Origin: Candidatus Oxydemutatoraceae bacterium
GTDB lineage: Bacteria > Pseudomonadota > Gammaproteobacteria > Poriferisulfidales > Oxydemutatoraceae
Length of the DNA: 64,000 nucleotides
Reading direction: 5' to 3'
Assembly (NCBI GenBank): GCA_965223735.1
Contig: OZ245010.1
Coordinates: forward strand, 42,018-106,017
Shown here piece by piece: positions 1-64,000 of this stretch. Under the pieces are notes generated by a model, which was not told the origin of the DNA, made no database searches, and saw only the letters and a list, made by a program, of their open reading frames with translations. Both the position numbers and the translations under genes were made by a program. How positions within the stretch are numbered: position 1 is the stretch's first letter; the number at the start of each line of letters is the position of its first letter.

Positions 1-8
1 CCGTCGGC

Positions 9-674
9 ATGGTGGTGCACCCAGGGGCGGGGCGTCGCGGCGGCACTTTGGTGAACGCGCTGGTGTTCCGTTATCCGCCCCTGAAGTTTCTGCCGCGCGC
101 CGGCATTGTGCACCGCCTCGACAAGGATACGAGTGGGCTGCTGGTCGTCGCCAAGACGCGCGCCGCTTACAAGTCGCTGGTCGGACAGATGCAGGCGCGC
201 GCGATCTGCCGGGAATACCTGTGCCTGGTGCACGGCGCGGTGATTTCAGGCGGCTGCGTTGATGCGCCGATCGGGCGCCACCCGCGCGACCGCAAACGCA
301 TGGCGGTTGTCGCCGGCGGACGCGAAGCAGTGACGCATTACCGCGTGCGCGAGCGTTTCCGCAACCACACTTTGCTCGACGTGCGCCTGGAGACCGGGCG
401 CACGCATCAGATCAGGGTGCATCTGGCGCATATTCGTCACCCGGTGGTCGGCGACGCGACTTATGGCGGGCGCGGGCGCACGCCGCCGGACGCTGATGCA
501 TCGGTGCTCGAAGCCTTGCAGGCGTTCGGGCATCAGGCGTTGCATGCGTGCCGTCTTTCGCTGGCGCACCCCACAACCGGCGGGACTTGTGAGTGGCAAA
601 GCGGGCCGCCGCCGGATATGCAGGCGTTGCTCGACATCCTGTCGGCGAAGGCGGCGGTTGAAGGCGATGGCTGA
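9..674 (+). CDS. rluD: 23S rRNA pseudouridine synthase RluD (5'-truncated by window edge)
   Basis: VHRLDKDTSG catalytic motif, LETGRTHQIRVH; upstream of pgeF-clpB as usual. Confidence 0.95.
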   Translation: MVVHPGAGRRGGTLVNALVFRYPPLKFLPRAGIVHRLDKDTSGLLVVAKTRAAYKSLVGQMQARAICREYLCLVHGAVISGGCVDAPIGRHPRDRKRMAVVAGGREAVTHYRVRERFRNHTLLDVRLETGRTHQIRVHLAHIRHPVVGDATYGGRGRTPPDADASVLEALQAFGHQALHACRLSLAHPTTGGTCEWQSGPPPDMQALLDILSAKAAVEGDG

Positions 675-1443
675 GCCCGGACATGTCGCCGCAGGGGTGG
701 GGTTGATCTGCGCCGACTGGCCGGCGCCCGCGAACGTCGCCGCCGTCACCACGACGCGCGCTGGCGGACGGAGTTTGCCGCCGTACGACAGCCTGAACTT
801 GGCGACGCATGTCGGCGACGACCCTGAATGTGTTGCCGCCAACCGCCATGTCCTGCGTGAGCGTCTGGGGTTTGACACCGAGCCGCGTTGGCTGCGCCAG
901 ATGCACGGTGCGGCGGTGGCGGACGCTGGTCGTACGGAAGGGGGGGCGGACGTTGAGCCCGAGGCCGACGCCTGGGTGTGTTTCAAGCCGGGCAGGGTAT
1001 GCGGGGTGCTGACGGCGGATTGTCTGCCGGTGTTTTTCTGCGACCGGCGCGGTACGCGCGTGGGACTCGCGCACGCCGGCTGGCGCGGGTTGTCGAGCGG
1101 CGTGATCGAAGCGACGGTGGCCACGCTCGATTGCCCGCCTTCGGAACTGCTTGCGTGGTTCGGGCCTGCGATCAGCGCGCACGCGTATCAGGTGGGTGAT
1201 GAAGTGCGCGACGCTTTTGTGCGCGACGGGCCCGGCGACAAGGAGGAGGATGCGCTTGCGTTCACGCCCGACAATACCGGTGCGTGGCGTGCCGATCTGT
1301 ATGCGCTTGCCGCCAACCGCCTGCGTCGGCTGGGCGTGCCGTTTTTCGGAGGGCGTTACTGCACCTGTTATGACGCCGGCCGTTTTTACTCCCATCGCAG
1401 GGACGGTCGCACCGGCCGCATGGCGAGCCTGATCCGGCTGTAG
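667..1443 (+). CDS. pgeF: Peptidoglycan editing factor / purine nucleoside phosphorylase PgeF (YfiH)
   Basis: LNLATHVGD, TADCLPV, AHAGWRG, FYSHRR motifs; ATG at 667 overlaps rluD end. Confidence 0.93.
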   Translation: MAEPGHVAAGVGLICADWPAPANVAAVTTTRAGGRSLPPYDSLNLATHVGDDPECVAANRHVLRERLGFDTEPRWLRQMHGAAVADAGRTEGGADVEPEADAWVCFKPGRVCGVLTADCLPVFFCDRRGTRVGLAHAGWRGLSSGVIEATVATLDCPPSELLAWFGPAISAHAYQVGDEVRDAFVRDGPGDKEEDALAFTPDNTGAWRADLYALAANRLRRLGVPFFGGRYCTCYDAGRFYSHRRDGRTGRMASLIRL

Positions 1444-1575
1444 TTTTGCCGGTGTCGGCGCGGCGGCAGGTGTTTTTGAATTGCCCGTGGAGATTTCTTG
1501 CAGACGCCGCGTCTGCCCGGTGTATGACCGCGACGGGTTTCGGGTGAATTCGGGGATCTGAAAAAGGTACAGCCC

Positions 1576-1603
1576 CTTGAAAAGGTCGCGACGGCCTCCA
1601 CAT
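1576..1603 (+). promoter_or_regulatory. Putative sigma-32 (RpoH) promoter for clpB
   Basis: CTTGAA-N14-CTCCACAT, resembling the CTTGAA-N13/14-CCCCATNT consensus, ~55 bp upstream of clpB ATG. Confidence 0.5.
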
Positions 1604-1657
1604 TCGTGAAGACATTATCATTTGACTTATGAAACAGTATGTAGAGCCGGATGCACC

Positions 1658-4243
1658 ATGCAGTCTGACAAATTCACCAATACACTCAGGGACGCTCTGA
1701 GTGAGGCACAGTCTCATGCCGTCGGTCGGGACCACCAGCTGATCGAGCCGGCGCATGTGCTGCATGCATTGTTGTCGGACAGCGGCGGTTCAACGTCGCA
1801 GATCGTGCGTCTGGCAGGCGGTGATCCGCAGCGTCTGGCGGTTCTGGCCGAGAATGCGCTCGCGCGGTTTCCGCGCGTCGAGGGCACCCCGGGCGAAGTG
1901 CATATTTCCAACGACCTCGCCAGGGTGATCAACGTATGCGACAAGCTCGCGCAACAGGAGGGCGACCGGTACGTTTCGTCAGAACTGTTCCTGCTGGCGC
2001 TGTTCAAGCATCAGGCGACGGCGGCGCTGTTTGAGCAGGCGGGTCTCGACGAACAGCGCGTCAGGGAAGCGGTCAACTCGGTGCGCGGGGGCGAGGCTGT
2101 TTCTTCGGCGGACGACGAGGAATACCGCCAGACGCTGCAGAAGTACACGCTTGACCTGACCGAGTTCGCCGAACGCGGCGAACTCGATCCGGTGATCGGG
2201 CGCGACGACGAGGTGCGGCGCGTGATCCAGGTGCTGCAAAGACGCACGAAGAACAATCCGGTGCTGATCGGCGATCCCGGCGTTGGTAAAACCGCGATCG
2301 TCGAGGGGCTGGCGCAACGCATCGTGAACAAGGAAGTGCCGGACGGGCTGCTCGACAAGCGTCTGCTGTCGCTCGACATGGGCGCCTTGATCGCGGGCGC
2401 GAAGTATCGCGGCGAATTTGAAGAGCGCTTGAAGGCGCTGCTCAGGGAGATTGCAAAGCAGTCGGGGCGGGTCATCCTGTTTGTAGATGAGTTGCATACG
2501 ATGGCGGGGGCGGGTAGGAGCGAGGGGTCGATGGATGCGGGCAATATGCTCAAGCCGGCGCTCGCGCGCGGAGAACTGCGTTGTCTCGGCGCGACCACGC
2601 TCGATGAATACCGCCAATACATCGAGAAAGACGCGGCGCTGGAACGGCGTTTCCAGAAAGTGCTGGTGGACGAGCCGACGGTGGAAGACACGGTTGCAAT
2701 CCTGCGCGGGCTGAAGGAGCGTTACGAGGTGCACCACGGCGTTGAGATTACCGACCCGGCGATCGTTGCGGCGGCGCGTTTGTCGCATCGCTACATCAGC
2801 GACCGGCAGTTGCCCGACAAGGCGATTGACCTGATTGATGAGGCGGCGTCGCGTATCCGCATGGAAATAGATTCCAAGCCGGAGAAGATGGACAAACTCG
2901 ACCGGCGTCTGATCCAGCTCAAGATAGAATGCGAAGCGCTCAAAGAGGAAAGCGATGAGGCGTCGCGCAAGCGTCTCGACAATCTGCAACAGGACATTGC
3001 CGGGCTCGAGAAGGAATACGCCGATCTCGAGGAGGTGTGGAAGGCGGAGAAAGCCGCGATGCAGGGGGCGACGCAGTTAAAAGAGCAGCTCGAGCAGGCG
3101 CGGATTGAAATGGACGCCGCGAAGCGCAGCGGTGATCTCGCAAAGATGTCGGAATTGCAGTACGGGCGCATCCCGGAACTCGAAAAACGCTTGGCTGAAA
3201 TGCAGGATGACGAGCAGAGTGAAGACAAGAATCAGGGCGCCGCGAAATTGCTGCGCAACCGTGTCACCGAACACGAAGTTGTCGAGGTGGTGTCGCGTTG
3301 GACCGGTATTCCGGTCGGGCGGATGTTGCGCGGCGAGAAAGATAGATTGCTTGCGATGGAACGGGAGTTGGGCGCGCGTGTCATCGGTCAGCGCGAGCCG
3401 GTCGCGGCGGTGTCCGATGCAATCCGCCGCGCGCGTGCGGGCTTGTCGGATCCGGACCGTCCTAACGGCTCGTTCATGTTCCTGGGGCCCACCGGCGTCG
3501 GCAAGACCGAGTTATGCAAAGCGCTCGCGGTGTTCCTGTTTGACAGCGAGGATGCGTTGGTGCGGGTCGATATGTCGGAGTTCATGGAGAAGCATTCGGT
3601 CGCGCGGCTGATCGGCGCGCCGCCCGGCTACGTCGGTTATGAGGAGGGCGGATACTTGACCGAAAAAGTGCGCCGGCGGCCGTACTCGGTCATCCTGTTT
3701 GACGAGATCGAAAAGGCGCACGCCGACGTTTTCAATTTGTTTCTGCAGGTGCTCGACGACGGCCGCCTCACCGACGGGCACGGCAGGACCGTGGATTTCC
3801 GCAACACCGTGATCGTTATGACCTCGAATCTCGGCAACGAATTGATCCGGGAGATGTCAGCGCAGTCGTCGTACGACGAAGTCAAGGACAAGGTGCTCGA
3901 AATCGTGCGCGACCGTTTCCGTCCGGAATTCATCAACCGCATAGACGAGGTGATGGTGTTTCGCGCGCTCGGTAAACGCGAGATCTGCGACATTTGCAAA
4001 ATTCAGCTCGCGTTGCTCGACGAGCGGCTGCGCCAGCAGGGGCTGTCTTTGCAGGTCAGCGACGAGGCAGTCGAGTTTATCGCCGCCTGCGGCTTTGACC
4101 CGGTGTACGGTGCGCGTCCCCTGAAGCGCGCGATTCAGCACGAACTTGAAAAACCGCTGTCGGAAAAAATCCTCAGGGGTGAGTTCACGCCGGGTGCCGC
4201 CGTTGCGGCGGATCTGAAAGAGGGGCGGCTGGTGTTGTCCTGA
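1658..4243 (+). CDS. clpB: ATP-dependent disaggregase ClpB
   Basis: Two AAA+ modules ([16 protein letters not shown]), coiled-coil middle domain. Confidence 0.98.
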
Positions 4244-4261
4244 CGGCGCTTATTTATTAAT

Positions 4262-5053
4262 GTGTCGCCCGTGAAACCCGTGAAGTCCATAAGCCGGTTA
4301 CTCGAGGTGATGGCGCGGCTGCGCGATCCCGAGACGGGGTGTCCGTGGGACCGCGAGCAGGGTTTTGAGACGATCGCGCCTTATACGGTTGAAGAAGCCT
4401 ACGAAGTTGCCGATGCGATCGAGCGCGGGGACTATCAGGACTTGCGCGATGAGCTGGGCGATCTGCTTTTGCAGGTGGTTTATCACGCCCGGATCGCGAG
4501 CGAGCAGGGGCTGTTTGATTTTGAAGACGTCACCCGCGCCGTTGTTGTCAAGATGGTGCGGCGCCACCCGCATGTGTTCGGCGATCTTGAGGCTGGCGAC
4601 GCCGCCGAACTCGCGCGGCGTTGGGACGCCGACAAGGCGCGTGTGCACGAACAGCGGGGTCGGCGCGGCGTGCTCGACGGCATCGCGCGCAACCTGCCGG
4701 CCCTGCGCCGGGCGCACAAGCTGCAAAGCCGGGCCGCGCACAACGGCTTCGACTGGAAAGACGGCGACGACGTGTTTGCAAAACTCGACGAGGAACTCGC
4801 CGAAGTGCGGGTGGCGGCTGCTGGCGGTAATGGTCTTGCCGAGGAGATCGGCGATCTGCTGTTTACGGTTGTGAACTTGAGCCGGCATTTTTCGATAGAC
4901 GCCGAGGATGCGTTGCGTAGGGCAGGGCACAAGTTTGAACGGCGCTTCGGCCGCGTCGAGGAGAAACTGAAAGCGCGGGGGCGCGTGCCGCGCGACGCGA
5001 CACTGGAGGAGATGGACGACCTGTGGGAGGAGGTGAAGGCCGAGGAAGGCTGA
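4262..5053 (+). CDS. mazG: Nucleoside triphosphate pyrophosphohydrolase MazG
   Basis: LRDPETGCPWD, EELGDLL-type motifs in two tandem MazG domains. Confidence 0.95.
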   Translation: MSPVKPVKSISRLLEVMARLRDPETGCPWDREQGFETIAPYTVEEAYEVADAIERGDYQDLRDELGDLLLQVVYHARIASEQGLFDFEDVTRAVVVKMVRRHPHVFGDLEAGDAAELARRWDADKARVHEQRGRRGVLDGIARNLPALRRAHKLQSRAAHNGFDWKDGDDVFAKLDEELAEVRVAAAGGNGLAEEIGDLLFTVVNLSRHFSIDAEDALRRAGHKFERRFGRVEEKLKARGRVPRDATLEEMDDLWEEVKAEEG

Positions 5054-5081
5054 GCAGCTCCCCGATACGGTCCCGCGATCT

Positions 5082-6803
5082 CTAGATATAACCGAGGGCT
5101 TTGATCTTGGCGTAGATTTTGTCAACCGACTCTTCAATACCCGCGTGGCTCGTGTCGATGACAACCTCGGGGCTTGTCGGTATTTCGTACGCGTCGTCGA
5201 TGCCGGTGAAGTGGTGCGTCAGGTTCTCGCGCGCCCTCAGATAAAGGCCTTTGGTGTCGCGTTTTTCACAGACCTCGAGCGGCGTGCTGACGTACACTTC
5301 TATATATCCGCCGTACCGGGAGATCAATTCGCGGTTCGTCTTGCGGTCTTCCTCGTAGGGTGCGATCGGCGCGCAGATCGCGATGCCGCGGTTTTTGGTG
5401 ACCTCGCTAGCGACGTAACCGATGCGGCGCACGTTCAGTGAGCGGTGTTCGTGTGAGAAAGTCAGTTCGCTCGACAGGTGAGAGCGCACGACGTCGCCGT
5501 CGAGCAGGGTGATGTCGGGGCGGCAACGCTCGCACAGCTTGACTCTCAGCGCCTGGGCGAGCGTGGATTTTCCGGCGCCTGACAGGCCGGTGAAAAACAC
5601 GGTGAAGCCGTGTTCTTTCAGCGGCGGGTGTGTCCTGCGCAGTTCTTCGGCAATCCGCGGCAGGGTGAACCACTCGGGGATCGGGCTGCCGCGGTCGAGC
5701 AGCGCGCGCAGTTCGGTCCCTGATATCGAAAGTGTTTTTTCCCTCGTTTGCACCTCGCTCATGAATATGTACTTTTTCTTTTGCGGGTGGTACACCATGT
5801 GATCGAACGCGGCGGCTTCGATGCCGATTTCGGGCGCGTGCTTGATCAGCGCGTGCTGCGCTTCAAATTCGCCGTAGAATGGTTTGCCGGTATTGTCTTT
5901 GCCTGGCCCTGCGTGATCCCTGCCGACGATTATATGCGTGCAGCCGTAGTTCTTTCTGATGATGCCGTGCCATAATGCTTCGCGCGGGCCACCCATGCGC
6001 ATCGCGAGCGGCAGCAGCGACAGCATCACCGAGCCCTTCGGGTAATGGCCGAGAACGTGCTGGTAGCAACGTGCGCGCGTGTAATAGTCAACGTCGCCGG
6101 GCTTGGTCATGCCGACTGCGGGGTGTAGGAGCAGGTTCGCGTCGTGTTCCTGCATCGCTTTTTCGGTCAGCGCGATATGCGCCAGATGCATCGGGTTGCG
6201 GGTCTGAAAAGCCACCACTTTTTCCCAGTTTTTGCGCTTGAATTCAGCCCGCAATTCCGTCGGCGTGTGACGGTATTCGCGGTAATCTACATGGTAGATG
6301 CCGAATATTTTTTGCAGTTCTCCGCTGACATATACCGAGTGCGAGGTGGTGAACAGATAATTGACCGCGGGATGTGAGCGGTTCTGCGTCGCATACACGA
6401 GTTGCGCCTCGCGTGCGGGATCCGGTTCCCAGATTTCGGACAGCGTCAGGATTGCGATTGCGAAGCCTTCGCGGTTGCGCAGGGTGATCTTGTCGCCCGG
6501 CGACAGCGGGGCGATGAATTCCCTGGAAATATCGAGCGTGACCGGTATCGGGTAGAGGTTGCCGTCGGCAAGGCGCATGGTTTCGAGTACCGACTCGTAA
6601 TCGGCGCGGTTCATAAAACCCGCCAGTGGGGCGAGACCGCCGTTGAGCAGCAATTCGATGTCGCAGATCTGGCGCTCGCTGAGCGTCCAGAAAGGATAGT
6701 TGATCGCCTCTTTTGTCAGTTCCGTGCGTTTGGCTTCCGACGGCGACCGACCGGCGGGGCTTTCACCGCTTCGTGGATCGTCAACGGGGTACAGTAAGGC
6801 CAT
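5082..6803 (-). CDS. sat: Bifunctional sulfate adenylyltransferase / adenylylsulfate kinase
   Basis: AFQTRNPMH, VGRDHAG (Sat) followed by FTGLSGAGKST, LDGD (CysC). Confidence 0.95.
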   Translation of the reverse strand: MALLYPVDDPRSGESPAGRSPSEAKRTELTKEAINYPFWTLSERQICDIELLLNGGLAPLAGFMNRADYESVLETMRLADGNLYPIPVTLDISREFIAPLSPGDKITLRNREGFAIAILTLSEIWEPDPAREAQLVYATQNRSHPAVNYLFTTSHSVYVSGELQKIFGIYHVDYREYRHTPTELRAEFKRKNWEKVVAFQTRNPMHLAHIALTEKAMQEHDANLLLHPAVGMTKPGDVDYYTRARCYQHVLGHYPKGSVMLSLLPLAMRMGGPREALWHGIIRKNYGCTHIIVGRDHAGPGKDNTGKPFYGEFEAQHALIKHAPEIGIEAAAFDHMVYHPQKKKYIFMSEVQTREKTLSISGTELRALLDRGSPIPEWFTLPRIAEELRRTHPPLKEHGFTVFFTGLSGAGKSTLAQALRVKLCERCRPDITLLDGDVVRSHLSSELTFSHEHRSLNVRRIGYVASEVTKNRGIAICAPIAPYEEDRKTNRELISRYGGYIEVYVSTPLEVCEKRDTKGLYLRARENLTHHFTGIDDAYEIPTSPEVVIDTSHAGIEESVDKIYAKIKALGYI

Positions 6804-6856
6804 CGGGGAGTGCTTCTTGAGACAGTTTTGCTGGGTTGCGCCCAGGCGAATTATAA

Positions 6857-7511
6857 GGGAATTATATACTTAAATCTACAAAGACTTCAGTATCCATTTG
6901 ACACTTCACAGGCCGGCTAACGCCGCCACCTCCACGTCCAACTGTCCAATTCCCAAAGGCCAAGATATTCAACGCGGCATTGATATCCGCGTTGTCCCGA
7001 TGAGTGCACTTCACGCACTCGAAAACCGATTGCGACTTTCTGTTCGCCGCATCCATACGCCCGCAGACATGGCAGGTTCGGCTGGTGTAGGCTGGCGACA
7101 CCTTCACCACCGTCGCCTTGTACGACAGGCATTGCTCCGGCTTGTACCAGCCTGTCGCCAATATCCCACGGTTCAAACCGCTCTTTTTATAAAACTTCCT
7201 GTAATTTATCTCTATTGCTTTAAGGGGCGTCCTGACAATGGTGCATGAGTATTCATTCAGCCACGGATCCGTTTTGCGCAGGTTGGTAAAACGTTTATAC
7301 AGCGAGTATGCCCGGGGATCACATTGGCCGTAAAACACATACTTATCCCTCAATACACCGACAAAGTGATTCCACACATAACGGCAGGCGCTGGCCGTCG
7401 CCCACAATTTCCTCGCTTTCGCGCGGGTTTGAGGATGTATCCTGTATCGGATTGTTCTATGTGCTTTAGTCTGTTTAGCATGACTTTGTAGATTTTTTGT
7501 ATATGGTTCCC
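6857..7511 (-). mobile_element. tnpB: TIR-bounded tnpB element, internally deleted (655 bp)
   Basis: Imperfect ~29-bp TIRs (GGGAATTATATACTTAAATCTACAAAG / GGGAACCATATACAAAAAATCTACAAAG); flanks aattataa / agttataa; TnpB N-terminus (TIRYRIHP..CRYVWN) fused to the Zn-finger/RuvC-III end (CHVCG..CVKC..DNADINAALNIL). Confidence 0.88.
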
Positions 7512-7579
7512 AGTTATAACACCGGGGCCGGCGTCGGGTTTGCGGGCTGCGGTGCGGAAGGCCGACTGGCGCACGACGA

Positions 7580-8926
7580 TCACAGCAGGAAAATCGTAGC
7601 GAGTCCGAGAAACGCAAGGATGCCGATGACGTCGGTGATGGTGGTCAGCACGACGCCGCCGGCGAGTGCGGGGTCGATGCCGAGTTTTTTCAAAAGCACC
7701 GGGATCGACACACCGGCGAGTGCCGCGCACAGGAAATTAACGATCATTGCCGCGCCGATGATCAGGCCCATCGAAAAGTCGCCGAACCATACTATCGTGG
7801 TCAGCGCGACGATCAGCGCCCAGGTTGCGCCGTTGAGCAGTCCCACCGCCGATTCCTTGAGCAGCAGCAACAGCGAGTTGCCCGGCCCGATCTGGCCCGT
7901 TGCGATGCCGCGGATGACCAGCGTCAGCGTTTGTCCTCCGGCAATGCCACCCATGCTCGCGACCACCGGTATCAGCACCGCGAGCGCGATAATCTTTTCC
8001 AGAGTGCCCTGAAACAGGCTGATCACCCACGCCGCGAGAAACGCGGTGGCGAGGTTGACGCCGAGCCACAATGCGCGCCGCCGCGCCGAGGTGACCGCCG
8101 GGCTGAACAGGTTTTCGTCAAGAGGAAGGCCCGCGGCGCTGAATTCGGCCTGATGCGCTTCGCCGCGGATCACGTCAACCACGTCATCGACGGTGATGCG
8201 TCCGAGCAACTGCCTGTTCTTGTCCACCACCGGCGCCGACATCAGGTCGTGGGCCTCGAACAGCCGCGCGACTTCGGACGCAGGGGTATCGGCTTCAATG
8301 CTTTTGCCGTCGGTGTTCATCACCTTTGAGACCGGCGTGTCGGGGCTTCTGGTCAGCAACTGCGACAGTTGCAGGGTGCCGAGATAGCGGTTTGAATGGT
8401 CCACCACGATCAGCGTATTGGTGTGGGGGGGCAGTTCGCGTCGCAGGCGCAGGTAGCGCAGTACGATGTCGAGTGTGACGTTTCCCCTGACGGTGACGGC
8501 GTCGAGATCCATCAGGCCGCCAGCGCTGTCCTTGTCGTAGGACAGCACCTGCTCGAGGCGTTTGCGGTCCTGGGCTTCCATGCCGGCGAGCGCGCGGTCG
8601 CTGACAGTTGCCGGCAGGTCGGCGAACAGGTCGGCGAGTTTGTCCAGGTCGAGTCCCTCGAGCGCGGAGACGAGTTCTTCGGGGTCGGTGACGTCGATCA
8701 AGTCTTCGCGCACGCCCTCGCTGACTTCGTGCAGTATTTCGCCTTCGACCTCGGGGGTGAGCAGTCTCCACAGGATACGCCGCTGCGGGATCGGCAACGA
8801 TTCGAGCAGGTCGGCTATTTCCGCCGGGCGCAGGCCTTTCAGGTTCTGCTGGGTGCGCACCATCACGCCCGAGCGCAGCAGTTCGGTGAACCGCTTGAGC
8901 AGTATTTGTTGCTGATTCTCGGACAT
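7580..8926 (-). CDS. mgtE: Magnesium transporter MgtE
   Basis: MgtE N domain, CBS pair (DSAGGLM), TM region with MGGIAGGQT and DPALAGG. Confidence 0.95.
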   Translation of the reverse strand: MSENQQQILLKRFTELLRSGVMVRTQQNLKGLRPAEIADLLESLPIPQRRILWRLLTPEVEGEILHEVSEGVREDLIDVTDPEELVSALEGLDLDKLADLFADLPATVSDRALAGMEAQDRKRLEQVLSYDKDSAGGLMDLDAVTVRGNVTLDIVLRYLRLRRELPPHTNTLIVVDHSNRYLGTLQLSQLLTRSPDTPVSKVMNTDGKSIEADTPASEVARLFEAHDLMSAPVVDKNRQLLGRITVDDVVDVIRGEAHQAEFSAAGLPLDENLFSPAVTSARRRALWLGVNLATAFLAAWVISLFQGTLEKIIALAVLIPVVASMGGIAGGQTLTLVIRGIATGQIGPGNSLLLLLKESAVGLLNGATWALIVALTTIVWFGDFSMGLIIGAAMIVNFLCAALAGVSIPVLLKKLGIDPALAGGVVLTTITDVIGILAFLGLATIFLL

Positions 8927-8948
8927 CGGGTTTTCGGGCGTTAAAGAA

Positions 8949-9480
8949 TGTATGAGGTCAGAAACATACGGGATTCCTGACCTGATTAAAAAGGAAGCCG
9001 GCATGCCGGTTCAACACATCGGCTTCCGCTTCAAGGGTTTCTATAAAATCGCCTCTTTATCCGCTAAATGAGAGGCGATGATGGGAACTACAGCCCAACA
9101 GAAACTTGAAGCCCTGACATTCCGGGACAAACGCGGCCCCGATTGTACTCCAGGGCCACCCTTGACGCATTCGAGGTCAGCCGCTCCACCCTGTACCGCT
9201 GGCGCTGGACCTACCGCACCACGGGCTTGAGCGCGCTACATGACCGCAGCCGTGCCCCGCACACCCGGCGCCGGCGCGAGTGGCCGCCGGCATTGCGCGC
9301 CGAAATACGTCGGCTGCGCACCGGGTTTCCCGATCCCGGGCTGCGAAAAAATGCAGGCGCTGTCGGCACCGTGGTGCGAACAGCGCGGCATGACCTGTCC
9401 CGGTGTGCGCACGATCAGGCGGTTGATTGCCCGCCGTACGGCGGGCTTGCTTATCTGCGGCACGGTGGCGTTGATGCCCG
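8949..9480 (+). mobile_element. IS481-family element remnant (left end plus frameshifted HTH transposase N-terminus)
   Basis: Starts TGTATGAGG; encodes ATLDAFEVSRSTLYRW..LHDRSRAPH; clearly homologous to 43873-44311. Confidence 0.7.
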
Positions 9481-9512
9481 TCCGGTTTTCTCTGCCGGGT
9501 GAGCGGGCGCTC

Positions 9513-11237
9513 TTATAAAGACGCGATCAGTTGTGAGATTTTTTTCTGGTCGGCGTGCCTGAAGATGGAGCGGCATTTTTTTCGCAGGGCGGCGGCGTCG
9601 CTGTTGCGAATGACTTTTTTCACCTCGGGCAGCACCGAGGGGTGTACGCTGTATTCTTTTAGTCCGAGCCCGAGCAGCAGACGGGTATAGTGCGTGTCGC
9701 CCGCCATTTCGCCGCACATCGCGACGGGGGTTCCGGATTGTTCGCCCGCCTCGATCACTATCGAAAGGAGTTTGAGGAAACCCGGGTGCAACGGGTCGTA
9801 GAGGTAACTAACCTCGTCGTCAATACGGTCGATCGCCAGTGTGTACTGGATCAGATCGTTGGTGCCGATCGACAGGAAATCGAGGTGCCTGACCAGAATC
9901 GGCGATAACAGGGCCGCCGCCGGCACCTCGATCATGCCGCCGATTTTTATATTTTTGTCGTAGCGTTTCTTCTTTTGCTGCAACTGTTCTTTTGCCGTTT
10001 CGAACAGTTGCAGGGCTTGATTGAGTTCGTGCATATTCGTCAGCATCGGGAACATGATGCGGACGGTGCCGTGAGTCGATGCGAGCAGAATCGCGCGCAA
10101 CTGGGTGAGGAAAATATCCGGATCCTTGAGCGAGCGCCGGATCGCGCGCAGGCCGAGGGCGGGGTTCGGCGCCAGCGGGCCCGTATATTCGGGGTCAAAC
10201 TCCTTCTCCGCGCCGAGGTCAAGCGTGCGGATAGTCACGGGTTTTCCGTCCATCGCGCGCAGGATTTTTCGGTAGATATGGAATTGTTCGGTTTCCTCGG
10301 TCATTCCTTCCCGCCCGAGATAGAGAAACTCGGTGCGGTACAGGCCGATGCCTTCAGCGCCGCTTTTTTTCAATCCGCGTATGTCTTCGGCAAGATCCAT
10401 GTTCGCCATCAGCTTTATCCTGACCTTGTCTTTCGTCAGCGCGATTTTGCTCTTCAGCAGCAGCAGTTCCCGCCGTTGTTGTTTTTCTTCCCGCTGCCGC
10501 CTGCGGTATTCTCTGAGCAGTCTGTTGTCGGCACCGGCGACCACGGTGCCGGCACGCCCGTCGAGGATGATCTCCTCGCCTTCCTGCAGCAACATTCTGG
10601 CGTTGTGCGCCGCGACGACCGCGGGGATGCCAAGGCTGCGTGCGAGGATGGCGGTGTGCGAAGTCGGCCCGCCCAGTTCGGTGATGAAGCCCGCGATGTG
10701 CTGGTGCTGAAGCATGATGGTGTCGGCGGGGGTCAGGTCGTCGGCGACAATGATCCGGTTTTTGCGGTCTATGTCGTGGCTTTCCTCACTGTAGTTGCGG
10801 TTTGTCAGAAAACCCTGGATCAGGCCGATCACGTGTGCGATGTCGTTGCGGCGCGTGCGCAGGTAGTCGTCGTGCATCTGGTCAAACACTTCGACCAGCT
10901 GGTCCTGCTGGAGTTTGAGCGCCCACTCGGCGTTGCACCGTTCGTTGTTGATGATGTCTATCGGCACCTGCCCGAGCAGTGAGTCATCGAGCATCAGCAG
11001 GTGGGAGTCTATGAAACTCGCGATGTCGGCCGGCGCGTTTTTTGGGATTGAATCGCGGATCTTGCGTAGGTGCGTCACCGCTTTTTTTTGCGCCTCCTTG
11101 AAGCGGGCGATTTCCGCTTTCAGTTGTTTCGGTGGTATGCGGCGCTCCTCGATCTCAACCATGCCACGGTACAGAATATGCGTATGGCCGATTCTGATGC
11201 CGCGGGATACGCCGGTGCCGTTCAGCAAAACGCTCAT
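9513..11237 (-). CDS. ptsI: PTS enzyme I (PEP-protein phosphotransferase)
   Basis: GGPTSHTAILAR phospho-His motif, GLYRTEF, SIGTNDL. Confidence 0.96.
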   Translation of the reverse strand: MSVLLNGTGVSRGIRIGHTHILYRGMVEIEERRIPPKQLKAEIARFKEAQKKAVTHLRKIRDSIPKNAPADIASFIDSHLLMLDDSLLGQVPIDIINNERCNAEWALKLQQDQLVEVFDQMHDDYLRTRRNDIAHVIGLIQGFLTNRNYSEESHDIDRKNRIIVADDLTPADTIMLQHQHIAGFITELGGPTSHTAILARSLGIPAVVAAHNARMLLQEGEEIILDGRAGTVVAGADNRLLREYRRRQREEKQQRRELLLLKSKIALTKDKVRIKLMANMDLAEDIRGLKKSGAEGIGLYRTEFLYLGREGMTEETEQFHIYRKILRAMDGKPVTIRTLDLGAEKEFDPEYTGPLAPNPALGLRAIRRSLKDPDIFLTQLRAILLASTHGTVRIMFPMLTNMHELNQALQLFETAKEQLQQKKKRYDKNIKIGGMIEVPAAALLSPILVRHLDFLSIGTNDLIQYTLAIDRIDDEVSYLYDPLHPGFLKLLSIVIEAGEQSGTPVAMCGEMAGDTHYTRLLLGLGLKEYSVHPSVLPEVKKVIRNSDAAALRKKCRSIFRHADQKKISQLIASL

Positions 11238-11240
11238 GTT

Positions 11241-11519
11241 CTATTCGCTCTCGTCGAAACGGTTTTCAACCAGCGCCCCGAGTTCGGCGACGGCGTCGCG
11301 TTCGTCTTCTCCGTCGGCGGCCAGCGTCAACTCGGTGCCGCGCGAAGCGGCAAGCATCATGATGCCCATGATGCTTTTGCCGTTCACTGTCTGCTTGTTC
11401 TTGGTCAGCTCTATGCGGCTGGCGAACTTCGACGCCAGACTGACGAATTTTGACGCCGCGCGCGCGTGCAGGCCCAGTTTGTTGATAATCCTGATGTTGC
11501 GGCGGGTCATTTTCGACAT
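11241..11519 (-). CDS. ptsH: HPr family phosphocarrier
   Basis: GLHARAA (His15) and GKSIMG (Ser46) motifs. Confidence 0.93.
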   Translation of the reverse strand: MSKMTRRNIRIINKLGLHARAASKFVSLASKFASRIELTKNKQTVNGKSIMGIMMLAASRGTELTLAADGEDERDAVAELGALVENRFDESE

Positions 11520-11896
11520 TCCATAATGCCGTTGCGTCCGCCTTCGAGCGCTTTTTCAGTCAGCGCCGGCAGATCGAGGTTGTAGTAATTCATCACCTTG
11601 ATCAGCATCGCGAGATTGATGCCGCTGACGACGTGGACGGTGCCGTCTCGCTGGCAGTTGGCGCTGAGGTTGCACGGGGTCGAGCCGTAGAGATCGGTCA
11701 GGATCAGGACGCCGTCGCCTGCGTCGAGTTCGCGGCACCGGTGCCGAAGGTTGCGTGTGGTGGCGTCCGGTTCGCACGCGAGCGGGACCGGGAAGGTCTG
11801 CGTGCGCAGGGGCAGGTCGCCGAGCGCCGAGCGCGTCGCCTCGACCAGCGTTTCGCCCGTGCGTCCGTGGGTTACCAGAAGGATGCCGACGGTCAT
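11507..11896 (-). CDS. PTS EIIA, mannose/fructose-type
   Basis: ILLVTHG, LTDLYGSTPCN, SGINLAM motifs. Confidence 0.9.
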   Translation of the reverse strand: MTVGILLVTHGRTGETLVEATRSALGDLPLRTQTFPVPLACEPDATTRNLRHRCRELDAGDGVLILTDLYGSTPCNLSANCQRDGTVHVVSGINLAMLIKVMNYYNLDLPALTEKALEGGRNGIMECRK

Positions 11897-11898
11897 GG

Positions 11899-12759
11899 TC
11901 AGGACAGTTCGCGGTGGTGTTTGGCCAGACGGTATTTCGGATCGTCCGCGAGCACCGCATAAAGGCGCTCGACCATGTAAACCGAGCGGTGTTGTCCGCC
12001 AGTGCAGCCGATCGACAGGGTCAGGCAGCTTCGGGGCTCTTTTTCAAACCGGTCGAGCCAGGTTTTTATGAAGTTGCAGATCTGCTCAAACAAAGCGGCG
12101 CAGGAGGCGTCGGATTCGAGGAATTTCACCACTTCGGGGTCGTGGCCGGTCATCTTCCGCAACTCCGGCTTCCAGTAGGGGTTGAGCAGGCAGCGCACGT
12201 CAAACACGAAATCCGAATCGAGCGGTACCCCCTTCTTATAGCCGAACGATTGGATCAGCACCGACAGTTTTTTGCTTTCGCCGCACAGGCGCGAGCGGAT
12301 GTGCACGCCGAGTTGGTGTTGGTTGAGGTTGGTGGTGTCGATTTTGAGATCGGTGTGCATCAGGATGCTGTCGAGTTGAGAGCGCTCGAGATCAATCGCC
12401 TCCTCTAGCGTGCTGCTTTTGTGCGCGAGCGGGTGCGGGCGTCGTGCCTCGCTGTAGCGCCTGAGCAGTACGACCTCGTCGGCCTCCATAAAGACGACGC
12501 TGGTTTCCACCTGCGCCCGCTTGAGGTGCGAGAGCACCGGTTCAATATTGAATGCCGGCGTTTTACCGACGCTGCGGATATCGACGCCTACCGCGACGTT
12601 GTCGCCGAAATTGAGTTCGTTGCGCGCGATTTTCTCAGCTAGGATGTGTACGAATTCCGCGGGCAGGTTGTCTATGCAGTAGAAGCCCTCGTCTTCAAGC
12701 GTATGCAGGGCGATCGACTTTCCGGCGCCCGAAAGCCCGCTGACAATGATCAGTCTCAT
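11899..12759 (-). CDS. rapZ: RNase adapter / P-loop NTPase RapZ
   Basis: SGLSGAGKS, YCIDNLP, IGCTGGQHRSV. Confidence 0.95.
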   Translation of the reverse strand: MRLIIVSGLSGAGKSIALHTLEDEGFYCIDNLPAEFVHILAEKIARNELNFGDNVAVGVDIRSVGKTPAFNIEPVLSHLKRAQVETSVVFMEADEVVLLRRYSEARRPHPLAHKSSTLEEAIDLERSQLDSILMHTDLKIDTTNLNQHQLGVHIRSRLCGESKKLSVLIQSFGYKKGVPLDSDFVFDVRCLLNPYWKPELRKMTGHDPEVVKFLESDASCAALFEQICNFIKTWLDRFEKEPRSCLTLSIGCTGGQHRSVYMVERLYAVLADDPKYRLAKHHRELS

Positions 12760-13691
12760 GCCTTGTTCATCACTTTCTGCTGGCGCCCCATGATGTCGAG
12801 GTCGGGATAGTAGTTGTCGAGTCTCAGCAGGTGGTTTCTAACCGCCGCTTCGACCAGTACCGCGAGGTTGCGTCCCGGCGCGACCGACAACGTGAAGATG
12901 GGGACTTCCATGCCCAATACGTTTTGTGTTTCGGTCGGTGTCACCAGGCGGTTTTTGTTGATGTCGTCGCCGAGCGGCGGTTGCAGGTTGACGATCAGTT
13001 TCAGGTATTTGCTTGGTTTGATCGCGCTGCTGCCGTGCATGTGGCGGATGTTGAGGACGCCGAGGCCGCGCACCTCGAGAAAATCCTGGATGACCGGCGG
13101 CGAAGTGCCGACGATGATGTCGGGCGCGATGCGCGCGAACAACGGCGCGTCGTCGGCGATCAGGCGGTGTCCGCGCGTGATCAGTTCGAGCGCGAGTTCG
13201 CTTTTCCCGACCCCGCTGGCGCCGGTGAGCAGCACGCCGATACTGAGCACTTCCATGAAAACGCCGTGCAGGGTGGTTTTTTCCGCCAGCACGCGCGTCA
13301 AGTAGTAGCGCAGGTCGTTGATCAAGTGTTCGCCACTGAGGTCCGACCTGAACAGTCCGACGTTGCGTTGGTCGGCGAGTGCGTGCATTTTTTCAGACGG
13401 CTCCAGATCGTTTGCCATGACGATGATGACGGTCTCTTTGGAGAAGAGTTTGGCGAGGGCGGTTTCGAGGTTCGTCTCGGCCAGCGATCCGAGATGCTCG
13501 AATTCGGTGCGTCCGACAATTTGCACTTGGCTCGAATGGATCAGATTGAAGTAGCCAACGATGTCGGCTTTCGAAGCCTCGACGTCTTTCAGGAACTTCC
13601 TGTCGCCGCTGCGTTTGCCCGCGAGCCACGCGAGGTGCAATTCTTTGCCCAGTGCCCCGTGCAGTATCTGCACCGTGGGTTCTTCGTTCAT
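12756..13691 (-). CDS. hprK: HPr kinase/phosphorylase
   Basis: LHGV..GASGVGKSELALEL..GHRLIADD, LEVRGLG. Confidence 0.95.
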   Translation of the reverse strand: MNEEPTVQILHGALGKELHLAWLAGKRSGDRKFLKDVEASKADIVGYFNLIHSSQVQIVGRTEFEHLGSLAETNLETALAKLFSKETVIIVMANDLEPSEKMHALADQRNVGLFRSDLSGEHLINDLRYYLTRVLAEKTTLHGVFMEVLSIGVLLTGASGVGKSELALELITRGHRLIADDAPLFARIAPDIIVGTSPPVIQDFLEVRGLGVLNIRHMHGSSAIKPSKYLKLIVNLQPPLGDDINKNRLVTPTETQNVLGMEVPIFTLSVAPGRNLAVLVEAAVRNHLLRLDNYYPDLDIMGRQQKVMNKA

Positions 13692-14152
13692 GCGGCGTGC
13701 GGGGGGCTTTGTTTTTCCAGCGCGGCTATGATCTGTGCTGCGCCGGATGCCTGCATCAGGCGCTTTATACAGGCGGGATCGTCGAGCTTGTGTGCGAGGT
13801 CACCCAGCAATTGCAGGTGCTCGTCGTCGGCGTTTTCCGGCACCAGCAGGGCAAAAAACAGCGACACCGGCATGCCGTCAGGCGCGTCGTAGTCCACACC
13901 CGTTTCGGTTCTGAGCAGACATACCAGCGGGCGGCTGCTGCCCGTGATGCGGCAATGCGGGATGGCGACGCCCTTGCCGAGTGCGGTACTGCCGATCTTT
14001 TCTCTTTCGAGCAGGCTGTCGAAGATGGCTTGTGTCGAGGGGCCGCCCGCCGCGGTCAGCATGTCGGCGAGTTCTTCAAGGACTTTTTTCTTGCTGTGAA
14101 GGTGGTCCGTCAGGCGTATTGAGTCGTGAGACAGAAAGGAGCAGAAGTCCAT
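13688..14152 (-). CDS. ptsN: PTS EIIA-Ntr-like protein
   Basis: REKIGSTALGKGVAIPH motif. Confidence 0.9.
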   Translation of the reverse strand: MDFCSFLSHDSIRLTDHLHSKKKVLEELADMLTAAGGPSTQAIFDSLLEREKIGSTALGKGVAIPHCRITGSSRPLVCLLRTETGVDYDAPDGMPVSLFFALLVPENADDEHLQLLGDLAHKLDDPACIKRLMQASGAAQIIAALEKQSPPHAA

Positions 14153-14169
14153 TTTCCCGTACGCGGCTG

Positions 14170-14493
14170 TTATTTGCGCAAGTTGTGATGCACCACGTCT
14201 TTCTCGTGGTGGCTTTTGAGTTTTTCCTTGTGCTTCATCACTTGGCGGTTGAGTTTGTCAACTAGGATGTCGATTGCGGCGTACATGTCGTCGGCGACGG
14301 CGGTGGCGAACAGGGTATGTCCGCGCACGTGTACCGTCGCTTCGGCGGTGTGGCTTAATTTTTCCACCTTCAGGTTCACGTGGACGTCCACCAGCGAGTT
14401 AAAGTGCTTTTTCAGTCGTTTGATCTTTTCTTCGATCGAATTGCGGATGGCTTCGGTGATCTCAATGTGTTGTCCTGATAATTGGATGTTCAT
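14170..14493 (-). CDS. hpf: Ribosome hibernation promoting factor
   Basis: MNIQLSGQHIEITEA, DMYAAID motifs. Confidence 0.93.
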   Translation of the reverse strand: MNIQLSGQHIEITEAIRNSIEEKIKRLKKHFNSLVDVHVNLKVEKLSHTAEATVHVRGHTLFATAVADDMYAAIDILVDKLNRQVMKHKEKLKSHHEKDVVHHNLRK

Positions 14494-14692
14494 GGTTTGT
14501 CCTTGTTCTGCCCTTGCTCCAGCTCGAATGATAAAGGGAGCCTACAAATTATATCAGCACCCCGCCGGCCGCCGACATGGATAACCGGCTGCGGCTTGAA
14601 ACAAGCCCGGCGGATAAGGTTTGCGCGGTATGGCGGATGACTGCAAAATCGCGTTTTACTCTATACTGCCCTGTCTGCAAGGGGATTTCCCG

Positions 14693-15220
14693 ATGAACGA
14701 TACCTTCAAGCAACGTGCGGCTTCAATCAGGCTCGTGGTTTTCGACGTTGACGGCGTGCTCACCGACGGACGGCTGAGTTTCAGCGACGACGGGCGCGAG
14801 AGCCGGGCGTTTGACATCAAGGACGGCCACGGCATCAGATTGTTGTTGCATTGCAGTGTGCAGGTTGCAGTGCTTTCGGGGCGCGAATCCGGTGCGGTCG
14901 CGCGGCGGATGCGCGACCTCGGTGTCGAGTTCGTGTATCAGGGGTTCCAGGACAAGGGGCCCGCGTTTGAGCGTCTGCTCAAAGACTGCGGCGTGGCGGC
15001 GGAATGCACGGCCTACATGGGCGATGATCTTCCCGACTTGGCGCCGCTGCGTCGTGCCGGGCTTGCCTGCGCGGTCGCCGACGCGCACCCTGAAGTCATC
15101 GAGTGCGCGCATTGGGTCGCGCGCGCCGCCGGCGGCCACGGCGCGGCGCGCGAGCTGTGCGACGTTCTGGTCAGGGAGCAGGGGCGGTGGGACGAGGTGA
15201 TCGCGCATTGTTCGGCCTGA
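14693..15220 (+). CDS. kdsC: KDO 8-phosphate phosphatase
   Basis: HAD motif FDVDGVLTDG, GDDLPD, GGHGAARE. Confidence 0.93.
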   Translation: MNDTFKQRAASIRLVVFDVDGVLTDGRLSFSDDGRESRAFDIKDGHGIRLLLHCSVQVAVLSGRESGAVARRMRDLGVEFVYQGFQDKGPAFERLLKDCGVAAECTAYMGDDLPDLAPLRRAGLACAVADAHPEVIECAHWVARAAGGHGAARELCDVLVREQGRWDEVIAHCSA

Positions 15221-15768
15221 GGCGTCATATCTTTTTGTTGTACTGCGTGGTCGTCGCCTTACTCGCGCTGAGCCCGTATCTGTTGCCTGCGCCTTCGGTG
15301 CTGCAGGTCGCCGCCGCGCGTCCCGCTGTGGACGGTGAGTTGAGCGACGTGGTCTCGAGCGTTTACGCGCCGGACGGACGCCGGCGTTACCGTACTGAAA
15401 GTGCACGTGTCAGGCATTCGCACGACAGCGACGTGCTGACCCTTGAGCCGCTTGTGATGCAGTATTATTCGGGCGCAGCACAGATGATGTCGCTCAAGTC
15501 GGAGTCCGGCAGGGTGCTTGAAGGGGGGGAGTTGGTTGAACTCGACGGCGCGGTTGAGTTGAATCGTGCCGCCGCCGGCGGACATCCGCGCGAAACGGTG
15601 AACACGCGCAACGTCAAAGTCAGGCCCGAGCAATGGACTGCGGTGACGCAAGAGAAAGTGACTCTCAGGCGCACCGGGCGGACCATGACCGGGCGCGGCA
15701 TGGTGGCCGATCTCAGGAAGGGCGAGATCAGTTTGCTCAACGAAGTCAGGGTGCGCCATGAACCGTAG
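15208..15768 (+). CDS. lptC: LPS export protein LptC
   Basis: N-terminal TM plus beta-jellyroll-like sequence; between kdsC and lptA; start codon uncertain. Confidence 0.8.
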   Translation: MFGLRRHIFLLYCVVVALLALSPYLLPAPSVLQVAAARPAVDGELSDVVSSVYAPDGRRRYRTESARVRHSHDSDVLTLEPLVMQYYSGAAQMMSLKSESGRVLEGGELVELDGAVELNRAAAGGHPRETVNTRNVKVRPEQWTAVTQEKVTLRRTGRTMTGRGMVADLRKGEISLLNEVRVRHEP

Positions 15769-16252
15769 GTGTCGTGCGCGACGTGCATTGTGGTGTGGCG
15801 GGTTGTGCCTGTGCGTGGGTTTGTGCGGGGCGGGGCCGTGGGCGGCGCAGCGGCAGGCCGATGACGCGATCCGACTCGAAGCCGACAAGATCCACTACGA
15901 CAAGAATACCGGCAACAGCGTTTACCGCGGCAGCGTCGTCATCAGGCGCCGCGGAATGCGGCTGACCGGGGACGAGGTCAGGGTGTTTTCGGAAGCCGGT
16001 GAATTTTCGCGGATCGTCGCACACGCGAAGCCGAGCACCTTTCGGAATCACGACGCCGACGACAACATTGAAGCCGAAGCGGATACGATCGAATATGACG
16101 TCAGGCGCCGGAAAATCGTGTTTCTGGGCAACGCCAGGGTCGATGACGGGGAAAAAGTGCTGCAGGGGGAGCGCATCATTTATGACCTCGAGAAAAAGAT
16201 AGTTGACGCGACCAAAAGCAAGGGGCGCGTGCGTCTCGAGATCAACCCCTGA
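15758..16252 (+). CDS. lptA: LPS transport periplasmic protein LptA
   Basis: IRLEAD..YRGSVVI..G.RLTGD OstA-like pattern; synteny. Confidence 0.88.
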   Translation: MNRRCRARRALWCGGLCLCVGLCGAGPWAAQRQADDAIRLEADKIHYDKNTGNSVYRGSVVIRRRGMRLTGDEVRVFSEAGEFSRIVAHAKPSTFRNHDADDNIEAEADTIEYDVRRRKIVFLGNARVDDGEKVLQGERIIYDLEKKIVDATKSKGRVRLEINP

Positions 16253-16258
16253 GGCGAG

Positions 16259-16993
16259 GTGGCGATGACGCACGAGTTGACCGCAACCGGGCTGAGCAAG
16301 AAATACCGCCGTTGCTATGCAGTACGCTCGGTGTCGCTGAACGTGGGAAGCGGTGAGATCGTCGGCCTGCTCGGCCCCAACGGCGCCGGAAAAACCACGG
16401 TGTTTTACATGATCGTCGGGCTGGTTGAGCCCGACGCCGGTCGCGTTTCAATGGATGGCGAGGATATCTCGCAATTGTTCATGCACTCGCGCGCAGAACG
16501 CGGAATCGGCTATTTACCTCAGGAGGCGTCAATTTTCCGCAAGCTCAGCGTTGAGGACAACCTGATGGTGGCGCTCGAAGCGAGGCGCGGCCTGAGCCGC
16601 GGCGATCGCAGGTCAAAACTCGAGGAGTTGCTAGACGAATTCCAGATCAGGCAGGTGCGCTCGAGTTACGGCCTTGCCCTGTCGGGCGGTGAAAGGCGGC
16701 GGGTCGAGATCGCGCGCGCGTTTGCGATCGAACCGGCGTTCATTCTGCTCGACGAGCCTTTTGCCGGCGTCGATCCGATCTCGGTCGCCGAGATACAGAA
16801 ATTGATGAGGCAGTTGCGCGGCTACGGCATCGGCCTGCTGATCACCGACCACAGTGTACGCGAGACGTTGAGCATCTGTGATCGCGCTTATATCGTCAAC
16901 GAAGGCGAAGTCATCGCCGCAGGAGATGCGCAGGAAGTGATTGGCGACGAACGGGTGAGGCAGGTGTACCTCGGGCGGGACTTCCGTATCTGA
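16259..16993 (+). CDS. lptB: LPS export ABC transporter ATPase LptB
   Basis: [36 protein letters not shown]. Confidence 0.96.
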
Positions 16994-17011
16994 AGGGTGT
17001 ATCCGCTGCGC

Positions 17012-17986
17012 CTACAGACCGGCGCGCAACAGCGTGTGCATATTGAGCACGCCGGCGAGTTGGCCGTGCTCGTCGAACACCGGCATTGAATTGATCTTTT
17101 TCGACTCCATCAGGGTCAGGGCTTCAACTGCAAGGTCACGGACCTTGATCGAGTGAAAGTCTCTGGTCATCATCGCCTCGATCGGCGTTGTGTGCACGTC
17201 GGCGCGTTTATCCATCGCGCGGCGCAGGTCGCCGTCGGTGAAGATGCCGACGACCCGGCCGTCGCCGTCGGTCACCAGCGTCATGCCTAGGCCCTTGGCC
17301 GACATTTCGCATAATGCATCCACCAACAGCGTTCCGGGGAAGACCGCGGGGATGCCGTCGCCCGTGTGCATCAGGTTTTCGACACGCAGGATCAGGCGGC
17401 GCCCGAGTTGGCCGCCGGGGTGCGCGCGCGCAAAATCGTCGGGGGTGAAGCCTTTTGCATGCAGCAGCGAGATTGCCAGCGCGTCGCCCATTGCCAGCGC
17501 GGCGGTGGTGCTCGCTGTCGGCGCGAGCCCCAGCGGGCAGGCCTCCTGCTCGATGCCGATGTCGAGGCACACGGTCGCCGCTTTCCCGAGCGTTGAGTCC
17601 GGATCGCCGGTGAGCGCGATGATCGGGGTTTTCAATCCCCTCAGCGGCGCGAGCAGCGTGTTGATCTCGTCGGTTTCCCCCGAATTGGAGATCAGTACCG
17701 CGACGTCGCCGTGGCACAGCATCCCCAGGTCGCCGTGGCCCGCTTCAGCCGGGTGGATATAGAAAGCGGGGCTGCCGGTGCTCGCCAGCGTCGAGGCGAT
17801 CTTGTTCGCAATATGCCCTGATTTGCCGATGCCCATCAGCACGATGCGCCCCTCGCAGTCGTGCAGGCACTGGCAGGCCCGGAAGAACCGTTCGTCGATG
17901 CGCGGTTTCAGTGCTGCGACCGCGAGTGCCTCGGTGTCGAGCACAGCGAGTGCGAGTTCCTTGATCTTGTCGTGTTCAAGTGTCAT
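17012..17986 (-). CDS. kdsD: Arabinose-5-phosphate isomerase (KpsF/GutQ family)
   Basis: GIGKSGHI SIS domain, APTASTT, C-terminal CBS pair. Confidence 0.95.
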   Translation of the reverse strand: MTLEHDKIKELALAVLDTEALAVAALKPRIDERFFRACQCLHDCEGRIVLMGIGKSGHIANKIASTLASTGSPAFYIHPAEAGHGDLGMLCHGDVAVLISNSGETDEINTLLAPLRGLKTPIIALTGDPDSTLGKAATVCLDIGIEQEACPLGLAPTASTTAALAMGDALAISLLHAKGFTPDDFARAHPGGQLGRRLILRVENLMHTGDGIPAVFPGTLLVDALCEMSAKGLGMTLVTDGDGRVVGIFTDGDLRRAMDKRADVHTTPIEAMMTRDFHSIKVRDLAVEALTLMESKKINSMPVFDEHGQLAGVLNMHTLLRAGL

Positions 17987-18077
17987 GGCCGTTGAGGTGA
18001 CCTTTGTGTCTTGTTGAAGGTGCCGTCCCGCCGGTGTTCCTGTGGAGCGGCGATGGGATTTTACCCGCTTATTTTAA

Positions 18078-18200
18078 GGGAATTATATACAATAGTCCCT
18101 AAAGGACTTGTGTATCCGTTTGACGCTTCACAGGCCGGCTAACGCCGCCACCTCCACGTCCAACTGCCTCATTCCCGAAGGCCAGGATATTCAGTGCGGC
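18078..18200 (-). ncRNA. Putative omegaRNA (reRNA) scaffold overlapping the tnpB 3' end
   Basis: GGACG-TGGAG..CGGC-GTTA-GCCG..GAAG-CGTC pairing plus terminal stem AGTCC/GGACT; segment nearly identical in the 6857 copy; boundaries approximate. Confidence 0.55.
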
Positions 18201-19300
18201 ATTCATATCTGCATGATCCCGATGACCGCATTCGGTGCAGTGAAAACTGCGTCCCGCGCGGCTCTTCTTGTTTCTGTATGACCACAGACATTACATGTCT
18301 GACTGGTATAGGCCGGTGGCACCTTCACTACCGACGCCTTATACGACAGGCATTGCTCCATCTTATACCAGTCCTCGCCAGTATCTCGCGGTTCAGGCTG
18401 GCTTTTGCTTTAACATTCTTGCCGGGTTCGGCCTCTGTACCCTTCGCGCTCGCCGTCATCCCCTGCGTGTTCAGGTCTTCCATGTAAACCACATCATACT
18501 TGCGCGCTATCTCTCGTGAGACCTGATGACACCAATTAGTGCGCGTCTGCGCAATCTGCGCCGACGTCTGTTGCGTCCACTTGCGCGCGCGTGGATAACG
18601 ACCTGATGCTCTGCGCTTTTCCTTCCTGCTCCCACCATCACGCCTTGCCATCATCCGTTGATAACGACGCTTCCTTGCTTTCAACAAAGAGGTATCCGGC
18701 GCGTGATAGATCGTCCCGTCGGACAACGCTACTTGGCCGACGTTACGGTCTATACCGACCTCTTTAGGCACGTGCGGCCAAATCGCTTCCTGTTCCGTCT
18801 CATACACCAAATACGCATACCAGTCGCCGTGCTTGTTCTTGATGGTGCCGCTGACGGCCTTTGCGTCGGGATACGGGTTATGGCTGATGGGCCTCACCTG
18901 CCCGATTTTCGCCACATGCAGCCAGTCACCAATTCAGTCTAAATGCGCTGGCGACCAACGGGATACTGGCTGTTGCAGTGTAGCGCCCCTTGAACTTCGG
19001 CAGGCCGCCCTGCCCCTTCCAAAGCCCCTTGTAATTCGTCTCTATCGGCTTAAGCGACGCCCCGACTATGGCGTATGAGTATTCATTCAACCACGAATAC
19101 GCTTTGCGTAAGTTTGTAAAACGCTTATACAGCGAATATGCCCGCGGATCACACTTGCCATAGAACACATACTCATCTCTCAACACGCCCACGAGGTGGT
19201 TCCACACAAACCGGCAAGCGTCAGCGGTTCCCCATAACTTGCTCGCCTTCGCGCGCGTCGTCGGGTGCAAGCGGTAGCGAATTGTTCTATGCGTTTTCAT
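18100..19300 (-). pseudogene. tnpB: RNA-guided endonuclease TnpB, about 3 frameshifts
   Basis: HTH N-terminus, GLPKFK, RuvC-I VGIDRN, RuvC-II YMEDLN, Zn finger CNVCG..CTECG, RuvC-III HADMNAALNIL, spread over several frames. Confidence 0.9.
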
Positions 19301-19475
19301 CGGGGACTATTGTATATAATTCCCTGTTTTAACCGGGGTGTCTGGCAGGTTGCCTGACGGGGTTGTTTTTGATGCTCGATTGCAATGCCGCCCCGACGCC
19401 GGCGCGGGTCGGCATTTGTCACGGCAGGGGCCGGAGCGATGTCGTGCCGAGCATCGTATCCCGGACAGTGCCCGG

Positions 19476-20426
19476 TCAGTTGATCGCCGCGCGATAAAGT
19501 GTCAGTTGATAAGCGACGAAGCACAGCAGCAGCAGCAGACCTTTGCCGCGTCCGAGTGAAAAGCGCGGCGGCATCAGGAACAGAAGCCACAACAACGCGG
19601 TCAGGCCGATCACCGTCAGGTAGTCGCGCGACAGCACTTCGGGCGGCATCCGCGCCGGGTGGATCAACACCGGCAGGCCGATCACGGCCAGGCTGTTGAA
19701 CATGTTGGAACCGAGGATGTTGCCGAGCGCGATCGCGTGCTGCTTGCGGTAGGCGCTGACCAGTGCCGCCGCGAGTTCGGGCAAGCTGGTGCCGAGCGCG
19801 ATCACGGTCAGGCCGATGATGAGTTCGGATATGCCGAAGATCTGCGCGACGTGCGTCGCCGCGTACACCGCCATGTAGGAGGCGGCCAGCAGCACCGCGG
19901 TGAAAACGGTGAGCCGGATCCCGGCGTGCTTTTGCCTGGCGGCGATCTGCGACATGTCATCGTCGGTTTGCGCGGCGTCATTTTTGGTTTTGATCAGCAG
20001 GTAGATTGCGGCGGCGAGTGCCGCGAGAAGTAATATGCCGTCGCTGCGTCCGAAGTGGTGACCGTTGAGCAGCAACAGGCCCGGCAGCGCCGTCGCCGCC
20101 GTGACGATCATGAATTTCCGGTAGATGGTCGCGTGCGTCGCCATGACGCCGGAGACCATGGCGGTTGCGCCGAGAACCAGCGCGATGTTTGCGATGTTGG
20201 AACCGAGCGCGTTGCCGACGGCGATCTGCAACGAGTCCCGCAGCGCCGCGACTGACGAGATGACCAACTCGGGTGCGGACGTGCCGAAGCCGATCACGAC
20301 GGCGCCGATGATCAACGGCGGGACGCGACAGCGGTTTGCTATTGCCACCGCGCTCAGCAGCATCCGGTCCGCCGCCCAGAAGATCAGGGCCAGCGACAAG
20401 ATGAGAGTGGAAAGGTAAAACGCCAT
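19476..20426 (-). CDS. yrbG: Calcium/sodium antiporter (YrbG family)
   Basis: Two alpha-repeats GTSAPE / GTSLPE with GNALGSNIAN / GNILGSNMFN. Confidence 0.92.
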   Translation of the reverse strand: MAFYLSTLILSLALIFWAADRMLLSAVAIANRCRVPPLIIGAVVIGFGTSAPELVISSVAALRDSLQIAVGNALGSNIANIALVLGATAMVSGVMATHATIYRKFMIVTAATALPGLLLLNGHHFGRSDGILLLAALAAAIYLLIKTKNDAAQTDDDMSQIAARQKHAGIRLTVFTAVLLAASYMAVYAATHVAQIFGISELIIGLTVIALGTSLPELAAALVSAYRKQHAIALGNILGSNMFNSLAVIGLPVLIHPARMPPEVLSRDYLTVIGLTALLWLLFLMPPRFSLGRGKGLLLLLCFVAYQLTLYRAAIN

Positions 20427-20610
20427 ATTATTCGCGTTATCATAAGGTGCGGTTGGTTGACATACAATTTTCAACGCGGCCGTACCTTGCGCCGCGTTCG
20501 CGTTATCCGCATAATTTGCGCGGAAGGCGGCGGGTTTCCGGCGGAACGGCTGATCCACGGCACGGATGTAGGGCGCTGCCGGTCAAATAAATCATACAAG
20601 GGCAAGCAAT

Positions 20611-21225
20611 ATGATAAAGCGCATGGAGAAATTATCAGGTGCACTGGTTTTTGCCGTTGTGTTGCCCGTGTGCGTCGCGCAGGCTGACGACGCGGTTGCC
20701 GCACGATCGGCGATGCAGCAGGTTACCGAGCAATTGCTGGCGCGCCTGCATACCGAACTGAAAACGTATCTCGAAGACGAGAAGCGCCTGTATGCGATGC
20801 TCGAAGAGGTCGTGTTGCCGACGGTGGATATGCCTCTTCTCAGTCGCCTGGTGCTGGGAAACCACTGGAAGACGGCCAGCGAATTCCAAAAGCGGCACTT
20901 CGTTGAAAAATTTCAAACGATGTTGATCCGGAGTTACGGGAAAACGTTGCTTCTGTTGCCCGACATACGGATTGAATATGAGCCGCTCGCGCCCGACGAG
21001 CCGAGCAAGAAATATCAGGTCGTCCGCACGAAGGTGATAGCCAGTGATAACCGAGCGCCTTTGAGCATCAGTTACTCGCTGATCAACCGCGAAGGGTGGA
21101 AAGTGTTTGACATCATTATTGACGGTTCGAGCATCGCCAGGCAGTTCCGCAACGGGTTTGATCAGGAGATCCGTGAAACCGGTTTCGACGCGCTGGTCGC
21201 ACGCCTGAGCCAGTTTGACTACTGA
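20611..21225 (+). CDS. mlaC: Phospholipid-binding periplasmic protein MlaC/Ttg2D
   Basis: Signal peptide, LVLGNHW, WKVFDIIIDG.S; upstream of murA. Confidence 0.85.
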   Translation: MIKRMEKLSGALVFAVVLPVCVAQADDAVAARSAMQQVTEQLLARLHTELKTYLEDEKRLYAMLEEVVLPTVDMPLLSRLVLGNHWKTASEFQKRHFVEKFQTMLIRSYGKTLLLLPDIRIEYEPLAPDEPSKKYQVVRTKVIASDNRAPLSISYSLINREGWKVFDIIIDGSSIARQFRNGFDQEIRETGFDALVARLSQFDY

Positions 21226-21279
21226 TGAACCATCCGGTCTGGGTCTGATACCGATCTCTCCCGCAATACCCCCGGCTGA

Positions 21280-22545
<1,266 letters not shown>

Positions 22546-22664
22546 CGGATTCGGTGAACATCGTTCGGCAGGCCGAAATTCCGGACGACCGCAACGATAA
22601 CCTGCTTTTTTGAGGCGTCATCGCCGTCGATTCGCTACAATCGCCTTTCAGCATTAATCAGTCG

Positions 22665-23312
22665 ATGGACAGACCGGTCAAAATTGCCCTCTCGAAGGGG
22701 CGCGTGATGGAGGAGGCGATGCCGTTGCTCGCGCAGGCCGGGCTTGCGCCCGCGGAGTCGTTGCGGGACAACCGCAAATTGATACTCGAAAGTGAGCACC
22801 CCGGCGTCAAAATCGTTATCATTCGCGGTGCCGACGTGCCGACGTACGTTGAATACGGCGCGGCCGAGCTGGGTATCGTTGGCAAGGACGTTTTGATGGA
22901 GTATGACGGCGACGGCGTTTACGAGTATCTTGATCTCGGCATTGCGTGTTGCCGGATGATGGTTGCGAAGCGCGAGGGCGCCGACTTGCCGGCGACGCGG
23001 CGTGTGCGCGTTGCGACCAAATATGCAAACAGTGCGCGCAGCTATTTTGCGGCGCAGGGTCGGCAGGTCGAGGTGATCAAGTTGTACGGTTCCATGGAAC
23101 TCGCTCCGCTGGTCGGTTTATCCGACTTGATCGTGGATCTGGTTGACACCGGCGGTACGTTGAGGGTGAACGGCCTGACGGCGCATGAGGAAATTACAAA
23201 GATCAGCGCGAGGCTGATCGTGAACAAAGCGTCGATGAAGATGAAGAACCGGACCTTGACGCAGGTGATGGACTTGTTCAGGCGGGACGTCAATGCTGGC
23301 ACCGCTGCGTAG
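22665..23312 (+). CDS. hisG: ATP phosphoribosyltransferase, short form (HisZ-dependent)
   Basis: IALSKGR, DVPTYVEYG, GSMELAP; 215 aa, no C-terminal regulatory domain. Confidence 0.95.
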   Translation: MDRPVKIALSKGRVMEEAMPLLAQAGLAPAESLRDNRKLILESEHPGVKIVIIRGADVPTYVEYGAAELGIVGKDVLMEYDGDGVYEYLDLGIACCRMMVAKREGADLPATRRVRVATKYANSARSYFAAQGRQVEVIKLYGSMELAPLVGLSDLIVDLVDTGGTLRVNGLTAHEEITKISARLIVNKASMKMKNRTLTQVMDLFRRDVNAGTAA

Positions 23313-23342
23313 GGGGTTGCCGCGGCGGCGCGGGGGAGAAAA

Positions 23343-24434
23343 ATGAAATACCAAACTGATGACCTGAGGATCACTGAAACCCGCGAGGTGATAGCGCCCG
23401 CGGAGTTGATCGCGGAACTGCCGCTGACCGAGCGTGCCGCAGAGTGCGTGTATTTTTCGCGGCAGGCGACGCGGGACGTTCTGCACGGGCGCGACCCGAG
23501 GCTGGTCGTGGTGGTCGGGCCGTGCTCGATCCACGACGTGGACGCCGCACTCGATTACGCTGGGATGCTGCGTAGTTGTGCCGACCGTCTAAAGGACAGC
23601 CTGCACATCGTCATGCGCGTGTATTTTGAAAAGCCGCGTACGACGGTCGGGTGGAAAGGCCTGATCAACGATCCGGATCTCGACGATAGTTTTGACATCG
23701 GCAAGGGGTTGCGGCTTGCACGCGGCCTGCTGCTGAAATTGAACGAGATGGGCTTGCCGGCGGGCACCGAGTACCTCGACCCGATCAGTCCGCAGTACGT
23801 TTCCGACCTGATCGGTTGGGGCGCGATCGGCGCGCGCACCACTGAAAGTCAGGTTCACAGGGAACTCGCTTCGGGGTTGTCGTGCCCGGTCGGTTTCAAG
23901 AACGGCACCGACGGCAATTTGAAGATCGCGGTGGATGCGATCGGCTCGGCGTCGCGGCCGCACCACTTCCTGTCGGTCACGAAGGCGGGACATTCCGCAA
24001 TCTTCTCGACCGCGGGTAACGAGGACTGCCACGTCATCCTGCGTGGCGGCAGGCAGACCAATTACGACGCCGCAAGCGTCGAGGCGGCGGCGCAGGCGCT
24101 GGTGGACGCGGGGCAGACGCCCAGGGTGATGATCGACTGTAGCCACGCGAACAGCCGCAAGCAGCACGACCGCCAGCGGGAGGTCGCGCAAACGATCGCC
24201 GGGCAGGTGGGTGTCGGCGAGAAGCGCATCATCGGTGTGATGGTCGAGAGCAACCTGGTTGCGGGCCGTCAGGATCTGGTGCCCGGCAGGACGCTTGTTT
24301 ATGGGCAGAGCATCACCGACGCCTGCATCGGGTGGGAGGACACCGTGCCGTTGCTTGAATCACTCGCCGACGCCGTCGAGCGCGGGCGCGGCGAACGCGT
24401 GAGTGATCGGCGGGCGCGAGCCGCTCAGGTGTGA
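23343..24434 (+). CDS. aroG: Class I DAHP synthase
   Basis: GPCSIHD, RVYFEKPRTTVGWKGLINDP, IDCSHANS; exact isoenzyme (aroF/G/H) uncertain. Confidence 0.93.
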   Translation: MKYQTDDLRITETREVIAPAELIAELPLTERAAECVYFSRQATRDVLHGRDPRLVVVVGPCSIHDVDAALDYAGMLRSCADRLKDSLHIVMRVYFEKPRTTVGWKGLINDPDLDDSFDIGKGLRLARGLLLKLNEMGLPAGTEYLDPISPQYVSDLIGWGAIGARTTESQVHRELASGLSCPVGFKNGTDGNLKIAVDAIGSASRPHHFLSVTKAGHSAIFSTAGNEDCHVILRGGRQTNYDAASVEAAAQALVDAGQTPRVMIDCSHANSRKQHDRQREVAQTIAGQVGVGEKRIIGVMVESNLVAGRQDLVPGRTLVYGQSITDACIGWEDTVPLLESLADAVERGRGERVSDRRARAAQV

Positions 24435-24452
24435 CGCAGGCGTGATACGGGC

Positions 24453-25766
24453 ATGATGCAGATCCGTCGGCTCGATACTTCAGGTTCTGATTTCGAGCCG
24501 GAACTTCAAAAGATAATTGATGCCGCCGCCACTCCCGACGAGGCGGTTGCGGCGCGCGTGCGTGAGATCATCACGCGTGTCGGCGAGCAGGGCGACGCCG
24601 CCGTACTTGCCTGCACGCGCGAGTTTGACGGCGTCGCAGTCGATTCGATGACGCAATTGAGAGTGTCGGAAGCGCGTTTGCGAGAAGCGTCGGAAACGGT
24701 GCCCGTGGCCGCGCTCGACGCACTGAAGCGTGCTGCCGAAAGGATCCGCCGCTACGCCGAAAAGCAGGCGCTTGAAGACTGGCAATTGCGCGAAGATAGT
24801 GGCACGACGCTCGGGCAGCGGGTGACGCCGCTCGATTCGGTGGGCCTGTACGTGCCGGGCGGCAAGGCTGCTTATCCATCGGCGGTGCTGATGGCGGCGA
24901 TTCCCGCTACGGTCGCCGGCGTGCCCCGCGTGGCGATGGCAACGCCGGCACCGGGCGGCGAAGTCAATCTCCTGCTGCTGGCCGCTGCCGACCTGTGCGG
25001 CGTGCGCGAAATCTGGCTGATCGGCGGCGCGCAGGCGGTTGCCGCGTTGGCGTTGGGAACGCAGACCATCGCGGCGGTGAGCAAGATCGTCGGACCGGGC
25101 AATGCCTACGTTGCCGAAGCCAAGCGTCAGGTGAACGGGCTGGTCGGCATTGATCTGCCGGCGGGGCCTTCGGAGATCCTGATCATCTGTGATGGAACGA
25201 CTGACCCCGAGTGGATCGCCGCCGACCTGCTTTCCCAGGCCGAACACGACGAGCAGGCACGGGCAGTGTTGTTGTGTCCCGACGACAGCTTCATCTCCGT
25301 CGTCATGCAGGCGATGGAGCGCCTGCTTCAAAAAGCCCCGCGCGCGGCGATCATCGGGTGCTCGCTTGCTTCGCAGGGACTGCTGGTGCGCGTGCGCAAC
25401 CTCGACGAAGCGGTTGCCGTCGCCAACCGCATTGCGCCGGAGCATCTCGAACTGTCGGTCGCTGACCCTGAACGGCTGTTGCCGGCGATCACCAATGCCG
25501 GCGCCATCTTCGTCGGCAAGTATTCGCCGGAAGTGATCGGTGATTATTGCGCGGGGCCTAACCACATTCTGCCGACCGGCGGTGCGGCGCGGTTTGCGTC
25601 GCCGCTGGGCGTGTACGATTTTCAAAAGCGTAGCAGCCTCATACATTGCTCCGCCGAAGGCGCGGCGGAACTGGGCGCTCTGGCGGCGACTCTGGCCGAG
25701 GCCGAAGGCCTGTTTGCTCACGCCGACTCGGCGCGTCGGCGCGTCGATGCCAAAGACCGCGCGTGA
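24453..25766 (+). CDS. hisD: Histidinol dehydrogenase
   Basis: YVPGGKAAYPS, AGPSE, SQAEHD, APEHL. Confidence 0.96.
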   Translation: MMQIRRLDTSGSDFEPELQKIIDAAATPDEAVAARVREIITRVGEQGDAAVLACTREFDGVAVDSMTQLRVSEARLREASETVPVAALDALKRAAERIRRYAEKQALEDWQLREDSGTTLGQRVTPLDSVGLYVPGGKAAYPSAVLMAAIPATVAGVPRVAMATPAPGGEVNLLLLAAADLCGVREIWLIGGAQAVAALALGTQTIAAVSKIVGPGNAYVAEAKRQVNGLVGIDLPAGPSEILIICDGTTDPEWIAADLLSQAEHDEQARAVLLCPDDSFISVVMQAMERLLQKAPRAAIIGCSLASQGLLVRVRNLDEAVAVANRIAPEHLELSVADPERLLPAITNAGAIFVGKYSPEVIGDYCAGPNHILPTGGAARFASPLGVYDFQKRSSLIHCSAEGAAELGALAATLAEAEGLFAHADSARRRVDAKDRA

Positions 25767-25796
25767 GGATTTTCGCGATGCCGGAATGGAGTTGTC

Positions 25797-26555
25797 ATGG
25801 CTGAACTGACGCAACTGATCGACTATCTGGATCGTTATCTGGAAGTGCGCCGTTTCCGTGACCATTGCCCGAACGGCCTGCAAGTTGAGGGGCGCGCGCA
25901 AGTCGGATCGCTGGTGACCGGCGTCACCGCGTGTCTCGAACTGGTTGAGGCGGCGATCTCTGAGGACGCCGACGCGGTGCTGGTGCATCACGGCTATTTC
26001 TGGAAGGGAGAGCCGGCGCCGCTGACCGGAATGAAAGCGCGACGCCTGCGCCGCCTGCTCGAGACCGGCACGAGTCTGCTCGCTTATCATCTGCCGCTCG
26101 ACGCGCATCCCGAAGTCGGCAACAACGCCTGCATTGCGCGTGAACTGGGCTTGCATACTGAAGGCGCGCTCGACGACGATCAATCGGCGTCGCTTGCGAT
26201 GTTCGGCCGCACCGCCGAGCCGGTGGCGGCATCGTCGTTTGTACGCACGATCGCGCAGGCACTCGGGCGCGAGCCTTTATGGATCGCCGGCGGCGCCGAC
26301 ACGATGCACACCGTCGGCTGGTGCACCGGCGCCGCACAGGACTATATCCACTACGCGGTCGCCAAGGGCCTCGATGCGTTTGTCAGCGGTGAAGTGTCCG
26401 AGCGCACGACGCATATCGCGCGTGAGGAGGGCATCCATTACTTCGCCGCCGGGCATCACGCCACCGAACGCTACGGGGTGCAGGCGCTTGGGGCGCATCT
26501 CGCCGGGAAATTTTCGCTGAAGCACCGGTTTATTGAGGTTGAAAATCCGGTGTAG
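25797..26555 (+). CDS. Nif3-like dinuclear metal centre protein
   Basis: DHCPNGLQVEG, LVHHG, AYHLPLDAHP, GHHATE. Confidence 0.93.
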   Translation: MAELTQLIDYLDRYLEVRRFRDHCPNGLQVEGRAQVGSLVTGVTACLELVEAAISEDADAVLVHHGYFWKGEPAPLTGMKARRLRRLLETGTSLLAYHLPLDAHPEVGNNACIARELGLHTEGALDDDQSASLAMFGRTAEPVAASSFVRTIAQALGREPLWIAGGADTMHTVGWCTGAAQDYIHYAVAKGLDAFVSGEVSERTTHIAREEGIHYFAAGHHATERYGVQALGAHLAGKFSLKHRFIEVENPV

Positions 26556-26590
26556 GGTGAAAAATAGTTTGTAAAGCACCCGCTTGTATT

Positions 26591-27332
26591 TTGAAAACCA
26601 GACTTGACAATCTTGCCGCACGAGTTAATCAGGCTGTTGCTGCATATTGGGCAACGCGAACAAGGCAGGAAGAAGATCAGAGATCTTCCGGTGAGCAAGA
26701 TCAAGGAGCTCGTGGCGCCGTTACGGGCGGGGCATAAATGGACGGTTTTATCAGTCTATTGACTGAATTTATATTTGAGGCGGGCATAGGCGAAGATTGC
26801 GTCTTTGATAAAAAGCGGATGTTGAATTTGCCGGGGTTTTTCAGGCCGACAAAAGAATGGGACTTATTGGTTATTCTCGATGGGCAACTTATTATTGCTT
26901 TGGAAGCAAAATCGCAGGCGGGGCCCTCGTTTGGAAACAATTTTAACAATCGCACTGAGGAGGCTATGGGGAGCGCGTTGGACTTGTGGACGGCTTTTCG
27001 AGAAGGGGTGTTTAATAGCACGTAATAGCACGGTAGAACCATGGCTCGGATATTTGTTTCATCTTGAAGATTGCCCTGAGTCCAGAAGTTCTGTAAGGGT
27101 AAACGAATTTCATTACGAAGTGTTTAAGGAATTCAAAGAGGCTTCGTATGCCAAACGCTATGAATTGTTTTGCCGCAAGTTGGTTCTTGAAAGACACTAT
27201 TCCGCCGCAGCGCTTCTCCTCTCTCAAAGAGGGACAGGAAAGCAAGGGGGGTATAAAGAGCCTGCCGCTGATCTTGGTTTTGAATTTTTCATAAGGTCTA
27301 TGATTTCCAAGTTGCTGGCGTATAATGGATAG
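26591..27332 (+). pseudogene. PaeR7I/XhoI-family type II restriction endonuclease, inactivated
   Basis: DQGARGAVTGGA*MDGF, LPGFFRPTKEWDL, EAKSQAGPSFGNNFNNRTEEA; in-frame TAA at 26735 and frameshifting 10-bp duplication at 27013-27032. Confidence 0.85.
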
Positions 27333-27337
27333 TTATT

Positions 27338-28306
27338 ATGCGGGCGGAAGAGACACCAAGTCCGGATTTCACCACACATCGCCTGATACAAGGTGATGCA
27401 CGCAGCTTCCCTTATATTGAAGATGAAACGGTTCACTTGATAATAACGTCTCCTCCTTACTGGAACCTGAAGAGTTACAATGAAAGCCCGGGTCAGCTGG
27501 GGCATATTTCCGAATACGAAGCTTTTCTTTCTGAGGTCAGCTAGGTTTGGAGTGAAAGTTTCCGAGTTTTGGTGCCGGGCGGTCGCCTGATCGTGGTTGT
27601 TGGCGACGTGTGTTTGTCAAGAAAAGCGTATGGCAGACATGTCGTTGCGCCGTTGCACGCTGATATTTGCGTTCAATGCCGGAGGCTTGGGTTTGACAAT
27701 TTGAACCCGATCATTTGGCATAAAATTTCGAATGCCAAATTCGAGGCCAACTAGGGAACGAAATTTTTGGGCAAGCCTTATGAGCCTAATGCCGTCGTTA
27801 AAAATGATATAGAATTTATTCTGATGCAGAGAAAGCCCGGAGGATACAGAAAGCCCACTGAAGAACAGCGTTCCGCCAGCAAGATCGACAAACGCGATTT
27901 TAACGAGTGGTTCAGGCAGATCTGGACGCTGACCGGGGTATCGACAAAAAATCATCCCGCTCCATTCCCTTCGGAACTTGCCTATCGTTTGGTTCGGATG
28001 TTTTCATTTGTCGGGGATGTCGTGCTTGATCCGTTTAACGGTTCCGGAACAACAATGTTGGCCGCGATGAAATGTGGCCGCAACAGTATTGGAATTGAGA
28101 TTGACCGTGAGTATTGCACGATGGCCGCACGTAAGTTGCAGCAGCAGAATTCGGATATGTTTTGCGATGCAAGGCTGGAGTTCAGGAAACAGATCCGGTC
28201 TTCCGAGAATGGCATCTTTCTTCAGGAAGAGCGCTTTGAGTGCGGAGATAAGGAAAAGCTTCCCCGGAAGTCTGCTCCGGTTGGTGAGTTGCACACAGCC
28301 GCTTGA
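27338..28306 (+). pseudogene. Beta-class N4/N6 DNA methyltransferase with two in-frame TAG stops
   Basis: TSPPYW, HPAPFP, LDPFNGSGTT in one frame interrupted by TAG at 27542 and 27752. Confidence 0.88.
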
Positions 28307-28355
28307 ATAGAGGGTTGATCTGAGACGCATATTTCATATACGGGGGTGATTATCT

Positions 28356-29133
28356 ATGGCGACTATGGAAGAGCGAGATTGGTTCGCATAGAATATTCTT
28401 AAGCCGGTTAGTGAAGCGGCGAAGGAGTTGCCGGACAATAAATTGATTGGGTTTCTGGCAATGGAGGGAGGTTGCTACAAAAGAGGAAAGGGTCTTATGG
28501 TTGTCGAGTCGTTCCTTGAACAACTGGGACGTGAATGCCTTGAGGAGCATTGAACCTGGTGAGCTTGATAATTCTGGATCGCGTAAAAAGTATGTCTCGG
28601 AAGTCCATAAAAGTGTCACGAAAATGGATCCGGAAAAGAATCTGGAAAAGGACCCGATGAGTTGGGTGACGGAGAAATGAGGTGCTTATAACACTAAAGC
28701 GTCAGCTTTCTGGAGAGTTATTCGAAAGGTGGTCGGGGGATTGGAAATAGCAAAGGTCGATGATGCCAATAAAGATGGCTGGTCGTCTTATCTCGTATGG
28801 TCGAACCTCTACAAACTTTCTCCGTATGAAGGTGGCAATCCCAGTGATAAGCTTCGCGGTATTCAAGATCGGGATGATGGTTGTAAAGACCTGTTACGGC
28901 TTGAGCTCGAGACCTACTGCCCTCGTCGGCTACTGTTGCTTACCGGTATGAATTGGGCTAAGCCGTTTCTGCAGGAGTTAGACGCTGTTGGCAAGGCGAA
29001 AAATGGGGAGTGCGTTGAATACATTGGCTCTCTGGCAAACGATAAGTGCTAAACTCGTATTGTCGTCGTTTGTCATCCAGGGAGCAAAAAGCAGGATCCT
29101 TGGACACGTGAAGTGCTAGATTTCCTAAATTAA
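28356..29133 (+). pseudogene. Uracil-DNA-glycosylase-superfamily-like protein, decayed
   Basis: Reconstructed LMVV(G)RSLNNW, SAFW, WSNLYKLSP..GGNP, ELE..CP..LLLLTG, VVCHP; stops at 28389, 28678, 29050 and one frameshift near 28505. Confidence 0.6.
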
Positions 29134-29612
29134 AAAGGGCATGACCCGAGAAACCGGACAAGTCTTCCCCGGCACACCCTATCTCCTTCGTAAAGCAAAC
29201 GGCAAAAACACTGCACATCTTTGAGTATGTTGTTTCAAGATAACTACCGGGAGGAATTCGAAAAACGGATACGACAGGATCAGGTTGATGCAGCGTGATC
29301 ATTTCTTCTCCCCGGCTCCGACGGCATCACCCGTATGTGAAAGGGCGGTGATTCATCCGGTTCATCGCCATGATTCCATCCGTCGTCGCCCTCTCCCGAA
29401 GAAAAAGGAGACACTACCACTTTTGGGCTAACACGCCGGCGCATTTCACTTGACGAAAAAACGCAGTTCGGACATACTGGCTGAATTGGGTAGCCGATGC
29501 CGCATTACCGCCCATGATCAGGGGTTTCAGCCGGCCGGTCGTGGCGCCGGTGGAGTGAGTCGGCTTGGGGTTCGGGGGGGCAATCCGAGCGCGCACCGGG
29601 GTTTATGGACTT

Positions 29613-30221
29613 ATGCAAAACGACGATTCTGACAAGCCTGCGGATCTGACGCGCCGCCGTTTTCTGACGACGGGCGCGAGCGCGGTCGGCGGTATCGGCA
29701 CCGCGGTGGCGGCTTGGCCGTTCGTCGCCTCAATGAACCCCAGCGCCCACGCCAGGGCGGTCGGTGCGCCGGTGACGGTTGATCTTGGCAAACTCAAGCA
29801 GGGTGAGATGTTGCGTGAGAAGTGGCGCGGCAAGCCGATCTGGATTGTGCGCCGAACGCAGGGAATGATCGACAGTCTGAAAGCGGGCACCGGGAAATTG
29901 CGTGACCCGGGATCGATACAGCCGCAACAGCCCGATTACGCAAAGAACGAACATCGCTCGATCAAACCCGAGTACTTGGTGCTGGTCGGTATCTGCACTC
30001 ATCTCGGTTGTTCGCCGACGTTCCGCCCCGACCAGGCCCCCGACGATCTGGGTTCGGCGTGGCGCGGCGGTTTTTTCTGTGCGTGCCACGGTTCGCGATT
30101 TGATCTCGCCGGGCGGGTTTATAAAAACGTGCCGGCACCCAAAAACCTCGAGGTGCCGCCGTACCGTTACACCGAAGACGATCGCATTGTGATTGGAGAA
30201 TCCGGCGAAGAGACGGCCTGA
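29613..30221 (+). CDS. petA: Ubiquinol-cytochrome c reductase Rieske Fe-S subunit
   Basis: Tat RRRFL, CTHLGC, CACHGS. Confidence 0.97.
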   Translation: MQNDDSDKPADLTRRRFLTTGASAVGGIGTAVAAWPFVASMNPSAHARAVGAPVTVDLGKLKQGEMLREKWRGKPIWIVRRTQGMIDSLKAGTGKLRDPGSIQPQQPDYAKNEHRSIKPEYLVLVGICTHLGCSPTFRPDQAPDDLGSAWRGGFFCACHGSRFDLAGRVYKNVPAPKNLEVPPYRYTEDDRIVIGESGEETA

Positions 30222-31651
30222 TGGATAAAACGACACAGGTTGCGGCGCAGTCTGCGGCGCAGTCTGCGGCGCAGTCCGGCGGGTTGATCGGCTGGATAGA
30301 CGCCCGCTTTCCGCTGACCAAGCTTTTCCGGGAACATCTGGCCGAGTATTACGCCCCGAAGAACTTTAACTTCTGGTATTTCTTCGGCTCCCTCGCGTTG
30401 CTGATGCTGGTGTTGCAGATCGTCACCGGCATTTTTCTGACCATGCACTACAAACCGGACGCGCTGAAAGCTTTCGCGTCGGTCGAGTACATCATGCGCG
30501 ACGTTGATTGGGGCTGGTTGATCCGTTATATGCACTCGACCGGCGCTTCGGCCTTTTTCATCGTCATTTATCTGCACATGTTCAGGGCCCTGCTCTACGG
30601 TTCCTACAAGAAGCCGCGCGAGTTGCTGTGGATCATCGGGATGTTTTTGTACCTCGCGCTGATGGCGGAGGCATTCATGGGGTACCTGTTGCCGTGGGGG
30701 CAGATGTCGTACTGGGGGGCACAGGTGATCGTCAACCTGTTCGGGGCGATCCCGTATATCGGTCCGGATCTGGCGCTGTGGATCCGCGGCGACTACGTTA
30801 TTTCAGACGCGACTTTGAACCGCTTCTTTGCCTTTCACGTGATCGCGGTGCCGCTTGTGCTGGTCGCGCTCGCGTTCATTCACATTGTGGCGTTGCACGA
30901 AGTCGGTTCAAACAACCCCGACGGCATCGAGATCAAGGACAACAAAAATAAAAAGGGCATCCCCCAGGACGGCATTCCGTTTCACCCGTATTACACGGTG
31001 AAGGATATTGTCGGCACGGTAGTTTTTCTGTTGCTGTTCTTGGGGGTCATCTTTTATCTGCCCGAGATGGGGGGCTATTTTCTGGAGGCCGCCAATTTCG
31101 TGCCGGCCAATCCGCTGTTGACGCCGGAGCACATTGCGCCGCTTTGGTACTTCACGCCGTTTTATACAATCCTGCGCGCAATTCCCGATCCCTGGTACGG
31201 CGTGCTCGCGATGGGCACGGCGATCGTGATCTTGTTTTTCCTGCCGTGGATCGACAGGAACCTGGTCAAGTCGGTGCGTTACCGCAGCCCTCTGCATAAA
31301 CTGAACCTGTTGATCTTTGCGGGCGTGTTCATCGTGCTCGGTATTCTCGGGGCGATGCCGGTGCGCCCGTTGCTCGCCGAGATGGCGGTGCGTTTCAGCG
31401 AGCTGTACTTCCTGTTTTTCTTCGTTCTGTGGTTTATGAGCCGCGAGCGCAGCAACGCGATGTGCTACGGCGCGTTTGCGTTCTTTATCGGGCTGTTTAC
31501 GCTGTACGATTTTCTGCGCATATCCCCGGACATCTCGTCTCTGGTGACGTGGGGGTGGCTGATTCCCGCGGTTTATCTGGTGATTTTCTTTTTATTGCCG
31601 GTGTTTACGGTGTTGGCCGAGGACCGGCGGGTTCCGGAAAAGATTGCATGA
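30221..31651 (+). CDS. petB: Cytochrome b
   Basis: RYMHSTGAS, LPWGQMSYWG, PLWY (PEWY-equivalent). Confidence 0.97.
   Translation: MDKTTQVAAQSAAQSAAQSGGLIGWIDARFPLTKLFREHLAEYYAPKNFNFWYFFGSLALLMLVLQIVTGIFLTMHYKPDALKAFASVEYIMRDVDWGWLIRYMHSTGASAFFIVIYLHMFRALLYGSYKKPRELLWIIGMFLYLALMAEAFMGYLLPWGQMSYWGAQVIVNLFGAIPYIGPDLALWIRGDYVISDATLNRFFAFHVIAVPLVLVALAFIHIVALHEVGSNNPDGIEIKDNKNKKGIPQDGIPFHPYYTVKDIVGTVVFLLLFLGVIFYLPEMGGYFLEAANFVPANPLLTPEHIAPLWYFTPFYTILRAIPDPWYGVLAMGTAIVILFFLPWIDRNLVKSVRYRSPLHKLNLLIFAGVFIVLGILGAMPVRPLLAEMAVRFSELYFLFFFVLWFMSRERSNAMCYGAFAFFIGLFTLYDFLRISPDISSLVTWGWLIPAVYLVIFFLLPVFTVLAEDRRVPEKIA
30241..30276 (+). repeat. 12-bp tandem repeat x3 (TGCGGCGCAGTC) in petB 5' end
   Basis: Three perfect copies encoding AAQS-AAQS-AAQS. 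Confidence 0.9.
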
Positions 31652-32397
31652 ATTCCGAAGCGAAATATGCGGCGTTGCTGTTGTGTTTGGCGGTTTCGGG
31701 TTCGGTTTTTGCCGCCGGCACGGGTTATCCGATTGAGCCGGTGGACATTTCCCTGTCAAACCGTGCCGCGTTGCAGCGCGGCGCCAAGTACTTTGTGAAT
31801 TATTGTCTCAGTTGTCACAGCGCGGGTTACAGCCGCTACAACCGCGTCGGCGAGGATCTGGGGCTGTCGGAAGACCAGGTCAGGGAAAACCTGATCTTCA
31901 CCCGGCAGAAGATCGGGGAACTGATGACCGTGACCTTCCAGGAGGAGAATGCCCTGCAATGGTTCGGTTCAATACCGCCCGACCTGACTTTGATCGCGCG
32001 CGCGCGGGGGCCGGATTGGCTTTACACCTACCTCAAATCCTTTTATCTTGACGAGACGCGCCCGACGGGCGTGAACAACGCGCTGTTCAACAATGTCTCG
32101 ATGCCGCACGTGCTGTGGGAGCTTCAGGGTTGGCAGAGGCCGGTGTACAAGACGGTGGGCTCCGCCGACGGTTTCGGAAGGCAGGTCATAGAGCGCATGG
32201 AACTGGTCGAGCTGGGGCTGATGTCGGAGCAGGAGTACGACCGGGTGGTGCGCGATCTGGTGACCTTCATGGCTTACCTGGCTGAGCCGATTGCCCTGAA
32301 ACGCAAAACCATGGGTATCTGGGTGCTGTTGTTTTTGATCGTGTTGCTCGGTGTCTCTTACGCCCTGAAGCGTGAGTACTGGAAGGACATACACTGA
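31648..32397 (+). CDS. petC: Cytochrome c1
   Basis: CLSCH haem motif, PPDLTL, C-terminal anchor ending EYWKDIH. Confidence 0.96.
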   Translation: MNSEAKYAALLLCLAVSGSVFAAGTGYPIEPVDISLSNRAALQRGAKYFVNYCLSCHSAGYSRYNRVGEDLGLSEDQVRENLIFTRQKIGELMTVTFQEENALQWFGSIPPDLTLIARARGPDWLYTYLKSFYLDETRPTGVNNALFNNVSMPHVLWELQGWQRPVYKTVGSADGFGRQVIERMELVELGLMSEQEYDRVVRDLVTFMAYLAEPIALKRKTMGIWVLLFLIVLLGVSYALKREYWKDIH

Positions 32398-32419
32398 AAG
32401 CGCGGAGTTTCAACTGGTC

Positions 32420-33067
32420 ATGGAAAGGAGAGACGCCCAGGGGCTGGAAGAACATTCCCCGATGATCCTGTTCTCGGGCGCAACCTGCCTGGACAGCCAT
32501 CGCGTACGTTTCGTGCTCGCGGAAAAGGATGTTTCGTTCAACCTGTTCCCCGTTTCCAATGTCAGAAATCCGCCGGAAGACCTGATCGCGCTCAACCCTC
32601 AGGGTAAGGTGCCGACGCTCGCCGACCGCAACCTGGTGCTTTACGGGGCGCGTATCATCAACGAGTATCTCGATGAGCGGTTTCCGCATCCGCCGCTGAT
32701 GCCGGTTGAGCCCATGCCCCGCGCGCGCCTGCGGCTTGCGCTGCAACATATAGAAGAGCAATGGTATGTGCTTCTCAAGCGCATACTGGGTGGAAGCCAG
32801 AGCACCGCCGACAGGGCGCGCAAGGAGCTCAGGGAGAGCATCCTCTCCCATATCGACATGTTCAATATGAAGCGCTTTTTCATCAGCAACGAGTTCAGTC
32901 TGGTAGATTGCGCGGTGGCGCCGCTGCTGTGGCGCCTTTCGATCGCCGGCATAGAATTGCCGCCGAAGCAGACGCGCGCGATCTCCCGCTATCGCGAGTT
33001 GGTTTTTTCCCGCGCCGGGTTTATCCGCAGTCTCACCAGCGAGGAGCGTCAGATGCACCTCGGTTGA
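32420..33067 (+). CDS. sspA: Stringent starvation protein A (GST fold)
   Basis: SHRVRFVLAEK, IINEYLDERFPHPPLMP; follows petC. Confidence 0.92.
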   Translation: MERRDAQGLEEHSPMILFSGATCLDSHRVRFVLAEKDVSFNLFPVSNVRNPPEDLIALNPQGKVPTLADRNLVLYGARIINEYLDERFPHPPLMPVEPMPRARLRLALQHIEEQWYVLLKRILGGSQSTADRARKELRESILSHIDMFNMKRFFISNEFSLVDCAVAPLLWRLSIAGIELPPKQTRAISRYRELVFSRAGFIRSLTSEERQMHLG

Positions 33068-33087
33068 CCGGGGCGCGCCTGAATTGA

Positions 33088-34473
33088 TCACCCGGGATTT
33101 CCGGGAACGCTTTTATCCGGGTTCAGGATGCCGTGCGGGTCAAACACCCGCATGACGGCGCGCGTGAGTTCGAGCGTATGCCGGGGAATTTCCCGCGCGA
33201 CGTAGTCGCGTTTCGTCAGGCCGATGCCGTGTTCGCCAGACAGGGTGCCGCCGAGGGCGAGCGTTTCGTCGAACACCTCCGACAGACAGCGTTCGGAGGC
33301 TTGTTTCTGCGCCGTGTCGTGCGGGTCGTAGAGTATGTTGACGTGCAGATTGCCGTTGCCGGCGTGGCCGAAGCTCGCGATGGTCAGCCGGTGGCGTGCG
33401 CCGATCCCGTCGAGTTTCCGAATAAAAGCCGCCAGTTGTGACACCGGCACGACAACGTCCTCGTTGATTTTGCCCGCCGCGATATTCCTCAGCGCCGGCG
33501 ACAGGGCTTTGCGTGCTTTCCATAATGCGTCGGCTTCGCGTTCGTCGGCGGCGGCGTCAAAGGAAAGCAGGCCGTCATTGCGCGCCGCCCGTTCGAGCGC
33601 CTGCACGGTCCCGCCGAGTGCATTCGGTTCGCCGTCAGCTTCAATGATCAGCAGTGCGCGGGTTGCGGGATCGAGGCCGGCGTCGGCGTGCTCGTTCACC
33701 AGGCGCACGCTGATCGCGTCCATCAACTCGAGCGCACAGGGAACCGCCGGTTGCCCCATGATCGCGGCCACCGCGTCGGCGGCGTCTTCGACCGAGCGGT
33801 AACAGGCACGCATGGTTTTCTTGCACGCGGGCAGCGGCGTCAGTTTGAGCGTCGCTTCGGTTATCAGGGCCAGTGTTCCCTCGGAACCGATCAGCAGGCG
33901 CGTCAGGTCGAGGCCGACAACGCCTTTGGTGGTTTGCACGCCGGTTACGATGGTCTGTCCGTCGCCGGTGACGGCTTTCAGCCCCAGGGTGTTTTCCCTC
34001 GCGGTGCCGTATTTGACGGCTCTTGGCCCCGCCGCGTTGCACGCGAGGTTGCCTCCGAGCGTCGAGTAGTCGGCGCTGCCCGGATCGGGAGGCCAGAAGA
34101 AGCCGCAGGGCCTGCACGAGTCCTGTATCGCGCGGTTGGTCGCACCGGCCCGGGAGCGCAGCGTGCGGTTGGCGGCGTCGAGTTCGAGGATGTCGGTCAT
34201 GTGCTCAAATGAGATCACGACGCCGCCGCGTATCGGCACCGCAGCGCCGGTGGTGCCGGTGCCGCGCCCGCGCGCGGTCACGGGCACGCGGTGATCACGG
34301 CACGTGCAGACCGCCGCGACAACCTGTTCGTGATCGCGCGCAAAGATCACGGCTTCGGGCGCCGCGTGCAGGCGGCTGTTGTCGTAACCGTAGGGCCAGC
34401 AGTCGGCCGGTTGCGTCAGGATCTCGGCATCCGTGGATTTTCGGAGGTGGCTGATGAAGCCTTGGTCGAGCAC
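33088..34473 (-). CDS. FAD-linked oxidase, GlcD-like
   Basis: RGRGTGTTG, PPDPGS, GSEGTL, GHAGNGNLH, SGEHGIG. Confidence 0.9.
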   Translation of the reverse strand: MLDQGFISHLRKSTDAEILTQPADCWPYGYDNSRLHAAPEAVIFARDHEQVVAAVCTCRDHRVPVTARGRGTGTTGAAVPIRGGVVISFEHMTDILELDAANRTLRSRAGATNRAIQDSCRPCGFFWPPDPGSADYSTLGGNLACNAAGPRAVKYGTARENTLGLKAVTGDGQTIVTGVQTTKGVVGLDLTRLLIGSEGTLALITEATLKLTPLPACKKTMRACYRSVEDAADAVAAIMGQPAVPCALELMDAISVRLVNEHADAGLDPATRALLIIEADGEPNALGGTVQALERAARNDGLLSFDAAADEREADALWKARKALSPALRNIAAGKINEDVVVPVSQLAAFIRKLDGIGARHRLTIASFGHAGNGNLHVNILYDPHDTAQKQASERCLSEVFDETLALGGTLSGEHGIGLTKRDYVAREIPRHTLELTRAVMRVFDPHGILNPDKSVPGNPG

Positions 34474-34486
34474 GAAGCGGTCCGGG

Positions 34487-35480
<994 letters not shown>

Positions 35481-35486
35481 CCCGGT

Positions 35487-37328
35487 TTACAGCACCTCGA
35501 GCGGCACCGGTTTGCCCCGCGAGAACTGTGCCCACAGGAGTTTCCGGAACAGCCGCCGGCCGGCCCCGATGGATATTTCCCCGGTCTGTCCGTCGAGAGC
35601 GAAGCGCGCGACTTCCATGTGCCTGAACCGCTTGACCAGGCGCTGGGCGTCGCTGCCGAGCGCAAACAGGCGTGTGTACTCGTCGGCCTTCTCGCCGGTG
35701 AATGTTTCGCGCCGGATGATGGCGGGAATATCGCAATAGATCAGCCCGTCGAGATCGCGCCCCCTTTTGAACGTGCCCGGGTTATAGACGTGGGAGGTCG
35801 CGTAGGTCGGCAATTTGTTCACGTAGTGAAACTTCATCTGCGGGAAAATCATCACCGAACGGCGATGGTCGGCGAACAGCATTGCGGCGCTGATATCATC
35901 CCGGATATGCGGTTTGAACCGCGGCTTTTTGCCCAGCGCGACCGAAACGAGGCGGTGGCGTTCGCGGCTACGGTCGAGTTGAAACAGCGACTCGATGACG
36001 GCTGTATAATCGACGAAACTCGGGTCGTAGCGGCTGAGTGCCTGAATCTTGCCGCCGAGCGAAGTGTATTCGCTTTCAAACGCGCGGTAAAGCCGTTCGC
36101 CCCAATCGTCGGCGGGCGCCAGAACCGCGATGAATTCGTGTCCGTCGCTCCAGATCTTGTGTGCCGCCTGCACCGCCTCGTTTTCAGGCAGCAGGCCGAA
36201 CTGGAACAGGTTGCTTTTGCCCGTGCGGGCGTCGGTGGTCGTGTAATTCAGGCTGATGGTCGGCACGCTGATGCTGTTGTTTGCCAGCAGTGCGTCAATT
36301 TCGGGTTTCAGCAAAGGGCCGATCACCAGGTCAGCGTTGCCGTCCGCGACCGCCTTTGCATAAATGCTCGCGATGTCGGCTGACTGATCGGTATTGTGAA
36401 CGGTGACGGTGAAGTTCGGCGTTGTGGCGCGCTCGTATGATTCAAAAAAGCCGTTTTTTATCGCCTTGCCGGCTTTTGCATAACTACCTGTCAGCGGCAA
36501 CAGCAGCGCGACCTCTTTCGGGCGGTAGTCAAGGTATTGCCAGCGCGCGCGCATGTCTTCGATGATGGAATCCGGCAGCGGCCAGCGGCGGTTTCTTCTC
36601 TGCCACTTGGCGTAGCTTTGTTCGAGTTCGTCGCGGTTGATTTCCAGCGGCGTCGCCAGCGCCACAAGTTCCAGCCACGGGCGCACCTTGGCGTCGGGTT
36701 TGGCCAGCAGCGCCTCTTTGACCTGCCACGGGTCGAGATACAGCAACGCGCGCCACAGCGCGGTGATGTTCGCCGGGCGCTGTTCCTTGTCGAACAGTTT
36801 GTGCAGTTCAAGGTGTAGTTCTATACCGCGTACGAACTCGTCGCTCAGCATCAGCGCGTCCGACGACAATTCTAGCGCGGCTATTCTGGTCGGTTTATCG
36901 CCCTGTTTTACGAGTTCCTCAGGCAGCGCCCGGAGAATTCTTTCGGGCTGATCGGTCTGTCGGTAGAACCGGGCTTCTGCAACGCGCTTTTTGAGCAGCA
37001 GGGCATCGTCGATTTCCTGCTCCGATATTTGCAGGAGATAGCGGTAGGCGTTCAAGGGGTGGCTCGTGTCGAGCAGGATGTTCGCCGCGCGCACCTGCAT
37101 ACTCTGGCGGTAGGGGGGCGGCAGCTTGGGGGCGACCTTCCACAGATGCCTTGCCGCCGCGACCGCATTGTCTTCGAGCAGCATTGTGTCGGCCTTTTTG
37201 TAGGCGCTTTCCATGCGCGCGCGCTGCAGCAGGTCGATCGGGTCAAACAGTTTGCCGCTGCAACCGACTGCGAGCAGCGACAACAGAATCACCGTCAGGG
37301 CGTTTTTCAGCGGCACGGGTAAGCGCAT
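35487..37328 (-). CDS. lpoA: Penicillin-binding protein activator LpoA (LppC family lipoprotein)
   Basis: Lipobox LAVGC, ALLLPLTG, IGPLLK, QFGL.PE.EA; divergent from rsmI. Confidence 0.88.
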   Translation of the reverse strand: MRLPVPLKNALTVILLSLLAVGCSGKLFDPIDLLQRARMESAYKKADTMLLEDNAVAAARHLWKVAPKLPPPYRQSMQVRAANILLDTSHPLNAYRYLLQISEQEIDDALLLKKRVAEARFYRQTDQPERILRALPEELVKQGDKPTRIAALELSSDALMLSDEFVRGIELHLELHKLFDKEQRPANITALWRALLYLDPWQVKEALLAKPDAKVRPWLELVALATPLEINRDELEQSYAKWQRRNRRWPLPDSIIEDMRARWQYLDYRPKEVALLLPLTGSYAKAGKAIKNGFFESYERATTPNFTVTVHNTDQSADIASIYAKAVADGNADLVIGPLLKPEIDALLANNSISVPTISLNYTTTDARTGKSNLFQFGLLPENEAVQAAHKIWSDGHEFIAVLAPADDWGERLYRAFESEYTSLGGKIQALSRYDPSFVDYTAVIESLFQLDRSRERHRLVSVALGKKPRFKPHIRDDISAAMLFADHRRSVMIFPQMKFHYVNKLPTYATSHVYNPGTFKRGRDLDGLIYCDIPAIIRRETFTGEKADEYTRLFALGSDAQRLVKRFRHMEVARFALDGQTGEISIGAGRRLFRKLLWAQFSRGKPVPLEVL

Positions 37329-37383
37329 CGGGGTATAAAGTATAAAATGCAGTACGCGGGTAACAAGCCGTCAATTATATCCC

Positions 37384-38241
37384 ATGACCGTGACTTCTCA
37401 GGGCAGATTATTCGTTGTCGCAACGCCTATAGGCAATCTCGACGACCTCGGCGCACGCGCGCTTGAGGTGCTGCGTGATGCCGACGTCGTGTTGTGCGAG
37501 GACACGCGCGTCAGCAGGCGGCTGTTTGACCGTCACGGCATCGCCGCCCGTACTCTCAGTCTGCACGAGCACAACGAGAAGCGCCGGCGCGGGGAATGTC
37601 TGCGAAAACTGCGGGAGGGTTATACGGTCGCCCTGATCAGCGACGCGGGAACGCCGGCGATCAGTGATCCGGGGCGGTGGCTGGTCGCGGCCGTGCACGA
37701 AGCCGGCATTGAAGTGATCTCGGTGCCCGGGCCGAACGCCGCGGTTGCGGCCCTGGCCGGCGCCGGCATCGACGCCGACCGGTTCATCTTTGAAGGTTTT
37801 TTGCCGTCGCGCCGCAACGTGCGGCGTACCCGTCTGGAAGAGTTGAAAGGCGAGTCGCACACCATGGTGTTTTATGAAGCGCCGCATCGCATCACGGCGA
37901 TGCTGGAAGACCTTGCGTCGGTTTTTGGAGTGCGGCGTCGCGCCTGTCTTTGCAAGGAGTTGACCAAAGCGCACGAGCGATTCGTATGCGATTCCTTGGG
38001 TGGCGTGCGGGAGTGGCTTGAAGGCGACGCAAAACGGCGCAAGGGGGAGTTCGTCGTGGTGGTCGCGGGGGCGCCGCAGGAGGAACGTCGGGACGAGTTG
38101 ACAGTCGCTCCGCTGGATTTGCTTGCGGTGCTGACCGGGCATCTGCCGGCGCGCACCGCGGCGGGGATCGTCGCGGAACTGGGCGGCGGCAGGCGCAATC
38201 AGCTGTATCGGGCGGCGATGAAGAAGACCGGCAAGCGTTGA
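37384..38241 (+). CDS. rsmI: 16S rRNA C1402 2'-O-methyltransferase
   Basis: VATPIGNL, CEDTR, SDAGTPAISDPG. Confidence 0.95.
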   Translation: MTVTSQGRLFVVATPIGNLDDLGARALEVLRDADVVLCEDTRVSRRLFDRHGIAARTLSLHEHNEKRRRGECLRKLREGYTVALISDAGTPAISDPGRWLVAAVHEAGIEVISVPGPNAAVAALAGAGIDADRFIFEGFLPSRRNVRRTRLEELKGESHTMVFYEAPHRITAMLEDLASVFGVRRRACLCKELTKAHERFVCDSLGGVREWLEGDAKRRKGEFVVVVAGAPQEERRDELTVAPLDLLAVLTGHLPARTAAGIVAELGGGRRNQLYRAAMKKTGKR

Positions 38242-38266
38242 GCGCGCCGGTGTCGAAGCCCCGCCG

Positions 38267-38815
38267 TCAGCGCCACTTGATCGAACAGCCGACGCTGGGG
38301 TTTTGCCGCGTCGGCGCCTCGCCGGTTGCAGCAACGGTTTTCATCGCTTCAAACAGTTCTCTGGGCGCATCGGGCCTGCTTTCCATGCCGCTGTCGTCGA
38401 GACGTCCGCGGTATCGCAACGCCAGATTCTTGTCGTAGCCGAAAAAGTCGGGTGTGCAGACGGCGCCATAGGCTTTCGCCGTCTCCTGGGTTTCATCAAA
38501 CAGGTACGGGAAAGGGTAATTGAACTGTTCGGCCGTCTTTTTCATGTTCTCGAAAGAGTCTTCGGGGTAGTCGGAGGGGTCGTTGGACATGACGGCGACG
38601 CAGCGGATGCCATACCCGTCGAGGTCGGTTGTGTCGCGGATGATCTTGTGCCGCACCGCCTTGACGTAGGGACAGTGATTGCAGATGAACATCACCAGCG
38701 TGCCTTTTTCGCCCCGGCAGTCGGCGAGCGTGTAGTTGCGCCCGTCCGTCGCGGGCAATCTGAAATCGGGCGCCAGTTGTCCGATCTGAATGTCAGGAGT
38801 CAGGGTTTTCGACAT
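38267..38815 (-). CDS. Thioredoxin-family (AhpC/TSA-like) protein
   Basis: FICNHCPYV, GAVCTPDFF, GCSIKW. Confidence 0.9.
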   Translation of the reverse strand: MSKTLTPDIQIGQLAPDFRLPATDGRNYTLADCRGEKGTLVMFICNHCPYVKAVRHKIIRDTTDLDGYGIRCVAVMSNDPSDYPEDSFENMKKTAEQFNYPFPYLFDETQETAKAYGAVCTPDFFGYDKNLALRYRGRLDDSGMESRPDAPRELFEAMKTVAATGEAPTRQNPSVGCSIKWR

Positions 38816-38906
38816 GGCGTTATCATAATATATAATTTGTGTTTGATGGTTTGCTCTGGCTCAGTCGGTCTCCGGCTGCGGTTCCTGCGTTTTCAGTAAT
38901 ATACGG

Positions 38907-40064
38907 ATGAAGGACACTTTTGTATTTACTTCCGAATCGGTTTCGGAGGGACACCCGGATAAGGTCTGTGATCAGATATCCGACGCCGTTCTGGACGCGA
39001 TCATCGCCGAAGACCGGGACGCGCGCGTCGCCTGCGAGACCTTGATCAAGGACAACACGGTGGTGCTGGGTGGCGAGATCACTTCGCGCACGCACGTTGA
39101 TTACGACGACCTCGTCAGGTGCACTTTGCGCGGGATCGGTTATACCGATGCCGCGCTTGGGTGTTGCGCCGATACCTGCAAGATCGAAAACCTGCTGGGC
39201 AGGCAGTCGCGCGACATCGCGCAGGGGGTTGATCGCGGCGAGCGCGGCGAGCAGGGCGCGGGCGATCAGGGGCTGATGTTCGGTTATGCGACGGATGAGA
39301 CCGACCACCTGATGCCCGCGCCGATAGATTACGCGCATCGCTTGGTCAGGAAGCAGGCCGAGCTCAGAAAGCGCGGCGAGATCGCCTGGTTGCGCCCCGA
39401 CGCGAAAAGCCAGCTCACTTTGCGTTATGAGGATGGTCGCCCGGCGATGATCAACACGGTCGTGCTTTCGACTCAGCACGACGCGGGGGTGAAGCCCGCG
39501 GAGATTGAAGCCGCGGTCGTGGAGATGATCATCAAGCCGGTGCTGCCGCTCGAGTGGTTTACGTCCAAGACGAAGTGCCTGGTCAATCCGACCGGCGCGT
39601 TTGAGATCGGCGGGCCTGCCGGCGACTGCGGTCTCACCGGGCGCAAGATCATCGTTGACACTTATGGCGGCATGGCGCGTCACGGCGGCGGCGCTTTTTC
39701 GGGTAAAGACCCGTCAAAAGTCGATCGTTCGGCGGCCTACGCCGCGCGCTATATTGCGAAAAACGTCGTCGCGGCGGGGCTCGCTTCAAAGTGCGAGATC
39801 CAGTTGTCGTACGCCATCGGCGTCCCCGAACCGACTTCAGTCAACGTCGAGACTTTTGGTACCGGTCGCGGCGGGGTGTCCGACGAGCGTATCGGCGAAT
39901 GTGTTCGTCGGCATTTTGATCTGAGGCCATGGGGTATTATCGAGATGCTCGACCTGCTCAGGCCGATCTATTTTGACACCGCCGTTTACGGACACTTCGG
40001 CCGCGACGGATTTCCATGGGAACTATGTGATAGAGTGGACGCTTTAACGGCGGAGCTCAGGTAA
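38907..40064 (+). CDS. metK: S-adenosylmethionine synthetase
   Basis: [28 protein letters not shown]. Confidence 0.97.
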
Positions 40065-41374
40065 TGGGTCGGCCGGCATCCAGATTGCACGAAGATTACA
40101 AAGTGGCCGATATCGGGCTTGCCGACTGGGGGCGCAGGGAAATCGCGATCGCCGAAACTGAAATGCCGGGCCTGATGGCCCTGCGCGAGCGGTATCGGAG
40201 CGAGAAGCCGCTCGAGGGGGCGCGCATCGCCGGCTGTCTGCACATGACGGTGCAGACCGCGGTGCTGATCGAAACCCTGCTGGCGCTTGGCGCCGAGGTG
40301 CGCTGGTCGTCGTGCAACATTTTTTCAACGCAGGATCACGCGGCGGCGGCGATGGCCGCGTGCGGTGTTCCGGTATTTGCATGGAAGGGCGAGAGCGAGA
40401 GCGAATACTGGTGGTGCATCGACCGGACGATCCACGGCGAAGACGGATGGTGCCCGAATATGCTCCTCGACGACGGCGGCGACCTGACCAAGGTGATGCA
40501 CGACAGTTACCCGGAACTGCTCGCGCAGGTCAAGGGCGTGTCTGAGGAAACCACGACCGGCGTACAGCGTCTGAACGAGATGTTCCGCAGGGGCGAACTC
40601 GAGACTGTCGCCTTTAACGTCAACGACTCGGTGACGAAATCCAAATTTGACAATATTTACGGATGCCGCGAATCGCTGCTCGACGGCATCAAACGCGCGA
40701 CCGACGTGATGATTGCAGGCAAGACCGCGGTCGTTTGCGGCTACGGTGGCGTTGGGAAAGGGTGCACCCAGTCGCTGCGCGGTCAGGGTTGCATCGTGTG
40801 GGTTACGGAAATAGATCCGATCTGTGCGCTACAAGCGGCGATGGAGGGATACCGCGTTGTAACGATGGGGTATGCCGCCGACAAAGCCGACATTTTTGTC
40901 ACCGCGACCGGCAACTTGCACGTGATCACGCGCGCTCACATGGAGCGCATGAAGGATCAGGCGATCGTCTGCAATATCGGTCATTTTGACAACGAGATAG
41001 ACGTCGCGAGCCTCGACGATTGCGACAGGGAGAACATCAAGCCGCAAGTGGATCACATTATTTTTCCGCACGGCAGGCGCATTATTCTGCTCGCCGAAGG
41101 CAGGCTGGTAAATCTCGGTTGCGCGACCGGGCATCCGAGTTTCGTCATGTCAAACTCCTTCACCAATCAGGTGCTGGCTCAGATCGAGTTGTGGAGGAAT
41201 AACGGAAAATATCAGGTCGGGGTGTATGTATTGCCGAAGCATCTCGACGAGGAAGTCGCGCGTTTGCATCTTGACAAGGTGGGTGCGCAGTTGACTGAGT
41301 TGACCGAAGAGCAGGCGCGTTACATCGGGGTTGAAGCCGGGGGGCCGTACAAGCCGGAAGAGTATCGTTATTGA
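40064..41374 (+). CDS. ahcY: Adenosylhomocysteinase
   Basis: [29 protein letters not shown]. Confidence 0.97.
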
Positions 41375-41493
41375 GTCGCCGTGTCGGGACGCGGGCCGGA
41401 GGCGCTGGCGGATGGCGCAGGGAATGAAACCGTGATCAGCGGTTACATGGCGTCGCCGGCAAAGTCGGGGGCATCGGCGGTTGGTGCAGGTGA

Positions 41494-42231
41494 ATGAAGG
41501 AGCCGCGTATCCATTGCGATTGTTCCCTGGCCGCGGGTGAGTGGGTTGACCTGTGCGACGAGCGCCATCATTATCTGGCCAACGTTCTCAGGCTTGCGGT
41601 CAACAGCCCGGTCAGGTTGTTCAACGGCGACGCCGAGTTCTTGTGCCGGGTTCTGTCGGTCGGGCGCCATGTCAGCCGCATCGTGTGTGAGCGGGCAGTC
41701 ACGCCGTTGCCGGTGTCGCGTTTACAGGCGACGCTTTACGTTTCTCTGGCGAAAGGGCGGAGCATGGATCTCACGATGCAGAAAGCGACGGAACTCGGGG
41801 TCATGTCAGTGCAGCCGGTGCTCGCGGCGCGTTCGGTCAGGATGAGCGAGTCGTGGAAATACAAACTGCAACATTGGCGGGGCATCGCCCGCAGCGCCTG
41901 CGAGCAGTGCGGCCGCGCCGATCTGCCGCAGATCGGCGAGCCGGTGCTGCTCGAACGGATTGAAGTGCCGCGAGGCGTCGTCGCGTTCGTGCTCGATCCG
42001 GACAGCGGGCACAGTCTGGCGACGGCGGCCCGTGCCGTGCCGGATGCGCGCGTCGCGGCGCTGATCGGGCCCGAAGGCGGCCTGACCGATGAAGAGGTCG
42101 GCGTCGCCCGCGACAAGGGGTTCCTGCCGGTGTCTCTGGGGCCGCGCCTGCTGCGGGTTGAAACCGCCGTCACCGCCGCACTCAGTGTGTTGCAGACTTT
42201 TCTCGGCGACTTCCTCGACGAAGATTCGTGA
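41494..42231 (+). CDS. rsmE: 16S rRNA m3U1498 methyltransferase
   Basis: QKATELGV, ACEQCGR, IGPEGG, LGPRLLRVETA. Confidence 0.94.
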   Translation: MKEPRIHCDCSLAAGEWVDLCDERHHYLANVLRLAVNSPVRLFNGDAEFLCRVLSVGRHVSRIVCERAVTPLPVSRLQATLYVSLAKGRSMDLTMQKATELGVMSVQPVLAARSVRMSESWKYKLQHWRGIARSACEQCGRADLPQIGEPVLLERIEVPRGVVAFVLDPDSGHSLATAARAVPDARVAALIGPEGGLTDEEVGVARDKGFLPVSLGPRLLRVETAVTAALSVLQTFLGDFLDEDS

Positions 42232-42269
42232 TGACGAAGATGTCCGTCCGGACGGACAGATGATCCATT

Positions 42270-42545
42270 CGCATGGTTCACGGCGACGGTGGTGAAGGCG
42301 CCGCCGTATGATGCGGAACAGAGAAGTCATGCCTGCGGGCATACGGCAGGAGACAGCCGCGGGGCGCAAAGCGGCCTTTGCCGTGTCCGATGCGGTGATC
42401 GGGACAATGCGGAGATGGATGCGGCGCGGAATATCTCGGCCTTCAGGAATGAGATTGCCGCGGGTGGCGGCGGCGACACCGGGGCCGGCGCAACGTGAAA
42501 TACGTGTGCGTCTCCTCTGTGGGGGATCAGGCATATAGCGCCTGC
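42270..42545 (+). pseudogene. tnpB: Heavily decayed tnpB 3' remnant of the same element family
   Basis: ggcgacggtggtgaagg shared with the 6857 copy; translates VVKAPP..HACGH..VRCGDRDNAEMDAARNISAF; boundaries approximate. Confidence 0.7.
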
Positions 42546-42566
42546 CGCCATATAGCGGGTCCCGTT

Positions 42567-43808
42567 TCAGGGGCCCGGATAATGTGAAGCGACGTAGTTC
42601 TCCACCAGGGCTTTGAAATCGTCGGCGATGGTGTCGCCTTTCAAGGTGACGCTCTTTTCCCCATCGACATACACCGGCGCCACCGGCCGCTCGCCAGAAC
42701 CCGGCAGGCTGATGCCGATGTTGGCGTGCCGGCTTTCTCCGGGGCCGTTGACAACGCACCCCATGACCGCCACCGTCATGTTTTCCACGCCGGGATGGCG
42801 TTGCTTCCAGTCGCCCATTCGCGCGTCCAGATAAACTTGGATTTCTTTGGCGAGTTCCCTGAAGTATGAGCTGTCGGTGCGCCCGCAACCCGGGCAGGCG
42901 ACGATGTCGGGAGCGAAACTGCGCAGCCCGAGGCTTTGCAGTATTTCCTGTGCGACCAGCACTTCTTCGGTGCGGTCGGCGCCCGGTTCCGGCGTCAGTG
43001 AAATGCGGATCGTGTCGCCGATGCCTTCGGCGAGCAGGATCGCCAGCGCCGAAGTCGAAGACACCGTGCCTTTGCGTCCCATGCCGGCCTCGGTCAGGCC
43101 GAGGTGCAGGGGGTAGTCGCATTCGGCTGCGAGTCGGCGATAGACCTGCACCAATTCCCCGACGTCGCTGAGTTTGCACGACACGACGATGCGGTCGTGC
43201 GCGAGGCCGACTTCTTCGGCGCGTGCCGCGCTGGTCAACGCTGATTCAACAAGCACTTCGCGCGTGATCTCCGTCAGCGGTCTGGGTTTTGCGCGTGTGG
43301 CGTTTCTGTCGAGCCGGTCGGCGAGCAGATCCTGGTCAAGGCTGCCCCAGTTGACGCCGATGCGTACCGGTCTGTCGAGACGGCACGCGCACTCGACCAT
43401 GCGCGTGAATTGAGGATCGCGCAGCGCGCCTCTGCCGATGTTGCCCGGGTTGATGCGCAGTTTGGAGAGCGCTTTGCCGCATTCGGGATAACGTTCGAGC
43501 AATGTGTAGCCGTTGAAATGAAAATCGCCGATCAGTGGTACCGAGATCCCCAGCACGGCAAGACGTTCGGCGACTGCCGGCACCGCCTGTGCCGCTGCCC
43601 CGTCGTTGACGGTGATACGGACGATTTCCGATCCCGCGCGCGCGAGCGCCGCGACCTGGGCGGTCACCTCGGTAATCTTGAAGGTTGCAACGTCGGCCAT
43701 GGATTGCACGACGACCGGAGAATTACTTCCGATTGTGATATTGCCGACCTTGACGGCGGTCGAAACGCGTCGGGATCTCAGAAACGCCCTGTCGTCGGGT
43801 GAGGTCAT
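42567..43808 (-). CDS. ispG: HMBPP synthase (flavodoxin-dependent) IspG
   Basis: [41 protein letters not shown]. Confidence 0.96.
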
Positions 43809-43834
43809 AACGGATGACGGAAATAATATACTTG

Positions 43835-43872
43835 GGGAATTATATACTTAAGCCTGCAAGGGCTTCTGTACC
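43835..43872 (-). mobile_element. Isolated right (3') end of the tnpB element family
   Basis: GGGAATTATATACTTAA identical to 6857-6873, followed by a similar hairpin-forming segment; cut off by the IS481-like element. Confidence 0.7.
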
Positions 43873-44311
43873 TGCATGACGCCACCCTATACGGGACACA
43901 AGAGGCAAATGTCGTGCCGGCATTGACAGGGTGTCGAGTCGCGGCTTGATTTGGCCTTTTGGCGTCAGGCGTGTCGGTAGTCAACCGCGCCGATCGTGCG
44001 CATACCGGGACAAGTCATGCAGCACGTTCAAGCCCCCGGTGCAGTAGGTCTGGCGTCGGTCGTGCACGGTGGAGCGGCTGACCTTGAATGCGTCAAGGGT
44101 GGCCCTGGAGTACAATCGGGGCCATGTTTGTCCCGGAATGTCAGGGTTTCGAGTTTCTGTTGGGCATTGGTTCGTATGGTCTTGTCTCCCATTTGGCAGA
44201 TAAAGAGGCGACTTTACAGAAACCTTTGGGGTGGAAGCCGATGTGCCGGTCCCCCGTATAACGGTTTCCTTTTTAATCAGGCCGGGGGCCGTATGTTTTT
44301 GGCCTCATACA
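43873..44311 (-). mobile_element. IS481-family deletion derivative (MITE-like, 439 bp)
   Basis: Left end TGTATGAGGCC..CATACGG at 44311 and degenerate inverted copy TGCATGACGCC..TATACGG at 43873; homologous to 8949-9430. Confidence 0.7.
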
Positions 44312-44323
44312 TGGATTTCAACG

Positions 44324-44731
44324 ATGGCGGAGCGACATGTTATTGAGTGCCGCACCACAGGGCGGGGATTTTACGATCTGACCACCCGGGTGCAGGCGCA
44401 TGTCCCGGAAAATGCGGACGGGATATGTAACCTGTTTATTCACCATACCAGCGCTTCGCTGGTAATCACTGAAAACGCTGATCCCGAAGTGCATCGTGAT
44501 CTCGAGCGCCTGATCTCCCGGGTCGCGCCCGACGGGGATCCCCTGTTCCGTCACGTTGCCGAGGGGGCTGACGACATGCCCGCGCACGCGCGCTCGGTAT
44601 TGACGCAGAGCTCTTTGTCCGTGCCGTTCTGGGACGGGCGTCTGCTGCTGGGGACCTGGCAGGGGGTGTATCTTTGGGAGCATCGGACGTCGCCACATTC
44701 ACGACGGGTGACGATCAGCATATTGGCGTGA
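44324..44731 (+). CDS. yjbQ: YjbQ (UPF0047) family protein
   Basis: HTSASL..ENADP.V..D, EG.DDMPAH, LGTWQG.YL.EHR. Confidence 0.92.
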   Translation: MAERHVIECRTTGRGFYDLTTRVQAHVPENADGICNLFIHHTSASLVITENADPEVHRDLERLISRVAPDGDPLFRHVAEGADDMPAHARSVLTQSSLSVPFWDGRLLLGTWQGVYLWEHRTSPHSRRVTISILA

Positions 44732-44785
44732 ACCGCCTGTAAATAATGATCTTGACCGGTGGGTCAATAACCTTGGAGGCACATT

Positions 44786-45211
44786 ATGTCGGAATATGAA
44801 CTTTCCGATCGGATCAAATCAATGGAACGCAATCTGCAAAGAATGAGGCTGGCGATCATCGTCATCGCGGCTTTTTTCGTGTATGAGGCGATCGGGCCGC
44901 TGCCTTTCGGCAGGGATCGGGTCGAAGTCAAGGAAACGGTGAAAGTCAGGGAGCTACTGGTGGTTGACGAGCGCGGCGAGACGATCGCCTATCTGGGCGC
45001 CGATGACGATGGTGCGGGACTGATCCTCGACGACGACGCGGGCAACCGCCTTGACGCGAGGTCCGCCGTGATCAGGCTGATGGCGCCGGGCGTTGACCGG
45101 CGCGTCGAGCGGTTGCGGATAGACGGGGAAGGCGTTGAAGTGCATGGCGGCGCCGGTCGTACAACCGGCGGGTCTCCGCACCGGGCGTTTTTGGATAAGA
45201 TACTTGACTGA
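44786..45211 (+). CDS. Hypothetical membrane-anchored protein
   Basis: GGAGG RBS, short coiled coil plus one TM helix plus beta-rich tail. Confidence 0.7.
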   Translation: MSEYELSDRIKSMERNLQRMRLAIIVIAAFFVYEAIGPLPFGRDRVEVKETVKVRELLVVDERGETIAYLGADDDGAGLILDDDAGNRLDARSAVIRLMAPGVDRRVERLRIDGEGVEVHGGAGRTTGGSPHRAFLDKILD

Positions 45212-45322
45212 TCCTCGTCGTTGTTTTCAATCTGCCCGTTGCTGACTTGCCGCGGGACTTTGAGGCATCTGCTGCTGGATTGATCTCCGCGTCGTCTGCA
45301 ACCGGCTGCGGGTGTTTCCGCA

Positions 45323-46252
45323 TCATTGATCGCGGGGTGCCGGCTTGTAGGTTTTCCAGACTTCTTCCTGCCCCGGACCGTCGGGGAGGGTGTTTGCGAT
45401 GGAGGTGAATCCGGGCTTGAGGTCCACCGGATAGGGGTGGTAGTAAAGAATGTCTATGTATTTTTTGTGCATAAAGTGATCCGTCGGCAACAACAGCCGC
45501 CGGCGTGCCGCCTCGACCAGCCTGTGTGCGCCCTCGGGCGTGATCGCGTAGCAGTGTGTGCCCAGCAGGTAGCGCCAGGGGTGGTGGGTTTCCCGCCCTC
45601 TGGGCGGGTTGGCCGCGTCGATCAGCGATTCACCTTGAAAGAGGGGCTTTCCGAGCATGATGACGTGCCTGAATTTCAGCGTCGGGATCGGGGCGCGGAA
45701 CACGGCGTCGTGTTCCAGCGCGATGATGGGTTCTCCCAGTTCAATGCAGCGCAACCATAGTTTGAAGTGCGACGCGAAGCATCCCATCGCGGGAGCAGGC
45801 TGATTCGTGGAGACTTGCGAGTTCCACGTCAAGCCGTGGCGGGTGAAGAAATCTTGTGACTTGAATTGGTCTATTGCCGGCATGATCTCGAGTCGGCCGT
45901 TTTCTCCGTATCGCTTTGCGGATTCGATGCAGCGTTCGGCGGCCTCTACGGACAATGGCAGATTGACCAGCGTGATCAGGAATTTTTTGTGCGGCTTGAC
46001 CGGCGCGGCCGCCCGCAGGCGAAAATGCGCCTCGGCATTTCTGGCTCTCAGCCACAAAAGCTTTGCAAAATGTTCAGCGAATTCGCCTATCCGGGACTTG
46101 AATTCATGCCATATCTTTTCTTCGTTGCCGGGCGCGCCGAGCAGGTTGCCGGGCGCGGTCAACTTGCGGTGCCACTGTTGTCCCCTACTGGTCCGCAACA
46201 ACAGCCTGAAAAGAAACCGCCCGAAAAATCCGGGTGTAATGGGGGGAGGCAT
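45323..46252 (-). CDS. Glycosyltransferase family 25 protein
   Basis: MGCFASHFKLW, IIALEHDA, GTHCYAITPEGA. Confidence 0.85.
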   Translation of the reverse strand: MPPPITPGFFGRFLFRLLLRTSRGQQWHRKLTAPGNLLGAPGNEEKIWHEFKSRIGEFAEHFAKLLWLRARNAEAHFRLRAAAPVKPHKKFLITLVNLPLSVEAAERCIESAKRYGENGRLEIMPAIDQFKSQDFFTRHGLTWNSQVSTNQPAPAMGCFASHFKLWLRCIELGEPIIALEHDAVFRAPIPTLKFRHVIMLGKPLFQGESLIDAANPPRGRETHHPWRYLLGTHCYAITPEGAHRLVEAARRRLLLPTDHFMHKKYIDILYYHPYPVDLKPGFTSIANTLPDGPGQEEVWKTYKPAPRDQ

Positions 46253-46255
46253 GGG

Positions 46256-47191
46256 CTAACCTGGTTTCGTGCCGTACTTCGCCCAGACCTCTTCCGAGGT
46301 CGGATCCCCGGGGTGATGTGTGACGTGCGTCGAGAAATCGCAACTGAAATCCACCAGGTAGGGGTGATAGTAAAGAATATCCAGATGGTGCTTGTTGATG
46401 AACAAATCCGCCGCCGTTATCAGTTTCCGGCGCGCCGCGTCCACAAGGAACTCCGCTCCCCGCGGCGTGATCGCATAACAATGCGCGCCGGCGAGCATGT
46501 TCATCGGGTAGAAGATTTCGCGGGGTTTGGGGCTTCTGACCGCTTCCAGCTTGTAAGCGCCCAGATTGTGGGCGGGTTTCGACAGCAGTATGACGTGCTT
46601 GAACCTCAGCGGAGGGATCGGAGACCGGAATATGGCGTCGTGCTCGAGTACGATGATCGGCTCTCCGAGTTCCACACAGCGCTGCCACAGCTTGTAATGC
46701 GAGGCAAAGCACCCCATTTCCGGCGGGATGTCGTCGCTGAGCGTTATGTGGTGCCAGCTGAGCCCGTGTTGCGTCAAAAAGTCCGGCGCCCGGAATTTGT
46801 CCACCGCGGGCATGATCTCAAGGCCGTGATGTTCTCCGTACCGCTTTGCCGACTCGATGCAGCGTTCGGCTACCTGTACGGACTGCGGTAATTCGGTCAA
46901 CGTGATGACGAATTTTTTGGTCGGCCTGACCGGGGTGACGGTTTGCAACCGGGTGCGCACGCCGAGGGTTCTGGTTTCCACCCAGAAATTGTTTCTATAC
47001 CGCCGCGTCAGCGGTCTCAACCACACGCCGGGCGTTTCCCTTAATTGCTGCTTGAAGTGATTCCACAGTTTTTCTTCGGTCGGGGGCGCACCGAGCAGCC
47101 TGCCGGGGGCGTGCAGCTTGTCGTACCACCTTCGTATCTTGGGAATCCACAAAAAACGGCGAAACAGCGAATGCGGGGCGAGTGTCGGCAT
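46256..47191 (-). CDS. Glycosyltransferase family 25 protein (tandem paralogue)
   Basis: MGCFASHYKLW, IIVLEHDA, GAHCYAITPRGA. Confidence 0.85.
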   Translation of the reverse strand: MPTLAPHSLFRRFLWIPKIRRWYDKLHAPGRLLGAPPTEEKLWNHFKQQLRETPGVWLRPLTRRYRNNFWVETRTLGVRTRLQTVTPVRPTKKFVITLTELPQSVQVAERCIESAKRYGEHHGLEIMPAVDKFRAPDFLTQHGLSWHHITLSDDIPPEMGCFASHYKLWQRCVELGEPIIVLEHDAIFRSPIPPLRFKHVILLSKPAHNLGAYKLEAVRSPKPREIFYPMNMLAGAHCYAITPRGAEFLVDAARRKLITAADLFINKHHLDILYYHPYLVDFSCDFSTHVTHHPGDPTSEEVWAKYGTKPG

Positions 47192-47274
47192 CGGGTGGGT
47201 CCGGCGGCGGGGAGAAAGTATCTCCGATCAGCGGTTCGACCAATATTCTCGACTCACGATCCGGCGCTCCGAGT

Positions 47275-47351
47275 TGGCGCCCCGGGCAGGATTCGAACCT
47301 GCAACCTTCCCCTTAGGAGGGGGACGCGCTATCCAATTGTGCCACCGGGGC
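47275..47351 (-). tRNA. tRNA-Arg (CCT)
   Basis: Cloverleaf; anticodon arm TCCCC-CTCCTAA-GGGGA, GGTTCGAATCC T-loop, encoded CCA. Confidence 0.95.
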
Positions 47352-47484
47352 TGAAATTCCAAGTATATCACGCAGTTTGCGGTTTCCCGGCTCGCTTGTC
47401 GGGCGACAACCGCCGTTCATCCGATTATGGCGCCCGCATGTTTCAGTGAGTGAGACGCTTGCGTGCGCGCTCGGATCTGAAGTG

Positions 47485-47571
47485 TGGTACCGAGGGTGGG
47501 ACTCGAACCCACACGGGTGTTACCCCACCGGATTTTGAGTCCGGCGCGTCTTCCGGTTCCGCCACCTCGGC
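47485..47571 (-). tRNA. tRNA-Leu (CAA)
   Basis: Anticodon arm CCGGA-CTCAAAA-TCCGG, long variable arm, GGTTCGAGTCC, encoded CCA. Confidence 0.95.
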
Positions 47572-47613
47572 AGGGAACCGGGGCATTGTAAACCATCAAT
47601 CGACGGAGCAGAA

Positions 47614-48663
47614 ATGCGAACCCTGTTGCAAAGAGTTTTGGAATGTGCCGATCGTTCGGGTTTGTCCGACATCCATTTGCACAGTGGATGCCCGATCTAT
47701 CTGCGCGTGAATGGAGAGATGGGCTTGTTGTCAGAAGAACTTGTGACCGCGGACGAGGTATGGGCGTTTGCCGAGCACTGTATGACGCCCGAGCTGAAGC
47801 AGCGCTGGCTGGATGAGAAGTCGCTCGACTTCAGCGTCGAGTGCGGCGAGTCCAGGTACCGTGCCAATTTTTATTTTGAGTCAAAACGGCCGGCGGCGGT
47901 GTTGCGCAAAACCGAGAACGCCGCCCCCACGCTGAAGGAAATCGGAATGCCCCCATCGGTCGGCGAGGCGCTCACCGCGACGCACGGGCTGGTCCTGCTG
48001 ACCGGCGCGACCGGTTCGGGCAAATCAACTTCGCTGGCGGCGATGGTCAATCATATCCTGGACACGCGCGCGGTACACGTGCTGACGATTGAAGATCCGG
48101 TCGAGTTTCGTTTTCGCTCGCGGCGTTCGTTGATTTCCCAAAGGGAGGTGGGCGTTGACGCGCTCTGCTTTGTATCGGCGCTGCGTGCGGCGTTCAGGGA
48201 AGACCCCAACGTGATCCTGATCGGGGAGATGCGCGACTTTGAGACAGTTTCACTCGCGCTGAGCGCCGCCGAAACCGGTCATCTGGTGCTTGCGACTTTA
48301 CATACCGCGAGTTGCACCGGGGCGGTCAGCCGGATCGTCGATGTGTTTCCGATCGGGTCGCGTGAGCAGGTGCGCGTGCAACTGGCGGACAGCCTGCAAA
48401 TGGTGGTCAACCAGCGCCTGTTGCGCCGCGCCGACGGCAACGGCCGGGTGGCGGCGTTTGAAGTGCTGCTCGCAAACGACGCGGTTCGCAACCTGATCCG
48501 GGAGAACAAGGTCTATCAGTTGCCGGGTGTGATGGATCTCGCCCGCTCTCAGGGCATGGTGCCGATGCACACGGCGCTTGCGTCGTTGCGCGTCGCCGGC
48601 GTGATCGCGCATGGGCAAGTCGGCCGTGAACAGGTAGCCGATCAACGTGAGACCTCGCCGTGA
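47614..48663 (+). CDS. pilT: PilT/PilU-family retraction ATPase
   Basis: GATGSGKST, TIEDPVE, REDPNVILIGEMRD, AETGHLV, AVRNLIRE. Confidence 0.9.
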   Translation: MRTLLQRVLECADRSGLSDIHLHSGCPIYLRVNGEMGLLSEELVTADEVWAFAEHCMTPELKQRWLDEKSLDFSVECGESRYRANFYFESKRPAAVLRKTENAAPTLKEIGMPPSVGEALTATHGLVLLTGATGSGKSTSLAAMVNHILDTRAVHVLTIEDPVEFRFRSRRSLISQREVGVDALCFVSALRAAFREDPNVILIGEMRDFETVSLALSAAETGHLVLATLHTASCTGAVSRIVDVFPIGSREQVRVQLADSLQMVVNQRLLRRADGNGRVAAFEVLLANDAVRNLIRENKVYQLPGVMDLARSQGMVPMHTALASLRVAGVIAHGQVGREQVADQRETSP

Positions 48664-50198
48664 AAAAGTTTTCGGAAAATTTTTTCCGCACTGTCGGTGT
48701 GTGTTTTGATCCGTTGGGCGTCAGTCTCGCCGTGCGGCGCGGGCGGCGCGTCGATCCACTTGTGCGCCTGGCGTTGGCCGCCGACGCTTCGTCTTCGGCG
48801 CGTGCCGACGATTACCGCGACTCATTGTCGGAACTGGTCGTGCAGCAGAAGGTGTCGGGCGCGCGTTGCGTGGCTTCGCTGGCGACAGCGCGTTGTCGTG
48901 TTCAATGGGCGTCTTTGACCGGCGCCCGTTTGCGCGACTTGCGCACCGCCGTCGGTCAGTCGGCGTTCTGGCAGGCGCACTTGGGGGTCACGCTCGAAAG
49001 CCATTGCGTATGGTGGCGGTTCGTTCGCGACGGCGACGGGCGGCGGATCCATGCATTGCTTGTCGCCGCGGCGCGTGAAGACGTTGATTTTTACGCGGAT
49101 ACGATCCGTGCGGCGGGGCTCGCCGTTGGCGTCATCGGCGTTTCCTGCTTTGATTATTTTGATCAGGAGTTTGCGCCGGATACTTCCCGTGTAACCTTGG
49201 TCCTCGATTGCGACGACGCCTGCGTTGTTTCCACCGGCGCTTTCGGTCTGCGCGCGCACGCGGCTGAATTCGACCGTCGCGCTGCGACCGCGCTGGTCTC
49301 CGGGGAGCTGTCGTCGCAGGATGCCGTCGTGGATGGTCTGGCGGCTTGCGTGCGGCGCTGTATAGATAACGAGCAGGCGGCGACGCGGTTGCACGCCCAT
49401 GTGCGGGTGGTCGCCGCCCGCGGTCTGCATGGCGAATGGTTTGAAGTGCTGCGTGCGCGGCTGCCAGGCTTTCCGGTTGAGTTCATCGACGGCTGGGATG
49501 CGGCGGGTCTCGCCGCGGCGGACGGCAACCCGCGCGGCGGGTCGCACGATGACTGGTGGCGGTTGCCGCGCGCCGCCGCGTGTCTCATTCGGGACGGACA
49601 GCCCGTCGTCCGGTTGCTGCGCCGCACGCCGGCGACGGCGGTGAATCTCGCGCGCGGCCGGGCCGACGGCGCGCGGCGTTATCCGGCGTATGCCCTGGCC
49701 GTCGCCGTGTGTCTGTTCGGCGCCGCCCTGGTTTACGCGCATTGGCTGCTGCTCGATCAACGTCGTCTTTTGCAGTCCGACGCGCAACGGCACTTACAGC
49801 TTTCGACATTGCGCGACCGGATGCGCGCGGAAGTGGAAGATCTGCGGGACCAGTTGTCGAACCGCATTTCATTTTATTCCGGTATTCAGCGCATTTCATT
49901 CGAGCGGAAGCTGATGCCGCGCCTGCTGGCGCTGGTCGAGCACGCGGCGTTTGAAGGCGTGTGGCTGAACACGGTGCATTTCAGGCAGCCGGGGTCTTTG
50001 CGGATCACGGGGAAGTCGTTGAGCGACAAACAAATCGCCCACTTTATTCAACGCCTGCGTACGGCGGACGAGATCACCGCTGTGTTCTTGGAAAGCGCGG
50101 CGCTGGAAAAGCGGCGGGACAAGACGTCGGATTTCGGGCGGCGGCTGAAGAATTTTGTGATCACCTGTCACGTGCAGGCGCCGGGTGAAGACCGGTGA
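48660..50198 (+). CDS. PilM-like/PilN fusion protein
   Basis: Degenerate cytoplasmic PilM-like region, VNL motif, TM, coiled coil, PilN-type VWL..LRITG.S C-terminus. Confidence 0.6.
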   Translation: MKKFSENFFRTVGVCFDPLGVSLAVRRGRRVDPLVRLALAADASSSARADDYRDSLSELVVQQKVSGARCVASLATARCRVQWASLTGARLRDLRTAVGQSAFWQAHLGVTLESHCVWWRFVRDGDGRRIHALLVAAAREDVDFYADTIRAAGLAVGVIGVSCFDYFDQEFAPDTSRVTLVLDCDDACVVSTGAFGLRAHAAEFDRRAATALVSGELSSQDAVVDGLAACVRRCIDNEQAATRLHAHVRVVAARGLHGEWFEVLRARLPGFPVEFIDGWDAAGLAAADGNPRGGSHDDWWRLPRAAACLIRDGQPVVRLLRRTPATAVNLARGRADGARRYPAYALAVAVCLFGAALVYAHWLLLDQRRLLQSDAQRHLQLSTLRDRMRAEVEDLRDQLSNRISFYSGIQRISFERKLMPRLLALVEHAAFEGVWLNTVHFRQPGSLRITGKSLSDKQIAHFIQRLRTADEITAVFLESAALEKRRDKTSDFGRRLKNFVITCHVQAPGEDR

Positions 50199-50791
50199 AC
50201 GGCGTCGGGCAAGCAGCAGGGCGGTGGTTATCGTCACGCGCGCGCGGCGCCTTTCTGGGCGTGTCCGTGTCGGTGTTGATCGCGCTGTCGGCCTATGCGC
50301 TGCTGATCCTGCAACCGCTGAGCGTCGAAAACGAGGCGATGCGCGTGCGCGCCGCCAGCCTTGCGGCGCTGTCCCGGCAGTTGAAAGAACTGGGCGGATT
50401 GCTCGCCGCGCTGAAGCACGACGTGGACCGGGAAGCGTCGTCTTATCAGAGCATGCTTCGGGACTTACGCGGCTGGCGCGTTGAGGCGCACACGCACATC
50501 AGCCGCATTGCAGCGGACGCGGGCCTTGAAGTGACGGCGATGGAATGGACGGAAGCCGAGTCGGCGACGCCCGCTTTCGAGACGGACAGACACCGGCGCT
50601 GGTTGCGCACCGGCGTTTTCATCAGGCTCGTCGGCGGCTGGCAGTCGCATCTCAGTTTTGCGCACGGGTTATCGCGGTGCGACTGTCTGGTGCAGGTGTC
50701 GGAGGAGGAGGTGACGGCGTCCGGGCGGGCGGGCCTGATCGAGGCTTCAATGTCCTTGTTTGTTTATCACCCCGGAGGTACGCATGTCTGA
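50195..50791 (+). CDS. PilO-like protein
   Basis: N-terminal TM, coiled coil, I.L.G.W..HL.F pattern; position between PilN and PilP. Confidence 0.55.
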   Translation: MNGVGQAAGRWLSSRARGAFLGVSVSVLIALSAYALLILQPLSVENEAMRVRAASLAALSRQLKELGGLLAALKHDVDREASSYQSMLRDLRGWRVEAHTHISRIAADAGLEVTAMEWTEAESATPAFETDRHRRWLRTGVFIRLVGGWQSHLSFAHGLSRCDCLVQVSEEEVTASGRAGLIEASMSLFVYHPGGTHV

Positions 50792-51104
50792 GCGGCATGG
50801 TTTTTGTTGCGTCGTAATCCTGCTCGCCGTTTGCGCGACCGGCCACGCCGACCCGTTTGGGTCGGTGCCGCCGACGCCGGACAAGGCTGAGGCGGAGGCT
50901 CCGGTTGCGGCGCCGGACTATCGCGTGGTCGGCGCTGCGATGCTGGGCGAGCGCGCGATTGCCATCGTCCGGATGGCGGACGGGCGGTTTCACTTGGTCA
51001 AGCCGGGGGAGCGCATCGGCGGCGCGACCGTGACCCGGATCACGCTTGATGCAGTTCATCTCGAAACGGCGCACGGCGGCGTGCGCCTGCCGGTCGCCGA
51101 TTGA
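50784..51104 (+). CDS. PilP-like protein
   Basis: DPF motif, YRVVG..AIVR..G....VKPGERIG. Confidence 0.65.
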   Translation: MSERHGFCCVVILLAVCATGHADPFGSVPPTPDKAEAEAPVAAPDYRVVGAAMLGERAIAIVRMADGRFHLVKPGERIGGATVTRITLDAVHLETAHGGVRLPVAD

Positions 51105-51108
51105 GCCG

Positions 51109-52611
51109 ATGCGTTTACGTTCGATCAATGGTATCGCCGCTGCGGCGTCAAGGCTTCCGGTTGCGATCGCGTGGGCCTCGATGACGGCGGCCTGTGCGTT
51201 TCCGCTGCATCCGCCGGACGCGATCAAGATCGCAGAGGAGACCGCCAAGGTTGAGCGTGCGCGGGAGATGGCTCATCGCCGTCTGGAGTCAAAACGGCGT
51301 CTTGCGGGCGAGTATCAAAAACGCAATCGTCGCGCCTTGAGCGTCTATGAGACGCGCGATGATGAGCTTCCGCCTGCCCGTTCGCGGCGTGCGTATATTC
51401 ATGCGTCCCAGCCGCCGCACCGTGCCGTTGCCGGGTTTGCGTCCGGCGGCAAAAAGATTGCGGTGCATTTCAGCAAAGTGCCTTTGCGCGTTGCCGTCGG
51501 CGCGTTTGCGGCGTTGACGGACGCGAACGTCGTCGTTGCCGAGGAGATTGCCGGTGAGATGGTCACCGTTCGGATCAGGCACGCTCCATGGCGTGATGCG
51601 CTCGCGGCGATCGTGCAGACGCAGGGCTGGACGGTGCGCGACGACGGGGGGGTTATCCGTCTCCACGCGCGCCGTGAGGACAGCGGCGGGAGCACTGCGA
51701 CCGGCGTTACGGTCGCCGGACGCAGCGTCGAACTGCTGCGGTTCTTCCACATTGCGCCTGACGACATGAAGAAGGCGGTCGCGCCGCTGTTCGCTGGCGC
51801 CGCCGACAAGCCGGTGATGAGTGTTGACGAGCGTACCGGTTCGTTGATGGTGAAAGGCGTCCCCGGCGACATCGATCTGATCGCGTCGCTGGCTGAAAAA
51901 CTTGATCAGCCGGTGCAGCAGATCCTGATCGAGACCTTCATCATTGAGGCGGGCAGGGGGCTGGAACGCAGTCTCGGCGCGCGGCTCGGCATCGATCGCT
52001 TCGACGCCGGCGGCGTGATCCGTGTCGGTGGCGTGATCGGTGATGCCGGGCGGACGGCTGTGGACCTGCCGGTTGCGGCGCCCGCCGCCGGTCTCGGTTT
52101 TTTGTTTGACGGCGACCGGTTGAAGCTGGAGCTGACCGCGCTTGAGAAAGAGGGCAAGACCAGGATCGTCTCCAATCCCCGGATATTCACGCTGAACGGA
52201 CGCGAGGCGGTGATCTTTCAGGGCGACGAAGTGCCTTATTTCAGCGTGTCCGAAAACGGCACGCAGACCGAATTCAAGGAAGCTGGCGTGCGGCTTGCGG
52301 TCACGCCCGCGATCGTCGGCGACGGCAATCTGATACTCGACGTGACGGTCAACAAGGACACGGTGGATACGCGCGTGCAAAACCCGCCGATCACGCGCCG
52401 CCAGATCAAGACCAAGTTACTGGTCGCCGACGGCGCGATGGTCATTATCGGCGGGATTTACTTTGACACGCGGGTCAACACCGAGACGCGCGTGCCGGTG
52501 CTTGGGCGCCTGCCGGTAATCGGGCGCCTGTTCAAGCGCTCGCAGGACACGCGCGACTTGAAGGAACTGCTGGTGTTTATTGCGCCGAAGATCGTCGGTG
52601 CTTCGTCGTGA
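51109..52611 (+). CDS. pilQ: Secretin (PilQ/HofQ-like)
   Basis: PWRDAL, VDERTGSL, ALEKEG..SNPRI, VTP, IGGI, VPVLG.LP..G.LF, ELLVFIAPKI. Confidence 0.85.
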   Translation: MRLRSINGIAAAASRLPVAIAWASMTAACAFPLHPPDAIKIAEETAKVERAREMAHRRLESKRRLAGEYQKRNRRALSVYETRDDELPPARSRRAYIHASQPPHRAVAGFASGGKKIAVHFSKVPLRVAVGAFAALTDANVVVAEEIAGEMVTVRIRHAPWRDALAAIVQTQGWTVRDDGGVIRLHARREDSGGSTATGVTVAGRSVELLRFFHIAPDDMKKAVAPLFAGAADKPVMSVDERTGSLMVKGVPGDIDLIASLAEKLDQPVQQILIETFIIEAGRGLERSLGARLGIDRFDAGGVIRVGGVIGDAGRTAVDLPVAAPAAGLGFLFDGDRLKLELTALEKEGKTRIVSNPRIFTLNGREAVIFQGDEVPYFSVSENGTQTEFKEAGVRLAVTPAIVGDGNLILDVTVNKDTVDTRVQNPPITRRQIKTKLLVADGAMVIIGGIYFDTRVNTETRVPVLGRLPVIGRLFKRSQDTRDLKELLVFIAPKIVGASS

Positions 52612-53828
52612 ACGACGGGGCCTTGCAGGTAGCTGCGCGGGGGCGCGTGTCGCTGAGCGGGTTTCCGCTTTCCGCCGCCGGATTTGTCGAGTGCGTGTTG
52701 TCGCAGGCGGTGCGCACCGGCGCGAGCGACATTCATATTGAGCGCTGCCGCACCTTCGCGCGGTTGCGTTATCGTCTCGACGGTATGCTGGTTCGCGTTG
52801 AAAGCGGCACGTTTTTGTTCGACGAATACTCAGCCGTGGTGACGCGCATCCGGATACTGGCATCGCTGGACATCGCCGAACGGCGGTTGCCTCAGGACGG
52901 CAGGTTCTCCTACGCCTGCGAGCACGGGACAGTGGACGTGCGCGTGTCGGTGCTGCAAGCGGTGTCGGGAGAGCGGATCGTACTGCGGATTCTCGGTGCC
53001 GGGCCAGGGAGCACTGATTTTGCGGCGCTTGGCATGGCGCGGCGCGAAGTGGCCGCGTGCGAGCAGGCGGTACGTGCAAGCCAGGGCATGGTGCTTGTGA
53101 CCGGGCCGACGGGCAGCGGCAAAACGACCACCCTGTACACGATCCTGAACCGCATCAACACCGAGGAGATCAACATCCTCGCGGTGGAGGATCCAGTCGA
53201 GCGCCGACTCGACGGCGTCGGTCAGGTGCAGGTGTGTGAACAGGTGGGGCTCGGGTTTGCCGACGCATTGCGCGCCTTTCTGCGCCAGGACCCCGAAGTG
53301 ATCTTGGTCGGGGAAGTCAGGGACCGGGAGACCGCCGACATCGCATTCAAGGCGGCCCTGACCGGTCATCTTGTACTGAGCACTTTGCATACGAAGGACT
53401 CTGCGGCGACCGTCGCGAGGCTGATGAACATCGGTCTGTCCTCCCATCTGATCGGCGGTGCGTTGAGCCTGATTGTCGCGCAAAGGCTGGTGCGCGTTAT
53501 CTGCCCCGGATGCAAGGTTGAAGACGCTGCAGCCGCTGACCTGCTGAAGTCGATGGGATTTGAGGACGACGAACTGGTGCAGGCGCGGTTGTTCCGCGGC
53601 GGCGAGTGTGCGGATTGCGCGTGGACCGGATACCGCGGGCGACGCGGCATTTTTGAAGTGCTCAAAGTTGATCAGGCGGTGCGCGACGCGATCCGGCTTG
53701 AAGCGCCGGCCGATGAGATCGCGCGGCTGCTCGTTGCGCAGGGCGGAACAAGTCTGGCATACGCCCGTCGCCGACTGTTGCTTACGGGCGCGATCGGTCT
53801 CGCCGAGTATCAGCGCATTCTGCTGTAG
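52608..53828 (+). CDS. pilB: PilB/GspE-family extension ATPase lacking the N-terminal domain
   Basis: ASDIHIE, LDIAERRLPQDG, GPTGSGKTTT, LRQDP, CPGC..CADC. Confidence 0.85.
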   Translation: MNDGALQVAARGRVSLSGFPLSAAGFVECVLSQAVRTGASDIHIERCRTFARLRYRLDGMLVRVESGTFLFDEYSAVVTRIRILASLDIAERRLPQDGRFSYACEHGTVDVRVSVLQAVSGERIVLRILGAGPGSTDFAALGMARREVAACEQAVRASQGMVLVTGPTGSGKTTTLYTILNRINTEEINILAVEDPVERRLDGVGQVQVCEQVGLGFADALRAFLRQDPEVILVGEVRDRETADIAFKAALTGHLVLSTLHTKDSAATVARLMNIGLSSHLIGGALSLIVAQRLVRVICPGCKVEDAAAADLLKSMGFEDDELVQARLFRGGECADCAWTGYRGRRGIFEVLKVDQAVRDAIRLEAPADEIARLLVAQGGTSLAYARRRLLLTGAIGLAEYQRILL

Positions 53829-53869
53829 GCGCTGCTATACTACCAAGAACAGGGGAGCCTAGATCAGCG

Positions 53870-54257
53870 ATGCCATCTTTGAACACCAGCAAGGTTGCCT
53901 TGCGGGGTGTGATGCAAGGCCATCCGAGATATGGCAGGGGAGTTTTTCCAGGTGATGGCGGTTCATACGCCGGCTCACATGGTTCTCAGCGCCGCTTCGT
54001 CGATCATTCAGCGAAAGAAAGAAGGTGTAAATGCGACGGCTCGCGTCAACGGCGTTGAGTCGGCGTGGGTGATTTTGCAACACGGGTATGACGGCGTTTG
54101 TCAACGGATGAGCGCCAAATACTTGCGCCGTTATATGGATGCGTTCTTGTTTTGCCTGAAAGGCGGCGACGCAGAACGTGACGTGGCAGGTCGGACGGGT
54201 TCATTATGCGACCGCCTCCGCGGCAGGCGTAGCGTGCGGCCGATGGCGGGGCGATGA
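53870..54257 (+). mobile_element. IS1595-family DDE transposase C-terminal remnant
   Basis: VDHSAKE then (frameshift) VNGVESAW..L..GY.G....MSAKYLRRYM..F, matching the IS1595 VNHS..HTN.IES.W..LKR..G.YH..S.KHL.RY signature. Confidence 0.78.
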
Positions 54258-55183
54258 GCCGCAAGCGCGCACAAGGGCAGTTCTATACAAGGGGCAACCC
54301 GTTTGACCTGCCGCCGTTCCTCAAATGGGCGGATCAAGCCGGATTGCCCGGCAAGTGCGTGCTGGAGCCGTTTGCCGGGGCGAACAATATCATCAGGACT
54401 CTTCAAAAAGCAGGAATATGTGATGCCTTCAAATCTTACGATCTGACTCCTGCGGACAGGGAAGTAAAGGCGCGCGATACTATAGCGAGATTTCCCGAAG
54501 GCTTTGACGTGTGTGTTACCAATCCGCCGTGGCTGGCCCGCAATTCAGCGACGCGGCGGAGGTTGCCTTTCCCCGGCGTCTGTGCCGACGATTTGTATAA
54601 ACATTGTTTGGAACTTTGCCTGAACCATTGCGGCTACGTGGCGGCGCTGGTGCCCGCAAGTTATCTTCAAAGCGGATTGTTCCGCGACAGGTTACAGACG
54701 TACATCCTGCTGCACGATACGATTTTCAGCGACACTGAAAACCCCGTCTGCCTCTCTTTGTTCGGGAATAAGCCGACCGGGCGGGTGAATATCTACTACG
54801 ACGGTGATGACATCGGAACGCTTGCGTCTTTACTGAAGAAGCTGCCGACGCCGAAGCGGGACAAGCGGGTGAGGTTTAACGACCCCAAAGGCGGTTTGGG
54901 GTTCATTTCATTCGACAACACGAGAGAGCCGTCCATTCGCTTTTGTCACGCGGTTGAGATAAGGGACTATACGATCAAGGTTTCATCGCGCTTCATTACC
55001 CGCATCAGCGGAGATTTTGGAGCCTCAACAAGACTGATCGGAAAATTAAACCGCGCGATCAAAACGTTCAGGCACGATACGCAGGATGTCTTCCTGACGC
55101 CGTTCAAAGGCATCAGGGATGACGGCCGGTATCGCCGTCGCATGGAGTACATGCTGGCGAGGAGGTTTATCAATGCCGCTTGA
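54254..55183 (+). CDS. Putative N6-adenine DNA methyltransferase
   Basis: GQFYT, LEPFAGAN (motif I), VTNPPW (motif IV), DLYK. Confidence 0.75.
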   Translation: MSRKRAQGQFYTRGNPFDLPPFLKWADQAGLPGKCVLEPFAGANNIIRTLQKAGICDAFKSYDLTPADREVKARDTIARFPEGFDVCVTNPPWLARNSATRRRLPFPGVCADDLYKHCLELCLNHCGYVAALVPASYLQSGLFRDRLQTYILLHDTIFSDTENPVCLSLFGNKPTGRVNIYYDGDDIGTLASLLKKLPTPKRDKRVRFNDPKGGLGFISFDNTREPSIRFCHAVEIRDYTIKVSSRFITRISGDFGASTRLIGKLNRAIKTFRHDTQDVFLTPFKGIRDDGRYRRRMEYMLARRFINAA

Positions 55184-55835
55184 TTACGAGGGATTGTATA
55201 GAGAGGAATACCGGCGCAATGTTCGGGATGTGCGCCGTGCCGTGCGCGATCGCAGGTTGGATGAAAAGATAGATAATTTTTGTGATCTGCACGGTTTCCA
55301 GCGGGATGACGTTATCGAGCAGATAAATCATAATAATGTGGTTGCCGCCTGTTTTGCCGTGAATCCCAACAGGCAGAATATTTACGAGAACATTGCGGCG
55401 CGTTTTATCAAAGATATAGATGGGGTGAGCGAGTTCGAGATGTTGCCTACCGATCGATTAGTTGTTGTCGATGGTGCGTTGATTAAAAAGAATGATTTGA
55501 GAAGAGCAGGCGGGCAGGCCAAGGCAAAAACGGTGGATTTCAAGTGGCAATACGCAGGGTTGGCATTTTACGCTTCGCATAAATACACAAAGGAGACGGG
55601 CGGCTCGCAAGATAACCAATATAAGGATTTGCAATTCTTCATTGCGCAATGCAATCCGACAATATTACAGAATACTCACTTCATCGCCATTGCTGACGGC
55701 GCATATTATCAGGGCAGGGACGGGCAGGCAGGAGTTTCGAGGATTGACCGGCTCAAGCAGCTGGCATCCGGCGATAAAGTTCATGCCTGCACCATCTGCG
55801 ATCTTGAGGCTTTGATGCAGGAGATAGCAAGATGA
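55173..55835 (+). CDS. Putative PD-(D/E)XK restriction endonuclease
   Basis: KTVDFKW..HKYTKETGGSQDNQ..D, IADG; GGAGG RBS; coupled to flanking MTases. Confidence 0.55.
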   Translation: MPLDYEGLYREEYRRNVRDVRRAVRDRRLDEKIDNFCDLHGFQRDDVIEQINHNNVVAACFAVNPNRQNIYENIAARFIKDIDGVSEFEMLPTDRLVVVDGALIKKNDLRRAGGQAKAKTVDFKWQYAGLAFYASHKYTKETGGSQDNQYKDLQFFIAQCNPTILQNTHFIAIADGAYYQGRDGQAGVSRIDRLKQLASGDKVHACTICDLEALMQEIAR

Positions 55836-56464
55836 GGCGCGCAAACGGAAATCTGTTTAATGGGGCGGGGGGCGCACTGGCAGATCATCGGGTGAGTCGC
55901 GTGGACAACTTTCCTGCATACGGGAAATACTCCTGCATTGTCATTGATCCCCCGTGGAATCAAGGCAAAACCGGCAAACGCGGCGTCCGTCCGGCGCAAG
56001 GCGTTTCGTTGGACTACCCCACCATGCGCTTTGAGGAGATCAAGCGTTTACCGGTAGGCGAATGGGCAAAGCGCAACTCCTTCTTATGGCTTTGGGCGAC
56101 CAACAGTAAAGACAGGGCCTTGAAGCGCCCGATATTAAGCATGGCCTTTGAGTTGATGGAGCACTGGGGGTTCACTTTTCACACAATGATCACTTGGGAT
56201 AAAAAAACTGGCCCGTGCCCGTTCGGGCCCTATCAGGTAGTAAGTGAGCACGTACTGTTCGGCTGGCGCGGCAAAGCGAAATTCAAGCGTGAGCAGCTGG
56301 GTAAAATGAAAACGGTTTTTCAGGAATCTTCCGTGGGGCACAGTATCAAACCGGCGTCTTTCTATGATCATGTTCGGAGTGCTTTTAACGGGCCTAGGCT
56401 GGACGTGTTTGCTCGCCGCAAGCATCGGGGGTTTGAAGGTTGGGGAGATGAATATTCAGGATAA
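55832..56464 (+). CDS. MT-A70-family adenine methyltransferase
   Basis: IVIDPPW, YPTM, LWLWAT, WGF, TWDK, HSIKP, LDVFAR, WGDE. Confidence 0.88.
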   Translation: MRRANGNLFNGAGGALADHRVSRVDNFPAYGKYSCIVIDPPWNQGKTGKRGVRPAQGVSLDYPTMRFEEIKRLPVGEWAKRNSFLWLWATNSKDRALKRPILSMAFELMEHWGFTFHTMITWDKKTGPCPFGPYQVVSEHVLFGWRGKAKFKREQLGKMKTVFQESSVGHSIKPASFYDHVRSAFNGPRLDVFARRKHRGFEGWGDEYSG

Positions 56465-57255
56465 GACAGAAGTGCATCAAGAAACCACGCCAAAGAAACG
56501 TGCCAACTTGTTGTCCGGTGCAGACTGGCTGAAACGCTCTTTCAGTATTTGGCGTGCCTTCGACAAAAACAGCGAAGAACGCCGGCTGGAACACCCGGCA
56601 ATGTTTACTTCTAACCTGGTGGACCGTCTTTTGAGCGTTTACACCTGCGGAAACGGCGTACTGTTCGACCCTTTTGCTGGCAGCGGAACGGCGCTTTTAT
56701 CTGCTCTTGGGCACGGCATGGAGGCAATTGGTTGCGACATCAATCCCGATTACCGCGACCTTTTCGCTTTGCGAACAACCATGTTCGACAATGAACGCTG
56801 GCGCTACCATGTGGCCGACGCACGTTGTTTGGATGGTATCGTGTCGCCTGACTCTGTTGACATCTGTATCACGTCCCCTCCATATTGGGACATACTCAAT
56901 CGCCGACGAAGCGCGGACGGGAAAAAACAAGATCATATTCCGACGTAACGAATGACTTGGGCAACATCGCACGATACGATGAGTTTCTGGAATCTTTAAG
57001 CGGGGTTTTTGCCGAAGTTCGTACAGTCTTGAAACCAGATGCCCGTTTATTCTGAATGTAATGGATTTGCGTAAAGGGCCATAGTTTTACCCTCTTCACA
57101 TGGATGTCACTGAAGCTGCGCGAGAAAGTGGGTTTGAACTTCAAGATATTATTATTTGGGATCGCCAAAGCGAGTACAACAATCTGCGTCCTCTGGGTTA
57201 TCCGTATAAATTCATTGTGAATAAGGTTCATGAGTACCTGTTGGTGTTCCGATGA
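56448..57255 (+). pseudogene. Amino-DNA methyltransferase, decayed
   Basis: HPAMF, FDPFAGSGT, TSPPYW; frameshifts near 56925 and 57045, TAG at 57082; ends HEYLLVFR. Confidence 0.8.
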
Positions 57256-58275
57256 AAAACGATCCGCTGTTTTGGGAGTTGGTAGGCTATTTGAGTAACG
57301 GGATACGTCGCACCGATATTCATGCAGAAATGCATCCGAAGAAGGAGGCTGAATTCCGCAATGAGTATTTGGGATTGACTGGAGAGCGGCTTTCATGGCC
57401 CGGCGATTCTGAACCTTTTTATGTCTGGCCACCTGGCGCCAATAAGTACGGTGTACAACTGCGGGTATATTTTCAGGACAATGGAAATCCAACACCCCAA
57501 CTGCCTGAAAAAATCCGAGTTGTCTCCGGTCGGGCAAAAGGTAAGTTGCGAATTAATAGCGGCCCCTTTGTTCGCGTTTTATTTGAAGTCGGGTTCTTGT
57601 TGGGCAAAAAGGCGGACTATGCCGACACATGGCTTAGGGCACCTCGGAAATTTATCTCAGACTTTGGACGTGGTTTTAACATGCTGTCTCCATTGGAAGA
57701 GATGGAAAAACTTGTTCTTGAACATTGTGAGTCGCAAGGCAGCCGCACTGAAAAAGCATCAACGTTGGAGGGGTTATGGCAAAAGCACGGGTACAGAGCA
57801 CGCGATTTACTGAAGAGTCTTTGTGAAAATAGGCTTCTTGTCAGAAATGAAAGACATAAGTTCGTACACTCTTCGCCAAGTTGATTTGTTGTATAAAGAA
57901 ATAGAGAACAAAAAACTTCAACAAGCGATAAACGTGGAGGGAGACGCTGATAAGCGGGAGATTTTGGTGGAGGCATGGGTACGCGATCGCGGCTGGGCAA
58001 GACTGGCAAAACAAACTTTTGGCACTGATTGCATGATCGATGGATGTGGAAACACTTTCCTCAAACGGGACGGAACCTCTTATAATGAAGTTCACCATAT
58101 CAAGCCGCTATACGCTGGCGGCGAAGACGGTATTTGGAATTTAGCCGTGCTATGTGCCCATCATCATCGCATGGCGCATTTTGCCGATAACAAGGTTCGT
58201 AGAAGGTTGCGACGCGGCCTGCAAAATAAAAACGAAGCATTCTTGGCAGAATTGGAAACTCAGGACGCGCATTAA
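57252..58275 (+). pseudogene. HNH endonuclease with N-terminal domain, split near 57820 (or two overlapping genes)
   Basis: C-terminal C..GC..F....G..Y.EVHHI.PL..GG.D...N..VLC..HH; overlaps upstream ORF in another frame. Confidence 0.65.
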
Positions 58276-58679
58276 ATCGTTGCGTTCGCCTCGGACACAG
58301 TGAACTCAGGGCGATACGGATGGCTTATTTCACCGGTGAGGAACTCATTGATATGTCAGCCCGAAGCAGTAATGTCCTGTTTCTCCAGGGCGCATAAGTT
58401 CTAAATCAGAGGACACATAGCGGCATTTTCACTGCCCGCGAGGGTCGGGATGCGCCATGGCACAGGAGATCCGGGCTATGTCGCGCAAGGTGTAACCGGC
58501 TGGAGAAATACCAGTTCTGAACCCCCAAGGTGGTTACAGGTGCGGGTGCCGATGACACAGCAGGGGGGATTTGCAGCTCACTTTCTCTCAAAAATGAACT
58601 ACAAACTATCTTGTCGCTCAAAAGTGAGCCATAAACCAGGCAGCCGCACCTCAGGCGGCCCTTCCTGCACGCCCGAGAT

Positions 58680-59181
58680 GGTGTACATGCTGGTACCCCT
58701 GTTTCTGTGGAAACACGGACTCATTCAGGCACCCATGTTCTACATCAGCGCCTACTTCGAAGCCCGACGCGATGCCTACTACGAGCGGTTGCTGTCCGTG
58801 TCCCGCGACGACGACTGGACCGGCTGGTGCCGCTTCTTTCTCGAGGCGGTCAAGGCGCAGGCCGAGGAGAACTTGGCCAAGGCCCAAGGCATACTCGACC
58901 TGTACGACAAAATGAAGGACAGGATAGCGAAGATGACCCGCTCCCGATATACGATCCACGCTCTGGACTGGATATTCGAGCGGCCGATTTTCAGAAGCAC
59001 CGATTTTGCGGTTGCCGTGAACATTCCGAAGTCAACGGCAACGCGGATTCTGGACGTGTTGCACAAAGGCGGGATCCTGCGGGTAATCAGACCCGGGAGA
59101 GGCCGGCAAGCGGCCATGTTCATGTATCCGGCAATCCTGAACATCGTGGAAGGGAAGGAGGTTTCTGACGCTCCCCAATGA
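58680..59181 (+). pseudogene. Fic-family protein C-terminal fragment
   Basis: LVPLFL..G....PMFYISAYFE..R..YY..L..V....DW..W..FFL plus HTH tail; catalytic HPF.DGNGR region missing. Confidence 0.75.
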
Positions 59182-59248
59182 TACAGGAGATATTTTGCAT
59201 GCCGCTTGAACAAATCCGAGCTGTCGCCTGCCGGGTATGCTATGGCGC

Positions 59249-61398
<2,150 letters not shown>

Positions 61399-61472
61399 TG
61401 CCCGCGGGCGGGTTATATGCGATAATTCAGCCTGTTTTTCAACGGTCCCCCTGAACAACCCCGACCGAGGAC

Positions 61473-61799
61473 GTGATGGACGTGTTTATTTCTCCGGCGT
61501 GGGCGCAGAATGTGTCGCCGGGCGGCGGAATTGAATTGCTGGTGATGATCGGGATATTTTTCCTGATCATGTATTTCCTGCTGATCCGTCCGCAGCAGAA
61601 GCGCGCAAAGGAGCATAAGGAACTGGTGGCGTCTCTGGCGAAAGGCGATGAGGTTATCGTCTCCAACGGAATTCTCGGCAAAATTGCGGATATCCGCGAC
61701 AGCTTTATCGTCCTGGAAGTGCAGGACGGCGTTCGGATCAAAGTGCAGAAACAGTCGGTTTCTTCGGTGATGCCGAAGGGAACGTTCAAGGACGGCTGA
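61473..61799 (+). CDS. yajC: Preprotein translocase subunit YajC
   Basis: YFLLIRPQQKR, L.KGDEV. Confidence 0.95.
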   Translation: MMDVFISPAWAQNVSPGGGIELLVMIGIFFLIMYFLLIRPQQKRAKEHKELVASLAKGDEVIVSNGILGKIADIRDSFIVLEVQDGVRIKVQKQSVSSVMPKGTFKDG

Positions 61800-61819
61800 A
61801 CCGGCTTTTTGTACTTTCC

Positions 61820-63688
61820 ATGCCGAACCACTACCCACTCTGGAAGTATCTTCTGATCGTCGCGGTGCTGGTCGCCGCGGCGATTTACGCGTTGCCGAAT
61901 ATCTATTCGTCCGACCCGGCGGTGCAGATCTCGAGTGCCGACGGCACGGTGGACGAGCGTGTCCGTAACCGCCTGACGCGCCTGCTCGACGATACGGGTC
62001 TGTCTTACAAGGCGGTGGAGATCGAAGAGAGCGGCAACGTGCTCGTTCGCTTTGACCGGACCGAAACGCAACTGCGCGCAGTTGACGCGATTGAACGGGA
62101 TCTGGCGGGGCGCTACACGGTCGCGCTGAACCTCGCGTCGGCGACGCCCGAGTGGCTGGCGTCGCTGAACGCGCGGCCGATGAACCTGGGGCTTGACCTT
62201 CGGGGCGGCGTTTATTTCCTGCTGTCGGTGGATATCGAGGCGGTGTTTGAGAAGACCATGCGCGCCTATCTCGATGACTTTCGCGCCGGCTTCCGCGAGC
62301 GCAATATCCGTTATAACAAGCTTGCGGTGCAGGATGACGCGCTGTTACTGCGCTTCAGCGGCGACGCGCATCGGGGCAAGGCGCAGGATTATTTGCAGCA
62401 GAAGTTTCCAGGAGAACTGATAATCACCGAGACCGTACGCGAAGGCGACGCCGCCCTCAGGATGAAACTCGACGACCGGCATGTGAAGGAGATTATCGGA
62501 TACGCGGTGCAGCAGAATATTCTGACATTGCGCAAGCGGGTGGATGAACTCGGCGTGGCCGAACCGGTGGTGACGCGCCAGGGGCGGGATCGCATCTCGG
62601 TGCAATTGCCCGGCGTGCAGGACACCGCGCAGGCGAAGGAGATACTGGGTGCGACTGCGACCCTCGAATTTCGCATGGTGGCCGAAAGCGAAGACCCGGA
62701 GAAGGCGAGAAGAACCCGCCGCATCCCGCCGGGGACGCGCCTTTACAGCCACCGCGACGGCACGCCGGCGCTGCTCAAGCGCAGCGTGATGCTGACCGGC
62801 GACCGCATCATAGACGCGGCGTCGGGCATAGACGGTGAAAGGGGTGAGCCCGCCGTGTTCATTACGCTCGACGGCAAGGGGGCGCGCACTTTCGCCCGCG
62901 TGACCGCCGACAACGTCAAGCGCCTGATGGCAGTTGTGTTCATTGAGAACAAGACCGAAACCTACCGCGACGAAAGCGGCGAAATTCAAAAGCGCAGGCA
63001 GACCACCGAGGAGGTCATCAGCGTCGCCAGAATTCAGGAGCAGTTGAGCAAGCGTTTTCAGATCACCGGCCTCGACAGCACGCGCGAAGCGAGGCGTCTT
63101 GCGCTGCTGCTGCGCGCGGGCGCACTCGCCGCGCCGCTTGAGATCGTCGAGGAGAGGACGGTCGGCCCGAGCTTGGGGCGGGAAAATATCCGTCGCGGAA
63201 TGCGCTCGATCATCTTCGCATTTTTGCTGGTGGTGTTGTTCATGGGCGTCTATTACCGCGTGTTCGGCCTGCTCGCCGACTGCGCCCTGGCGTTGAACAT
63301 CGTATTGATTGTTGCCGTCGTCTCGCTGATCCCCGGTGCGACGCTGACATTGCCCGGTATCGTCGGCATCGTGTTGACCGTCGGTATGGCGGTGGACGCG
63401 AACGTCCTGATCTTTGAACGCATCCGTGAGGAATTGAGGGGGGGCGCCTCGGCGCAGGCGAGCATAGATTCGGGTTATCGCCGGGCGTTCTCGACCATCG
63501 CCGACGCTAATGTCACCACCCTGATCGCCGCACTCGTGCTGTTCGCATTCGGCACCGGGCCGATCAAGGGATTTGCCGTGACCCTGTCGGTCGGTATTCT
63601 GTGCTCGATGTTCACCGCGATCATGGGGACGCGGGCGGCGGCCAACCTGATCTACGGGCGCAGGAAAAGCGCCGTGCTGTCGATTTAG
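61820..63688 (+). CDS. secD: Protein translocase subunit SecD
   Basis: LGLDLRGG, ELGVAEP, GPSLG, GMAVDANVLIFER. Confidence 0.97.
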   Translation: MPNHYPLWKYLLIVAVLVAAAIYALPNIYSSDPAVQISSADGTVDERVRNRLTRLLDDTGLSYKAVEIEESGNVLVRFDRTETQLRAVDAIERDLAGRYTVALNLASATPEWLASLNARPMNLGLDLRGGVYFLLSVDIEAVFEKTMRAYLDDFRAGFRERNIRYNKLAVQDDALLLRFSGDAHRGKAQDYLQQKFPGELIITETVREGDAALRMKLDDRHVKEIIGYAVQQNILTLRKRVDELGVAEPVVTRQGRDRISVQLPGVQDTAQAKEILGATATLEFRMVAESEDPEKARRTRRIPPGTRLYSHRDGTPALLKRSVMLTGDRIIDAASGIDGERGEPAVFITLDGKGARTFARVTADNVKRLMAVVFIENKTETYRDESGEIQKRRQTTEEVISVARIQEQLSKRFQITGLDSTREARRLALLLRAGALAAPLEIVEERTVGPSLGRENIRRGMRSIIFAFLLVVLFMGVYYRVFGLLADCALALNIVLIVAVVSLIPGATLTLPGIVGIVLTVGMAVDANVLIFERIREELRGGASAQASIDSGYRRAFSTIADANVTTLIAALVLFAFGTGPIKGFAVTLSVGILCSMFTAIMGTRAAANLIYGRRKSAVLSI

Positions 63689-63709
63689 TTGCAGGCGCCT
63701 GAAAGTTCA

Positions 63710-64000
63710 ATGCAGTTGCTCGGCGACACCAATCTGGAATTTATAGGCAAGCGCAAGCTGGCGCTCGGTATTTCGCTGGCGCTGGTGCTGGTTTCGCTGG
63801 CTTCGCTCGCATTGCGCGGTTTGAATTTCGGGGTTGACTTCACCGGCGGGACGATCATAGAAGTCGGCTACCGTGAGGCAGTTGCGCTCGACGACGTGCG
63901 TGCGCGTCTCGCCGGGGCGGGCCTCGAGAAGGCGTCGGTGCAGCATTTCGGCGGCGTCAAGGACGTGCTGATCAGGGCGGCGCTCGACGAGAGCATCGCC
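63710..64000 (+). CDS. secF: Protein translocase subunit SecF (3'-truncated by window edge)
   Basis: GLNFGVDFTGG motif directly after secD. Confidence 0.93.
   Translation, partial: MQLLGDTNLEFIGKRKLALGISLALVLVSLASLALRGLNFGVDFTGGTIIEVGYREAVALDDVRARLAGAGLEKASVQHFGGVKDVLIRAALDESIA

What the first reader, a model, noticed from the sequence alone, without database searches (positions are those of the whole stretch)
18070..19332. TnpB carried between IS1595-type terminal inverted repeats: candidate new class of RNA-guided transposon
Seen: a full-length tnpB (RuvC D-E-D and Zn finger recognisable, now frameshifted) fills a 1247-bp unit. The unit has perfect 22-bp TIRs (GGGAATTATATACAATAGTCCC) and a 7/8 direct repeat, and encodes no tnpA. 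Related copies lie at 6857, ~42.3 kb and 43835. Known: IS200/IS605 (Y1) and IS607 (serine) tnpB elements lack such TIRs and do not make 8-bp target duplications. IS1595 elements of the ISNwi1 group have GGnnatTAT ends, 8-bp duplications and carry passenger genes. An IS1595 transposase remnant is present at 53870. Inference: TnpB/omegaRNA was captured by a DDE transposon and moved in trans as a non-autonomous cassette, a bacterial parallel to Fanzor capture by diverse eukaryotic transposons. I cannot verify novelty against the literature.
Basis: partly seen in the sequence, partly recalled or inferred. Interest (0 to 1): 0.92.

Follow-up and report, generated by a model that had tools for sequence, protein, structure and literature searches.

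The report
TnpB cargo inside IS1595-type transposon ends
This is a decayed copy of a small mobile element that carries an RNA-guided nuclease gene (tnpB) and its guide-RNA scaffold between the inverted-repeat ends of an IS1595-type transposon; pairings of this kind are already published, but apparently not with this transposase family.

Summary
Window 18078-19324 is a 1247-bp unit with perfect 22-bp terminal inverted repeats (TIRs) and a 7/8 8-bp target duplication. A frameshifted tnpB fills it.

It belongs to a family of solo-tnpB elements of about 1.25 kb. Two copies in this genome are intact, and many intact copies occur in related symbiont-like Gammaproteobacteria. Of 47 elements examined, 30 carry 8-bp duplications matching at 7/8 or better.

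IS1595 transposase elements in the same and sister genomes have the same 8-bp duplications. Their TIRs match the tnpB elements at up to 26 of 26 bases. The complete genome has no Y1 (IS200/IS605-type) or serine transposase. I found no element holding both the transposase and tnpB.

A covarying RNA structure, presumably the omegaRNA, overlaps the tnpB 3' end and includes the TIR. Its last six bases pair with an internal GGGAAT.

The best reading is a non-autonomous IS1595-type cassette moved in trans.

It is not a new class. Altae-Tran et al. 2023 already describe DDE-linked TnpBs with inverted repeats and solo copies. IS1595 is not named in the text I could read. I rate it a new variant of a known kind.

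The parts
18070..18077 (.). Target-site duplication, copy next to the tnpB 3' end (TATTTTAA)
   Evidence: 7/8 match to 19325-19332
18078..18099 (+). Terminal inverted repeat at the tnpB 3' end. It also forms the last 22 nt of the predicted omegaRNA scaffold.
   Evidence: perfect 22-mer, 0 of 100 shuffles matched
18078..18185 (-). Predicted omegaRNA scaffold overlapping the tnpB 3' end. The putative guide would read outward into 18077 and below.
   Evidence: nhmmer hit E 4e-26; covarying helices in the alignment of 22 element ends
18099..19300 (-). tnpB pseudogene broken by three frame-disrupting indels (about 18932, 18374, 18269)
19303..19324 (-). Terminal inverted repeat at the tnpB 5' end
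19325..19332 (.). Target-site duplication, second copy (TGTTTTAA)
6857..7511 (-). Internally deleted sister element. It keeps both TIRs, the omegaRNA domain and the two ends of tnpB. Duplication AATTATAA/AGTTATAA.
42274..42435 (+). Degenerate relic of a tnpB C-terminus with no TIR left
   Evidence: 20.9 bits, below cut-off
43819..43895 (+). Two nested solo TIR ends of the same type
53931..54257 (+). Relic of an IS1595 transposase C-terminus, followed by a 309-aa ORF (54254-55183) with no Pfam hit
   Evidence: 26.9 bits against a cut-off of 27

Best explanation
The unit is a dead copy of a non-autonomous IS1595-type transposon whose only cargo is tnpB and the omegaRNA encoded over its 3' end.

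Shown:
- It has IS1595-type TIRs and 8-bp target duplications.
- The family has inserted at many independent sites, some recently.
- The protein is under purifying selection with the catalytic residues kept.
- A structured RNA with compensatory changes spans the tnpB 3' end and the TIR.

Inferred:
- IS1595 DDE transposases encoded by separate elements bind the shared TIRs and move the cassette in trans.
- TnpB loads the omegaRNA, whose scaffold ends at the TIR tip, so the guide is read from the flank (the duplicated 8-mer plus the DNA beyond it).
- The complex cuts alleles that lack the element, so that recombination copies the element in.

In this genome the family is old and decaying. Two of six full-length copies are intact, and no transposase here has a fully matching TIR.
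For: 1. Ends and duplications. 5 of 6 full-length copies in this genome, 13 of 21 loci from other genomes and 12 of 20 further loci have 8-bp duplications matching at 7/8 or better. That is 30 of 47 elements, all with different 8-mers.

2. IS1595 link.
- Three transposase-bearing IS1595 elements in this genome have perfect 8-bp duplications and TIRs beginning GGGGACTATATAC, GGGAATTATCC and GGTAATTATCC.
- Two of their transposases pass NCBIfam transpos_IS1595 (188.7 and 205.8 bits against a cut-off of 75). The one scanned against Pfam (P0002) has both the Zn-ribbon and DDE domains.
- Over the first 26 nt, TIRs of tnpB elements match TIRs of transposase elements as follows: own copies B/G = L115 26/26, L020 = L038 26/26, L097 ~ L114 25/26, L009 ~ L111 24/26.
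- 18 of 20 tnpB-positive genomes in the order have an IS1595 transposase, against 9 of 33 tnpB-negative genomes. These genomes are related, so they are not independent.

3. No other partner. Pfam Y1_Tnp and Resolvase give 0 hits in the one-contig, 100% complete genome.

4. Recent mobility. L095 and L096 are 99.93% identical over 1371 bp at sites with different duplications.

5. Function of the protein. D184, E271, D361 and four Cys are invariant in 16 homologues. dN/dS is 0.09-0.25 in 8 of 8 pairs. The protein aligns over residues 7-370 to ISDra2 TnpB 8bf8, E 4e-12. It passes NCBIfam guided_TnpB with 175.7 bits against a cut-off of 100.

6. omegaRNA. 22 pairs in 5 helices are 98.1% paired, and 10 pairs show changes on both sides. 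0 of 500 shuffles reach the covariation score, and slid controls pair at 25-49%.

7. Empty sites. Two genomes of the same genus (G006, G007) have no element and no TIR between the same two flanking genes.
Against: - No element with transposase and tnpB between one pair of TIRs was found in 53 genomes of the order. I compared the coordinates by eye. The capture event itself is therefore not seen.
- For the window copy's own TIR subtype, the best transposase-element match is only 20/26.
- G035 has 16 tnpB matches and G052 has one, but neither has an IS1595 transposase at E <= 1e-10.
- 17 of the 47 elements lack a clean duplication.
- Helix 1, the TIR tip pairing with the internal GGGAAT, is invariant. 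It has no covariation support of its own.
- No RNA data exist, so the omegaRNA ends, the guide and any TAM (transposon-adjacent motif) are unobserved.
- The purine just 5' of the duplication is seen in 30/30 tnpB elements but also in 12/14 transposase-bearing elements (Fisher p 0.096). It cannot be credited to TnpB.
- Transposition in trans and nuclease activity are untested.
Confidence: 0.85

Rival explanations
1. An ordinary IS200/IS605- or IS607-type tnpB element landed inside a pre-existing MITE (miniature inverted-repeat element) or host palindrome, so the TIRs are not its own.
For: IS200/IS605 elements are known to target hairpin-forming repeats (recalled knowledge). One copy here (F) did insert into the TIR of a mini-element.
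Against: - The ORF fills the unit: the ATG is 2 nt from one TIR and the stop lies in or at the other.
- The TIR is part of the covarying RNA.
- 30 independent sites carry different 8-bp duplications.
- The congeners G006 and G007 have no TIR at this site.
- The genome has no Y1 or serine transposase.
- Homologues down to 34% identity also sit in TIR elements with 8-bp duplications.
Confidence: 0.02
2. The TIR cassette is moved by some transposase other than IS1595, or is no longer moved at all and persists only by vertical descent and recombination.
For: - No exact-TIR transposase partner exists in this genome for the window copy's subtype (20/26).
- G035 holds 16 tnpB matches without a detected IS1595 transposase.
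- Copies in this genome are 76-87% identical to each other, so they are old.
Against: - TIRs match transposase-bearing IS1595 elements at 24-26 of 26 bases in four pairings.
- Both kinds of element make the same 8-bp duplication.
- Near-identical copies sit at different sites in a genome that has such a transposase.
Confidence: 0.08
3. The TnpB of this clade has been domesticated for a host or transposon-regulatory role (like the nuclease-dead, TldR-type relatives) rather than acting as a homing nuclease.
For: A 2026 review argues that cut-and-paste DDE elements gain little from restorative homing (PMC13565253). The mechanism of IS1595 transposition is not known to me.
Against: The RuvC (nuclease domain) D-E-D triad and zinc-finger Cys are invariant in 16 homologues. 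The genes are multi-copy, flanked by TIRs and duplications, and not fixed at one host locus.
Confidence: 0.05

Closest known systems
DDE-transposase-associated TnpB branches DDE-1 to DDE-6 (Altae-Tran et al. 2023, PNAS, PMC10691335; passages read)
   Same: tnpB lies between inverted terminal repeats. Solo tnpB copies sit between ends like those of transposase-bearing copies. The tnpB 3' end lies close to the transposon end.
   Different: The only DDE family named in the main text is IS630, and a review adds ISL2 and IS1031. Here the partner is IS1595. No transposase-plus-tnpB composite was found. Whether these proteins fall in one of the six branches needs the supplementary tables, which were closed.
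IS1341-group solo-tnpB elements of IS200/IS605
   Same: Non-autonomous elements with tnpB and omegaRNA only, dependent on a transposase encoded elsewhere.
   Different: Those have subterminal hairpins, no TIRs and no target duplication, and a Y1 TnpA partner (PMC13565253). Here there are TIRs, 8-bp duplications and no Y1 transposase in the genome.
Fanzor genes captured by eukaryotic TIR transposons (Yoon et al. 2023, NAR, PMC10711439; section 28 and passages read)
   Same: A TnpB-family nuclease sits inside cut-and-paste-type elements with TIRs and duplications. The guide-RNA scaffold reaches the TIR.
   Different: This case is bacterial. The protein is compact (about 400 aa) and TnpB-like. 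In Fanzor elements the short duplication is said to be built into the scaffold. Here the 8-mer varies in sequence, so it cannot be a fixed part of the scaffold.
IS1595-family insertion sequences with passenger genes (ISNwi1-type; subgroup details recalled, family traits from PMC8101967)
   Same: TIRs start with GG, duplications are 8 bp, and cargo is carried beside or instead of the transposase. In these genomes the transposase-bearing elements carry DNA methylase-type cargo.
   Different: The tnpB elements encode no transposase. They are derivatives, not autonomous members.

Membership tests
TnpB (RNA-guided endonuclease, OMEGA system) | RuvC D-E-D triad and CxxC...CxxC zinc finger | tested here: met
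   D184, E271, D361, C333, C336, C351 and C354 are invariant in 16 homologues. The matching motifs are visible in the window copy's frame pieces. Assigning these positions to the catalytic roles rests on recalled motif knowledge.
TnpB (RNA-guided endonuclease, OMEGA system) | Passes curated family models and aligns full-length to solved TnpB | tested here: met
   NCBIfam guided_TnpB 175.7 bits against a cut-off of 100. ISDra2 TnpB 8bf8, residues 7-370, E 4e-12.
TnpB (RNA-guided endonuclease, OMEGA system) | Structured omegaRNA overlapping the gene's 3' end and ending at the transposon end | tested here: met
   5 helices, 98.1% paired, 10 pairs with changes on both sides, 0/500 shuffles reach the score. 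No Rfam family matches. The RNA itself was not observed.
TnpB (RNA-guided endonuclease, OMEGA system) | Guided, TAM-dependent DNA cleavage | not testable with these tools
   Needs a bench assay.
IS200/IS605 | Y1 (HUH-type) TnpA as the mobilising enzyme | tested here: not met
   Pfam Y1_Tnp gives 0 hits in the complete genome, while 6 of 14 control genomes hit.
IS200/IS605 | No TIRs and no target duplication; subterminal hairpins | tested here: not met
   Perfect 22-bp TIRs and 8-bp duplications. NCBIfam IS200_TnpB scores 130.3 bits against a cut-off of 425.
IS607 | Serine recombinase TnpA; no TIRs or duplications | tested here: not met
   Pfam Resolvase gives 0 hits in the genome. NCBIfam IS607_TnpB scores 78 bits against a cut-off of 350.
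IS1595 family | TIRs beginning with GG and 8-bp target duplication | tested here: met
   Family traits as stated in PMC8101967.
IS1595 family | Encodes a transposase with Zn_ribbon_IS1595 and DDE_Tnp_IS1595 domains | tested here: not met
   The unit encodes only tnpB. Separate elements with TIRs matching at up to 26/26 do encode such a transposase. It is therefore a non-autonomous derivative, not a full member.
IS1595 family | Mobilised by an IS1595 transposase | not testable with these tools
   Inferred from shared TIRs and duplications only.
DDE-associated TnpB branches of Altae-Tran 2023 | Placement of the protein in one of branches DDE-1 to DDE-6 | not testable with these tools
   The branch membership lists are in supplementary files, which were closed.

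The most novel reading that the evidence does not exclude
A whole diversified TnpB clade (34-100% identity) lives only as a solo passenger on IS1595 ends, as a long-term parasite of a DDE transposon.

Its omegaRNA has been rebuilt around the transposase's binding site. The last six bases of the TIR close the scaffold by pairing with codons of the protein's own C-terminal region. The guide begins in the variable 8-bp duplication. The TAM would be the purine that IS1595 itself prefers on the far side of the duplication.

Mini-elements of about 180 bp that keep only the TIRs and the omegaRNA would then supply extra guides to the few intact TnpBs.
Probability: 0.3. Interest if true: 0.8.

Novelty: new variant of a known kind. 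Interest (0 to 1): 0.6.

Why it matters
How an RNA-guided nuclease helps a transposon is understood for scarless 'peel-and-paste' IS200/IS605 elements. It is unclear for DDE elements that make target duplications.

This family offers a compact natural bacterial case with many useful features:
- many intact copies;
- matched transposase partners;
- recent insertions;
- a well-defined RNA fold that overlaps a transposase binding site and a coding region at once.

It is a tractable system for asking where the guide starts, what the TAM is, and how self-cutting is avoided. These questions also bear on how Fanzors spread into eukaryotic TIR transposons. It also adds about 400-aa nucleases with new scaffolds to the editing toolbox.

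Tried and rejected
- TAM test. The purine immediately 5' of the duplication (30/30) looked like a TnpB-specific TAM. The control on 14 transposase-bearing IS1595 elements gave 12/14, so I dropped the TnpB-specific claim.
- Composite elements. I compared the tnpB and IS1595 transposase coordinates by eye over 53 genomes. The nearest pairs were separate elements 1.4-2.5 kb apart.
- Cargo of the 2.4-2.7-kb IS1595 elements is methylase-type or unknown, not tnpB.
- The metagenome scan returned 9 loci. The 7 I looked at were distant TnpBs with no GGGAATTAT ends, so they were uninformative.
- An exact empty site with a single 8-mer could not be shown. The intergenic DNA of the congeners is too diverged for a base-by-base comparison. 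Only absence of the element and of the TIRs could be shown.
- No RNA holder was listed.
- Laying two DNA-contig runs on intact copy B gave no contig joining across the element and no piece spanning it.
- Rfam: 0 matches.
- dS in the last ~75 codons was lower than in the rest in 4 of 8 pairs only, so that signal is mixed.
- Literature. 'TnpB' + 'IS1595' found 9 papers, none on this by title or abstract. 'ISNwi1' found 2 unrelated papers. 'Fanzor' + 'Merlin' found 4 unrelated papers. Searches gave the papers cited above.
- Rows dropped. L027 and L028 are cut by contig ends, and L029 shares L021's sequence; all three were left out of the end analysis. L105 gave no TIR pair.

Full report
**The observation.** None of 100 shuffles gave a match. 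The 8 bases outside the two ends are TATTTTAA and TGTTTTAA.

The minus strand between the ends carries tnpB in three frame pieces. They hit the three Pfam domains expected of TnpB, each above its cut-off. The start codon lies two bases inside one TIR. By my reading, the stop overlaps the first base of the other TIR. Against the two intact copies of this genome, the window copy has three frame-breaking indels, near 18932, 18374 and 18269.

- a deleted copy at 6857-7511;
- a weak relic near 42.3 kb;
- nested solo ends at 43819-43895;
- a marginal IS1595 transposase relic at 53931-54257.

**A family, not a one-off.** The window lies in a one-contig genome of 1.846 Mb with 58.6% G+C. The unit matches 27 stretches of it. 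The 13-nt TIR tip occurs 19 times exactly, among 67 hits with two or fewer mismatches.

Six copies are full-length or nearly so. Two of them (B and E) have open tnpB frames of about 400 aa. Five of the six have 8-bp duplications matching at 7/8 or better.

A protein-guided scan of species-representative genomes gave 24 loci in metagenome-assembled Gammaproteobacteria. The record titles name Porisulfidus, Oxydemutatoraceae and Thiotrichales. TnpB identity to copy B is 50-64%. Of 21 loci examined, 9 have 8/8 and 4 have 7/8 duplications, and all show TIRs of the GGGAATTAT type, some with mismatches in the tip.

Twenty further loci from the same taxonomic order gave 9 with 8/8, 3 with 7/8, 7 weaker and 1 with no TIR pair. 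In all, 30 of 47 elements have clean duplications, each with a different AT-rich 8-mer. Two copies in one genome are 99.93% identical over 1371 bp at different sites, so transposition there is recent.

More distant subfamilies (34-47% identity) also sit between TIRs with 8-bp duplications. One has a different TIR type. The wide protein search found 1215 clusters at E <= 1e-30. The best 120 listed are 50% identical or more. The only source name given is 'transposase', on 2 of those 120.

**Whose ends are these?** The complete genome has no Y1 transposase and no serine recombinase domain. It has four IS1595 DDE-domain matches, three above the cut-off.

The three lie in elements of 2549, 2546 and 3467 bp. 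These have perfect 8-bp duplications and TIRs beginning GGGGACTATATAC, GGGAATTATCC and GGTAATTATCC. One carries a confirmed N6/N4 DNA methylase (Pfam), and the others carry ORFs that I read as methylase-like without scanning them. Two of the transposases were scanned and pass the NCBIfam IS1595 model.

All 5 related genomes tested first also have IS1595 transposases. Several of their elements share long TIR stretches with tnpB elements. The TIR of this genome's copies B and G equals that of a transposase-plus-methylase element in a sister genus over 26 of 26 bases. Other pairings reach 26/26, 25/26 and 24/26. For the window copy's own TIR subtype the best match is 20/26.

Across 53 genomes of the order, tnpB of this clade is in 20 and the IS1595 transposase is in 27. 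18 of the 20 tnpB-positive genomes have the transposase. Two do not at E <= 1e-10, one of which has 16 tnpB matches. I found no element with both genes.

Two genomes of the same genus lack both the element and any TIR between the same flanking genes, and a third has a truncated relic there. The TIRs therefore belong to the element, and they are IS1595-type.

**The RNA.** An alignment of 22 element 3' ends shows nucleotide conservation beyond what the protein needs. RNAalifold and an explicit pair count give five helices with 22 pairs:
- 98.1% of cells are paired, against 87.5% in shuffles and 25-49% when the partners are slid.
- 10 pairs have changes on both sides.
- No shuffle of 500 reaches the covariation score.

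Four helices covary. One of them pairs the inner part of the TIR with upstream sequence. The outermost helix pairs the last six bases of the TIR (ATTCCC) with a GGGAAT about 100 nt upstream, inside the coding region. It never varies, so it has no covariation support of its own. TnpB guide RNAs are reported to pair bases just before the guide with bases about 130 nt upstream (PMC10711439, figure legends read). This resembles that arrangement.

A profile of this RNA domain finds 34 places in the genome, far more than the two intact genes. At least five are mini-elements of about 180 bp that keep the TIRs and the RNA domain but no ORF.

**The protein.** The catalytic D, E and D and four zinc-finger cysteines are invariant in 16 homologues. 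dN/dS is 0.09-0.25 in all 8 pairs tested. The protein aligns end to end with solved ISDra2 TnpB. It passes the general NCBIfam TnpB model but neither the IS200 nor the IS607 exception model.

**How it likely works.** Shown: the anatomy, the mobility, the constraint on protein and RNA, and the shared ends.

Inferred:
- An IS1595 transposase made elsewhere moves the cassette.
- The omegaRNA ends at the TIR tip and reads its guide from the flank, starting with the duplicated 8-mer.
- The nuclease cuts element-free alleles, whose far flank supplies the TAM, while the occupied site shows the TIR tip there instead.

A purine sits just 5' of the duplication in 30 of 30 tnpB elements. It does so in 12 of 14 transposase-bearing elements too. 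It is therefore a trait of IS1595 insertion sites, not evidence for a TAM. By analogy with IS200/IS605, where the TAM equals the transposase's target motif, it remains a candidate.

**What is known.** Altae-Tran et al. 2023 report six DDE-associated TnpB branches, all with inverted terminal repeats, and solo TnpBs between near-identical ends. A 2026 review names ISL2, IS630 and IS1031 as the DDE partners and cites that paper. IS1595 does not occur in the PNAS main text. A full-text search for TnpB with IS1595 gave 9 papers, none on this topic by title or abstract.

**Verdict.** It is not a new class. It is a new variant of a known kind: an IS1595 partner, solo copies only, and a scaffold that overlaps the TIR. 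The window copy itself is a dead relic.

Noticed in passing
G000:C1:1242395-1242575; also near 978288, 360661, 1598338 and 1805102 (outside the window): Mini-elements of about 180 bp that keep IS1595-type TIRs and the omegaRNA domain but have no tnpB ORF. A profile of the RNA domain finds 34 places in the genome against two intact tnpB genes.
   Followed up: partly
L003:1001-3549, L005:288-2833, L035:1052-3434, L115:351-2966: Transposase-bearing IS1595 elements here and in sister genomes carry cargo. L003 has an N6/N4 DNA methylase (Pfam) plus a 210-aa ORF with no Pfam hit. The others have methylase-like ORFs that I read by eye, some ending in what looks like an HNH motif.
   Followed up: partly
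L004:12-36 and 5933-5957 (G000:C1:1241411-1241435 and 1247332-1247356): A run of about 25 C and a run of about 24 G form an inverted pair 5.9 kb apart, bracketing a region that contains one IS1595 element.
   Followed up: no
G035 (whole genome, same order): 16 tnpB matches, many with open frames, but no IS1595 transposase at E <= 1e-10. These cassettes are either orphaned or use a partner I did not detect.
   Followed up: no
G000:C1:1597220-1598452: tnpB copy F sits inside the AT-rich TIR of an omegaRNA mini-element. This is a nested insertion that fits the AT-rich target preference.
   Followed up: partly
L083-L089 (G056, G035): tnpB subfamilies at 34-37% identity lie between a different TIR type (GGGGCTTCAG...GTGTGGAAT). 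In group L083-L085, two of three copies have 8-bp duplications matching at 7/8 or better. The partner transposase was not sought.
   Followed up: partly
L067 (G008:C12, about 18054-18131): A genome of the same genus has a truncated relic of the element's 3' end in the same intergenic region as the window copy. Two other congeners have none.
   Followed up: partly
insertion sites of 30 tnpB and 14 transposase elements: There is a strand-asymmetric purine just 5' of the 8-bp duplication on the side of the gene start (42 of 44 sites). No mirror-image pyrimidine appears on the other side.
   Followed up: partly

Follow-up and report, generated by a model that had tools for sequence, protein, structure and literature searches.

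A putative TnpB guide RNA scaffold overlapping the right terminal inverted repeat of an IS1595-type cassette

The minus-strand segment at 18078..18183 of the window (i.e., the whole 64,000-nucleotide stretch of DNA analysed), together with a stem-loop that prolongs it to ~18213, very probably represents the scaffold of a TnpB guide RNA (omegaRNA/reRNA) housed in an IS1595-type cassette with terminal inverted repeats (TIRs). Such a scaffold would span ~135 nt on the tnpB strand and consist of P0 (in the RuvC-III coding region), P1, P2/P3, P4 and a tail, the guide being the flank past the right repeat, i.e., the 8-bp target duplication and the bases downstream of it. For its movement the cassette would depend on IS1595 DDE transposases acting in trans, which are encoded by elements with matching repeat ends. 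Since the 3' half of P4 and a candidate pseudoknot strand both fall within the right repeat, one sequence would serve both transposase and RNA. We infer that the RNA is transcribed, processed and bound by TnpB, with its guide boundary at the repeat end, and that the empty site (purine-ending motif, target duplication and flank) is cut, after which the element is copied back via recombination. An omegaRNA-like fold sharing the right TIR had been proposed here in the initial annotation, and all parts of that interpretation that lend themselves to sequence analysis agree with our results, which support it.

The scaffold core (P1, P2, P3, P4 and the 3' tail; 18078..18183, minus strand, 106 nt) scores 117.1 bits (E 1.9e-32) against covariance model R1 and shows covariation. 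Upstream of it, on the same strand, the P0 stem-loop (UGCAG ... CCGCA; 18195..18213) lies within the RuvC-III coding remnant and carries one A.C mismatch in the window copy. The P1 hairpin (GCCU/AGGC; 18166..18182, minus) presents in its loop GGGAAU (18176-18171), proposed as the 5' strand of a pseudoknot that the last six bases of the tail could complete. P2 (GACG/CGUC) encloses P3 (AGGU..C GGC / GCCGGCCU, with a GUUA loop) at 18122..18160 (minus), and the two would stack into one stem whose internal loops are conserved. The terminal hairpin P4 (18087..18115, minus; outer AUACA/UGUAU, inner AGUCCU/GGGACU) is the "terminal stem" of the initial annotation and is followed by the tail AUAAUUCCC. 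Conservation among copies ends at ...AATTCCC, beyond which the flanks are unique. The scaffold occupies the 3' end of tnpB and terminates exactly at the element end, just as had been claimed. Its length is a multiple of 3 in 84 of 108 copies. No Rfam family matched at gathering thresholds over the whole window, nor at E<=10 over 18040-18300.

Thirty-five matches to the covariance model (E<=0.01) are scattered over the 1.85-Mb genome, four of them within the window, and the species collection holds 324 related stretches. The element end of ~105 nt is represented in the window by 18078-18183 (minus strand) and 6857-6961, two of the 35 genome copies, both of which were recovered by the covariance model that had been suggested as a check on all copies (117 and 113 bits, respectively). 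The strings previously quoted for these two copies (GGACG-TGGAG..CGGC-GTTA-GCCG..GAAG-(C/T)GTC) are indeed present on the minus strand, as are the three terminal stems AGTCC/GGACT (18108-18094), AAGTCT/AGATTT (6857 copy) and AAGCC/GGCTT (43835 copy), each enclosed by ATAC/GTAT, with ATAATTCCC and then the flank coming next. With <=2 mismatches allowed, the motif GGGAATTATATAC occurs six times in the window vs 0.27 expected, a count reached in 0/100 shuffles.

The 18078 copy closes element A (18078..19324, minus strand), a non-autonomous element of 1247 bp whose only gene is tnpB and whose 24-bp terminal inverted repeats show perfect TIR cores at 18078 and 19324. Stop codons and frameshifts have disrupted this tnpB, leaving TnpB pieces in different frames with internal TGA/TAA/TAG. 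The right repeat (18078..18101, minus, 24 bp) contains the 3' arms of P4 plus the last 6 nt, AUUCCC (18083-18078), which are complementary to the upstream P1 loop, in keeping with the claim that repeat and scaffold are shared; the left repeat (19301..19324, minus) comes without an adjoining hairpin. Next to the right repeat, the 8-bp target site duplication (TSD) copy TTAAAATA (18070..18077, minus) would supply the opening 8 nt of a predicted guide extending to ~18058, and at the other end the left copy TTAAAACA (19325..19332, minus) matches it at 7/8 positions and is preceded by a G at 19333, i.e., the -1 purine position (see below). Element B (6857..7511, minus) is a 655-bp internal-deletion derivative in which TnpB residues 2-98 are fused to 296-401; its scaffold (6857-6961) scores 112.9 bits, and its TSD reads TTATAATT/TTATAACT at 6849-6856 and 7512-7519. 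Copy C (43835..43897, minus) is a truncated right end that retains P4 and the tail only (21.8 bits, E 1.3e-4), and MITEs of 168-262 bp also retain the scaffold though they are devoid of tnpB.

The compensatory changes first noticed in the terminal stems are borne out by covariation in 79-111 copies drawn from this genome and from relatives. We aligned 79 copies with MAFFT, excluding three that lack the 5' half (L043, L044 and L048), one duplicate and nine BLAST hits in which no terminal motif could be recognised; L054, L056 and L058 were restored for the pseudoknot count. In shuffle tests, which are inflated both by the structure having been derived from the very copies tested and by the relatedness of these copies, P1, P2, P3 and the pseudoknot taken together reached 95.9% paired cells vs 88.7+-0.4 (0/500), 109 cells altered on both sides vs 31.9+-5.6 (0/500) and a covariation score of 0.274 vs 0.141 (slid partners <=0.107), while the stricter measures were not significant (9 double-change pairs vs 7.3, 91/500; 33 further pair types vs 29.5, 12/500). 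P4 alone behaved alike in the 36 copies of 104-106 nt, with 80.0% paired cells vs 73.4+-1.0 (0/500), 30 double-changed cells vs 10.1 (0/500) and a score of 0.319 vs 0.184 (slid <=0.157), the strict measures again falling short of significance (66/500 and 26/500). Among individual helices, P1 is 97.8% paired, with two pairs switching from CG to GC in 13 rows, and P2/P3 exchange whole pairs at 37-87 (GC 54, AU 12, CG 4), 58-83 (AU 41, GC 27) and 59-64 (CG 48, GC 26). The variable pair of P0 is paired in 72/75 copies (GC 46, AU 14, GU 7, CG 5) vs 54.6+-2.1 in shuffles (0/2000), and this covariation falls at synonymous sites of tnpB, in alanine codons. Substitutions in P3, by comparison, change amino acids (S/T/G, G/E/D/N) and yet preserve the pairs. 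A tree-based check on 85 columns gave ten supported independent contrasts at eight column pairs, in which the partner's change was complementary in 8.9, opposite in 0 and absent in 1.1 (pooled sign test p 0.004, each pair alone contributing only 1-2 well-supported contrasts).

Folding energies add a strand-specific signal at the terminal hairpin. The P4 segment is more stable than its shuffles (mean z -3.1; 57/79 copies below -2), the sense strand is stabler than its reverse complement in 64/79 copies, and the G.U pairs favour the tnpB-sense strand. The hairpin is confined to the right end (z -2.88 vs 0.07 at the left end, n=30). The window copy folded singly was not significant (z -0.80 in sense with 46/200 shuffles equal, -1.55 in antisense), and the case therefore rests on comparison. 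As for the pseudoknot, GGGAAU and AUUCCC pair in 643/666 cells, and of the 51 changed cells 28 stay paired (three via double change) and 23 break, a pattern close to what transitions alone would produce; we consider it as complementarity without convincing covariation, both strands being otherwise constrained, one by the repeat end and the other by Phe-Gly-Asn codons.

The protein that would bind this RNA is recognisable in an intact relative (L005), which scores 175.7 bits with the NCBIfam guided_TnpB model NF040570 (cut-off 100), exceeds the Pfam cut-offs for HTH_OrfB_IS605 and Cas12f1-like_TNB, remains below that of OrfB_IS605 (27.6 vs 30.5 bits), and aligns over residues 7-370 with ISDra2 TnpB (8bf8/8h1j; E 4e-12), with GIDRN, EDLN and HADVN in place. 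The RuvC D-E-D triad is intact in full-length copies. In the window tnpB is broken in both copies, and the genome has two intact genes outside it, an intact cassette lying at genome positions 1335482-1336748; the window copies are relics, and their RNAs could function only with TnpB supplied by these two genes. The tnpB reading frame spans the whole scaffold and, in 17 of the 23 ORFs longer than 330 aa, closes with a TAA placed 5 nt short of the element's terminus. Promoter searches of element A and of one MITE returned no sigma-70-like candidate. Among the sequencing runs listed for this stretch there was no RNA run, the three matching entries, from two studies, being contigs.

Several lines of evidence place the cassette in the IS1595 family. 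Left and right repeats share 0.77-1.00 identity at positions 1-24 and ~0.25 from position 26 onward (n=30 elements), i.e., the TIR measures 24 bp, and among the 55 of 80 contig loci in which both ends were detected (the other 25 being without automatically detected ends) the 8-bp TSD was perfect in 25 and had one mismatch in seven. The copies of the genome itself behave as the 80 loci do with respect to TIR and 8-bp TSD, and the duplicated targets are variable and AT-rich. IS1595 transposases were detected (NF033547 188.7 bits; PF12762 E 2e-40), the partner enzymes combining the domains Zn-ribbon_IS1595 and DDE_Tnp_IS1595. Autonomous IS1595 elements of relatives have the TIR GGGAATTATATACTTA or GGGAACTATATAC and 8-bp TSDs (40 transposase loci examined, 16 of them without TIR and TSD), and a transposase-bearing element of the same genome has 11 of 13 outer repeat bases identical to those of the cassette. 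Transposase elements with matching ends include the one in L193 and the one at genome positions 784320-786868. The IS1595 DDE domain occurs in 26 of 41 relatives, with all 16 scaffold-bearing relatives among them. Between the cassette repeats no transposase was found, the tblastn matches at 6/80 loci all lying outside the element, and for the transposase copy at genome positions 1244038-1244907 an inverted-repeat search (L099-L101) gave no clear ends. GG-starting ends and an 8-bp TSD are described as family traits of IS1595 (PMC8101967). The cassette has such a TIR, starting with GGG, and an 8-bp duplication and lacks a DDE_Tnp_IS1595 transposase of its own, and we consider that it is a transposase-less, non-autonomous IS1595 derivative on which an IS1595-family DDE enzyme would act in trans. 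As subgroup we assume ISNwi1-like (ends "ggnnatTAT").

Two other affiliations were rejected. IS200/IS605 elements are described as having no inverted repeats, no target duplication and hairpins at both ends (PMC13565253), and IS607 elements use a serine recombinase TnpA and have neither TIR nor TSD. Here inverted repeats and duplications are present and the hairpin stands at the right end only, and no Y1 TnpA was found in the genome, which speaks against IS200/IS605 (IS1341 group); TIR and TSD likewise speak against IS607. The initial annotation had left the transposase of the repeat unnamed; we identify it as an IS1595-family DDE enzyme and not as a TnpA of IS200/IS605 or IS607.

A further signal was found beside the insertions. 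Immediately ahead of the duplicated target, position -1 holds a purine in 49/50 TnpB-element insertions, while a pyrimidine occupies the mirror position (+9) in 19/50 (p 2e-11), and among autonomous elements with the same TIR the -1 base is a purine in only 7/13 (p 1.6e-4 vs the TnpB elements). This -1 purine looks like a target-adjacent motif (TAM). The guides predicted earlier, i.e., the flanks reading leftward from 18077 and 6856, agree with this orientation-specific purine, which sits exactly one base ahead of the duplication. Being 8 bp long and variable, the TSD can only be guide, with the TAM-like signal preceding it. Searched against the genome, the 16-nt flanks matched their own locus only, besides chance-level hits at <=2 mismatches.

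Could the conservation have arisen without any functional RNA, as the sum of C-terminal tnpB coding sequence and a transposase-binding repeat, with pairings as by-products? The ORF covers the entire region, the conserved unpaired stretches fall on invariant residues (G-N, G-R-G, K-R-Q), so that the conservation of the loops overlapping GRGG and KRQ could partly be protein-level, and neither the strict covariation measures nor the single-sequence fold (z -0.80) are significant. However, the scaffold is kept in MITEs and fragments without a tnpB ORF (35 scaffolds vs 2 intact genes), P3 pairs persist despite residue changes, P0 covaries at synonymous sites, the hairpin adjoins only the right repeat even though the same transposase binds both, and the G.U pairs favour one strand, all of which makes this explanation very unlikely. 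A role of the hairpins in DNA, either as transposition signals similar to those of the IS200/IS605 Y1 enzymes or as a right-end-specific site for a transposase cofactor, has in its favour that the usual carriers of tnpB, the IS200/IS605 elements, form DNA hairpins at their ends (PMC13565253). We find it hardly credible for this family, given that no Y1 transposase was found in a genome that is 100% complete, that 24-bp inverted repeats and 8-bp duplications are absent from IS200/IS605 and IS607, that the left end is without a hairpin, and that G.U pairs are numerous (U.G in 55/79 and 47/79 rows at two positions).

The terminal hairpin might instead be the intrinsic terminator of tnpB, and a pattern scan does flag 18108-18094 plus the tail as terminator-like. 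Yet the scan yielded two sites, this one included, vs 1.5+-1.6 in shuffles, i.e., within chance, the tail AUUGUAUAUAAUUCCC is not a U-run, and 17/23 long ORFs have their stop codon beyond the hairpin, so that a terminator there would cut the message short of it; we regard termination as a most improbable function. Somewhat more room, though still little, is left for a TnpB-bound RNA that is real but serves purposes other than homing, e.g., a domesticated, TldR-like RNA-guided regulator, addiction or defence. Restorative homing is thought to be of little gain to cut-and-paste DDE elements in the account of PMC13565253, and most copies are orphans. Against such a role, full-length copies keep all three catalytic motifs (D, E and D), the 16-nt flanks point to their own locus, the elements are mobile, with perfect duplications, and the -1 purine is consistent with cleavage of the empty site.

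Returning to the guide RNA scaffold in an IS1595-type cassette, we tentatively propose a scenario, which we hold to be possible rather than probable, in which a bacterial TnpB and its guide RNA were rebuilt for a cut-and-paste IS1595-type DDE transposon, with the repeat as 3' scaffold, the TSD as guide start and a purine-ending TAM. With this minimal motif as TAM, TnpB would cut the unoccupied site and the element would be copied back (homing), and those insertions that by chance land behind a purine-ending motif would be the ones persisting. Short MITEs, made up of repeats and scaffold only, would borrow the transposase for moving and TnpB for retention.

Current understanding of TnpB guide RNAs comes from IS200/IS605 and IS607, elements that leave no scar on excision and have a fixed target motif beside the left end. 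Like the omegaRNA/reRNA of ISDra2-type IS200/IS605 elements, the present scaffold overlaps the 3' end of tnpB, has multiple stems over ~130 nt, ends at the right end and would take its guide from the flank; termination of the IS200/605 scaffold at the transposon boundary is reported in PMC10711439. Unlike the ISDra2 type, the element has inverted repeats, 8-bp duplications and a DDE enzyme rather than Y1 TnpA, its left end is without a fixed target motif, the first eight guide bases would be the duplicated target, its ORF covers the whole scaffold and no Rfam model matches. A 6-nt loop located ~95 nt upstream and complementary to the last scaffold bases recalls the IS607 reRNA of ISXfa1, whose pseudoknot between about -130 and -3 was tested by U-130A/A-3U rescue (PMC10711439), whereas here we see complementarity only; IS607 also differs from the cassette in its serine recombinase, in having no TIR/TSD and in taking a right-flank nucleotide into the scaffold. 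Comparable in layout are the Fanzor reRNAs of eukaryotic and viral TIR/TSD transposons (e.g., SfAV Fanzor1), in which the scaffold overlaps the inverted repeat of a cut-and-paste transposase (PMC10711439), though Fanzor elements are described with a short, fixed TSD in scaffold or TAM (PMC10711439; PMC13565253) and here it is 8 bp and variable.

TnpB in DDE transposons has already been reported in general terms, and the present family is a variant of that theme: Altae-Tran et al. 2023 (PMC10691335) describe the TnpB branches DDE-1 to DDE-6 along with solo TnpBs having the same ends, and share with our case a prokaryotic TnpB between inverted repeats, a 3' end <=250 bp from the element end and solo copies presumed to be moved in trans. 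The main text of that paper names IS630 as the sole family and contains "IS1595" 0 times (IS1595 may nevertheless be among its six families), and it gives no RNA structure for DDE-1 to DDE-6. A 2026 review names ISL2, IS630 and IS1031 for DDE-associated TnpB, and considers the pairing of OMEGA with DDE transposases rare in prokaryotes, raising the question of what benefit, if any, it confers (PMC13565253). Our literature search, which covered the main text of PMC10691335, returned no account of an IS1595-borne TnpB or its RNA. An IS1595-type TIR end is an unusual home for a TnpB guide RNA in bacteria. The cassette resembles IS1595 (ISNwi1-like) elements in its GG(G) ends and 8-bp TSD and differs from them in having no transposase gene and, as passenger, tnpB with a putative guide RNA in the right repeat.

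The TnpB/IS1595 family thus described is a concrete and abundant case in which to ask whether homing benefits DDE elements, and comes with both an RNA structural proposal and guide-only MITEs. A single 24-bp sequence would be under three constraints, as transposase site, RNA stem and reading frame. If the homing scenario were true, these cassettes would parallel, in prokaryotes, the Fanzors carried by TIR transposons, and would offer a natural test of the payoff of homing for DDE elements. The -1 purine, absent as a preference from the transposase-bearing relatives, predicts a TAM, and should the nuclease be active, a one-base TAM would be of interest to TnpB genome editing.

Read on the minus strand from 18183 to 18078, the right end of element A (18078-19324) has the sequence GGCCUUCGGGAAUGAGGC...GGACGUGGAGGUGGCGGCGUUAGCCGGCCUGUGAAGCGUCAAACGGAUACACAAGUCCUUUAGGGACUAUUGUAUAUAAUUCCC, beyond which lies the flank UUAAAAUAAGCGGG, and the 6857 copy (element B, 6857-7511) is 85% identical to it over 129 nt, with a different terminal stem. 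The initial annotation had described here an omegaRNA-like fold with compensatory changes overlapping the right terminal inverted repeat (TIR), and all of the strings it quoted were found on the minus strand of the copies concerned. Within this predicted scaffold five stems were proposed by eye and then tested, i.e., P0 (UGCxG...CyGCA, within the codons of D-A-D-x-N-A-A), P1 (GCCU/GGGC, whose loop holds GGGAAU), P2 (GACG/CGUC), P3 (AGGU..C-GGC/GCC-G-GCCU, with a GUUA loop) and the terminal hairpin P4 (outer pairs AUAC/GUAU). A covariance model of the kind the annotation had suggested, built from a 36-copy alignment, gave 35 matches at E <= 0.01 in the host genome (1.846 Mb, one contig, 58.6% GC) as against two intact tnpB genes, and four in the window, at 18078-18183 (117.1 bits), 6857-6961 (112.9 bits), 42438-42541 on the plus strand (37.6 bits) and 43835-43897 (21.8 bits), while a 13-nt end motif occurs six times in the window (0.27 expected). 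Against the RNA reading, single-sequence folding of the window copy was unremarkable, no RNA run containing the stretch was found among the sequencing runs searched, no promoter-like sites were found, and no Rfam model matched the scaffold, the Rfam matches in the window being two tRNA genes only (47278-47351 and 47488-47571, minus strand).

Covariation in P1, P2, P3 and a putative pseudoknot (AUUCCC/GGGAAU) was assessed in 79 distinct copies aligned with MAFFT; with the caveat that the structure derives from the same data and that the copies are related, 95.9% of cells were paired (88.7 ± 0.4 after shuffling), 109 cells were changed on both sides (31.9 ± 5.6) and the covariation score was 0.274 (0.141), values reached by none of 500 shuffles, and sliding the partners by 1-3 columns gave a score of at most 0.107 and pairing of at most 54%. 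Two measures, to which the counting tool assigns the lowest risk of false positives, fell short of significance: pairs with a double change (9 vs. 7.3 shuffled, 91/500) and further pair types (33 vs. 29.5, 12/500). Individual pairs are informative, e.g., 37-87 (GC 54, AU 12, CG 4), 58-83 (AU 41, GC 27) and 59-64 (CG 48, GC 26), and in 13 rows a change to GC is seen at pairs 4-17 and 5-16. At the variable position of P0, 72 of 75 copies keep a pair (GC 46, AU 14, GU 7, CG 5), compared with 54.6 ± 2.1 after shuffling (0/2000), and the changes there are all synonymous alanine codons; changes in P3 alter the encoded residues and keep the pairs. On a tree computed from the 85 columns outside the helices, where each pair had only one or two well-supported independent contrasts, 8.9 of 10 contrasts over eight tests ran in the complementary direction and none in the opposite one (pooled sign test, p = 0.004).

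The terminal hairpin, said in the initial annotation to pair despite sequence change, was tested separately in 36 copies of 104-106 nt (a nearly gap-free MAFFT alignment, 500 shuffles), and it does so: 80.0% of cells were paired (73.4 ± 1.0 shuffled), 30 were double-changed (10.1 ± 2.5) and the score was 0.319 (0.184), all 0/500, with slid scores of at most 0.157, and for the strict measures shuffles reached the observed values in 66/500 and 26/500. In other subfamilies P4 is very different in length and sequence and still folds (mean z -3.1 over 79 copies, 57 of them below -2), and in 64/79 copies the sense strand folds more stably than the reverse complement, as expected if G.U pairs matter. 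Folding is confined to one end (n = 30): the mean z is -2.88 for the 40 bases inside the right end and 0.07 for the corresponding bases of the left end, or -0.04 for their opposite strand, so the hairpin is not inherent to the repeat.

Left and right ends, compared in 30 elements, are 0.77-1.00 identical at positions 1-24, and identity drops to about 0.25 at position 26 and beyond; this collapse sets the TIR at 24 bp. Counted from the element end, bases 1-6 are AUUCCC, bases 10-14 the outer and 17-22 the inner 3' arm of P4, whose loop and 5' arm fall outside the repeat; the right TIR and the scaffold therefore do overlap. Repeat positions 14-24 vary among subfamilies, so that three sites have to agree with one another: the two repeats, left and right, and the internal arm. 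The initial observation is confirmed, and its interpretation, that the repeat may serve both as transposase end and as RNA scaffold, is supported to the extent that sequence allows. The GGGAAU of the P1 loop is the complement of the terminal AUUCCC, and 643 of 666 cells pair (of 51 changed cells 28 keep pairing, three by double change, and 23 lose it), and by likeness to the experimentally tested pseudoknot of ISXfa1 (PMC10711439) a pseudoknot is plausible here. The same stretch is also coding: 17/23 open reading frames (ORFs) longer than 330 aa stop at the TAA of AUAUAAUUCCC, which lies 5 nt before the element end, scaffold length is a multiple of three in 84/108 copies, and, as a point against the RNA reading, the conserved loops coincide with conserved TnpB residues. 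The scaffold also occurs apart from tnpB, in MITEs of 168-262 bp with both repeats and the full scaffold (genome 1242395-1242575, 1055857-1056024 and 195269-195530; L047, L058 and L051), and in one MITE subfamily an unrelated 5' hairpin (ACAGG...CCUGU) replaces P0.

Element A is a 1247-bp unit whose two ends form a 22-bp inverted repeat without mismatch, GGGAATTATATACAATAGTCCC. Its sole gene, tnpB, is broken, with many stops in three-frame translation, and a protein search recovered it in pieces with internal TGA, TAA and TAG. Element B is a 655-bp internal-deletion derivative fusing TnpB residues 2-98 to 296-401, and tnpB is dead in both. The deletion is in-frame and leaves a 251-aa ORF (6862-7617, minus strand) with the TnpB N-terminus and the zinc-finger/RuvC-III end and without RuvC-I and RuvC-II, for which a decay product and a mini-protein are both conceivable. 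At 43819-43897 a truncated right end (P4 and tail, 43835-43897) adjoins a second, repeat-like end, GGAAATAATATAC, in tandem, two element ends having been left adjacent. At 42277-42541 (plus strand) a divergent second scaffold type, with a different terminal sequence, lies 3' of a TnpB C-terminal remnant (40% identity to residues 317-383).

BLAST against the genome gave five copies close to full length and numerous fragments of the right end; tnpB is uninterrupted only at 276309-277511 and 1335497-1336705. The intact protein (401 aa) scores 175.7 bits with NCBIfam guided_TnpB (cut-off 100) and passes Pfam HTH_OrfB_IS605 and Cas12f1-like_TNB, the OrfB_IS605 match (27.6 bits) lying under the 30.5-bit cut-off; residues 7-370 align to ISDra2 TnpB with the RuvC motifs in place. 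For the RuvC half of the intact relative L005 (residues 208-369) the closest solved structure, ahead of ISDra2 TnpB, is 9j09 (E 3e-19), identified as a Cas12n structure; the two have in common a long MTASxKGT...PGxNVxxKxxLNR insert.

Perfect 8-bp target-site duplications (TSDs) flank the copies at genome 1335482 (CTCAAAAA), 1597220 (TATATTAT), 634614 (TTTATTTA) and 276301 (TTATCTTT), and those of elements A and B each match at 7/8 positions. In the species collection both ends were detected automatically in 55 of 80 related loci, the TSD being perfect in 25 of these and with one mismatch in seven. A search of the genome for a Y1 transposase found none, and given the inverted repeats, the duplications and this absence, membership in IS200/IS605 or IS607 was rejected. 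IS1595-family transposases are present (IS1595 zinc ribbon and PF12762, the latter at E 2e-40; NF033547, 188.7 bits), one of them in a 2.5-kb element (L001, genome 784320-786868) with a 23-bp repeat GGGGACTATATACGATGTTGCCC and a perfect 8-bp TSD CATTTTTT. A second IS1595-family element (L002, 1545187-1547732) likewise has a perfect 8-bp TSD. Both carry a passenger DNA methyltransferase (N6/N4 type), and L001 encodes in addition a 210-aa ORF without Pfam match. Relatives harbor transposase-only elements of 1282-1410 bp that all have 8-bp TSDs and whose repeats, GGGAATTATATACTTA, GGGAATTATGTATTTA or GGGAACTATATAC..., are those of the TnpB cassettes. IS1595 members are reported usually to have an 8-bp duplication at their flanks, and GG-terminal repeats are described for the related eukaryotic Merlin elements (PMC8101967). 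A transposase lies within 4 kb of tnpB in 6/80 loci and never between the repeats. Scaffold DNA is present in 16 of 41 relatives, all 16 with an IS1595 DDE domain (26/41 overall), as have 10/25 of the others, although relatives are not independent samples. We infer that the TnpB cassette is a non-autonomous IS1595-type element mobilised in trans. At 54012-54152 (plus strand) the window may also contain the remnant of a transposase, given a weak match to the IS1595 DDE domain that stays under the cut-off (E 1.7e-5).

From L103-L182, L010-L098 and own-genome copies (TSD with at most one mismatch) we rebuilt 50 distinct empty sites. At -1, the position immediately ahead of the duplicated 8-mer on the side upstream of tnpB, 49 sites have a purine (G 32, A 17 and, in the remaining site, T), compared with a pyrimidine at the mirror position behind the 8-mer in only 19/50 (Fisher p = 2e-11), and position -3 is A in 26; in the window, G at 19333 precedes the left TSD of element A. 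Among 40 control transposase loci, 24 had TIR and TSD, and 13 of these were transposase-only with the same repeat type, a small control in which -1 is a purine in 7/13, differing from the 49/50 of the TnpB elements at p = 1.6e-4, and in 4/13 when read the other way. Since a transposase sees two equal ends and is blind to orientation, such an orientation-specific bias points to the oriented cargo, and indirectly the -1 purine is what a target-adjacent motif would look like. TnpB would cut the empty site, read as motif, target and flank, with the guide beginning at the first base beyond the repeat.

Judged by sequence, the predicted RNA would work like a TnpB omegaRNA. A 2023 paper had described DDE-associated prokaryotic TnpBs located between inverted repeats, together with solo copies whose ends are the same (PMC10691335, whose main text names IS630 as the sole family and never mentions IS1595), and a 2026 review lists TnpB with ISL2, IS630 and IS1031, calling the association rare (PMC13565253). 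Our literature search found nothing in print on an IS1595-borne TnpB or its RNA, and the supplements of PMC10691335, outside its scope, may bear on this. For a viral Fanzor1, too, the scaffold was shown to overlap the transposase-recognised repeat, with a short fixed TSD taken into the scaffold (PMC10711439), whereas the TSD here is long and variable and can thus only be guide.

In the species collection the TnpB protein family was confirmed at 324 stretches, with record titles of Gammaproteobacteria, Candidatus Porisulfidus, Candidatus Oxydemutator, Arenicellales, Thiotrichales, Chromatiales and one Opitutales MAG. The automatic search detected no element ends at the two loci of this last record (L125 and L126), which is from another phylum, the others being gammaproteobacterial; its TnpB relatives, at 58-59% identity, could reflect transfer or a binning error.
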